From Minutocellus sp. GHC0000111 (lineage: Eukaryota): a DNA stretch of 64,000 nucleotides. The stretch is taken from contig OZ361257.1 in assembly GCA_977018835.1 (NCBI GenBank), positions 5,332,001 through 5,396,000 of the forward strand, read 5' to 3'. The translations under genes were made by a program, and so were the position numbers. Below are positions 1 to 64,000 of the stretch, piece after piece; position 1 is the stretch's first letter, and the number at the start of each line of letters is the position of its first letter. A model generated the notes under the pieces. That model was not told the origin of the DNA. It saw nothing but the letters and a program-made list of their open reading frames with translations, and did not search any database.

Positions 1-1209
1 TCGTTGGCGACGATGGAACCTGTGTTGCGCATCAGCTGGGCCAGATACGAAGTCTTTCCTCCGGGGGCGGCCGACATGTCCAAAACCCGCTCGTTGGGCT
101 GAGGGCTCAGGGCCATGACAGGACACATTGAGGCGGCACTCTGGAGCATGTAGTGTCCGGCGAGGTATTCTGGGGTGGCACCGACTGGGACGGGACTCTC
201 CGAAATCTTGAGACCAACCTTGGACCACGACGCGAGAGGGTCAAGGGTGACCCCACGCTTCAGCAGGGCGGCAGCCAGATCCTTTCTGCGAGCCTTGAGA
301 GTGTTCGTGCGGATAACGAGGGGGCGGGGAGAGTCAGATGCCGTTAGGAACTCCAATGTCTCTGCTGGACCAAACATGGAGAGGAAGTGCTCCACCAATT
401 CGGGAAGATATCCAAACAGCTCGGCCATATCCGATTGGAGTTGATCGATGTACTCCGATCGCGACCGACCCGGTTCTCTCCTCGTCTTGAAGTCGGCCAG
501 AACCTCCAATATGGCGTCGATCCGCTCCCGCAATTCCGTCGGAGGAACGACGCGATCCTCGTCGTCCTCCAGCTCCTCGGGCGTCGGTAGATGGAAAACC
601 TCCGTCGAGTGCTGGATGGTGCGGCGATACTCGGCCTCGGCCTCGGCTTCCTCTATTTCCATCTCCCGGTCGATGAGGCGCGATTGACGCTCCACCTCCA
701 GCATTTCATCGTCCGAATCCTCTGCGGAGGAAGACGAATCAGAGCCTCCGCCGTGGCCACTTCGCTTGACAAACTCGTCGTCTTCAGATCCACCATCGTC
801 GCTGGCATCACTATCATCCTCATCCGAACTTGACATGAGCTGCTGCTTGGCCTTGGCCTTTGACTTGGGCTTGAGCCAATCGGCATTCTCGTCGGAGAAG
901 AACGCCACATCTTCGTCCGAGTCGTCTTCCGAGTCTTCCTCAGAGTCTTCCTCCTCAGAGGAAGGAGGAGGAGCACGACGAGCAGAGCGAGATGCAGCCC
1001 GACCCACCACCTTCTTTCCCCCCTCCTCGTCAGAAGAGGAATCCGATGTACTAACAGCGCCAGCTGCGACTTGAATCGGCCGAGCGCTTCTTGACAGCCG
1101 TACTTCTAGTAGCTGATGCGCCCATCTTCTTCTTGCTGGGCGTCTTGGAAGACGGCGGCTTGGAGGAGCGACCGCTCCTTCGCAAGGCGGGTGCTGATTT
1201 GGTGCCCAT
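1..1209 (-). CDS. NOP2: Nucleolar rRNA m5C methyltransferase Nop2/NOL1 (5' part; runs off window start; one apparent frameshift between ~1080 and 1200)
   Basis: Minus-strand frame reads YFGYLPEL..FLxASDSPRPLVIRTNTLK..GATPEYLAGHYMLQSAASMCPVMALSPQPNERVLDMSAAPGGKTSY, preceded by an acidic/basic low-complexity N-terminus. The ATG at 1209 (MGTKSAP...) is one base out of frame with the rest. Confidence 0.93.
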
Positions 1210-1443
1210 GATTGCTCTTTACTGACTGACCACCGTGGAATGAGCAGAGAGGCAGGCGTTGTTCTGTTCAGGCAGATTTCGCCTTTCGCTTTGATGATTT
1301 GATTATTCGATGGCCAAGAAGCAGCGATGTGGAGTGAAGGACAGACCGAGCCACCGGCGGACGGCCGGCCCAAGCGCTTTTGCAAGCGCGCCCGAAAGCC
1401 AAGCATCTACTGCAGTGTACACTCACCGGCCGCACCGGTAACC

Positions 1444-3011
1444 ATGTCTGCCTGGGGAAAGGGCAGCTCGCTCCGCTCCTGCGACTCACTTCTCGAAAGG
1501 GTTGAGAAGAATGATCCAAATTTACAAAGTCTGGCTCTTCTGCCCCTAAAGAATTTCACGTCCGACGACTGCCTTCGGCTTGCTTCTGCCATTCGAGGCA
1601 ATGGTGCCGAGGGGCACTTACGTTCCATCCACGCATCGGGCCATGCGGTATCAGTGGAAGCCTTGGAGGCGTTGGGGGCAGCCGTTGCCTGTTCTGGTGG
1701 GAAAATCACATCGCTGGCCATCGGCGATTCACAAATGGGTGACGAGGGAATAACGGCACTTTGTCGCGGTTTGTCGTACGAGTGTGCTACACCCTCGGAA
1801 GGCTCGTCGTCACCTTCAGCTCCAGCTCCAGCATTACAGGTTCTCGACCTCAGCTACAAGGGTGCGTCGAAAGGGGCCATGAGAGCCCTGGGTGAATGCT
1901 TATCAGCAAAACGGTATTCTTCTCTCGTCTCGCTAGATCTGTCCCGAAATGAGGGCATTGGTGAGAACGGTGGCATTGAGGTACTTTCCCAGGCTTTTGA
2001 CTTGGCTCGTGGCGGCGTCGCATTTCGCCATTTGCGCACTTTGAATTTGGCACAGTGCAACATCGGCCCTGATGATGCAAGCAAATTGGCATCATTCCTT
2101 CTTGCGAATGTAAAGGAGGCCGACAAACCCATTGATGAAGATGACACAGATACATCAGTACATGTACCAGTAGGGTCACGATCTCGGTTCGAGCTAATTT
2201 TGAATGCCAACCCAATAGAGAGCACAGGGTGCATTTTCATCGGATCACTGTTGAGCCGACAAGGGATCTCCTTCCTTTCCTCTTTGTCGTTGGTGGATTG
2301 CAATATCGGTGACGATGGCGTATCAGCGCTTGTGGACACTGCGAAAGCAGGGGGATGCTCTGGACTTATTACTCTGGATTTGACCAAATTACTAAAGTGG
2401 GGGCCGGGAAATTATCTACTGCTCTTGCTACAGAAGATGGGACGGCGCTCATGTCCTCCTTGCGTGAGTTGCGCTTATCAGATAATGACATTGGAGGAGA
2501 AGGAATTACAAGCATATGTCGACACCTCGTTCAGGTTCCGCAGTGGAAACGTATTGACGACGATAAATTGGGATCAAACAGCACTCTGTCTATCCTGGAA
2601 CTTTGCAAGACCAATTGTGGAGCTGATGGGTTTGCAGCAACGATGAAGTGCGGAGCTCTGACAAAACTTCGACTGTTTGGCAATCGTATGGGATCGGCCG
2701 GGTTTCTTGCTGCAGCGCCACTACTCCGAGGAGGTCATCCGGCCCTGGTGGAGTTGGACATTGGTGGTAACGACGCAAAGGAAGACGCAATTGAGAACCT
2801 CTTGCGGGAGATCAGTGCCACTGATATCGACAATGCATTTGATTCCACCTTGCGGATACTTGAGATTGGAGGAAACGAAGTGGGAGAGAATGTGGAGCTC
2901 GCTCTCAAGCATCTCAAGGTGGTCCGGCCAGAGCTTGATGTTGCTCGAGACAAGCCAAAGAGCAATGAACCTTGGGCAGAAAGTGAGCAAGACGCCAATA
3001 TCGGTATGTAA
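1444..3011 (+). CDS. RNI-like leucine-rich repeat protein (frameshift near 2385)
   Basis: Repeated LxxLxLxxNxIGxxG motifs in two overlapping ORFs (1327-2646, 2355-3011) that join at ...ITLDLTK / QITKVG; first ATG at 1444. Confidence 0.85.
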
Positions 3012-3207
3012 AGGTTGCCTTGCTAGTCTAGAGTATGAATGAATGCTGATGAGAATAGAATTCTCATTTTCAAGTAGGTCGCTTGCATCGCAAGTTAATA
3101 TATCCTTACCTAGGTACGTTTATACTCTCCAGGCCTACGTGATACATGTAAGAGAGTACATTTATCACAAAATATGTAGGAATTCCTTTTTGTCGACGTT
3201 CGTGTCT

Positions 3208-3325
3208 TTTCACTCCATGATGGTCACCCCTTCTTGAGAAAAACAAAACAAATGCTTGCTCTCTTTTTGGATTCATTCATTTGTATTGTTCCCTTCGTAA
3301 AAGGGGGTCATTCTCATTAGCAAAA
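3208..3325 (-). promoter_or_regulatory. Candidate eukaryotic SECIS element in the 3' UTR of the DCC1-like gene
   Basis: Minus strand, folded by hand: helix I UUUUGCU-A-AUGA / UCAU-GG-AGUGAAA; core AUGAC (3311-3307) / UGAC (3226-3223); helix II CCCCUUUU/AGAAGGGG; AA 12 nt after AUGA; 19-nt apical stem with 2 mismatches; 23-nt loop. Confidence 0.75.
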
Positions 3326-3380
3326 TTTTCAATTGCCTGCGCTAGGAATTCCTACCGGTGCTTCCCATCTACTCCTTTGT

Positions 3381-4118
3381 CTAGCAATGTCTTTCTTTGT
3401 ACACGAGTGGTTTAGTCTCCTCCTTGGTATCATCATCATCGTCATGGTCATTGTCTTCTCGTCCCACCGGCATCCCTCCGCCATTTTCAACATCCCTTGC
3501 AGGCAATAGCTCAGCACTCTTTCCTCCATCGACACAGAATCCCCAACCCGGATCGAGCGGCTCCACCAGGCCCACCATTTTATCCCTGTGTTCAACCAAA
3601 TATGTGTCGCCCATGCCAAAAGCACGCTTCACACGTTTCCAAATCGTTCCTCGATGATTGGCGAACATTCTGCACCCGGCATCTCGAAGGCATGCCGGTA
3701 TCAGAAGTAGGAGAGCCCCCAGAAAGGTGTAAGGGAAACCCATAAACTGAAAAAGCTTCAAGACCGAGGTGGAGTGCGTATAACTCCCACCATCGGTATC
3801 GATGAGGGCTGCCGTGGACACGTCGGTCGGCAATCCTCGCGATTCGAGCATGGCTTGGGCATACTTTGTTTGGATGGGCGAGAATCGCAACTGGTCGGAT
3901 CGATCCCGAGACGAAACAAATCCGACCAGGTATTTTCACACGCCTCAGGGGCCGTCGTAAAAGAACGTTGGGTGTGAGGGAGGGGGTGTAGGAGAGGAGC
4001 ATGGGGCAGTTGCGTCAGTTGCGCCATCGGCCCTCGCTGTCATTGCAGGTACAGCCGCGTTGGTGGCGGCGGCGGCGGCTCTTGGCCGCTTGCCGCATGT
4101 AGTCGTGGGGGAGCACAT
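3381..4118 (-). CDS. DCC1-like (DUF393) thiol-disulfide oxidoreductase, predicted selenoprotein with a DxxUxxU motif
   Basis: ORFs 3945-4142 and 3381-3890 are in the same frame: ...TFFYDGP*GV*KYLVGFVSSRDRSDQLRFSPIQ...YTHSTSVLKLF..IPACLRDAG..FANHR. TGA at 3947-3945 and 3938-3936 fall on both Cys of DxxCxxC. Start at ATG 4118 or 4043. Confidence 0.85.
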
Positions 4119-4318
4119 AGTGGAGGATAGGAGCCAATTCACTTCTACGTAGCATAGCTCGCTAGGATCCCTAGCTAGCTAGCTACGTATCTACCAGAGT
4201 CAAGTCGACTTACTAGCTAGTATGGCGGCAAATGAATGCTAATGACTGACTCTCGTGGCATATCTCTCCTTCCAAAGCGCGCATCTTCTATTTTCCGACT
4301 GCTAACAAGAAATTGACG

Positions 4319-5191
4319 ATGAGCCACCTGCCTGTTCATCGTAATGCCCACCGCCGTTGGCTTGGCAGGATGACCACCAGAATGTGTACCAAAGGCAAAA
4401 ACGACAAGGAGGCACTGCCCCGCTTCGTTGTCACAGGTTTCGGGCCGTTTCGGGGGGTGGCAGAAAATCCTACGACGACCATCGTCAACGAATTGCACAC
4501 GTACCTAACCAATGTCTGCGACATTGGACTGAGCAGTTGCACTCCGAAGCGGTTGGCCTCCAACGTCACGACACACATCTTCGAAACGTCAGCAGAAGAT
4601 GTAAGGCAGTGGCAAGACGAATGGATCGATAGATTGTCGCGTGGTGAAACAGATTCCGAAGCGGCCGCGGCAGAATTGTCTGACCAGGGGAGAAACGATG
4701 TTGTATTGCTCCATCTTGGCGTTCACTACAAGGCCAAATGTTTTCACTTGGAAAGCTCAGCCTACAACGATGCCTCGTTTCGAGTTCCTGACGAGCGCGG
4801 CTATCAACCCAATGGTGAATGTGTGTTGCCAGCGGGTGATGGATGTCATGGAGATCGGTTATCAACAACTCTCAAAGTACCGGTCTTGGTTAAGAAAATG
4901 GAGTCGCGTGGCTACCCTAGCAAGCTGAGCGGTGATCCTGGGCGATTTGTTTGCAACTACACGTATTGCTATTCTCTCAACAAGTGCAATCAATTCAACT
5001 CAACGGTGCTACCTCCTGACACAGCCAGTGTTGTAGATCTAGTGGATACTCCAAAAAGAAGGCCAACTCTCTCTTCCCTCTTCGTTCATGTGCCTCTCTT
5101 TCACGTCACTGCGAAGGATCAGCAATTGGAATTCTTGGCTGTGCTTCTTGATGAGATATCAGTATGTCTTAGGGGGGAACGTTCGAGCTAG
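4319..5191 (+). CDS. Pyroglutamyl peptidase I (peptidase C15)
   Basis: VVTGFGPF.GV.ENPT, LHLGV, LESSAYN (Glu), DPGRFVCNYTY (Cys), FVHVP (His). Start ATG 4319 or 4369-region uncertain. Confidence 0.92.
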   Translation: MSHLPVHRNAHRRWLGRMTTRMCTKGKNDKEALPRFVVTGFGPFRGVAENPTTTIVNELHTYLTNVCDIGLSSCTPKRLASNVTTHIFETSAEDVRQWQDEWIDRLSRGETDSEAAAAELSDQGRNDVVLLHLGVHYKAKCFHLESSAYNDASFRVPDERGYQPNGECVLPAGDGCHGDRLSTTLKVPVLVKKMESRGYPSKLSGDPGRFVCNYTYCYSLNKCNQFNSTVLPPDTASVVDLVDTPKRRPTLSSLFVHVPLFHVTAKDQQLEFLAVLLDEISVCLRGERSS

Positions 5192-5767
5192 CTAGAATGC
5201 TGTTGTAATATTGCACGAAAGCAGGAATTCTTCTTGTGTAATACATGGCAAACACATCAGTGATTTTCGTGAAACCTGTTCCTCCTACATGTATCTCTAC
5301 AAGATGGCAATTTGCAAATTCGATAAACATTTACATGTACGTAGACTCTAGACTAGATTGTATTTTAACCTGTACAATTAGATCTCTATGTACCTAGACT
5401 CTATGTAGGTACGAGTTCGTATCGTAATAGAAGTACTATTAGATCTACTATGGAAAATAGGCGCCACAGGTACGGTACATGTAGGTCTAGATCTACATGT
5501 ATATGAATGGATGAATTTAGATCCAGGCCTCCAGATCTACTACCGGTCGATCGCTACATGTATGCATGTGGCTACACACATGTAGGCTACATGTATCTAG
5601 CTAGCTAGTATCTGCTGACAACCATACATGTATCTAGATCTATACGCAGGCATCACATCACTCTTTTGTTGTCCCTTTTCGTCATTTAATTTACCATTGT
5701 TAGCATTCTAATTTTATTTTATTGTACACATATGGCTACATATTTAATATACTTGTACAAGCGATAT

Positions 5768-6112
5768 CGAGGACGACAGAAGTGACCGTACCGAGAAGAA
5801 CAACTAGGAGCCAATCAACCAGACTTAATCTGGCAGCTACCTTCGAAGGCTTTGTACCGGCCAACAACCCCAACGCTTGGAGAGATCGTGACCTCGAGTA
5901 GGTTCACACACATACTGGTCCTTACCCCTCACCCTCACTCAATCTTGCCCTACATGTACAATGTTCACAATTGCGATTTTTAGTTTATGTTATTGATATT
6001 CGTTCTTACTGATGCAAATGAGGCTACCTATTCAATCGAATCTGGTTCCAACTTTTCATTACGATAGATAGATTTAAGCTAAATTTAGCGGGACGACACC
6101 ACCACCACCACC
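5768..6112 (+). mobile_element. 5'-truncated non-LTR retroelement fragment with (CAC)n tail, copy 1
   Basis: Ends ATAGATTTAAGCTA..TTAGCGGGACGAC(ACC)n; flanked by an 11-bp direct repeat ACAAGCGATAT (5757-5767 / 6113-6123); homologous to copies at 8378-8881 and 16011-16170. Confidence 0.75.
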
Positions 6113-6144
6113 ACAAGCGATATATTGGCCTAGGGGCTTATTCC

Positions 6145-8091
6145 TCATGCAGACCGGGCAGTGGAGCCCCGACGACGCCTTTGTTGAACAGCGGTAGAGC
6201 TAGTAGATGCAGAATTTGAAATGGTAGAAGCTCTTCGTTCTTGAATTGTCCGAATGGTTTCAATGCTCTCCTCGGCCAAGCGGGTATCAGCACAAGCAAA
6301 GAGATACTTGATTCCATGCCAAGTGGGCTTGGATGCCACATCACATTCAATCTCTTCCACCATCAAGGTGGTGAGTTCTTCCAAGTTTAGACCAGTTGCC
6401 AACGCTAGCCTTGCAACAAAAGCTGCAAACTCTCTTGGATTGAGCTCTTGCTCAGACCCGTTGTTGACGTTTCCCATTGAAATATTATCGAGAATTTTTA
6501 GACACTCCAGGCTTTGGATTCTCACCTTAGAACTGGAACATCGGACTCTATTGATGACGGCCCAAAGTTCATTCTTTTCCAAGACGCCGTCGTCGTTAAT
6601 GTCCATTAATCTGAAGAGCCTGTCGCACTGGGACCATCCATTTGCGTCGTTGTGAATTTTGACAATGCTGTCCGGAGCTTCTTGTTGACTTTTTCGCCTT
6701 CTCGCGGCCTTCTTCTTTTCGGCCATTAAGTAGAAAGTAACCTCATCGAGCGATACTGCAGCCTCCACAGCGAATTTAGAAAGGAAGAAACCGAATTCTC
6801 GTCTAGAGATTGTCACGTGTAGAAAAATAGGAGGAGCGAGGAAAGGATTATACATGCGCATGCACCTTCTTTCGTTCTTACAGTGTTGGGATTCCTATTC
6901 TACATGTAGCAACATAAGAGCAAGCATCGTGTCCCGTGGTACTCACCTATCCAACACTCCATTATTATCCTCGTCGACTTCGGTCATTATGTCATATATC
7001 ATGGAAAGAGGGCACTTGAGACCGCCTTGCTCAATCAGACCTCCGATACCAGCGACAAGTTCCTCCCTCGACACGGACCCTGATCGATCGATGTCGAAAG
7101 CGTCGAACAACAATGGCATCATTTTCCATCCTTCTAGTGCAAGATCTACCTCTCGCAAGGACTTTCCTTCCTCCATGAGAGTCGTCACGCAATCAATGAG
7201 CGGTATGCCAGATGCTAAGCTGTAACGAGCTAACAAAGCAACGAACTCTGCATTTGAATTGAAAAACAAGATCATAAATAAACAAGAGCATGTCAGATAG
7301 ATATTGATACACTTCTGTGTCCGTCTGTCACGACGTTTGGGGACAAACATACCTGTTTGGTCGAGTTCAGAATCGTTGTTGCGATCCACTTCGGTCATCA
7401 TGCTCATTAATTGCGAGAAGGTTGCATTGATGTCGAATGATCGCAGGGCGATGGATATTTCGTGTCTGCTAATCGTACCACTTTCATCGGCGTCAAATTG
7501 TTCGAAAAGGATAGGCACGAGATCCCATCCAAGAGTCTTGAAATGCTGAGTGTCATCAATTAGTGACGTCGCCACCCTCTCGAGAGACATTCCCATGAGC
7601 GATGCTAAACAGAGAAGGAAGGTGCCAAACTCACTCCGGTCCAGCTGGTTGTCTCCGTTGACGTCTGATTCTGCCATGAATTGTTCGATGTCCTTAATGT
7701 GTTGTTCGGTGATGGGCAGCCCCTTATCACGTATTTTTCTCACGCAACCCAAAATCACCTCCGCGCGATCCAGTGTCCCTGAATTATCAACGTCGAGCAT
7801 ATCGAAAAGGAATGGCATAAGACGGATGCTCTCATCTGATGTGCTCGACGACGCAGTCTTGGCGCTTGTAGTGTTGGTGGCGCCGTCGGTGGCAGTGTTG
7901 CTGGTTTTGAATGTCTTGCTGCCGCCATCAACGTCGCTGATAGCGTCGTAGACACCAGGATCGACAGAGTCTTGATGAATTGAAGGCATTTTTTCAACAG
8001 TCCTCGAGCCCCTGCGACTCCTCCTTCGCGTCCAGCGTTCAGTCGGAGACTCGCTCCTGTCGACAACGGCACTTTCACAGCTCCTCGTCAT
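6145..8091 (-). CDS. Multi-EF-hand calcium-binding protein (4 EF-hand pairs); introns 7248-7352 and 6803-6946
   Basis: Loops DVDNSGTLDRAE, DVNGDNQLDRSE, DADESGTISRHE, DRNNDSELDQTE, DIDRSGSVSREE, DEDNNGVLDRRE, DINDDGVLEKNE plus one degenerate loop; both GT-AG introns give a continuous frame. Confidence 0.88.
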
Positions 8092-8377
8092 TGCTCTAGC
8101 TAGAGTTTGCTGGCGGCTTAGGAATTCCTTCTACGCAAAGTACTACGTGATGGGGAAAAGTCAAGATATGGCGTTGGGGGAGATGGCATGCATGTATGTG
8201 GACACTAATTGTTGGGTCTTGGTCTTGGCCTCCTGCGCCGTTCTGCAGTTCTTGAGCCGCCGCTTCATGACAGACAGAAGGTCCGCCATTATTTCACCTT
8301 GGCAGATTTGTCGAAGAAGACAGCAGTGTGCATGGAGACGACGGTGCTGAAGGAAAGAGGAGAGATGAATTTCTGGA

Positions 8378-8881
8378 TGGTGGTGGTGGTGTCGTCCCGC
8401 TAAGTTATATAGCTTAAATCTATCTAATAGAACCCTATTCGGAAATAGGTAGCCGCTTTTGCATTAGGAATTCCTACATGTAGCAAGAGCACACATCACA
8501 CTTTTTCTTTTCTTTTCACCCAGTCTACATAGATCTATGCCGTCAATCAATATTGATGGAATGTAAAGTCTCTATATAGAGCTATACCAAGGAGTTCACT
8601 TTTATGTGAATCTATAGACTATAGTATATGATGTGAGTGCTTACTGATGCAAGTGCGGCTACTCATTAACTTGAGGTTCAAATAGATTTAAGCTACAGTC
8701 CACCGGACTGTACTACTTAGCGGGACGACACCACCACCACCACCACCACCACATCACACTTTCATAAATTCATACATGTAAAAAGATTGTAGGATTCCTA
8801 GGAATTCCTACATTGACATGTAAAAGATTGTAAAGAATCACATGGCATCAAAGGACCAAGTCACAAGTCTCGATGTCTCGC
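8378..8881 (-). mobile_element. Same retroelement family, copy 2 (minus strand), interrupted by copy 3
   Basis: (TGG)nTGTCGTCCCGCTAAG..AGCTTAAATCTAT at 8378-8423; segments 8421-8504 and 8751-8881 align end to end with 16011-16170. Confidence 0.7.
8505..8750 (+). mobile_element. Retroelement copy 3 nested in copy 2 in the opposite orientation
   Basis: Same 3' end and (CAC)n tail; TSD ACATCACACTTT at 8493-8504 / 8751-8762. Confidence 0.75.
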
Positions 8882-8912
8882 AGATATATGTACAGTCCAG
8901 CTACATGTAGAC

Positions 8913-9857
8913 TCAATTACATGTACCGGTACATGTACGATCAAAGCTGGGCAAAGACCATCGTCCTAGCTTGCCATCTTTATATTCTCCAGGCATGTGA
9001 GAAGTGTCACTGTACAGGTCAAGGGTCCACCTATTAGAATTTTCATTTTCTTTCCCTTCTCCTTCGCTATCGACAGCTTTACTGGGGCGGCTAAAGAGGG
9101 TCATTCCACCGAGCGACCAAGGACCGAGCTCGGGAAAGTCCTCCGGTTTTTCTCCACCCATGAGCGCCAGAGCCATCGATTGGACACAAGGGGCATGACC
9201 AACGATGGCGAAGGAATCAATGTCTCCGATGTCGGCCAGTATTCTCTGGATAGTGCACTGACATCGGCGGTGCAGCTGCTCCTCGGTCTCTGGAAACCTG
9301 GGCGGATAGATGGATGAAGTATCACGATTTGCTTGCTCATCATCGTCCCCCTCGTTGCTAGCCGTCCGATCAGGTCCCTCTGGGTTGATGCTGCGGTACT
9401 CTCGGTCAATAGTATCAGGAAACAGCTTCGCGAGCTCTTCCGTCGATCGCGGATGGGTCCGCTCCCCGTCCTTGTCGACTAAGAGAGATGGTACCTGCCA
9501 CTCCGTTGTGCCCGACTCGACGCGAATCTTGATGCCGTTGCTGTTTTGACCACTACTGGACCTGCCGGTGCTATTGAGCGTCTTGGCAATGACGTCCGCG
9601 GTCCTCATGCATCGCAAAAAGGGATCGCTGTAAAGGATCTTGGGCACGGAATCGCCGGGTGAGGAAGATTCGCTGTGACCAGAAGCAAGACGTTCTGCAA
9701 CGGCAGCAGCGTGCACTATGCCGTCGGGATGAAGATCACTGTCGTAGTTTCCAATATTTTCCAAAAGTGGCGGGTCAGTCCTCCCATATCGGATGAGCAA
9801 GACATATTGGCGCCGCCCCTCCGTCTGCTGCTGGACTGTATCGTTGTTGCTCGTCAT
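8913..9857 (-). CDS. Histidine phosphatase (phosphoglycerate mutase-like) superfamily protein with RYG in place of RHG
   Basis: LLIRYG, LYSDPFLRCMRTA, G.TEW, FPETEEQL..RC, IVGHA motifs. Confidence 0.8.
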   Translation of the reverse strand: MTSNNDTVQQQTEGRRQYVLLIRYGRTDPPLLENIGNYDSDLHPDGIVHAAAVAERLASGHSESSSPGDSVPKILYSDPFLRCMRTADVIAKTLNSTGRSSSGQNSNGIKIRVESGTTEWQVPSLLVDKDGERTHPRSTEELAKLFPDTIDREYRSINPEGPDRTASNEGDDDEQANRDTSSIYPPRFPETEEQLHRRCQCTIQRILADIGDIDSFAIVGHAPCVQSMALALMGGEKPEDFPELGPWSLGGMTLFSRPSKAVDSEGEGKENENSNRWTLDLYSDTSHMPGEYKDGKLGRWSLPSFDRTCTGTCN

Positions 9858-10047
9858 CGAGTGCTGTATTGTACGGTACCGGTTTGACTGACTGCACGAG
9901 AATTCGACAGTGTGTGTAGTCGTCAGTCACCTACGAACGAGTAGTCGCGCCATCGGCCAGAGCAGTCATCGATCGTCATTGCGTCATTGCATATGGCAGG
10001 CATCCCTTTCCGCCGACCGTCTACAATTGTAGCACCTTGAAGATCTA

Positions 10048-10224
10048 CAGTCCGTTTTCACCTATAAGCAATTGAGACTCGGGCCCGAGGTCTCAAATTG
10101 CTTATTTTGGAATAAGGAATAACATGGGAATGTGGTACCAATTAGCTCTTAGAATAAGCAATATGCTCAGAATCTCAGCCCTCACCTAAGCAATTACCAA
10201 TTGCTTATAGGTGAGAACAGACTG
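10048..10224. mobile_element. Tc1/mariner-type MITE (CAGT termini, TA TSD), 177 bp
   Basis: TA|CAGTCCGTTTTCACCTATAAGCAATTG ... CAATTGCTTATAGGTGAGAACAGACTG|TA; 27-bp TIR with 2 mismatches. Confidence 0.88.
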
Positions 10225-10258
10225 TACGCCATACATACCGGTACATATGTATTACCGG

Positions 10259-10351
10259 TACGCAAACGATTATTGAGTGGTCAACTCGGGCGAGACACGC
10301 AAACGAGGAGACACATACATTACGCAAACGATTATTGAGTGGTCAACTCGG
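10259..10351. repeat. Two exact copies of a 31-bp direct repeat
   Basis: TACGCAAACGATTATTGAGTGGTCAACTCGG at 10259 and 10321. Confidence 0.85.
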
Positions 10352-23222: not shown

Positions 23223-23567
23223 ATGCCCGTCACTGAGCGACAGTTCGAGGCGGCAGCCGCCATTGTCGGAGACAAGAATGTGAAGCCGGTGGCTCCCTTT
23301 ACGTTCTCTGACCAGTGCAGATTTTACGGTTTGTACTAGCGGGGGACAGTGGGGCGCCTCCTCCCACCCTATGAGGCCGACGACATCGACACTGACAGGC
23401 GACCCGCCTCACGACCTGGCATCCTGAGCGTTACTGCGAGGGCCAAGTACGACGCATGGGCGGCAGCGCAGGACATGTCCAAGCAAGAGGCGAGGGATGA
23501 GTACGTGGCTTTGGGACAGAAATTGGTGGGACCTCCGATCGATGAGGCCATCCAGAAGGCATCGTGA
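23223..23567 (+). CDS. Acyl-CoA-binding protein (ACBP) with an in-frame TAG at 23337-23339
   Basis: MPVTERQFEAAA..FYGLY*RGTVG..RPGILSVTARAKYDAW..MSKQEARDEYV; TAG sits at the conserved Lys of YGLYK (AAG). Confidence 0.85.
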
Positions 23568-23778
23568 GATAATGTACGCAAAGCTCGTGGTTCTTTTTGT
23601 CCTCTGTAGCTGGAAATGCAGCTGAGATGGCGATGCTGCAATGCTGATAATCACTTACGATGCTCTCAACGCTGCAGCATATTTTGCTTATTTGTAATAA
23701 GTCTTCCATAGAGATCGAATAGTTACTTCGATTCTTTACTCTCAAGCTACAATGTTACATTATACCGGTACTTACACG

Positions 23779-24924
23779 TTACGTTTCTGGGAGCTCGTAC
23801 ATCAGCACCTTGAGGGCACGCTCTTGGTCTAGTGCTGGGAATGCATCAGGATTTTTCAATCGCTCCACAAAATGCAGCTCCGGTGCGTTGGTTTCCACCA
23901 GCGATCTAAGAAAGTGAGTGTCGAGCTCTGGAGCGTTCAAGCAAAGCATTGCCCTCCCTCCAGGCCGAAGCAGTGTGGGCAGGCGTCGAATGATCTTGTG
24001 GTAATCCTTCTTGGCTTCGAAAGATCCTTTGTGGTATGAGGGTGGATCTACAACAACAATATCATACGGGCCAAGCTTCTTCAATTTGCCCCACGATTTC
24101 AGCACATTATGACTCAAGAATCGGGCCGGTTGTAGTCCATTGAGTTCATGATTTCTTTGGCCCACCCTGATAGCGCCCTTTGCCATATCGCAGTTGACAA
24201 CCTCATTTGCGCCTCCGTTTAGTGCTGCTATTGAGAAAGCGCATGTATATGAAAATAGATTCAGCACTTGTTTCCCTTTCGCGTTATTTTTCACCCATGA
24301 CCTTCCATTTGCCATGTCAAGGAACAGACCATGGTTCTGCCCACGTAGGAGATGTACCAAGTATTTATCACCAGTTTCTTGTACAATGTGCTGGCCGGGC
24401 ACAGTCCCCGATAGGAGAGAGGTGGTTGTTGGTGTATGGGCTCGGCACTGGTAGACCAGATTAACACCAGTGTGCGTCGTATCTTGATTCATTGGGTCGT
24501 CTTTTTCCACTGAAAAGCATTCCCTCCATCTCCTTTCGATTGCATATTTCCAAGTGTTCAGCTCGTCATCCGTAATATTCTGAAAACTAGTGAGAAGTAG
24601 GACTGGTGGATACCAATCCAAAGTGAGATGCTCATAGCCCGGATAGAATCCGCCTCGGCCGTCAAATATCCTCCTTACGCCATCATCCGCCGATAGATCC
24701 ATTCGATCAATGGCATCGATCAGGGCATCTGCACGGCCACCACCGATGGTATTGCTGCAGCTTGCTGCGGTGGAAAGCTTGCGTTTACATGCATCGCGAG
24801 TTGTTTCGCCATATCCATCGGTCGAACAAAGAAAGGCGGCGACGTTTGTAAGTTTCCAAACTAACAGTAGTGCTAAGGTGACAAGAAGAGCACGTGGCTG
24901 GTGAAAGCATGGTTGATGAAACAT
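23779..24924 (-). CDS. RlmI/RlmK-like SAM-dependent methyltransferase with putative plastid leader
   Basis: QNHGLFLDM..GR.WV, VLNLFSYTCAFSIAA, VVDPPS; N-terminal hydrophobic signal ending VAA-F. Confidence 0.88.
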   Translation of the reverse strand: MFHQPCFHQPRALLVTLALLLVWKLTNVAAFLCSTDGYGETTRDACKRKLSTAASCSNTIGGGRADALIDAIDRMDLSADDGVRRIFDGRGGFYPGYEHLTLDWYPPVLLLTSFQNITDDELNTWKYAIERRWRECFSVEKDDPMNQDTTHTGVNLVYQCRAHTPTTTSLLSGTVPGQHIVQETGDKYLVHLLRGQNHGLFLDMANGRSWVKNNAKGKQVLNLFSYTCAFSIAALNGGANEVVNCDMAKGAIRVGQRNHELNGLQPARFLSHNVLKSWGKLKKLGPYDIVVVDPPSYHKGSFEAKKDYHKIIRRLPTLLRPGGRAMLCLNAPELDTHFLRSLVETNAPELHFVERLKNPDAFPALDQERALKVLMYELPET

Positions 24925-25067
24925 GAGGCGGCAATAGTATTGCGTAAAGCAAATCAACACGTTCACTCTTGACTCTTCAATACGGTGAAAGTGCTGCAGT
25001 CACGGAGCTGGCCAAGCTGGCTATGTGGCTGGGGTGCCGCCGGCCGCCGGTGCCGCGCGGTTGGGCA

Positions 25068-25112
25068 GGCATCATCGGCACGGCATCATCGGCACGGCAT
25101 CGCATCGGCATA
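25068..25112. repeat. Short tandem repeat (GGCATCATCGGCAC) x ~3
   Basis: Seen directly in the divergent intergenic region. Confidence 0.7.
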
Positions 25113-25412
25113 CGCATGGCTAGGCCTACGTAGGCCTACTAGCTAGCTCCGTAGCATCGCGGCACACGGCGGGAAGAACCCGGAAAATAGCCGAAATTCA
25201 TGATGATGTTGTATTATTGTGGCACTGTTGCGTTGTGGCCGACGAGCCGACATACAAGGAGGAATGCGAATATTCATCGGGTGAAGAAGTGAAGAAGCTT
25301 CTTCCCCCGCTGAATCGAATCATCGAACCTTCCTGCGTACTACGTAGCTAGCTAGCTAGTAGCTACGTAGCTAGAGCACGAAGTGACGATTTCGGCTCGA
25401 CTCCAAAATTCA

Positions 25413-27770
25413 ATGATGCGCCGGCAAACCACTCCCTACGATGAAACGTGGGACGACATCGTGTCGACTCAAACAATCGTCTCCACCCGTGAGGAAGCCT
25501 TGGACTCTGTTGTTGTTGGGAAACCGGCTGGTCTACCCAAAGGTTTCCTTTTGAACAGCTTCAAGCGGTTTTGGCTGTGGCACGTTCCAATCATTCTCAA
25601 ACCATGTGTTGGGCTGGGATGTCTACGCGCAGGAACACTGCTCTGGGCCCGTCGTTCTGATGGCGATGGCGTTCCTATAATTTCCGGACCAAATCTCCAT
25701 AATGTTGGTAAACAGGCCATGGGAGAAATGGTGACGCTGTTGCTTGGCATAACATCCGACAAATCCTTTTGGACAAATGTGGCCGGGGTTGTCCTCCGTT
25801 TCTCTCTAACATCCGTCGGCTTGATTGGATTCCGCATTTGTCAGCGCTTGTCGTGGCGAACTACCGAGCTTGGCACGTTTCCCAGCGTAAAGGATGATCC
25901 AACATATCAAGACGAAGAATTACTGGCCAAGGCGTGGAGTGTTGCAGCTCGGCAAGGATGGAAAGATCCTAACAATTGCCGCGACTACAAGGAGGGTGTC
26001 GGAGGGGGAGCAGTCGTCGTGCAACCCCGCCCGGGCTTTTGTGGCATTGCGACTCTCAACTCAACACTTCGATCATTCGGTGGTATTCTAGCCGATGGTG
26101 CAGCACCCTACCTATCTCTTCATTCCTTTCCTAGATATGTAACAATGGAAGAAATGGTACAACTTATCAAGAGAGTGGTGGTCCGTAAAGATCCAAATGA
26201 AAAGAGCGAGTGGGAAAGAGGTGGAGGCAACCCCATCGAATCTATGCAGGTAATCGGCGGGGGCAAGAGAGGCTTTGGCTCCCTTGAGCAGTTCAGAGCG
26301 GCGCTTCGTCAGCTTTCGCATCCGACGCAGCCGGCTAGAATAATGGCGATTTATCATCGCAGTCCGCTCTTCAATTGTTCGGGCGATCGAAGTGTCAAGT
26401 CCAAAATTGCTTGCTTTCCCATGGTCCATTGGAGTCCTGTTCTTGCCTATCTCGAGGAAGAAGATCTAGTGTTGGTGATGGATGTCAACCATCACTACGG
26501 TTCCAAGGGATATCTCGTACCGACAAACCGATTTTATTTTTCGGTTAATACGAGGGACATTTTCAATGGCAATTTCCACGGTCTTATCTTACTCCGCCCT
26601 CCGCCTCCAAAAGGCGAGCTACCTCTACTTACTTCAGCAAACGACATATCGGCTGAGTTTGGAAGAATTAAAAATGCTTACTATGAACATCAGGCAGCTG
26701 GGAGAGGAATCGCTGCAGATTCGCTTCTTGAATCAAGTGAAGAAGGCTACATGCCTCTTCCTCGCAATGAGGAGGAAGATAAGGCAATACGATCTATTTC
26801 TGTTACTGGCACCGATTCTAACAGTATCTCGGCCGTTGTTTCCGCTCATCCTGTTGCCTTTTGCAACGAAATATTTCTGCTTGGACCAGGCAGTATTCCA
26901 TCGCTGGATTCTGTTCGCTCGTTAGTTGACGTGTCTACAAAGCTTCGTGTTCCTGCACGTGTCGCCGTGAGGGGTTGCGATTCTGCAAGCGCAAAGCGAA
27001 TTCATGGTGTGCTCGTTGCGGCAGGATTTGTACAGTTAATGAAATCAGCAGAGGTATTGTCCATGGTCCTTAAGCCTTGTCCTACCAGCTGTAAGAGTCC
27101 AGAAGATCGGCTTCCGTCGGATTATGAGATTAGGGAGGTTATCCATAGAGCAGCCGACAAGTCTCATTCCGAGATCGTCGAAGAACTGGGGAGGCTCATA
27201 GTTGCCAGCTACAAAATGCCGAATGTGCCGCGACGTGGATATAGCACCGCAGATTTTTATGCCCATGCCTACCAGACCTTTGATCATGGGGGTGCTGATT
27301 GTGACTTGCGGCATTTTGCATGTTTCCATCGAGAGACAGGCGAGATGGCCTCTTGCGTGGCTCTTTTTTGCAATCAAAGTGGCACTGCCAAAGGAACTAG
27401 ATCTGATATTGCCGCAATATACAATATCTGTACCAGCATAAAACATCGGCGCAAAGGACTTGGCAAAACCATGACTCTCTTTGCTATGGAGCAAGCCAAA
27501 GAGATGGGGTGTGAACAGGTCCTCCTTGAGGCCAGCCGTGAAGGCAAACCTCTTTATCAAGCCATGGGGTTTGTAAAGACATCAGAAGAGGTTGGTGGGA
27601 TTTATCTTTCGCTGAGTGGCGCCACAGTCGACTTCAGGTGGAAAAATTTCTTTCGTCTATTCGAGTTACGACTGAGGTTGAAGAATGGAGGGATTTCGTA
27701 TTATCCAAGATACCTATTTTTTGTGGTGCGGCGAATGCTTACAAAGAGAAATACGGCAAATTATATGTAA
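25413..27770 (+). CDS. Phytochelatin-synthase-like papain-fold domain fused to a C-terminal GNAT acetyltransferase
   Basis: QPRPGFCGIATLN (Cys), VHWSPVLAY (His), DLVLVMDVN (Asp); IYNICT...HRRKGLGKTM...LLEAS.EGKPLYQAMGF. Confidence 0.8.
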   Translation: MMRRQTTPYDETWDDIVSTQTIVSTREEALDSVVVGKPAGLPKGFLLNSFKRFWLWHVPIILKPCVGLGCLRAGTLLWARRSDGDGVPIISGPNLHNVGKQAMGEMVTLLLGITSDKSFWTNVAGVVLRFSLTSVGLIGFRICQRLSWRTTELGTFPSVKDDPTYQDEELLAKAWSVAARQGWKDPNNCRDYKEGVGGGAVVVQPRPGFCGIATLNSTLRSFGGILADGAAPYLSLHSFPRYVTMEEMVQLIKRVVVRKDPNEKSEWERGGGNPIESMQVIGGGKRGFGSLEQFRAALRQLSHPTQPARIMAIYHRSPLFNCSGDRSVKSKIACFPMVHWSPVLAYLEEEDLVLVMDVNHHYGSKGYLVPTNRFYFSVNTRDIFNGNFHGLILLRPPPPKGELPLLTSANDISAEFGRIKNAYYEHQAAGRGIAADSLLESSEEGYMPLPRNEEEDKAIRSISVTGTDSNSISAVVSAHPVAFCNEIFLLGPGSIPSLDSVRSLVDVSTKLRVPARVAVRGCDSASAKRIHGVLVAAGFVQLMKSAEVLSMVLKPCPTSCKSPEDRLPSDYEIREVIHRAADKSHSEIVEELGRLIVASYKMPNVPRRGYSTADFYAHAYQTFDHGGADCDLRHFACFHRETGEMASCVALFCNQSGTAKGTRSDIAAIYNICTSIKHRRKGLGKTMTLFAMEQAKEMGCEQVLLEASREGKPLYQAMGFVKTSEEVGGIYLSLSGATVDFRWKNFFRLFELRLRLKNGGISYYPRYLFFVVRRMLTKRNTANYM

Positions 27771-27810
27771 TGACTTTAACTCGTTAGAGAGCTGCTTTTC
27801 AGCACCTTTA

Positions 27811-29166
27811 TTAGACGGATAGAGTGCCCTTGCTACTGGCAGTCTTCCCAGCCCTCCGAGGATCCACTGCGAGGCAAAGCTTGAGAGCCTGCCCAAATGC
27901 AGCAGCAGTCGCCAGTGCTGTATCCAGTACCTTGGTACCTTCCTTAACTTGCACAATATGGACAGTCATCTGGCCATTCATAACGAGCGAATCAAGAGCA
28001 TGCTCCAACATTTCTACCGATAGATCACAGACATCCCCTCCGACGTATTCCTCTCCGGCGGCATTGGATGCCAGAGCCAAGTTGTGAGTCAGACAGGGTC
28101 GATTAGAAAGATCCATAGTCACTTCGACGATTGCGTCACTGGATGATGCTCTGGCACACCACATTCTGTTCAATCCTGCCTTGGTGCCAAGCGCCTTGTG
28201 GAGGCATTGGCCGATGGCAATCCCAACATCTTCCGTCGTGTGATGATCATCGACCCATGTATCGCCGGCGCATTTGACCGAAAGGCTGATCTTGGCCTCT
28301 TGGGCTAGCTTGGTAAATATCTTATCCAGTGTTGATAGACCTGTAGACACGGAAACCCCGTTATGCATCCAATCCAATTGAAGCGCCACGTCGATCGACG
28401 TTTCCTTGGTCTTGCGGGAGATGGATGCCGTCCGATTCAGTTCCAGTCCCTGCTTGTACGAGTCCGACTGGACACCCCATAGCGCCTCGAACTCGTGCAT
28501 ACTCTCTTCTCCATTGCTGGCGGTGGTAGTGGTCCCATCCAAAAGGTTCCGAAGGGCACGGCTGAAGGCCTCGAAGGCGCTCTCCACGACGTGATGGCCA
28601 TTGTCACCACGGATCTTGCGCAGGTTGATGGTCAGTCCCGAGGACTTGGCCAGGGAGTCGAAGAAGCAATTTAGATGCGCCGGTGCCATCTTACCGATGC
28701 GGGTTCGGCCGCCAGGAGAGGGGTATATCCCGTACGGTGCGAGAGTAAAGTCGCCCAGCTTTCCACCACCCTCTCCGTTGGCGTCGGCGGTGAGAGTGCA
28801 CTCCACCAGCGCTTCGTCAAGGGGACAGCAGAAGCGACTCGATCGGCCGTGCTCCTTCGCCTTGGCCGCTTCCACGAGCTTACCAATTTCACTTCCAAGC
28901 GCAGCGCCCACCGCAGACATGAGCTCGGCCTGCCGTTCGGGTGGATCGGCATATCGATTGCCATTGGACAGCAAGAGTGCGTATTCGTCGGAGGTACCAT
29001 TGCCATCTGTCTTTGCCTTGGCCGTGACGGCAATACCCACTTGGGCGTGTGAATTCAGTTGGTCCAGCATATGATCGAAGAAGCCAACTCCAGTGTTGAT
29101 CCCCTCCGACGGAGACTTGGTTAGGTCGGTGGCGGAGACACCGCTCAGCGCAAAAGAGCCTTCCAT
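27811..29166 (-). CDS. HIS3: Imidazoleglycerol-phosphate dehydratase, tandem two-domain form
   Basis: Domain 1: TGVGFFDHMLDQL, PLDEAL, GDNGHHVVESAF. Domain 2: RKTKET, DDHHTTEDVGIAIG, MDLSNRP, SSKGTL. Start taken at ATG 29166. Confidence 0.93.
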   Translation of the reverse strand: MEGSFALSGVSATDLTKSPSEGINTGVGFFDHMLDQLNSHAQVGIAVTAKAKTDGNGTSDEYALLLSNGNRYADPPERQAELMSAVGAALGSEIGKLVEAAKAKEHGRSSRFCCPLDEALVECTLTADANGEGGGKLGDFTLAPYGIYPSPGGRTRIGKMAPAHLNCFFDSLAKSSGLTINLRKIRGDNGHHVVESAFEAFSRALRNLLDGTTTTASNGEESMHEFEALWGVQSDSYKQGLELNRTASISRKTKETSIDVALQLDWMHNGVSVSTGLSTLDKIFTKLAQEAKISLSVKCAGDTWVDDHHTTEDVGIAIGQCLHKALGTKAGLNRMWCARASSSDAIVEVTMDLSNRPCLTHNLALASNAAGEEYVGGDVCDLSVEMLEHALDSLVMNGQMTVHIVQVKEGTKVLDTALATAAAFGQALKLCLAVDPRRAGKTASSKGTLSV

Positions 29167-29660
29167 GGTTGCCAGAGTTGTCCGTACTAGTCTAGAGAGA
29201 GTAGAGTATCTGGGCGAGTACGGCGGCGAGTAGGGAGGTGCAGAGGTCAGGGCCGCCGCGGTGGGCGGTAGCGCTATTGGGATATGAGCTGGGCTATGAG
29301 CTGGCTTCAATGCCGAGCTGCTCCGTGAAATGACCATCGACAAAAATGACTGACGCCGCGGGCAATAATCCGAAGACCGACCCAAGGCGCCAAGTACCAC
29401 CAGGCATTTTCATTTGCTTCTGATAGGTCTCCGCTTCTCTCACTCTAGAGTAGCTACATAGCTAGCTAGCTACGTAGCTAGATAAAGTCTAGAGCTAGCT
29501 ACAGTATCCCGCTCTCTCCCCACTCACGCGATCAGCCAGGCAAACGATCACGGCAAACGCTTAAGATACATCCCGCCCGGCCAAGCGAATCAATCAATCA
29601 TTCAATCACATCCTTTCCTTCTCAAATATCCTTTCCTTTCTTAAAAAGACACCCCCAGCG

Positions 29661-32600
29661 ATGGCGAATCAATCGTATCATTTGCTTCTCAAAATGACAC
29701 CCCCATCACATCGCAGGCGATGGAGAATCGCACTTGCCCTCATCTTGGTCACCGTCGAGGTCGTTTCCACTGCCGAACTATCATATGTGTCCAACGGTGG
29801 AACAAGTGGATTCTACAAGGAATGTGAAGGTACGACCGCTGCAAGGATCGTTGTTGTGTTTTGTCGTTCGGTTTCGCACATTGACTGCCGATGTCGCACG
29901 TGGGTTGTTTATTTCGCTCTGCTTGCGCTTGCATGCTTGCTCTAGCTTGCTCGAAGCCTGTAGGCTACTACGTAGGTAGCTAGTCCTGTACAGTATTTTT
30001 TCTGTATGTTGATACTTTGGTACATGATCTGATCTGTGTATCATGTCTGCCGCATGCCCCGACTATCCAAGTGCATATCTAATGTCACCATTTTACTTGG
30101 CTGTACCACCACATCATGACATACAAAACAGGCGATTGCGACAACGACTCAGACTGCCAGGGCACTCTAGGTGAGATATGTGATGATAGACCACGCACAA
30201 CAACACACATGACGATCTGAGCTGTCTTTTGCCTTGTGGCCGAATGCAGTGCATGTTCGTTCCGAAAATATCGTCTATCCTGTTCTTCTGGTCCGGCATT
30301 AGCTCGTCTCATCCCTCTTGCCTCTTGCTCTGTTTGTTGTAACCCACTCTTATTCTTTCCCTGATTCAGTGTGCTATCAGTCTAGCGAAGGCGGCAATGA
30401 GGTGCCGGGCTGTTCGGGCCAAACTTCGGGTGGTATAGATTATTGCTTCACACCGACTCTCCATACTGGTAATCTACCTTTGACCTTCATAGGCGACGAG
30501 CTTTCTGCATATGGCGAATGCCAAGGCGATTGTGACTCAGATAGTGAGGTAAGTCTATGCATTTGTCTTGTCTCGGTACCTGATAGTTTCTTGCGCTAGT
30601 CTAGTATTGATTCAAGTTTTTCCTACCGTTGAGCTGGCAAGCAGCTAGGTCGCTGTGAAGATGTATTTATTTTCTCAATATCTTTCCCGCGGCTACTTCT
30701 GCGCCCAACACCTCTGAATGATATCGTAATTTTGTAGTGCCCGACCGGGATGCTTTGCTTTCAGCGCGGTAGTGGTGGGGCTTCAAATTCCGCAAGAATT
30801 CCAGGATGCGACGGGACGGGGTGTTCGTGGGGAAGACTACTGCCATCGTCCAGAGTCTTCCGGGCCCTCTCCTACTACTGATCCTTCTGCTGCACCAACC
30901 ATGCCTCCAGTCGCATGTACCATCAATGACGACTGCGACGACTTGGTCGCCTGCAACGGAGTAGAGGTCTGCATTTCCGGGGTTTGTCAACCTGGAGCAC
31001 CTTCGTGTGATCCTCAGAGCTCGCAACCGCATTGTATTGAGAACTATCCTTCTCATGCTTGCGTTGCGTGTACCTCTCACGATCATTGCATCGATGAGAG
31101 TCCATGCCTCCCCAATGCTTGTCACGGAGATGGATATTGCTACACCACAAATGCATGCGCCGCCGATGAGACCTGCGTCATCATCGATCCCAATTCCTTT
31201 CAGTGCAATCCAATCACCAACTCTCCTTCCCAGCGACCTTCGAGCTCTCTGACGTCCTCTCCTACTAGCGGTAGTGCAAGGCTCCAACTCAAATATGTTT
31301 GGGACAATAACGGAGGCAATTGTACAATGGTCCCGGGATATGATCCATCCACCGGTGCCTGCCCCGAATCGATCCCGCTGGGTCAATGCTCTGGAGATTG
31401 CGACGGTGATAACCAGTGTGCCAAAGGTCTTGTGTGTCTGCAGCGCAATTCCGGAGATGAAGTCCCCGGTTGTGGCGGCACACCCCTGGCTTCGAAGGAC
31501 TATTGTGTCCTTCCAGAGGCCAACGAACTTGTTTACGTTTTCGATAACAGTGCGAGTGACAGTGTGAATACAACGATTCTACAGGCTTGTCAGGGAGATT
31601 GGTACGTATTAGAGTATGATGTTGTGCTGTACTTATCGTTGCATTCTATGCTCCTTTCTGTGGCTAGAATGACATGTGGCACTCTTCCTTCCGTTTTAAC
31701 GTCCTTACTTTCATCGACCTACAATCTAACATGTATGAATACATTTCGTAGCGACTCGAATTCTGACTGTGCCGACGGACTGCTTTGTGGTCAGCGATCG
31801 GGCAACGAAGCACTGTTTGGGTGTGCTGGTGGTGGAATATCTGGAAAGCATTAATGCCACGTCCCTCCTCCGACGACGGATCCTCCCACCAGAGCTCCTA
31901 CTCCTGTTTGTTTGGAATTCGGTGAAGATTGCTCTCAAAGCGCTGAATCTGAATGCTGCTCTGGCGTCTGTATTGATGGACGAACTTGTGGCGCAGCAAC
32001 CTTTCCTGAGCTTACATACGTCTCTAATGGAGAAACAAATGGATTCTACAAGGAGTGTGAAGGTAAGCTGTGCGAACAGTCGATGTCTGGGATCATCAGA
32101 TATTATCAGGCTTAAGATTTACTCATACTGTACCATCGCATCTCCAACTCTGAATACCTAACGACCACATATTACCCATGGTACCCTGTTGTAACCATAA
32201 TGCACTAAACAGGCGATTGCGACCGGGATGAGGACTGTCACGGCACTCTAGGTGAGATATGTGATGATAGACCACGCACAACAACACACATGACGATCTG
32301 AGCTGTCTTTTGCCTTGTGGCCGAATGCAGTGCATGTTCCGAAAATATCGTCTATCCTGTTCTTCTGGTCCGGCATTAGCTCGTCTCATCCCTCTTGCCT
32401 CTTTGCTCTGTTTGTTGACCCACTCTTATTCTTTCCCTGATTCAGTGTGCTATCAGTCTAGCGAAGGCGGCAATGAGGTGCCGGGCTGTTCGGGCCAAAC
32501 TTCGGGTGGTATAGATTATTGCTTCACACCGACTCTCCATACTGGTAATCTACCTTTGACCTTCATAGGCGACGAGCTTTCTGCATATGGCGAATGCCAA

Positions 32601-34618
32601 GGCGATTGTGACTCAGATAGTGAGGTAAGTCTATGCATTTTCTTGTCTCGGTACCTGATAGCTTCTTGTACTAGCTACGAGGTCGTAGCTAGTCAGTATT
32701 GATTCGAGTTTTTCCTGCCGTTGAGCTGGATGGCTAGCTACGTAGTTAGCTAGCTAGCTAGCTAGCTAGGTCGCTGTGAAGATGTATTTATTTTCTCAAC
32801 ATCTTTCCCGCGGCTACTTCTGTGTCCAACACATGATTTTGTAGTGTCCCCGACCGGGATGTTCTGCTTTCAGAGGGGGACCACCCATCCTGAATCCGCT
32901 CTAGTCCCGAATTGCGATGGAACAGGTGAGATTTACAATGCTTCTTTTGTGTTGTTTTCGTTTACCGATTTGCCTTTGATAATCTCGTCTCACGTGTCAA
33001 TGTTGGACCATCTCGAACATGCGATCATATATCTCTTTGCTTCTGTGCAACATTCTTTACAGGCATTCCTGGCGAGGACTATTGCCATCGTATAGTAGCG
33101 GGTCCGATCGAATCAACCCACGTGCCCACAGCCACGCCGACTATGTGCCCTGAATCTCCCGAAGTCACCACGTCGCCAACCGGTCCTGTAAGCTATCGAC
33201 CTGGTGAGAAGACCACATCTTCTGACGATGGTTTGTAGCCTTGTCTACTGGTCTCGTGGCAAAAGCTATTGCCATTGCTGGGTCTCCCGTCAACTTTGTC
33301 GGTGGGGGTCAGAGCGCCGAAAATTTTCATACGAGGCCTGATGGCGCTGCTGTCTTTCCGGATGAGTGTGCAGGTTGGGCATATGTGAGCAACAGTGAGG
33401 AAGGAAGCTCGTCTGTCGACACTGGTGGTGTTGGAGCAATATACTTCAATGCCATGGGCGAGGTCATAGGTTACAAGATGATTCAGAAGAACACTCGGCG
33501 TAATTGTAGTGGTGGAAAGACGTGGTGGGGCACTTGGGTAACATGCGAAGAATGTGGAAGCACGGGCGGAGTGTTTGAGGTACATCCCAAGGGTCATCCG
33601 AATGGAGATGCAACCCTGAAGCGCAAGACACTCCTCGGTAGAAGAAACGGCCGTTCTTGCGGAAATTACGAGGGTGTGGCATACTATAACCCTGCGCCGA
33701 CGGATTCCAACATTCGCCCGGCCTTCTATTTGACTGAAGATGCTACCTCGGGACCTCTCGAGAGATTCCGACCTTCAAATGCCGTCCTTGCGGAGTCAAT
33801 AGCTACGAACGACTTTTACAAGCTTCTTCATGACGATCCAGATGGCACAGCGACCACAGACTACCTCAATCTCATTACGTGGGAAACTGACGATAACCAT
33901 CTTAGTCACTACGGGACCTTCGATTGGTCGCCAGATTACACGGTCGGTATTTCCAATGCAAATAGTTACTTCCAGAAGTGTGAAGGTATAGACGTCCGGA
34001 ATGGAATGTTGTACATGACATGCAAGACGAACAAACAATTCTTCATTCTAGATCTAGAGGCTGGAACCTATGTTGAGAGTCATACCGATGGTAGAACAAC
34101 CGACATCAATGGCAACGATATTTCCATTTCTGGTCCCTTCACCGGCCAACCAGATCAGATAAGGGCGATTCTAAATGGTACCGATGACCAGCTCGTATAC
34201 TTTTGCGAAGGTAAGTACAAAGTTCGTTGCTTTGAAGTTTTTGTTGCTTTGATTCTTTCGTTGTGTAAAAGCAACAGCTCAATATTTTTCTTGTGGTTTC
34301 TCCTTTATCACCCCACACATCTACTCATGTGTAGATGTTGGCGACAAGGCTGGTATTCATGCCAAGGACTCTACGGGTCAATTCTACACAATCGCTCAAG
34401 ACGAAGGTGGATTCCACAGCGGAGAAACCACTGGCTTGGCGTTTTCCCCAGACAACCGACACATGTACGTCGCCTACCAATCAAAGGGAATCATCTATGA
34501 CATAACTCGAGCTGACGGCCGTGCCTTCGGTGGCGCCACTCTCGCCATTCAAAATGATGGAATGAACACCGGTAATGATTTCATCAATCGATTCCTCCGC
34601 AAGAGAAGAAGTGAGTGA
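29661..34618 (+). CDS. Secreted multi-exon protein: frustulin-type acidic Cys-rich repeats plus C-terminal PhoX-like (DUF839) phosphatase domain; at least 4 lesions
   Basis: Signal peptide; six C[EQS]GDCDxDxxC..C.Q...VPGC.G...DYC repeats; PDGAAVF, YVSNSE, RNCSGGKTWWGTWVTCEE, YEG, EG, PDQI, GETTGLAFSPD. Two 39-nt micro-exons (one at 30132-30170). Lesions at ~30820, 31852 (TAA), ~32848 and ~33232. Confidence 0.8.
30161..32875 (+). repeat. Near-identical ~0.6-kb intragenic direct repeat (30161-~30773 vs 32242-~32875), introns included
   Basis: The exon encoding CYQSSEGGNEVPG...CDSDSE appears identical in both copies and the flanking introns are nearly so. Confidence 0.92.
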
Positions 34619-34814
34619 GTTGGATCTGCACTTGTAGGCAATTACAAAAAGATATATATATTTTTTTAGAGGTGCAATGGTACGATCGTAGAGACACATA
34701 TTTTTATATTAAACCGATTTAATTTTTCTAGCTCTGTAAACACACATACTCTACTACGTAGTAACTACTAACGGAGCTGTTTAGTCTATTCGCACATGTG
34801 GTACCTCAGATAAT

Positions 34815-37451
34815 TTAGATGCACGCACCGAAGAAGTCTACTTCGTCGCGAAATTTGTTATTGTGCGAGTGCACCAATCTTGTCTTTACAAGTCGCGCGC
34901 CTTTGGACATGTCGCCACCGACTGCATTGAAGAATAGAAGACGATTGATTTCACCATTTCCGAATTTCAATAGATCTCTTGGAAGATGATAATATTCCTG
35001 AGAAAGTTGTCCGGGCGCTGCTGGTGGCCGACGCGTGATGTTCCAATATCGACCAAGAGATTCACCATTTAGCCATACTTCCCCCATACCAGTGACAATC
35101 CTTACCAATAGTTCCTCATCGACTTGTAAAGAATGTTCATGGGAAGAAGGTGCCAAGAAGGTTGCCAGAGACCAAGTGCAGGGATGGGGCATGAGGTCAT
35201 CACGTCGGATAAGATTGTCAGCGCCGTTGCCTTGCTCATTATTGAGGTCAGCCTGAGTAAGCCAAGCCTGCTTTCCACAACTCAGGCACCGGGTTATAGA
35301 TTTGTGGCTTTCTTGACAGTTACCCTTGATCCAGACATTTCCAGTGATTCCTTTCGTCTTGGCAGCTGAGTTCGATCCCCATCGTCCGATCAAGTTGTTG
35401 AAGCCGAGACTCTCGATGAGTATGTGAATCTTCCTTGATTTCCCTGCTCCCAAAGTTAGCAGATGTCCAGGGAAAGGAATGGAGAGAGTGCAATTCCCAT
35501 CCCTGTGGTCATGGTTGTAAACGTTCCCGAGATAGATTTCATCCAGAAAAGCTGAGATTGCAGTAGCCTTTTGGGTTTCTATTTCCAAATTCACTTCACC
35601 GATCAAAGTTTCATCCCAATCGAATGAAGTGGTGTACCAGATGTAGTCAGTCGAAGTATTGGAAATAATGAGAGCTCGGGTGAGCTCCCACGGTCGACCG
35701 TCTGAGATCGCACTTGGACCCAGTCTTGCTCCTATTTGTTCATTCCACGACGTCCAATTCTCGAGCTGAAATACTTCGCGGGTGATTCGGCGATAGGCCA
35801 TTGAGCTTTCCTCGATATGGGTAGAATTGTATAAAAGCTTCCCAGAAGCATATACAGCAGCTGACCACCCAAGCATTCGTATTATTACATGCCTTTCTGC
35901 GTCTCCTCCACTACTCTCTCGGTCAACGGGCAAGCGAACATCTACCTCGAAGGGCGAATTGTTCTCAACAAAGAGGATTGTGCGGTCAACTCGTGAGTAT
36001 TGAAATCCCACCTGCTTTGTCCCTGTTATCCAAACATTATCTTCAGATGTTGCATTTCTGTATTGTAGCCGTAGCTCTTTTCCGAGTGCCGTTGGTGAAG
36101 TCACAAGCACATCAGCAATGGACGCAATCGCTCGATGCAGCTGTCTGATATGGTCAAATTTCGGTTGTCGTGGCTCTGTGTGGGGGCAAATTATCCCGTC
36201 ACTTGCGTAGGCGTTCATGATGCTTGCGCCACTCATCCTACCTCTGTTGTACCCACCCCAGAACATGTACGAATTTAGATGAGTGCCTCCACGGGCAAAC
36301 CACCTCAAACAATCTGCCGCGACTTCCCGTGCCGTTCTTCCCCAAAAGTAGTCACTTGTGTTGGAAGGTGAATCTCCCCAAATTTGAAAACCCAATTCAT
36401 TCTCAGTCCAAAGAGCCGGTTGGTCTATCTGAATCCGTCCCGATTGACCATGCTCCTCTAGCCATGTCGTGCTGCAAGCACCTCCTTCTCCATAGCCATT
36501 GCACGTGTTTATTGTAGAGTTGCTGCTCAATCCATTGCACATGGTCCAGATGACGTTTGACTGTTTCTCCTTTGCAAGCTTTCCACAAAAGTCGGCATAA
36601 TCCTGGAGCGTGTGATTAGGTAAAATGTTCTCCGTCTCTGGATCAACCTCTCCTCAAAGTTCATTCTCAATTTGGGCGAGAATGATTGGACCACCCTGAT
36701 AACCAAACAGATTATTGTTGGTAAGGTATTGTAGAGATGCATCGACCCACACCTCCATCGCCTCCATCCACGGCTGATTGGGCCTGCGCAAGTTCATCTT
36801 GTCGCCATCTGCCTCTCCACCATGCACAAGTGGGACCCAGCTCGGTATGCCTCCATAATCATACTCGGCACAAACATACGGCCCGACCCGAATGTGCACG
36901 AAAAGTCCTCGACAGGCTGCTTCCCAGAGAGCCGATGCTACGTCCCAATCGCCGCCGGGCAACGTCCAATCGATCTCTTCGGTTGCCACCGGCTGGTGGT
37001 AGGACCACATCAGGTAAATCGTAATCATGTTCAGATTAGCCGTTACGGCATGGTCTAAGACCCTGTTCCAGGTTGATCTAGTAGCACGAACGGGGTGCAT
37101 CGATCCCGAGAGCAAGATGGTCGCCTCGTCGTTGATTCGAAAGCTTCGTGCGTCGTAGTTGACGCCAATGGTGCGAGGGTGGGAGGGATTTGAGATCGAT
37201 AGATAGGAGGCAAATCCAGGCAGCGACTGGACCTTGGGAAGCTGCTTTGGGCAACGATATCTTGAAATACGTGTGGCTCCAGAAATGCTAGGAACAGCAC
37301 GTGTGGCTCCATTGGCAGGGAGGATCATACATGCTGATGCAGCGACCACTGCAGTAGCGACGGCGATTGCGATCGCGATTTTGTGTCGGGTTACATGCTT
37401 GCTCGCCTCCCTCGGGGTAAGCAGTGGCTGTGTCTCGTCACCAGAAGGCAT
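34815..37451 (-). CDS. GH35 beta-galactosidase, type II membrane-anchored, with an in-frame TGA at 36656-36654
   Basis: LLSGSMHPVR, IRVGPYVCAEYDYGGIP.W, GGPIILAQIENE, W.MC, QPALWTENE, YMFWGGYN.GR; the two ORFs are in one frame, separated by a single TGA. Confidence 0.92.
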
Positions 37452-37664
37452 GATACACGGATCATACCAGCATGATCACATGATCTGCGCATGGACCGGG
37501 AACCAGAGGCATCACGTCAATCAGCCAAGCAAAAGCAAAAATGGCCGTGGGCAGGAGCAACAAAGCCACGATTTACCTGGTGAGCACCACCAGTTTTCGT
37601 TTGACTGGAGGTAAGAAAAAAAAGAATACAAACCAAAAGACAAAGCTCACAAACCAACAAAGCG

Positions 37665-40519
37665 ATGGGATTCCTCAAGGCGTTCAAGAAGAAGAAGGAC
37701 AAGAGCAAGGCCTCCGTCGATGGCGGCAAGGCGGCCAAGGAAGTGCCAAAACCTCAAAGTCCACCTGCGGCGAAAACGACCAATGCGGTACCGGAGGAAA
37801 ATGCACGACCGGCGACAGGAGGAGGAGGAGGTGATGCAAGTGATGCACCCACCATTGGCAGCAGTGCGCACAACAGCGCGGAGAATCTCCCGCAATTGGC
37901 AGCTGTCTCGCCCAATGCTGGTGGCATTGCCGTTAACGGTGTTGGCTCGGCCATGGAAATTGCAAACCGGGCCGCATCTGGCGAATCTGGAACACCAGCA
38001 GCACCAGCATTGCCTCCCAGGCCCGCCACTGCTGCCGCCGCCGCAAGTCCCACCCCCCTCATCACCACCAACGGCCCACCCAAGCCCACCCTCCGCCGTT
38101 CCAAGTCCATCGTCGAGTTCGACAAGTCCGAGCACAAGGTCCTGGTGCCCATCGAAACGCAGCTGGGCAAACCAATCGCATCTGTGTACGATGGTGTGCA
38201 CGACGGTCCCGAGCTCGGTACCGGCATCACCGGTGTCGTCCGCAAGGTAACGCACAAAAAGACCAAGCACGAGTACGCCGTCAAGAAGCTCGACCTGGGC
38301 AAGATCAAGACCGAGGCCGAATTGCAGCAGCTCAGGGAGGAGGTGAGATTATTTCATTTATTTCAATGTTCGATTGTTCTTGCTTCATGCATCTGCCAAT
38401 GCCCACAGGTTTTCTCACGTGATTATTCCTCTTTCACAAATCTATCTATAACACCATGCCGTTGCTAAGATTGCCATCATGTGCCAACTGGACCACCCCA
38501 ACGTCGTGCGGCTCGAGGAGGTGTACGAAAGTCCGACGGCAATTTATCTCGTTCAGGAATTGTGCCTGGGAGGCGACCTGTTCGACCGCCTCGATGCACA
38601 GGAGGATGTGCACTACACCGAGGCCAAGTGCGCACGGCTGATCAAGCAGATTGTCGATGCCGTCCGCTACATCCACGATCGGGGCATCATCCACCGCGAT
38701 TTGAAGTTGGAGAATTTCATGTTCTCGAGCATGAGTGCCGATAGCGAATTGCGAATGATTGACTTTGGCCTCAGCAAGCATTTTGCCCTCGGAGATGTGC
38801 AGGATGAGGCCGTGGGCTCGGCGTACACATGTGCACCAGAGGTCATCAGGGGCAAGTACAACGAAAGGGCCGATGAGTGGTCGATTGGCGTTATTACGTA
38901 CCTTCTGCTCAGTGGTGAAACTCCCTTCGGTGGTGCTCTCGAGGAGGATATCTCGCCGATGCAGACCCATGCGGCGATTTTGTCAGCCAACTATGTGTTT
39001 GAGCCGGACTATATTTGGGAGAATGTTAGCCAGGAGGCAATCGACTTTATCCAGTTGCTGCTGGTGACAGATCCCAACAAGCGGCCGACTGTGAAGGATC
39101 TGCAGAAATCGGAATGGCTTACCAAATGGGCCAATGCGGACAACGACGCCGAGGCCAAGGAGCTCAGTGCTGGCGTTGTGCAAGCTTTGGTCGGTTTCAA
39201 AGAGAAGGAAGACATGACGAAGCTGTTGTGCGAAGTTCTCAGTTTCACCCTGCTTCCTGGTCAACTTGAAGAATTGAGAAAGCAGTTTGAGTTGCTTGAT
39301 CCCGAAGGCCGCGGCGAGATCTCTCTCGGGGCGTTGAAGCGAGCCTTGATGAACAATGCTGGAGCGGGATCACTAGGTTCTCTCACGGAGGAGGAAGTTG
39401 AGGATATCTTCGAGGCGATGCGCGTTCGGAAGACGGAGATGCGAATCCACTGGCACGAGGTGAGTATTGTAACATCATCATGCAACATGTCTGTAGTCAA
39501 TTATACATGCAAAGACCTCACAGTATCTTTATCTCAAAATGGATTCATTTTCTTCCGCGTCACAGTTCATCGCGGCCGCACTCAGCCAGGTTGAAATCGA
39601 CGACCGAAATCTTGAGCTTGCCTTTCAGCGACTCGATACCGAAAATAGGGGCTACATCGAGGTGGAAAATATAATTGAATTGATGGGTGGTTATGTGGAT
39701 GAAGACGAGGGACGCATCCGCGAAATGTGGCAAGATGTCTTCAAAGACAAGAGTTTCGATAAGTGCCGCCGAGTATCAAAGAAGGAGTTTGTCCTACTGA
39801 TGAAGGGGCAGAGACAAGAACGGCGACCGTCTAGGAGCACCAATACAGATGAAATGCCGCCAATCCTCGATATGGTGGAACAGGACGCTAGCCGGGCGAT
39901 TACTTTGCCCGAGAGTGACATCACGAGCCCCGGTGCTCAGCCGGTCGCCAAGGCCCTCAAGGATGAGGAGGCAACGCCACTTGTCGTTAATAGAATGCTC
40001 TACCGGGCACACCGCCAATCAAGGCTGGCAGTGTTGGAAGCTACTCGGCGATTTGAAGAGGAACAGATGAAAAGAACTGCGAAGAAATTGACCCAAGCCT
40101 TGAATAGAGATACTGGGAAGAATGTGTCCAGCAACAATTTGTATCGAGCGGGTCTCATTATGCGACATAGTCAAAACGCAGCAGCATCTTCTGATTCAGT
40201 CCGTTCAATGGTCCAGCAAGCGCAGGATGAGATGCAAAAGAAGATTGATGTCGCAAAGAGACGGAGTGGAAGACGTCACGATCGCAAGAAGCGTGTGTCC
40301 AACCTCGCCGAGATGTGCTGCGAGACACTTCCTCCTCATTTTGCTGAGACCATTGGCTCGCTACCCCCAAACAGTACAGGAAGCACATCTTCTGTCGGTA
40401 GGTCACGGGGCCGTAGGAAGATGGCCAGCTCGCTCGAGGGAATGTTCTCATTTGATCCGAATGCACTCTCTGCACATGCAGAAGACGAGTGTCATACCTC
40501 GGATTCAAGTCAAGTTTAA
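37665..40519 (+). CDS. Calcium-dependent protein kinase (CDPK); introns 38343-38469 and 39460-39565
   Basis: LGTGITGVV, YAVK, HRDLKLEN, DFG, APE; EF-hand-like DPEGRGEIS and DTENRGYIE. Confidence 0.92.
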
Positions 40520-40591
40520 GCTATTGTAGATGCATTATATAGATAGAACTACTATCACTTGTTTTAGCATAGCAACTGAAAAATATTTGAT

Positions 40592-42748
40592 TCAGCACTG
40601 GCTCAGAGATGGGCCGTACTCTTCACTGCCGCCCTTGCTCGCAAACCACTTTTTGAAGCAGGCGGAGATCGCCTTCTTCTTGTCTTCGTAGTCGGCATCT
40701 ATTGTCGATGCTCGGCAGAAGATTCGCACGGTCTTGTCAAGATATGCCATGGTATTGCGAGTGGCATATTCCTCCTCCTTGATTTGAACCGCCATTGGCA
40801 GACTAAAGGCACCGTTCCGAAGCTGCCGCTCGTCCTGATGCGTGTCAAAAAACGGCACGTAATTGACCGGGTTCTCCTTCTTCTTTCCCTTGTGAATTTT
40901 TCTCACTTCGACAATGAAATCGTCCTCGTTCAACATGCCGATAAGCGCGTCGTTGGCACTTTCATCATCATCTTGGTCGTCATCATCTTCGTCGTCATCC
41001 ATGACAACAAAGGAATTGTCCTCCTGATCGCCGGCACTATGAACCAAGTCCATCATTTCGTCGTGAATTTCTTCATCTGTCATTCCCCATATCTCGCCGT
41101 TGGAATCCTCGTTCAGCCGACAGCTAACGATGCAGCTGTACAGATCGCGGTACTTGATTCGCTCCAACAGGTCCTTGGCCTCCTCCAAGTCTGGTGCATC
41201 GCTATCCTCGATGCGATCAAGGATACGATCAGTAAGCTTGAGGAATGCCTCTGGATTCTGTGCCGCCTGGGATATGCTCAAGGCCTGTCCGTTGGGCAGA
41301 TGAATGCGAAAGGTGGGCTCGGCCTTCATCAGCACATCGCACAACATGTATTCGATCGATTTGGCTGTTTTGTGCGTATAGATAGTCTGATGCAGCTCTT
41401 GTCTCCTGTCAAAGAATTTGATCACCGTGGTGGCATATTTCTTGGGGTACGCAAGGCTCAAGTGCGTGCCTGGTTCCAAACCAGACTCTACACTGGTGCT
41501 GTTGCTGCCATTGCCAAGTACGGTTCGTTCATGCTGCCGAAGCCGGCGCTGCTGACACCGGAAGCAATTGGCAACCTGGCATTGGATCTTGGTCACGCGT
41601 GCACTTTCAATCAGGAGCATGTCCATCTTGGCCTCGCAAATGCCTGCTCGGGCGGCATCTCGGACGTAGTAGTCGTCCTTGTCGACATCCTTTCCGCTGT
41701 GGCGGTTGTTGACGACGTCGTACAGAAATTCCTTCTCAATTGGACGGCCGATAAAGTCCTGTAGACCAGGGAGGGGCTCGCCGAGGATGCACTCCTTGAC
41801 AAACACGATATCACGGGAGGTGATGACATGATCTGTAGACGGGACATGCTCCTCCTGGAACCGATCGTCAATGTAGCCAAAGGTGTTGGCGTGGATGGCC
41901 ACCCCTCCCGCTGCTCTGCTGCTGCCACTTGGCTTGGACGATGGATCAATCTCCATCAACGGTTCATCCAGCCGTCTCATATCGACCGCCAAACCCCGCG
42001 AGGCCAGAGCCGCATCGATCAGCTTGAGCGACAGCTCTTCATGACGGGCATCGACGCCCATGGTACTCAAAACAAACTCAAAGGCATGCGACAGTGGACC
42101 GTGGCCCATGTCGTGTGTCAGACCGGCCATCTTGACGAGCAATACCTCCTTGGCCGTAATCTGGAGGGCGGGCTGCTTGGTCCGAAGGGATTCGACCGAC
42201 TTTTGAGCCAGATGTGCCACCCCGAACGAATGCTCGTACCGCGTGTGCGTGGCGTTCATGTAGACCTAGTGTGAAGGGATGGATGGAAGTCAAGTCGTTC
42301 AGATCATTCGTTCTGCCAGCAGAAAAAAATCTTTTCATCTTAGAAGAAAGTTTCAACTCAAACAATTTAACTTCACTTGACTTACCCAGTGAGTCGCCCC
42401 GAGCTGCCGGACCTGACGAAGTCGCTGAAAGTACGGCGTGTCAATGATGGCTGTCAGCGCCGGTTCCATGGAAATGTTGCCGTGGATCTCGTCCCGGCTG
42501 CTCCGCTCCCGGGCGCCCGAGACGTCGAGGAGATTTCTGCGGACGGTGGCGGAAGTGGAAGTAGCGGTGGCCGTGGAAGTAGCGGCACCATTGGCAGCAG
42601 CAGTGGCGGCGGCAGCCTTGGCGAGGGATGGAGTCCGCGGGGGGCTGGAGAGGAAGTCCAGCTTCCGCTTGGACGTGGGAGGTCCTTGATCCGTCATCTT
42701 GGCTGGTTCGCGTGGAATGAGAGGCGATCCAGCAGTGCTTAGTGCCAT
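40592..42748 (-). CDS. SAMHD1-like HD-domain dNTP triphosphohydrolase; intron 42266-42385
   Basis: DEIHGNI, IIDTPYFQRLR..QLG, ATHTRYEHSFGV.HLA, LTHDMGHGPLSHAFE, DVDK.DY. Confidence 0.92.
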
Positions 42749-43144
42749 GCAAACGACTTTCGAGAGTGAGTCGAGTAAGTCGAGTGAGTCGTCTCATCGA
42801 GTCGAACAAGTCTACTGAACACTCCTAACAATAAAATAGTACCCTCCTTTTGACTCAACATTGAAAGTAGAGGAGTGATAACGCGGAAAAATCGGCGAGG
42901 ACGAGATTCCTCCTCTTGGCGATGGGATACAGAGGATCTGCTTGCGTCTCGTTTGTTTGAGCGCTCGATCCACCAAACCATCTCGATCAGCCACGCCATC
43001 TTGCTTAGCGCTTTGTTCGAGCATTTATTTGAGCCTTCCCGCCTTCTCGTTCCAAGGGAAAAGGCACGTGCATATCTTGGTTGAACGTCGATCAAAGCAT
43101 TGCATTGGGGAAAAAGAAAAGTAGCACCAGACAATACACAAGCC

Positions 43145-44155
43145 ATGGGTAACTGCAAGAGCTCCACTGCCGCCACCTCCGGCGTCGTCGTGGCGGGTCA
43201 GAATGGAACTGGGTTGGCAACTTACGACACCCTCAAGCAGGCCAATGGAAAGGGTGCAGATGCCAGTACCGTCGTGACCGCCGACGCATCGACCGTCACC
43301 ACGGACCGGAAGCCTCTGCTGCAAATCCAGACCGATGGCAACGTCGAGGTGCCCATTGGTGGCCTGGCTCTGTCTCCCACCGCCGAGCTCAGCGAAGCGA
43401 CCAGCAAGGACAGCCAAGACACATCTTCCCAAAATAGCTCCAGCGAAAACCAAATAGTAGCAGAGGAGGGGGACAAGGTCGCCGCTGACAACAGTAGTAG
43501 TGACGACCACGACGACAATTCTGACGACGACGAGGACATCCCACCGCCGCCACCGGGCAAACCCACCAGCGCGAAGAACACCGACAGCGACGAGCTCGTG
43601 ACCAAGGGCGACGCCGCACCGGCCTACAGCCTCGTCCTTCCCTTTGTATCTGGGAAGATCCCCACCTCCGTCCTCCAGATGGCGTCGGACCTCGTCATGC
43701 CCGAGGGGGTCAACGCCCTCACCAGCGTCCTGTCGTCCAACTCGACTGACGGAGAGACGAAAAAGTCCGTATGGGCCCTCGATCCCACCGCCATTGTCGC
43801 CGGTGCCGCCGCCACTCTACTTGGAGACGACGATGCAAAGGCTGCTTCGACTGCAAATACTACCATGACCACGCTCGTAAAGGCAGAGGAGAAGAAGAAG
43901 TCGACAACCAGGCGATCACCAATCGACGATGCCGAGGTGGAATCCGCCCCCTCCGATGAAGTTACCGTAGATGGCGACCACGAAGATATCGAGGTGGATC
44001 CCGAGGCGGTCATTGTTTCCTACAAGCAAAAGGCCAGCCAATGGGCCATCGACGATGCCATGAAGGGATCGACGAAGCGAAGGGGGCCTCGGCCGGAGGA
44101 TTGCGACTTTTCGTCCGTCCGACGAAAGAGCAAACGGTCCGTTGCGAAGAGATGA
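43145..44155 (+). CDS. Low-complexity acidic protein with predicted N-myristoylation/palmitoylation (MGNCKSS)
   Basis: Long ORF with coding-like GC3; no recognisable domain. Confidence 0.65.
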   Translation: MGNCKSSTAATSGVVVAGQNGTGLATYDTLKQANGKGADASTVVTADASTVTTDRKPLLQIQTDGNVEVPIGGLALSPTAELSEATSKDSQDTSSQNSSSENQIVAEEGDKVAADNSSSDDHDDNSDDDEDIPPPPPGKPTSAKNTDSDELVTKGDAAPAYSLVLPFVSGKIPTSVLQMASDLVMPEGVNALTSVLSSNSTDGETKKSVWALDPTAIVAGAAATLLGDDDAKAASTANTTMTTLVKAEEKKKSTTRRSPIDDAEVESAPSDEVTVDGDHEDIEVDPEAVIVSYKQKASQWAIDDAMKGSTKRRGPRPEDCDFSSVRRKSKRSVAKR

Positions 44156-44388
44156 GTGGCTTGTGGCTAACCAAAGCCCAAACCCTAGACCAAGGAAAAC
44201 ACTTTTTTGATTCTTTACATTATTACCGGTAGGGATTTTCCTACTCAAACCTTGTAAAATTATTAGAGGACTTATTCATCCACAATATGATACGTAGTAC
44301 CAATCTCTGGATGTACATGTAGGGGCTACAATTGTATATTTCTCTGCTCTACCTAGGTACGAGTTCTTATAGAGGAACCCAATAAAGA

Positions 44389-45453
44389 TCAAAAAAGTTT
44401 TGGGAATATCTTGGGCACACTGGCTAGATAGTCCTCGTACTCTGCCGAGCCATACTTACTCTTGGCCAACTCGGATGTGGTCGTGAGCGATCCATCTGCT
44501 TGTCCATTGAATAAAAACAACATGAAAGCAGGAGACAGGCACGCCAACGCCAGCCGACGGTATCTCCACACAGTGTCAAAAAAGGACGCATTCTCTCCCA
44601 CCGCTACCGCGGCAGGGACATCGACGAGAGCCGGCGCATTCATGATCAAAATACCAGCCCAAATGAGGAGATTACCGAACCAATTCGGGTGCTGACTGAT
44701 CGACCACAAACCTACATTGCAGAACTTGCCAGGGTTGTTAGCCTTGAACATCCACTTATGATAGTCTGCCGTTGTTTCTACGATGAGGCCGATGCCATAA
44801 ACGACGGCCCCGGTAATGGTTACAGCTGAGATGCCAGGTGAGGAGCTTGTACTACCCAACGCATGAGGCAGAGAGCACAGAACACCCCACATTAGGGAGA
44901 ATACCCAGAAAGAAATAGTTCCACTCGCCGAAGCGAACAGATCAGACAATCTTTTGTCCTCCCCCAGTTTGATAATACGAAATAGGAGAAATCCAGCCAA
45001 TTTGACTGACCACAGCGTCACTGCTGCTGCAGATATCTTGATGCGAGACAAAGCAGCACCCTTTCCAAAGAGGGCTGGTAGAGCTGCCAAGCAAAAGGAA
45101 CCAGTGCCGAGAAGATCCACATGGATCTGTGTTTTGCCGACAAGAGAAAGAATACAACCGAACGCATTCGCGAATGCGAAAATGGCGGTGGATTGAATGA
45201 AGGGGGTATTGTCGAAAACAACAGACGGATCAGCCATCAGAATTGATGCGGTAGTTCCTCCTCTCGGGATGATTTGCGCCGCATGTAGTCCTCGTGAAAG
45301 GGCGGGTGATGACGTACGTGACAGCGAATTTGGTCTTTTGATCAGGGCGCGTTGATGGAGATGCTGACCACGGGATGATGGCCCATGGAAAGCCCGCGCA
45401 GCTACAACCGACGCTGCGCATGTGCAAAACAGAAGTTGAAATCGATGCCTCAT
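44389..45453 (-). CDS. DUF1295 / steroid 5-alpha-reductase-like membrane protein, putative plastid leader
   Basis: GEDKRL, ETTADYHKW.FK, GLWSISQHPNWFG, Y..Y...VP..FP; signal ending ARA-F. Confidence 0.88.
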   Translation of the reverse strand: MRHRFQLLFCTCAASVVAARAFHGPSSRGQHLHQRALIKRPNSLSRTSSPALSRGLHAAQIIPRGGTTASILMADPSVVFDNTPFIQSTAIFAFANAFGCILSLVGKTQIHVDLLGTGSFCLAALPALFGKGAALSRIKISAAAVTLWSVKLAGFLLFRIIKLGEDKRLSDLFASASGTISFWVFSLMWGVLCSLPHALGSTSSSPGISAVTITGAVVYGIGLIVETTADYHKWMFKANNPGKFCNVGLWSISQHPNWFGNLLIWAGILIMNAPALVDVPAAVAVGENASFFDTVWRYRRLALACLSPAFMLFLFNGQADGSLTTTSELAKSKYGSAEYEDYLASVPKIFPKLF

Positions 45454-45656
45454 CTTACTGCTGGTGAGATATGCATCCGGGAGCGGTTATGGTGCTGATG
45501 CCCTCAAGTCAGCACATCTCTTCCTACGCCTACGAACGAGTACGTACGGCGGTGTCATTGCTGTGGCTGGCTGACGTTGCACCAAGAACCCGCGGCCCAC
45601 CAAAAGATCTTACTTTGCAACTTGCCCTCATTCTCGCGAAACAATGAGAAAGCAAA

Positions 45657-46313
45657 ATGGCTCCACTTGCGACTATCTCTCTCCTCGCTTTCGCCCCATT
45701 TGGAGTGACCGCCTTCACTTTGCTAGCAGTTGCATCGACAAATAATTCGCCCAAGGTGCTCAGTGCCGTTTCCACCCCTTCGACCCAAGAATACGAAGAC
45801 AATGTTCACAACAAGATATCGAAAAGAATGATCCCATCAAAGAAGCCTAAGCATGGAAAGGACGTTGTCCAACGCGTCGAGTCAATTCAAGAGTACAAAG
45901 ATATCGTCGTGAATGAGTCCAATCAGATCACTGTCGTCCGATTCTTTGCTTCGTACTGTGCGAGTTGTCGGGCGTCTGCTCCGCTCTTTTACAAACTTGC
46001 TTATGACTACGCGACTCATTCGTCTGCCCTTGCGCGCAATGTCAATTTTGTCGAGGTCCCTCTCACTAAGCAGACCAAATTGCTCCACGAAGCCTTGGGT
46101 ATACCCAGCTTCCCTTTCAGCCATATATATCATCCCCAAGCAGGGCTATGTGAAGAAAGAGCCGTGTCAAAGAAGCACATTGCTGAGGTCGAAGGTATTC
46201 TTCGTTGCTATGTGTTTGGAGAATGCCAACTTCCAGATGATCCTGGTGATTGTATGAAAGTATATGGCGAATGTGATATCGAAGATGAAAGAAATGAAAG
46301 TAGTTGGGAGTAA
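45657..46313 (+). CDS. Thioredoxin-like protein (atypical YCASC), putative plastid leader
   Basis: VVRFFASYCASC, LGIPSFP; signal ending VTA-F. Confidence 0.85.
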   Translation: MAPLATISLLAFAPFGVTAFTLLAVASTNNSPKVLSAVSTPSTQEYEDNVHNKISKRMIPSKKPKHGKDVVQRVESIQEYKDIVVNESNQITVVRFFASYCASCRASAPLFYKLAYDYATHSSALARNVNFVEVPLTKQTKLLHEALGIPSFPFSHIYHPQAGLCEERAVSKKHIAEVEGILRCYVFGECQLPDDPGDCMKVYGECDIEDERNESSWE

Positions 46314-46519
46314 TGTCCTCAATTTATTTACATACCTTGCATACATGTACCACCACCAACACATACGTTGCTTTACATAATTCCAATACATTATTATAGA
46401 TTGAGCATACAACTTTTGACGCTCTTATGCGATACCCTCCTATTGAACACAATAATATATAAACCAACAAAGAACGCAGCCATTGGGTAGTGTACGCACA
46501 ATATGTTTTATAAAGCTGT

Positions 46520-47509
46520 TCATTCGCAGTTCCTTCGTGTATTCATCATCTCAAGAATTCGAGGTAGTTCTGACAAATCTAAATTCCCGCCAGATAGTAT
46601 TCCAACAACCTTTTTGCCAACGAAACGGTCTCGGTATTTCATCGCTGCTGCCAATGATGCTGCTCCCGAACCCTCAGCCAAATTGTGCGTTGCTTGAAGT
46701 ACGTGGCCAACTGCTTCTCTCATTTCATCATCACCGACCAGAAGGGCGTCGTCCATCAATGCATTCATTATCGTCATTGTCATTTCTGCTGGGACTCTTG
46801 TTGCAATACCCTCTGCAAAAGTGTTGACCGAGTCGGCAGTCGTCCATTCTTTAGTTCGCCATGTTTCTACCACCGAGGGGGCACCTTCAGCCTGAACACC
46901 AATCACTTGTGTTTCCGGTCGCAAGTGCTTGGCAACAACCGCTGTTCCACAAACACCACTGCCAAGACCGATGGGAACCAAAATGACATCTGGATCGGGC
47001 AAGTCCTGAAAGATCTCGTATGCATAAGTTGCGACACCAGCAATAAGAGCTGGCTCATTTGCCGAGTGGACGTATCGTGCCCCGCCCTCTTGCACTACCA
47101 CTTCTTCCACATATTTTTTGGCGCCATCGTAATCTTTTCCCTCTTCAATCAATGTAGCACCAAGACCGCGCATTGCCTCATTTTTGCCAGGATTATTTCC
47201 TTCGGGCACCACGATCGTACAGTTCACCCCAGCCAACGTCGAAGAATATGCGAGCGATTGCCCATGGTTGCCCGTTGATACCGCTACAAGCCCTCTTGAT
47301 CTTGCCTCAAAATTCAGTGTCGAGACAAGATTGACGCCGCCTCTCACTTTAAAGGCCCCGACTGGCTGATGATTCTCGTGCTTGAGGTAGAATTCAAACC
47401 CAAGCAACTTGTTCAGCATTGGCCACGATCGCAACAGCGTCGGCCGAAGAACCCCATGGACTCTTGGCAGAGCCTCGAGCACGTGTTGGTATTGAACGGG
47501 GAGGTTCAT
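46520..47509 (-). CDS. PLP-dependent threonine/serine dehydratase (catalytic domain only)
   Basis: LKHENHQPVGAFKVRG, STGNHG, VPIGLGSG, EGSGAA.LAA, LSGGN. Confidence 0.92.
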   Translation of the reverse strand: MNLPVQYQHVLEALPRVHGVLRPTLLRSWPMLNKLLGFEFYLKHENHQPVGAFKVRGGVNLVSTLNFEARSRGLVAVSTGNHGQSLAYSSTLAGVNCTIVVPEGNNPGKNEAMRGLGATLIEEGKDYDGAKKYVEEVVVQEGGARYVHSANEPALIAGVATYAYEIFQDLPDPDVILVPIGLGSGVCGTAVVAKHLRPETQVIGVQAEGAPSVVETWRTKEWTTADSVNTFAEGIATRVPAEMTMTIMNALMDDALLVGDDEMREAVGHVLQATHNLAEGSGAASLAAAMKYRDRFVGKKVVGILSGGNLDLSELPRILEMMNTRRNCE

Positions 47510-47849
47510 TTGGTGCAATTTTGAGCATCGGCAAGGCAAGTGGGACGAATTATTGCTGGCTTTGCAAGATACCGACGGTCCCCAGTTTTGGCACACATGA
47601 TGTGCTGGTTTTGTTCTCGGGTACTCTCTAAAGTACACAGAACCTGAGCATGTAATTTACGTACGATTACGTACGTCCGAATTGTAATTTTCGCCAAAAT
47701 TTTGGCGGTCGGTCAGTAAGAGTCAAGACCCAGCCCAACCAGAGCGGTGGCGTGCATAGTCAAAGAGAGTGCTCTCCTGCTACTTCAATGCTAGTACGTT
47801 GCAACGTAGGAGAGAGGAGAGCTTCTTCTAGCGAAGAGAGACTTCCAAT

Positions 47850-49049
47850 ATGGGAACCTGCCGATCCATGCCGGCGGGAGCATCATCGGGCGCTTCGGCG
47901 TGGTCGAGAAGTAGCGCCAAGAGAAGCAAGAAGAGCGGCAGACAGCCATACCATGGCCTGCGCCTGACTCGAAGCAACACCGATGCTACTGCCCCCACCG
48001 CTTCGACATCGGCCCTCGTCCACTCTTTCTTTGCTATTGCTCAACCGATCATTCGACGTGTCATATCGAAGAAACTAATCGAAAAGGTTGGTGTTCTTCG
48101 CGATGAACTTCCTGTGGAGGCATACGACGAGGACCAGCCTGATAACACGCTGCCCATCAAACCAATTACCATCAACTTCGAGGATGTTCATGTGATCGAT
48201 CCTGATACTCTTCAAGCCGATATGGAGGCAATGCCGGACTTTGCCTGGCCCGAACGAGAAAAATATCGTGAGCTCATGACGCATTGCTCGGAGGGAGGTA
48301 GCGTCGACATGGTGGTTCTTGATTTGATCGATTTCGACGGGGAGCTTAGGATGGATAAAGGTGTTGAGATCGCTGTCCCTGTGAAAGGGCCTTTTGGAAC
48401 GCAAATGGAGTTGGAGATTGGATATGGCGATGACATCGAGGAAGGGTGGGTGCGAATTCGTGTTCCCAAACTGAGGATTTGGTATGTCAACGAGACCAAG
48501 AAGCTATACATTGCCTTTATGGATCGGCCAGATTTGATCCCCTGCTTGAATGTCAATGTTGATCGAGGCAAGGGAGATTTTTTGTCAGTCAACTTTACCG
48601 AAGAGGGCGGACTCGACGATGTTGTGGAGGAGGTCTTATCGGGCTTTGGACCGAATCTCAAGGCGAAAAGAGATTCAAGTAGCTTTGTTGGGACCAAAGT
48701 AGGAGGTCTCATTGTCAGCGCTCTCTCAAAATTCAAGAATATGGGTAATGGCAAACCTCTGGAAGTGACTATGGAACAAGCCATAATGAAATCGATAAAT
48801 AAGGCAATGGGCAAGTCGCGGCCACCAGAAGTGATCAAAGCCGATATCAAACGCCTCGAGAACGAGCTCGAGCAATCAATGAGGGAGTCGCAGCCAGAGA
48901 GCAAGTGGAAGAATCGTCTTCATTTGCACAGCGGAAAGCATAACGCCACAAATAAGAATGAAGGAGAAGATGATACCAGAGACGATCTTGGCATGTTTTG
49001 TGGTATGCACACAATGTTTTGTTGTGGCGGCAATGCTCCAAGGGAGTAA
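47850..49049 (+). CDS. Uncharacterised protein (MGxC N-terminus; possible SMP/TULIP-like beta-rich region)
   Basis: 399-aa ORF; the fold suggestion is weak. Confidence 0.6.
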   Translation: MGTCRSMPAGASSGASAWSRSSAKRSKKSGRQPYHGLRLTRSNTDATAPTASTSALVHSFFAIAQPIIRRVISKKLIEKVGVLRDELPVEAYDEDQPDNTLPIKPITINFEDVHVIDPDTLQADMEAMPDFAWPEREKYRELMTHCSEGGSVDMVVLDLIDFDGELRMDKGVEIAVPVKGPFGTQMELEIGYGDDIEEGWVRIRVPKLRIWYVNETKKLYIAFMDRPDLIPCLNVNVDRGKGDFLSVNFTEEGGLDDVVEEVLSGFGPNLKAKRDSSSFVGTKVGGLIVSALSKFKNMGNGKPLEVTMEQAIMKSINKAMGKSRPPEVIKADIKRLENELEQSMRESQPESKWKNRLHLHSGKHNATNKNEGEDDTRDDLGMFCGMHTMFCCGGNAPRE

Positions 49050-49304
49050 GCAAAGCCGGGTGATAGTTCATGTATGTGCGGATATTACTATTAGTGTAAC
49101 ATTGTAAAAGGAAGCCAGCTATTTACTTGATAACGATCGTAGTGAGCGCGGCATTGTTTTATCCCATGTTACGCACACAATTTTGTCCCGGTGCTGCTTC
49201 GTTCTTTTACTCCTTTCATTCATTACTTTGATCATCACGAGAGCATTGAAACATAAAAAAGTATTCGATATCAGAAACAATTTCATTTTGCATTGGTGTG
49301 GCCG

Positions 49305-50567
49305 CTAAAACATACGACCATTGTCATTGCGATTGAAGGGACTCCGAAAATCACTCTTCATAAACCAGAACCACGGCACTTGACCAGTCCAGAGCTCTTC
49401 TAAACTGAAACGACGTCTCTCCGCTACAAAGGGAAGCCAATCCTGGGCAATGTAATCCGTGGCAGGTGGATCGCCCCTTATGACGCGCCAATATTCGCTC
49501 AAGAAGTAAATCTGCCGAAGGCCGACCACAAGATTCATTGGCGGCGGAAGCAGCGCCCACCATTCATGAAGCATCCTCCCATCGCCCTCCACACCAAGAA
49601 CATCCCTGGACTCCTGAGTAAGTTCGTTGACACGCCGATACAAGTTCACCTGCGAAAGGGCAAGCCAGACCACAGCTGACGTCAAAATGAATTCGCCACC
49701 GGGAATGTCCGCCCAGACCAAGGGCGCACCGATAAATACGCCGCACACATAGGCCACAAAGGTTCCATAACCGCCGCATGTGGTAACTCGTCCGGTCGTT
49801 TGCAGCTCGTATTGATACTGGAAACGAAGCAAGTGCAAACATGTCAAGTGATTTTTTAAGAAAGAGGTGAGCAAAGTTGAATTGGTACCTAGGTACATAT
49901 GCAAGGCAAGTACAAGAAAGGAAATTGGCCAAGAAATTCCCATTGATTGGCAATAAAGCAATCCATGTCTTACCAACTCTTCCTCCACGACAAATTTGTA
50001 GTATCCGAACCAGTTGAAGAGAGTGGCGAAGGATCCTGCCATGACCAGCCAAACCGGGCGAGAGATTCCAGGATACTCCGGTCCAGCCTCAATCTTGGAT
50101 AGCGGGTTCGACAGAGCAGTACCGCCTGGTCTGGTTTCCAACCAATTCCTCATGGGTGGCAGGACCAAGGACTTCCAAAATTCGTTGCACCCGATGCAGA
50201 AATCACTGACGTGCTGAAGGAATTGGTCGGATTTGAACTGCTGCGAACTTGCGACGGAGTTGTAGCCGTAGCCATCACTGTCGCTGGTGTCGTATCCTCC
50301 GCCATTGTCGCTGTAACTGTCGAATCCACCACCGTACTGGCCAGAGTTCCCGATGCCAGTGCCCATCTGCTCTGTGGTCTTTCCTAAGTCGCTGACACGA
50401 TTTCTGTTACCGTTGTTATTGTTACTGCCGCCGCTGAACGCCGAAAGATGCAGCGACCTGCGAGGAGAGACATGTCGCGAGAGTTGATGTTGTACGCTTG
50501 GAAGGTATGCATCCACGCATGAGATCGCCACCAACAGAAGCGCTGGCACCCTCATCGTTCTCGCCAT
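49305..50567 (-). CDS. Uncharacterised algal membrane protein with signal peptide; intron 49818-49973
   Basis: Signal (VDA-Y), TM segments, W.GYYKF.VEEEL|YQYEL, QVNLYRRVNEL, WWALLPPP..LVVGLRQ. Confidence 0.75.
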   Translation of the reverse strand: MARTMRVPALLLVAISCVDAYLPSVQHQLSRHVSPRRSLHLSAFSGGSNNNNGNRNRVSDLGKTTEQMGTGIGNSGQYGGGFDSYSDNGGGYDTSDSDGYGYNSVASSQQFKSDQFLQHVSDFCIGCNEFWKSLVLPPMRNWLETRPGGTALSNPLSKIEAGPEYPGISRPVWLVMAGSFATLFNWFGYYKFVVEEELVRHGLLYCQSMGISWPISFLVLALHMYLGTNSTLLTSFLKNHLTCLHLLRFQYQYELQTTGRVTTCGGYGTFVAYVCGVFIGAPLVWADIPGGEFILTSAVVWLALSQVNLYRRVNELTQESRDVLGVEGDGRMLHEWWALLPPPMNLVVGLRQIYFLSEYWRVIRGDPPATDYIAQDWLPFVAERRRFSLEELWTGQVPWFWFMKSDFRSPFNRNDNGRMF

Positions 50568-50836
50568 CGTTGCCGTTGTGCTGACTTCAACCGTTTTTTG
50601 GCATCGGCCGATCGAAGATCGAAATTTTTCTTGAAGTCTAAGTTCTGGGGAGCACACCGAGTTTAGATGACTTACTCGACAAAATACGTAGCTCATGATA
50701 TATTGACTCACTCGACTCCTCGGAGCGAGAAGATGCCATGAAATCGAATAGCCGTTCGCCTCTTTCATCGTGCTGTGCGAACCAGCCATGTTATTGTTGC
50801 ATATGTCAGTCGAAGGCTCCTAGCTACTAGCTCGTA

Positions 50837-53461
50837 ATGCCTCACCAATATCTTCGAAGCGCAGTGGCTGGCGATCCACATTCGCCAGTGGGTCTTCTCC
50901 ACGACGCCTCGGCGTCGTCATCGCAACACCAACACCGTCATCTCGATGATGTCGACAATAATGGAATCATCATCCTTGACAACTCCCTTGCATTTCGGAT
51001 ATGGTTTGGTATCCTACTGCTTGTCCTAATCCTCGCTCAGCTCAAAATACTCGTCGGTATACTGCTGCATCGGCAGGAGCCATCTATGCGCCTGAGTCAG
51101 CCTACTGCCCTGGCGATCTTTTTGTCATCGGGAATTGTAACTACCGCGAGTTGCTACCTCGTGCTCCCAAGCAGCGATATAAGCTGTGCGTTACGGGATC
51201 CACTGCTTCTTGTGTCACTTCAGCTATCTGGTTCGACGCTGATGGCCAGAGCCTGGCGGATCGAGGTTTTGCTGTGTCCGGCACTCAACTCTGGTGCCGA
51301 TATCAAGCCAGGCGTCGTATCGAATGCCAGAATGAGATCATTTGCTGGCAAGGCAAAGAATTTTCTCATTGCAGTATGTGATAGACTCGTTGCGTGGAGG
51401 CGCCTTTGCGATATACGTCGGATAACACATCTGTGCCGCTGCAGTAAGCAAGTCGCAGCAACAAATCCTCATGCAGTTCATCGAACATCATCAAAGGGCC
51501 TTCGCCGTACCATTTCGATTCCCTCGCTTCTATTCCTCGTCTTTCTGCTCTGCCTTCCACAACTCACGCTTCAGATTCTCAACCTATCCATCGACTCAAT
51601 GCGTGGTACGCGTACGGTTGTCTTTGATGGTCCCACTGACTTGTCGAGGTATGAGTGCAAGAGTACGCTTGGTACCGGATTCACGTGGCTGGGCGCCATA
51701 CTTGCCATTATCCCCTATGCCGCTACAATAATTCTTTCAATGCCGTCCAGTGGATTGCCACCGATATTCGATGAGCTGCGTCTATTCATTTCGTCTTTAT
51801 CAACATCTACAATTGTGATATCCGCCACTGGTCCTGCGTATGCAATGTCTCGACTTAGCCCGGACGCAGCCACATTCCTACTTTCGGCAACAGTTCTTTG
51901 CGCCCCCTTATCTCTCTGCTGGTTTGTGGGCCGAACAAAGCTTGACCTCGTCCGTTCTGGCGGCGGAAGTGGTGCAGTGAATCTCCGACGCGATTCCAAG
52001 GCTGAAGAGAGCAGAGATATAAGCCAACAGAGTTTCGCCGATTTTGAGAAAGCGGCTTCCTTGGCTCTTGATTTGGGTAGCATGTTCAAGGCGATGGGCC
52101 AGAAAGATCGAGAAATTGAGTTATATGATGATGCCCTTATGAAGCTGAATTCAACGAATGGGAAAAACAAAGCCGGGTACGAAAAGATTGGTGGCTTCTT
52201 GAAGCGAGACATTGAAATGCTCGAACCAAGAACATTGAAGCTGCTCCTGAAGGTACTTGTGGCCAAGGGCAGGGCGCTAGTAAATTATTCCTATACAGAC
52301 ATTAGCTACCACCACCGTGGTGCATCCGTTATGATGGACTCGATTGACATATTTGAGAAGGCTCCTGCGTCACGACACCTTAAGGACAGAGCTATTCTTT
52401 TCCCCTGCTATAGTTCCCTGTATCAACAGCTCAAAGCGATGACCCTTGCTGTCGGAGATTGTAACAGAGGAAATCTGGAACTTGAGCAGCGCTTATCACG
52501 GCTATTCATTGATGATTCGAAGGTATTGACTTTGTCCCACTGCAGAGCCTTGGCATTGCTCAGTCAAGTGAAGGGAAGATTAGGCGACTTTGAAGGAGCG
52601 AATGCTGCCGTTGAGATTATGCGTTCAATGTATTCGCCCGAGCTGCATTCCGAGCTCATAGTGAAGAATTACGCAACTGATAAGTGTGCTCAGGCGATAG
52701 CAGAAACTTCATTTTGGCATTTGAGCCATGGCGATATAGAAAGGGCGCAACAGGTTTGCAAAGAGGTGGTAAATGAAATAATACCTCGAATGTATCAAGA
52801 ATCTGCAAATTCGTTTTGCACTCTTCTGATGCCGTTGCTCGCGGTTTATCAGCATCTCGATTGGTCTGAGGGTAAAGCCGAACTCTGTTTAAAGCTATTT
52901 CAGAAATTTGTCATTGATGTGTTTTATGAGTTCGAGGGAAAGCACGGGAGGAGCCCATGCATGCTGCTCTTCAAGCCGGTGTCCTCGTTACTTCGGCTTA
53001 TTAGTATTGGTGAAGAGGATTCATTTGATTGCGACATGGAAAGTGACATAAAGTGGGTCCTTCAAGAATTTGATAAAGATGACGACTTCTTCAACTGCAT
53101 CGATTGCATTTATGGTAACACATGTTGGTCCCCAATGATAGCGGTCGCTGAAATTTGCCACATATTGGGAACACGCTTGCAAAAACGCCCCGATTCAAAT
53201 AAGGAAACACAAAAAAGACTTGTAGAAAAAGGGATTGTAATCGCACGGAAGTCGGCCAAGAACATACAAACTACGAAGAACAGGATTGCTTTGGTTCTTG
53301 AAAGGAATGAAAAGATTCGGAGGTCCTTAGAGGATCTAGCGTTAGCCGATGGCATTAAGCCAACCCGAAATGATGATACTGAGACCATGGACGAGAAGTT
53401 AAAGGGGGTAATGAAAACAGAATGTATCCGATTATCTCGCTACTTGACGCCCGAGGCCTAG
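50837..53461 (+). CDS. Class C (GABA-B-like) 7TM receptor with a large cytoplasmic TPR-like helical domain
   Basis: SMRLSQP..L, SC..R, S.LMARAWR, YECKS, P.IFDE, 7 hydrophobic segments; no Venus-flytrap ectodomain. Confidence 0.72.
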   Translation: MPHQYLRSAVAGDPHSPVGLLHDASASSSQHQHRHLDDVDNNGIIILDNSLAFRIWFGILLLVLILAQLKILVGILLHRQEPSMRLSQPTALAIFLSSGIVTTASCYLVLPSSDISCALRDPLLLVSLQLSGSTLMARAWRIEVLLCPALNSGADIKPGVVSNARMRSFAGKAKNFLIAVCDRLVAWRRLCDIRRITHLCRCSKQVAATNPHAVHRTSSKGLRRTISIPSLLFLVFLLCLPQLTLQILNLSIDSMRGTRTVVFDGPTDLSRYECKSTLGTGFTWLGAILAIIPYAATIILSMPSSGLPPIFDELRLFISSLSTSTIVISATGPAYAMSRLSPDAATFLLSATVLCAPLSLCWFVGRTKLDLVRSGGGSGAVNLRRDSKAEESRDISQQSFADFEKAASLALDLGSMFKAMGQKDREIELYDDALMKLNSTNGKNKAGYEKIGGFLKRDIEMLEPRTLKLLLKVLVAKGRALVNYSYTDISYHHRGASVMMDSIDIFEKAPASRHLKDRAILFPCYSSLYQQLKAMTLAVGDCNRGNLELEQRLSRLFIDDSKVLTLSHCRALALLSQVKGRLGDFEGANAAVEIMRSMYSPELHSELIVKNYATDKCAQAIAETSFWHLSHGDIERAQQVCKEVVNEIIPRMYQESANSFCTLLMPLLAVYQHLDWSEGKAELCLKLFQKFVIDVFYEFEGKHGRSPCMLLFKPVSSLLRLISIGEEDSFDCDMESDIKWVLQEFDKDDDFFNCIDCIYGNTCWSPMIAVAEICHILGTRLQKRPDSNKETQKRLVEKGIVIARKSAKNIQTTKNRIALVLERNEKIRRSLEDLALADGIKPTRNDDTETMDEKLKGVMKTECIRLSRYLTPEA

Positions 53462-53646
53462 GAAGACTTTCTTACCGGTAAAAATTCAGAAGCTCTTCCT
53501 CCTACCGGTAGATCTACTTCGAAAGATTGTCTTGGTGACTAGTATGTATAAATACATGAATTACGTAGTCTAGCTAGAGAGTCATATATCTATATAGGGA
53601 TCCCTATCACGGTTATTGTCTTGTCTTGTCTTGTCTGTTCTGGAAA

Positions 53647-55501
53647 TTATTCGGTCGGTAATGTCAACTCTGGTTGCTCGTTCAGGACCATGCCAGACGT
53701 GACCTGATCACCGATCGCAAGGAGCTGCTCAAGGGTATACGATGCCTCAATCTGCCCGTCCGGAAATCTTGTGTCATCCTCGGGCATAGGTCCAGTGTAC
53801 ACATGGTTGGCAAAATACGGCTCGGCGAGGTAGCCATTGAGGATTGAAACGAGTTTCTGAGATTGCGTGCTAAGAGGCCCATTTACCCACTCTGGTTGAC
53901 TGAATTTGTTGACAAGATATTCCATTTGAATAATCATTTGCTGTATTTGGTCGTCGTCCCATGTCTTTGGCAAAGGGCCGCCCTCGGTTGCCATTCGATA
54001 ATCCATCCCTCTGTGCTCATATTCCATCGTCTTGCCCGTGGCTTGTTCGAAAACACATGGCCATGCATCTTCAGGAATGACTTCTACTCCCGGCTTGCCA
54101 AGAAGGGCATTGCCCAAAATTGCCATCTCACTAGGCCCGGTAGTGCTGGAATGGAGTCCTTCAAAGCTGACGACAGCTGCAGGCCGACATTCCATGACTG
54201 GATCGCTGCCGTCGGCGCATTTTTTCCAATACTGAGGAGGGGACACCGGGACATTATTGAATATGGAAGTCCCATTCTCGTTGGTATGGTTGAATACCTG
54301 GGTCATTTCTACATCGTGATTCAAGTTACGTCGATGGCCACCCTCCATCCACCAATCAATATGCCACGACCACATACGTATCTCTAAGTGGCCGTTGTTT
54401 CCGTACTTGGTGTCTCCTGCCCGCTTCCATTGATCAAAGTTGGCAATCGGTTCTTGTTTCAAATATGTGAACATATTGAATGGGTGAGATGACCCCCAGG
54501 TGGGAGCGTAGTTGATCTCATACCGCACATCTCTGTAAGATATAAGCGTATCTCTGGGATTTCGAATCATTAATATCGCTTGATTCATCTGGTCTGACCA
54601 AAGCCATTGAGAGCTCTCGTGATGGGGAAAGGCCCCCTTCATCGATACGACATTGTAACCCTGCTCGGAGTGATTCCAATCGTCTGCATGTTGGGAGAAG
54701 TGTGGAGAGCATGTGTTCATGGGTTTTTAGTGAGGATAATATGCTAGAAGCAGGAGCTTTGAGCCCTAAAATGTGTACATGTATACCATGCTCAAAACCA
54801 CTAAAGAAAGACGAACGACCATAAACTCACCTCCTGCAATGGCACCAGTCAATGCCTCCATCAACTGCCACGCCAAGCGCTTGCCAGTGCCCGGGAAGCC
54901 CACAAGAAACGTCGAGAAAACAGGCGTGGTCACTGGCTGACCCTCTTCCCATTCGCACTGTCCATTACCCAGATATTTCGTCAACTCGCGCAATGTCCGT
55001 CCATCTTTTTGGCCCACCGTCGTCCATCACAGTTGGAACGAGTTTGATGTGATCGACGCTGGACTCTTTCGTCCTGAGGCCGGATCCCAACGCGAGTGGT
55101 ATCATGCCACTGAACTCAGCGTACAGTGCCGCCTCTTGGAGCGACAGGAGGCCTCTTTGCTGTTCCCGATTTGACAGCATCGAAAGTAGCCGGGGTGCAT
55201 CCTTCATCGAACCGCCGTCTCTTTCGACAATGTCAGAATCATCAGCGTCAGTTTTTCTTCTTGGTAGTATGGAGAGGCTTCGCGTCTCTCCTTTTGAGGA
55301 GGCAGTTGTGTCGTCGGCAAGCGTTGTCGACGAAAGAGAACGGCGAAGGGCAACCAAGCTGGTGTGATCTCTGCTTTCATACTCATTGATATCAGGACCA
55401 CTGAAGTAGACAATGATGGCGACGCACAAGCACGCCACGGAGGCTAGTTGCAGCGCCGCTCGCCGACGCCGATGAGGTTGGTGCTGGGGTGAGGGCACCA
55501 T
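53647..55501 (-). CDS. WSCD-family-like sulfotransferase, type II membrane; intron 54684-54830; frameshift ~54976
   Basis: TFLVGFPGTGKR (5'-PSB), ILMIRNPRDTL.SY (3'-PB), VSFE.L; N-terminal TM. Confidence 0.78.
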
Positions 55502-56064
55502 CTAGCTAGCTACGTAGCAGCCTGCGTTACTCATACATGTAGGCAGCCTGCGTAACCAGAAGCCCGCATGAGCAGGGTCACGGTTCAAGCCAGGGTGTCG
55601 TGTCCCCACCAAAATATGGACTAGAAAGGATAAGGATAAGGATGTAGGCAGCACTGCTCCTTGGCTCTTCCCCAGTTTGCTTGCTGTCATTGTGGGCCAT
55701 TGTGGGCCATTGTTGGGCCATTCATTCTGACTGTTGGGCGGGGCCATTATGCCGAGTGAGTCCATCCATCTTTGTGTGACCTGTTGTGATGAGCCGATTC
55801 ATTCTCGATCATTCGTGGAATTCCAGAAAGTGCGGCATGCTCCCGAAAAACGGGACATGAAGCCCCGACCCGCATAAATAAATTCTTTCCTACTGTGCTA
55901 TCGATATGCAAAAAGCAAAGGCGTACTACGTAGCAGTCAGGCAACCGACCACTTCGGAATGAAGGAAGAACAAATAGTCCTCTCTGTGCAAAGTCTTCCC
56001 TTAAGAAATACGCGCAACGAAGACCTCGAACGGTGCGGCTGCTGGGCATTCCAAGCAGCCAGCC

Positions 56065-58273
56065 ATGTCGAGCGATCGCGAGAGGAAACCCTCGGCATCA
56101 TCGAATGCCGAAGGTCCATCCTCCTCCTCCACCTCCTCCTCTTCATTGCATCGAGAGGCAGCAGCCAATGATGCCACCGCCGACGCGGAGAACGACGATA
56201 CTCTCCGCAATGTGAATCCATGGACGGAACAAGACGAGCAGGTGGAGATCGCGGCGCTGCTCCAGGCCGAGATCGACAAGGTCCGGTCCGACCTCCTCGG
56301 CCATCGGCCAGCGCTGACCCTGGCACAGCTAGCAGGGGCCGCCGCCGAAGACGTCGAAGGGTCGATGAAGAGCATCGGCCAAGCCATACTGCGTGAACCG
56401 TCCTCTGCTCTTTCCGCCACCATCTTGGCGAGGCTGGATCAGGAAGTTTTCAATCTAATTTCTGCCAGTGGTACCCCGGGAGGCCTACAAGGAGAAGCAG
56501 GAGGGGCGGCGTCCGCACCATCCCAATCCATGGCCCAAGCAGCCGCGGCAGCGTACCTCGGGGCCGCCCAGAGATGTCCAGAGCAGGTTTGTGGCCTTCG
56601 GCGCAGGGTGGCGTGCCTCGTTCACACAAATGGCGACACAACCGATGCCGCGCACATGATCGTCCGGTACTGGCACCACCGCGTCGAGCTCTTTGGTCCC
56701 GAGTCGGCCTACCTCCCAATGACGTTGGGCGGTGCCCTCCGCCACGAGGTGCTGGACCTGTCCAATCGTCACATCTGGCGCATACTGCCTGTGCCCGATG
56801 CCGCAGGCCGGACCGTCCTGTATTGCAAGCCTGCCAACCGCAACTTGGGACAATACAGCGTTGAACGGGAGCTACGGACGCTCTGGTATCTCCTCGAAAC
56901 CATTGCCGAGGACCATGCCAACAACAACAACCTCGATAGGAGAGGCGTTGTCTTCCTGTACGATGTGACAAACCTGGAGTGGGAACAGACCAGCAAGAGG
57001 TTGGACCAGTATCTGGGAATACCGAGCGGCGTTTTCCCCGTGCCGTTCAGGGCCTTTCACGCGTGTTGCCTCGAGAGCGGTGTAGGTGGAGAGACGGCTT
57101 CTACTGCCAGCGCTTCCTCTGATAGAATTTCTTCCATTGTCCGTGCCATGCAACGCCTGGTTCCGAAACCCATCCGTCTGCGGCTCAAGATGCACAAGGG
57201 TTCGACTTTGCAGGTCCTCCAGAGCCTGGCTGAATTTGCCCTTCCGGTCGATCGAATTCCGTCCGATCTGGGCGGCAACTTGGTCGTAAATATGGGAAAC
57301 TGGATGGTAAATCGTATTTCTGTGGAGAATACGAGAGCGCAGCAACGGCTGGGACCCATTGCTGCTCTCCCCACTTTTCTTGCTCCTTCAAATCCACCGC
57401 CGACCGCCATTTTCAGTAACTCTGGCCTGGCGCATCATTTGTTACTGTCTGGGTCCGCAATGTCAGCCTCCAACTCTGTGCCGGCAGTGCAGCCTTCTTT
57501 CAGCAACTCTTTAGTAGAATCACTACTTCAGCAGATTGCAGCGAGCCAAGCTGCTGATACTGCGTCTTCATTGGGCACAAGCCTTTACGGACAACAACTA
57601 CCAGTCGCCGCCACATGCCATGCATCCGCTGAAAACATGGCGGCAGCCTTGCAGCCAGGAGCACCGCCAAGTCAGGGCACATCCGCCGCAACAGCCGCCA
57701 TAGCCACCACCGCAAGCGCCAGCAGTGTCGATGGCGGTTCCAGTGGAGCGCAGCCTGCGGATACGAAAAAGCGAGCTGCGGCACGAGGGAGAGGCATCCG
57801 AAATCCCAAGATGGACCGCGCTGTCGAGTTGAAGCTTGCAAATCCGGAGATGTCTCATTTCGATGTCCTTGTTGACGCTGGCTTTGTCTTCCGGGCCCGG
57901 CAAGGGGGTGCCACCGGCATGGTATGCGAAGGTAGGTCTAGAATATCCTTTGTTTCTTTGCATGGACTAGATCAGTCTACAAACATGCGCTCATTTACGC
58001 ATCCTTCTTGTTCTTTTCTCGTCCATTTTCTATCTATGTGAAGACGGCGTATCTCTACAACAGCATAGAAACAATCTTTGCCGTCGTATCCGAAATCTGA
58101 AGCGAAAGAAGCAAAAATTGGGCACTTATACTGATGACGACTATGATAACACCGGCGCAAAGGAGGACCAGGATGATGATGGTGAGCATGAGAGTGGCGA
58201 TTCTGATGACGAAGGCGAGGAAGCAGCCAACTCTCTACTGGGACTAAACAAAAAGCAGCCCGCAAAGAAATAA
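56065..58273 (+). CDS. CRAL-TRIO-like domain protein with a C-terminal basic helical domain; intron 57932-58043
   Basis: AA..IVRYW..R.ELFG, D.AGR.V, IPSDLGG; spliced C-terminus NPKMDRAVELKLANPEMSHFDVLVDAGFVF..DGVSLQQHRNNLCRRIR. Confidence 0.8.
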
Positions 58274-58460
58274 AAATGTATTGGGTGTAGGGGTTCCTAC
58301 AGCTAGTGTGTTTTACTAGCTACTGTACTAGCATGAGATGCAGCTATTGGTATGTAACTACTATCATAAAGACGCATATGACTTACCTAGGTATTAGGCC
58401 CAGCTACTCTAGAGAGGCTTGCCGGTAAAAAAAGACAAGAAGACCAGGATACAGCGATTT

Positions 58461-61433
58461 CTAGCCCTGCATAAAAAAGTCCGCTTCCATTTCAGCAGCA
58501 AAGTCTTCATCTTCGCTGCTGTCGCTTCCGCTCAAGAGCAACCTGTTTCCTATTTCTTCTGAAACAGCATCCTTAGTAACAGATGGCTTGGCAGGTTTGG
58601 GAGCAATTGGCTTCCTAGTTCTACCGTGGGGAACCTTTGGCGGTGGCCCGATGAGGTGATTTGGTGTAAGCTCTCGGCGTGTAATCGACCACCAGCACTC
58701 CATGAGCCATGAGATCCGGACGACGGCACAGCCGGGGACCTTTCGGGCCTTTAGTGTCTTCTCTGTACCGTCTCTCGCGGCAATGACATGCGTTGAGTCT
58801 GAGTTTACGTCAGCCATAACTTTAGCACCGAGACTCTCGGCATACCGAACAATCGAAGGTCGGACGGTGGCACCGGTGGCCATCTGATTCTGTTTGTGTA
58901 GAGGTACCAGTCCACTCAAGACGACCTTGCAAGAAGGAGACGAGCCCAGAACATTTCTCCTTAAATCGCAAAGTATTCCCGGGACAGAGAGCCGATCGCG
59001 CTTCTCCTCGCTCACTGTTGCGGCATAATACCGGTCATGGACTCGACGTAAAATATCGCCCATCCATAGAAGCTGTCTCTCTTGCTGTTCTTCATCCTCG
59101 ATACTTTCTGCCCTATTATCCTTCTCACCCCCAGCCTTGGTCACGTCGACGCCGGCCTCATTGTTGACATCGGCAAAACCCGAAAATGGTTTCCAGTGAT
59201 ACGGCCGGATAAGAAGTAGATTGTCAGGCGGTTCTCCAGGTCTTCCAGTGGCATTGTTTTCTGCATTGGCCCAGACATCTTCGCGATCGTCAATGATTGC
59301 AGCCATGGTACCTCCGCAGGGAAATACTCGTCTAAGGGACTTGACATCCCTGCCCAGATCGCTCACATCCGTGCGAGATACGATGCGGGATCCAAACAAT
59401 TTCATTCGAAGCTCATTGGCCTTCTTTTCCAGACGCTCGGCCTCTCCAAGGTCGGCGCGCAGACGCTTGACGGTGGCCTCCAGCTCGGACTGGTCGAAAT
59501 TTTCTTCTTCAACGCGTTTGGCCTCGGCGGCCTCGTCCTTGGCTGTTGACGCCGCTGCCTTTTCCTTGGCGTTGGCTGAATCTTTTGTCTCTTCTTTGGC
59601 AGCTGGGTCGAAGCTGACTCTCTTTCGTTTGCGAGGAATTGGGTCACTGTCAGAGCTCTTGGGAGTAGATTTTCCGTCAACTTTGCTGTCGTCAAAGGAT
59701 ACACCTTTGGGCGCATTGTCGGCTTTGCTCTTTGCAGAAGCGTCGGTGTTCGTGGGGGGCTTTTCGTCACTCAAACTGCTTTTACCATCATCACCTTCGT
59801 CGCCCTTCTTTTCTTCGGCCGCCTCCAAGTCGGCAATTCCCTTGCTCTGCTCCCCCCCGGCCTCTTCCTCTTCCATATCATCGAAAATGACGCTCACGTC
59901 CTCACGAATCTGAGTCTCCTCCTCCTCTTCGGCCACCGATGCCTTGAACTTTTGGTTCAGTCCCTCCACATAACGCCGCCGCTTCATCCTTGCCTCGTGC
60001 CACCGGGCGCGCTCCTCGGCGGCCGCCAGGCTCCGGCGCAGGTTGTTGAGCTCCTCCTCGTCCAGCCGCGCGCCGACGATGTGCCGGCTGATGACGTGGG
60101 CCACCTTGTGCGCGTACGACCGCGTACCGGCCGTGTAGATGGTCAGCTCGTACCGCTCGTTGGCCTCGGTGAGGAACTTGGCCAGATGCGGCCGCAGCTT
60201 GACGTAGTGCCTGAGGGGGGGCGGGATCTGCTCGTTGATCTGCGTCACGTTGCTCATGGGCGTGGCACCCTCCATCATGGGCAGGACGAGGGTCCGGACG
60301 TCCTCCCTCCTCCGACGACGATTCTCGTCGTCGAGGAGGAGGCAGGACCGCGCCACGTAGGCCTCGGCCCGGGGGTCGGCCGTGGCGTGGAGGAGGGTGT
60401 GGTCCAGATCCAGGACGAGGGACAGCTTCTTGGCCGACCGGAGGCGGGCGGAGGAATCGGACGCGATGGATTTGGCCTCCGATTGCGATATGGATATGGT
60501 CAGACCTCCCGATACGGTGAGGTGGCTGCTACCAGCAGCACTGCCAGTGGTGACGGTGCCTCCGGTTGGGCTTTTGCCTGTCGGGGTGTGAGAATGCAGA
60601 GATGATGACGACGACGATGGCGACGGCGACGATGATGACGCTGCTGTGGCACCACCACTAACAGCCGACCCTCCCTTTCGATCGACGGTGGATCCGCAGA
60701 CGGCACACAGACCATCAATAACGGCCGGGTGGTGACATGGTTCGACGTATCCAACCACCACCGTGATGCCACCCTCGGCGCCTTTGGGGTCACTGCCGCT
60801 GCTGCCAGCGGCGATGCGCAGGAACCCATCCGAGGGTGCCTTGAGAGGAATTGAGGATGGAACTCCACTATTGACGGAAGTACCAGTACCAGCGGTACTC
60901 GTCGCTGTGCCGTTGGCCTTGCCGCCCTTGGGCGTCTCCTCCTCGGTCGTCCCATCGTCACCGGCAACGCTGCTGTTGGTCGTGCCGGTACCGCCGGAAG
61001 CGGTGCTGCCGCCCCCCGTGAGGGTCGAATCGGTCCGCCCGATGCCGGCCACGAGCGATCCCAGACTCAGGCCGCCGGCCTTTTTCTTGGGGACTGCTGC
61101 TGCCGTTGTTGAAGTCAAAGCCTTTTGCTGCTTGTCGGATGATGTCACCACCGCCGCCGTGGCCGCCGCTGCTGCCTTGTGCCGTGGCCGGGCGCGCTTC
61201 TTGGGCCGGATTAGGCCACCGCTAGCGGTACCACTGCCGCTACCACTCGCACCCGCATTTGAACCGCCACTTGCATTGCCCTTCGCCCCATCGCCACCGC
61301 TGATGCAGTATCCCAGCACGTCCCCCGCTCGGACCGAGGCGCCCGCCTCCACTCGCCAGGATACAGAGGTACACCCCGCGGGCAGTTTTAGGGCCATCTT
61401 TTGGTCGTTGTCGGCGGCAAGCGAGGACGTCAT
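58461..61433 (-). CDS. FCP1: RNA polymerase II CTD phosphatase Fcp1-like with BRCT domain
   Basis: CHHP...GLCAVCG, LVLDLDHTLLHAT, YVKLRP, IIDDREDVW, THVIAA..GTEK, WL.ECWW. Confidence 0.95.
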   Translation of the reverse strand: MTSSLAADNDQKMALKLPAGCTSVSWRVEAGASVRAGDVLGYCISGGDGAKGNASGGSNAGASGSGSGTASGGLIRPKKRARPRHKAAAAATAAVVTSSDKQQKALTSTTAAAVPKKKAGGLSLGSLVAGIGRTDSTLTGGGSTASGGTGTTNSSVAGDDGTTEEETPKGGKANGTATSTAGTGTSVNSGVPSSIPLKAPSDGFLRIAAGSSGSDPKGAEGGITVVVGYVEPCHHPAVIDGLCAVCGSTVDRKGGSAVSGGATAASSSSPSPSSSSSSLHSHTPTGKSPTGGTVTTGSAAGSSHLTVSGGLTISISQSEAKSIASDSSARLRSAKKLSLVLDLDHTLLHATADPRAEAYVARSCLLLDDENRRRRREDVRTLVLPMMEGATPMSNVTQINEQIPPPLRHYVKLRPHLAKFLTEANERYELTIYTAGTRSYAHKVAHVISRHIVGARLDEEELNNLRRSLAAAEERARWHEARMKRRRYVEGLNQKFKASVAEEEEETQIREDVSVIFDDMEEEEAGGEQSKGIADLEAAEEKKGDEGDDGKSSLSDEKPPTNTDASAKSKADNAPKGVSFDDSKVDGKSTPKSSDSDPIPRKRKRVSFDPAAKEETKDSANAKEKAAASTAKDEAAEAKRVEEENFDQSELEATVKRLRADLGEAERLEKKANELRMKLFGSRIVSRTDVSDLGRDVKSLRRVFPCGGTMAAIIDDREDVWANAENNATGRPGEPPDNLLLIRPYHWKPFSGFADVNNEAGVDVTKAGGEKDNRAESIEDEEQQERQLLWMGDILRRVHDRYYAATVSEEKRDRLSVPGILCDLRRNVLGSSPSCKVVLSGLVPLHKQNQMATGATVRPSIVRYAESLGAKVMADVNSDSTHVIAARDGTEKTLKARKVPGCAVVRISWLMECWWSITRRELTPNHLIGPPPKVPHGRTRKPIAPKPAKPSVTKDAVSEEIGNRLLLSGSDSSEDEDFAAEMEADFFMQG

Positions 61434-61841
61434 GGTGGCAGCGCCGACCTGGCTTGGTCTGACCTTGACCTTGACCTAACTCAACTTGGCTCGTGTCGTG
61501 GGAGCAGCGATGGATGAGAAGGATGGCCCAGGCAGGAGGGACAGAGAAAAAAATCGTCGGCCGGCCCCGGATCAAGTCGTTCTGGAAACTCGAAAGGATC
61601 GCGCCAAAGACCGAGCACTCCAAAATCCTTCCACGATAGATTATAACTGTTTTGCCAATAGATTGCACAGGGAGAGGATAGAAGTCAGTGGGTACACGTA
61701 GCACCGATACCGATACCGTTGTCTCCAAGATCTGACGGCATTATTTGCGTGCGACGGACAGACCATCGTTTTTCGCTCGCTCGCTCGCTCGCTCGCTCTC
61801 GCACCGCGAATCATGCCGGTGCCGCTCATTCATAACGAGAC

Positions 61842-62468
61842 ATGTCCCTCGTACGGCACGTGAAGCTGCGGGTACCGGCGGGCGCCGCCCGGCCGGGTCC
61901 TGCGATCGGCCAAGCGCTGGGTCCCCTGGGCATCAACATGGCCGACTTCTGCAAGCAGTTCAACGACAAGACCGAGACCATGGGCTACGAGAAGGAGACG
62001 CCCCTCACCGTCCAGCTCAGCGCGTTGAGCGACCGGTCCTTCACCTTCGACATGCGGAGTCCGCCGACCAGCTACCTGGTGAAGAAGGCCGCGGGCGTCG
62101 ACAAGGGACCCAACAGCCCCAACGCCGACACCCCCGTGGGATTTATTACGCCCGAGGCCGTGTACGAGATTGCCAAGGTCAAGAGCGCCGATCAGCATCG
62201 GTGGCACCTCCCCCTCGATGGGGTGGCCCGGAGCGTCATCGGTACGGCGCGGAGCATGGGGATTCGGGTGAAGGAGAGCGAAGACGACCAGGCGGCGGCC
62301 GGTGGCGATGATGGTGGTGCCAAGGAGGCGGCGGACGCTGCTGGTGGAGAAAAAAGGGCAAGAAGAAGAAATAAGTCAACGAATGCCGGTAAGGCGACAT
62401 ATAATAGTAGCAATGTATATATATACTTCGATATGCTTCGATCGCTTATTCGAAGCATCGATGCATAA
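61842..62468 (+). CDS. MRPL11: Ribosomal protein uL11, probably mitochondrial
   Basis: VKLRVPAG.A.PGPAIGQALGPLGINMADFCKQFN, PPTSYL.KKAAG, GTARSMG. The C-terminal tail is uncertain. Confidence 0.92.
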   Translation: MSLVRHVKLRVPAGAARPGPAIGQALGPLGINMADFCKQFNDKTETMGYEKETPLTVQLSALSDRSFTFDMRSPPTSYLVKKAAGVDKGPNSPNADTPVGFITPEAVYEIAKVKSADQHRWHLPLDGVARSVIGTARSMGIRVKESEDDQAAAGGDDGGAKEAADAAGGEKRARRRNKSTNAGKATYNSSNVYIYFDMLRSLIRSIDA

Positions 62469-62954
62469 TTTTGTGCAAATGCAAACATCTGCATTTGGTG
62501 GAAACAAGGGAGGCCCATGATGATGAGGAGGAGGAGGAGAGGAGGAGGAGGAAGGTCTTGGTGGAGGTAAAACTTTTGCCAGAAAAAGAGACAGGTACCG
62601 GTAAATCCGGCGGCAGACAGGCCAAGTGAGGGGGGATCGCATTTCCAGTACATGTAGCCTTGATGCCCACGCACGTTGGTGTTCATGGCCGGGAATTCAT
62701 CAGCTGCAGCAGAGCAGCAATCAATTATTTTGTTTCGTCTGTTCGTGGTCGGTCCGCTGATCTAAATGAGAATGAGTACTCTTATGGTTATTTCGGTGTT
62801 CATGGTGAAAGTCGAGCAGTGCCTTTGTCACAGATTGATGAAGATACGGGGGGTGCCGCATCTTTCATTTCCTAAGTAGTAGCTAGCCGCACCCTGCCTT
62901 GACTGTTGCGAAGATTACATTCGCATACTTGCATCGGGTCAGTTGCCACGATAG

Positions 62955-64000
62955 ATGACACGAACATCCCTCTTCCCAACCTCCTTCCTTCTGGTCATCG
63001 CCTGCTGCCAAGCTGCCGTCCGATGTAGCCCATCGCTCGGCGGGGGCGTTTGCCCGTCTGACAACACATGTTGCCCTGTCTACAACGCAAATGGGCAGCT
63101 ACTTGCCAATGCATCAAGTTGCATTCCCCCGAATTCCCACATTGCGACTGGACCTGGTGTCTGCTGCGGAAGTTCGAGGAGTGGCAGCCCGTGGGGTCAG
63201 CCCATCTTCACCGGCTGCTCTGCCTGCTACAGATGTACGTCGCAAATAGACATAGATGGAAAGATCAATGAATATTGTAGCCGTGTCGCAGATGAAGAAG
63301 AAGTTGACGTGAAGAAGAGTAGAAAACTATTGCGTAGAAGCGGTCACAATCGCGGCACCATTTGTAGCAACCAAACAGATGCGATTCACCCGCCATTCTT
63401 CCCTCGGTATCACCTGTGCACCTTGAATCGAGAAGCTTTGGAGACTGTGCATGGATTTCCCACAAAAGGCCAATCCAACTATGAACTAGCTTATTACTCC
63501 AATATGGGTTCGATCAGTGAAGCCAAACCAGGTGTGCGATTTATTTTTATTGCTATCCACGGAAGCTCGAGAATAGCAGATGACTACCTATGTGCCGCGG
63601 TTGGTACGATCCAATTGCAGAGTCGGTATACCCCTGATTCAGTGTTGGTCGTATCACCTCATTTCCTAGTCCCCGAAGATTTAGAGCCTGATTTCAAGCC
63701 CACACAAGCCGGTGCGCTTCCAGCTCGGTGGAACGAAACCTATCCGATAGAACATACATGGCGCTATGGATCAGAATCCATTCGAGGTGGAATCAGTTCA
63801 TTCGACACTATTGACAGTCTGTTAGATCATTTTATCTTGGATCAAAGAAGTTTCTATCCAAATTTAGAGGCCATTGCTATTGCCGGTCATTCCGCGGGTG
63901 GGCAGTTCGTTCAGCGATATGCTTTGCTATCGTCGCATTGGGCGCTCGATGCCAAGATATCGCAAACAAACACAGAAGGGATGCGAAACATCCAGGTTAG
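62955..64000 (+). CDS. Secreted alpha/beta hydrolase with N-terminal granulin-like Cys-rich domain (runs off window end; not in the ORF track)
   Basis: MTRTSLFPTSFLLVIACCQA signal; C..GGVCPSDNTCC..SC..VCC..GC..C; IHGSSR.ADDY, WRYG, SSFDTID, IAGHSAGGQFVQRYA. Confidence 0.85.
   Translation, partial: MTRTSLFPTSFLLVIACCQAAVRCSPSLGGGVCPSDNTCCPVYNANGQLLANASSCIPPNSHIATGPGVCCGSSRSGSPWGQPIFTGCSACYRCTSQIDIDGKINEYCSRVADEEEVDVKKSRKLLRRSGHNRGTICSNQTDAIHPPFFPRYHLCTLNREALETVHGFPTKGQSNYELAYYSNMGSISEAKPGVRFIFIAIHGSSRIADDYLCAAVGTIQLQSRYTPDSVLVVSPHFLVPEDLEPDFKPTQAGALPARWNETYPIEHTWRYGSESIRGGISSFDTIDSLLDHFILDQRSFYPNLEAIAIAGHSAGGQFVQRYALLSSHWALDAKISQTNTEGMRNIQV

Follow-up and report, generated by a model that had tools for sequence, protein, structure and literature searches.

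The gene described here lies on the minus strand of a 64,000-nucleotide stretch of DNA, the whole of which is referred to as the window. Its reading frame, from 4118 to 3381, is interrupted by two TGA codons only and closes with a TAG at 3383-3381; the coordinates and the translation given for it by the original prediction were found to be correct. The features of the locus are as follows.

3381..4118, minus strand: coding sequence, 245 residues, with two in-frame TGA predicted to be read as Sec and a TAG stop
3945..3947, minus strand: TGA codon 58, at the first Cys position of DxxCxxC (predicted Sec58)
3936..3938, minus strand: TGA codon 61, at the second Cys position of DxxCxxC (predicted Sec61)
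3636..3962, minus strand: DCC1-like domain, residues 53-161, with a predicted glutaredoxin/thioredoxin-like fold (Pfam and model)
3537..3635, minus strand: conserved C-terminal extension of the clade, residues 162-194, ending in P-x-D-P-G-W-G-F
3088..3380, minus strand: 3' UTR, 293 nt, with poly(A) added at 3088
3208..3325, minus strand: predicted SECIS with a very long apical stem (folding and core descriptor)
4119..4219, minus strand: likely 5' UTR (RNA contig record 10 of run X5 spans 4054-4219), its extent being that of contig coverage only, since a contig cannot show where a transcript starts

When the frame is read through both TGA, the motif F-Y-D-G-P-U-G-V-U-K-Y is obtained, in which D55 is followed by U58 and U61; the DxxCxxC register is retained, with Sec codons at both Cys. 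DCC1-like (PF04134) was the only Pfam family found for the protein at E<=0.1. The match extends over residues 53-161 with 58.8 bits (gathering cut-off 27.8) and covers profile positions 2-112/113 in one stretch that includes both TGA. It had been proposed that the two TGA fall on the two Cys of DxxCxxC, and the profile match, which runs through both codons in register, bears this out. The C-terminal extension (residues 162-194) lies outside the Pfam match; it is conserved in the alignment and in the top profile matches, and is folded in the structure model. As no signal peptide was seen by eye in the protein, a cytosolic location is likely.

In order to establish whether the two TGA belong to the gene itself, sequencing runs were examined. 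The stretch, or part of it, is present in 20 of the 24 runs listed (11 studies), and four of these (X1, X5, X7 and X17) were compared with the window as assembled contigs, not as raw reads. X1, covering all of the stretch, is possibly the source sample itself. Both TGA were kept in the three runs out of three that cover codons 58 and 61 (X1, X5 and X17), X7 having no coverage at these codons; all the covering contigs therefore carry TGA, and not TGC or TGT. The contig of the RNA run X5 over 3856-4081 showed no difference from the window. Furthermore, the contig of the RNA run X17, which comes from a diverged strain, spans 3871-4125 at a depth of 3.6 with both TGA present. These two RNA contigs cross both TGA without a joint, and no intron was found in the coding region; the possibility that an intron removes the segment was thus excluded.

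The diverged strain also made it possible to follow selection on the gene. In X17, codons 55, 57, 62 and 63 are silently altered, these four changes lying within 9 nt of the two TGA, and codons 58 and 61 are unaltered. Over 109 core codons, 8 synonymous and 4 non-synonymous changes were counted (pN/pS 0.16, binomial p=0.002), and the frame is preserved by the X17 deletions, which total 9 and 30 nt. The window DCC1 gene is under purifying selection, the strain-level evidence being that of the single diverged strain X17. In addition, record 3 of the X17 contigs ends in 21 untemplated letters of poly(A) at 3088, 293 nt past the stop, where the genome has no A-run. This contig and the one that carries the TGA are separate records. 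The UGA codons are accordingly found with silent changes on both sides, no joint and a polyadenylated transcript.

A few positions deserve separate mention. At 3332-3333, 3673 and 4113, the window is unlike three of the four runs at each position. At 3673 it encodes Cys149, where the other three runs and the orthologues have Tyr, which reflects either an allele or an assembly error. At 3980-3960, the neighbouring frame reads Q-R-S-F, which resembles the Q-R-[AS]-L-F of the orthologues, and the main frame has H-P-T-F-F there. Either chance or an old frameshift, since fixed, may lie behind this; the X17 strain changes near this place are silent in the main frame.

A metagenome scan returned nine loci. 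Seven of them are close orthologues, corresponding to four distinct sequences (L001, identical to L002-L004, and L005, L006 and L007), the proteins of which are 49-54% identical to the window protein. The remaining two, L008 and L009, are distant (28-30% identical), and L008 is of the Cys-Cys type. Codon 61 is TGA in all four distinct orthologous loci, and codon 58 is TGA in two and Cys in the other two: L001 and L005 read C-G-V-TGA (CxxU), L006 and L007 TGA-G-V-TGA (UxxU). No other stop was found in the 145-148 codons of these four loci. When the window gene is included, in-frame TGA are confined to the two redox Cys positions in 5/5 Sec loci. The original prediction had made its case depend on orthologues with both UGA and hairpin, and these were obtained, since each of the four distinct loci has TGA together with a SECIS-type hairpin. 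As a side observation, the neighbour of the CxxU gene at L005:2705-3433 (minus strand) is, by eye, of the nucleoredoxin/thioredoxin type without its first Cys (W-R-A-E-C).

It had also been anticipated that gene callers would truncate the gene. Indeed, seven of the first eight database relatives start downstream of the motif; the remaining one, P0008, is CxxC and 62% identical to the window protein. Among the best 53 relatives, 43 are without the motif region, eight are CxxC and two (P0019 and P0032) read W-G-V-W. Some of the 43 may be fragments, and we take W-G-V-W, as judged from the protein sequences, to be TGA rendered as Trp by the gene caller. None of the ten relatives looked up bears a selenoprotein name, and no relative of the window protein was found in viral contigs. 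The eight CxxC sequences belong to the same group, so that the family can do without selenium. The window protein falls, in a quick tree built from 81 rows, into a clade of 30 rows (SH-aLRT 100, stem 0.91); members with UxxU, CxxU and CxxC are mixed within this clade, and the CxxC protein P0008 stands near the window protein with a support of 88 (unstarred).

The 3' UTR was then considered. The hairpin of the window gene (3325-3208) begins 55 nt past the stop. Its core consists of A3311 and UGAC (3310-3307) opposite UGAC (3226-3223), with helix I below the core and helix II, 7/7 pairs, stacked upon it. The halves of the core are separated by 80 nt, and an AA is found at 3295-3294, 11 nt from the core. 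By reading of the fold, the X17 change at 3318 converts a mismatch of helix I to a pair. None of the six UTR substitutions between X17 and the window falls in the core-to-core stretch, which is not significant for about 90 of 293 nt. Two short local hairpins (3305-3290 and 3295-3240) were rejected as SECIS, being without a GA core.

A descriptor of the SECIS core, comprising core and helices, matched 5/5 Sec loci (window, L001, L005, L006 and L007) and 11 of 436 window tiles. The matches lie 35-89 nt past the stop in all five loci, with one match in the 3' UTR of the window gene. Per 300 shuffles, 6 matches were obtained for the window, 9 for L001, 28 for L005, 7 for L006 and 0 for L007; the descriptor was composed after the elements had been seen, so that the background and shuffle rates are optimistic. 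The L005 element taken alone is weak. Plain MAFFT did not align the five regions, and base pairs were therefore listed for each element starting from its core. The AUGA/GA core recurs in the 3' UTRs of all five loci, and the first three pairs of helix II are standard in each, though their letters differ between loci (C-G, G-U or U-A).

Nevertheless, these elements depart from the usual form. Rfam SECIS models gave no match at E<=10 in window 2900-3500, nor any in L001, L005, L006 and L007, because the five elements are too long or without an apical AA. In the part of PMC2375036 covered, the SECISearch spacing is given as 10-13 nt from the quartet to AA/CC, then 15-39 nt to GA, and none of the five elements has this spacing. 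The distance from AA to the 3' GA is 68 nt in the window, 50 nt in L001 and 45-46 nt in L007; L005 has CC at 8 or 14 nt from the quartet, and in L006 neither AA nor CC stands near where it would be expected. Thus, compared with that search pattern (PMC2375036, as covered), the window element is far longer between AA and GA, and the AA of the orthologues is CC or missing. However, the same portion of PMC2375036 describes long mini-stem SECIS, of type II, in Ostreococcus, Chlamydomonas and Dictyostelium, and CC variants too; the present elements have in common with the long mini-stem type the UGA/GA core, an extended apical stem and, in the window, the AA 11 nt from the quartet. For this reason, the misfit lowers the case for a canonical SECIS and not for a SECIS, and the over-long elements extend a known SECIS variation. 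Of the SECIS-like hairpin claimed, with no coordinates given, past the true stop, the SECIS-type core and helices at 3325-3208 were therefore recovered, in an element of atypical length with no Rfam match. The non-standard spacing may explain why SECIS-led surveys missed the gene. The true stop of the UxxU orthologue L006 (L006:816-818) is itself a TGA, 47 nt ahead of the SECIS core. A UGA so near a SECIS is not known to be recoded.

A 151-residue core of the protein was modelled with a mean pLDDT of 94.5. The model has the order strand-helix-strand-helix-strand-strand-helix, with a strand at 2-5 and a helix at 10-22, the Sec positions being model residues 9 and 12. The motif thus sits at the strand-1/helix-1 turn, which is the thioredoxin/glutaredoxin site. 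Structural matches were modest: the best (Z 5.3) was to GST/glutaredoxin/thioredoxin-type chains, none reached 8, and no solved structure is related by sequence to the DCC1 core.

Taken together, these results make it probable that the locus holds an intact single-exon gene in which both UGA are decoded as selenocysteine by means of one long 3' UTR SECIS, and that the product is a DCC1-family protein, a predicted thiol-disulfide oxidoreductase with a Sec-Gly-Val-Sec active site. Considered separately, Sec at both codons is very strongly favoured. Given Sec at both codons, the oxidoreductase role is highly likely. Selenium incorporation and diselenide chemistry are what we infer from these data. 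Following the known eukaryotic pathway, SBP2 would bind the SECIS core and eEFSec would bring Sec-tRNA to codons 58 and 61. By analogy with SELENOL, a single SECIS would recode both UGA (PMC3316567, in the part covered). In the predicted structure, Sec58 would cap helix 1 and Sec61 would lie in its first turn, after strand 1, and the pair would alternate between the diselenol and the diselenide state, reducing disulfides on partner proteins. Production of the enzyme would then depend on the supply of selenium, since translation would break off at codon 58 in its absence. The proposal of a two-Sec DCC1-family enzyme is hence upheld as a prediction, with the qualification that the family is not confined to this form, CxxU and CxxC members being present in the clade as well as UxxU, besides a distant bacterial UxxU group.

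Both Sec might also be inserted in a protein that is not a catalytic oxidoreductase, the UxxU pair acting as a metal binder or as a one-shot selenium/oxidant sink. We regard this as unlikely. It is generally known that diselenides are difficult to re-reduce, which speaks for such a role. UxxU also occurs in a metal-binding protein and in an FmdB-family regulator in Table 1 of PMC13188914, as far as that source was covered. However, the motif is placed at a thioredoxin-type catalytic turn in the model, and CxxC, CxxU and UxxU interchange within one clade, as expected of one redox chemistry. Moreover, Arabidopsis DCC1 is reported to reduce CA2 of complex I directly, according to the passages covered of the review PMC7598583.

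Much less probable still is a read-through in which an altered genetic code or a suppressor places Cys or Trp at UGA, with the hairpin as an incidental structure. The failure of Rfam to recognise the hairpin is in line with it, but TGA terminates ordinary genes in the window: 14 of the 33 frames at least 250 codons long close with it, and so does the PALP gene, at the point at which ten homologues also end, so that a genome-wide code change was rejected. The restriction of in-frame TGA to the two redox Cys in 5/5 loci and the AUGA/GA core in 5/5 3' UTRs also oppose this reading. Least probable of all is a pseudogene, a set of sequencing errors, or a shorter product from a downstream Met as gene callers report: errors or alleles exist, since the window differs from other runs at 3332-3333, 3673 and 4113, and the motif region is missing from 43 of the 53 top database relatives, but the same TGA are present in runs independent of one another and also in a diverged strain whose changes around them are silent. 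A dead gene does not fit the pN/pS of 0.16, nor the orthologues, which are about 50% identical and have TGA at these codons only. The shorter protein would be deprived of its active site along with strand 1 and helix 1.

A genome collection was scanned for bacterial genes with the pattern D-G-x-[C or TGA]-x-x-TGA in a DCC context. Of the 24 matches, four were due to chance; TGA stood at both Cys in 19 DCC1 genes and at the second Cys alone in one. As the pattern is blind to UxxC and fixes several downstream letters, 19 is a lower bound. These 19 genes (L011-L013, L015-L023, L025, L027, L028 and L030-L033, around 556-681) are, by record title, mostly from Chloroflexota. Their genomes have selB above the cut-off in 19/19 cases and selA in 17/19, with a partial selA in one more. 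The second-only match, a Tardiphaga DCC1 (L010:285-674), stands in a genome without selA and selB, and its TGA is probably a nonsense change or an error.

By folding, a hairpin is predicted soon after the second UGA in most of the 19 genes. Many of them show, besides this first SECIS-like hairpin, a second one about 36-52 nt past the second UGA, over the G-R-V codons. The bacterial genes, which stand in Sec-utilising genomes, have in common with the window gene the Pfam family and the double TGA at DxxCxxC, and differ from it in that the hairpin lies within the coding sequence just past the second UGA, whereas that of the window gene lies in the 3' UTR. The listed relatives of one bacterial protein were scored too: of these 120, 56 are CxxC, 61 are motif-less and three are mis-parsed; none displays U, and their names are plain DCC or DUF393. 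Neither the window protein nor P0008 has an NCBIfam model, and the same is true of five bacterial UxxU proteins.

The bacterial UxxU proteins are 17-25% identical to the window protein. In an AU test on the quick tree (42 of the 81 rows), joining the window clade and the bacterial group was not rejected (p=0.64), and an independent origin of the two was dropped as a claim.

The gene was then compared with known systems. With the Cys-type DCC1-like/DUF393/YuxK oxidoreductases (PF04134; Arabidopsis DCC1), it shares the Pfam match and the DxxCxxC register, and Cys-Cys members are found in the same clade; it differs from them by TGA at both Cys, by the 3' UTR SECIS and by the 33-residue C-terminal extension of its clade. 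Unlike Arabidopsis DCC1, which is mitochondrial in the part of PMC7598583 covered, the window protein has no evident targeting peptide. As for the diselenide, one in SelL was reportedly described by Shchedrina in 2007. In the portions of the literature covered, SELENOL has two Sec two residues apart with one SECIS for both (PMC3316567), and UxxU SELENOW is present in amphioxus and Ostreococcus (PMC7539508). The window gene resembles SELENOL in its UxxU and single SECIS (two TGA 9 nt apart, one descriptor match). It is set apart from SELENOL and UxxU SELENOW as a different family by its sole Pfam match, DCC1-like, and by a SECIS much longer than usual.

The original prediction had supposed that DCC1 is absent from the described eukaryotic selenoprotein families, and the main texts of the catalogues covered agree with this. 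In the full-text literature, no DCC/DUF393 selenoprotein was found. The main text of PMC7539508 (42 algal families) has no DCC or DUF term; that of PMC13188914 (119 prokaryotic families), as covered, has no PF04134, DUF393, COG3011 or DCC. The alignments of PMC2375036 contain no DCC-type motif among 13 YDG/FDG occurrences, and PMC2398784 has no DCC or DUF term. The DCC1 family and the recoding mechanism are each known; it is their combination that is absent from the catalogues, in the parts covered.

New eukaryotic selenoprotein families are rare, and UxxU sites are rarer, the eukaryotic cases being SELENOL and a few SELENOW in the literature as far as covered. If correct, the present reading adds to the algal selenoproteins a family with a rare selenium-selenium active site, which public protein databases mostly hold as fragments without that site. 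Furthermore, natural versions with CxxC, CxxU and UxxU, 50-60% identical, are found side by side in one small clade of single-domain proteins, so that what the second Sec and the diselenide give an oxidoreductase becomes directly testable. Selenoprotein genes in diatoms number 16 (PMC2375036) or 20-44 (PMC7539508) in the parts of these sources covered. Because the SECIS elements described above fall beyond the limits of standard searches, the count of diatom selenoproteins, and with it the selenium demand ascribed to diatoms, may well be too low.

A wider view, towards which we lean by a small degree, is that DCC1 is a selenoprotein family overlooked in two domains of life, in which UxxU arose more than once, with an in-frame SECIS in bacteria and a 3' UTR SECIS in diatoms. 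The over-long diatom SECIS, with its optional AA, would then form a class that standard searches miss, and further diatom selenoproteins would likely be hidden alike.

Finally, several other genes of the window were noted. A pyroglutamyl peptidase gene (4250-5191, plus strand) is placed head-to-head with the DCC1 gene, the start codons being about 200 nt apart, and the two may share a promoter; in run X7, 42 nt of the spacer between them are skipped, at 4152-4195. On the other side, a leucine-rich-repeat gene (1303-3011, plus strand) is found in two overlapping frames (1303-2646 and 2313-3011), which denotes an intron or a frameshift. Eukaryote-type genes of the window encode GRIP/GRAB, 7tm_3, NIF with BRCT, and a kinase with EF-hands; no tRNA gene was found in the 64 kb. 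The best named relative of the PALP gene is from the diatom Odontella aurita (78%), and on the strength of this one gene a diatom is the likely host. A threonine dehydratase-type gene (46520-47656, minus strand) has a few close eukaryote-like matches, after which the named relatives are mostly planctomycete (65-67%), and a bacterial origin is possible. A phytochelatin synthase-like domain is fused to a GNAT domain in one frame at 25371-27770 (plus strand), and the adjoining frame at 27811-29409 (minus strand) contains three IGPD-matching stretches.
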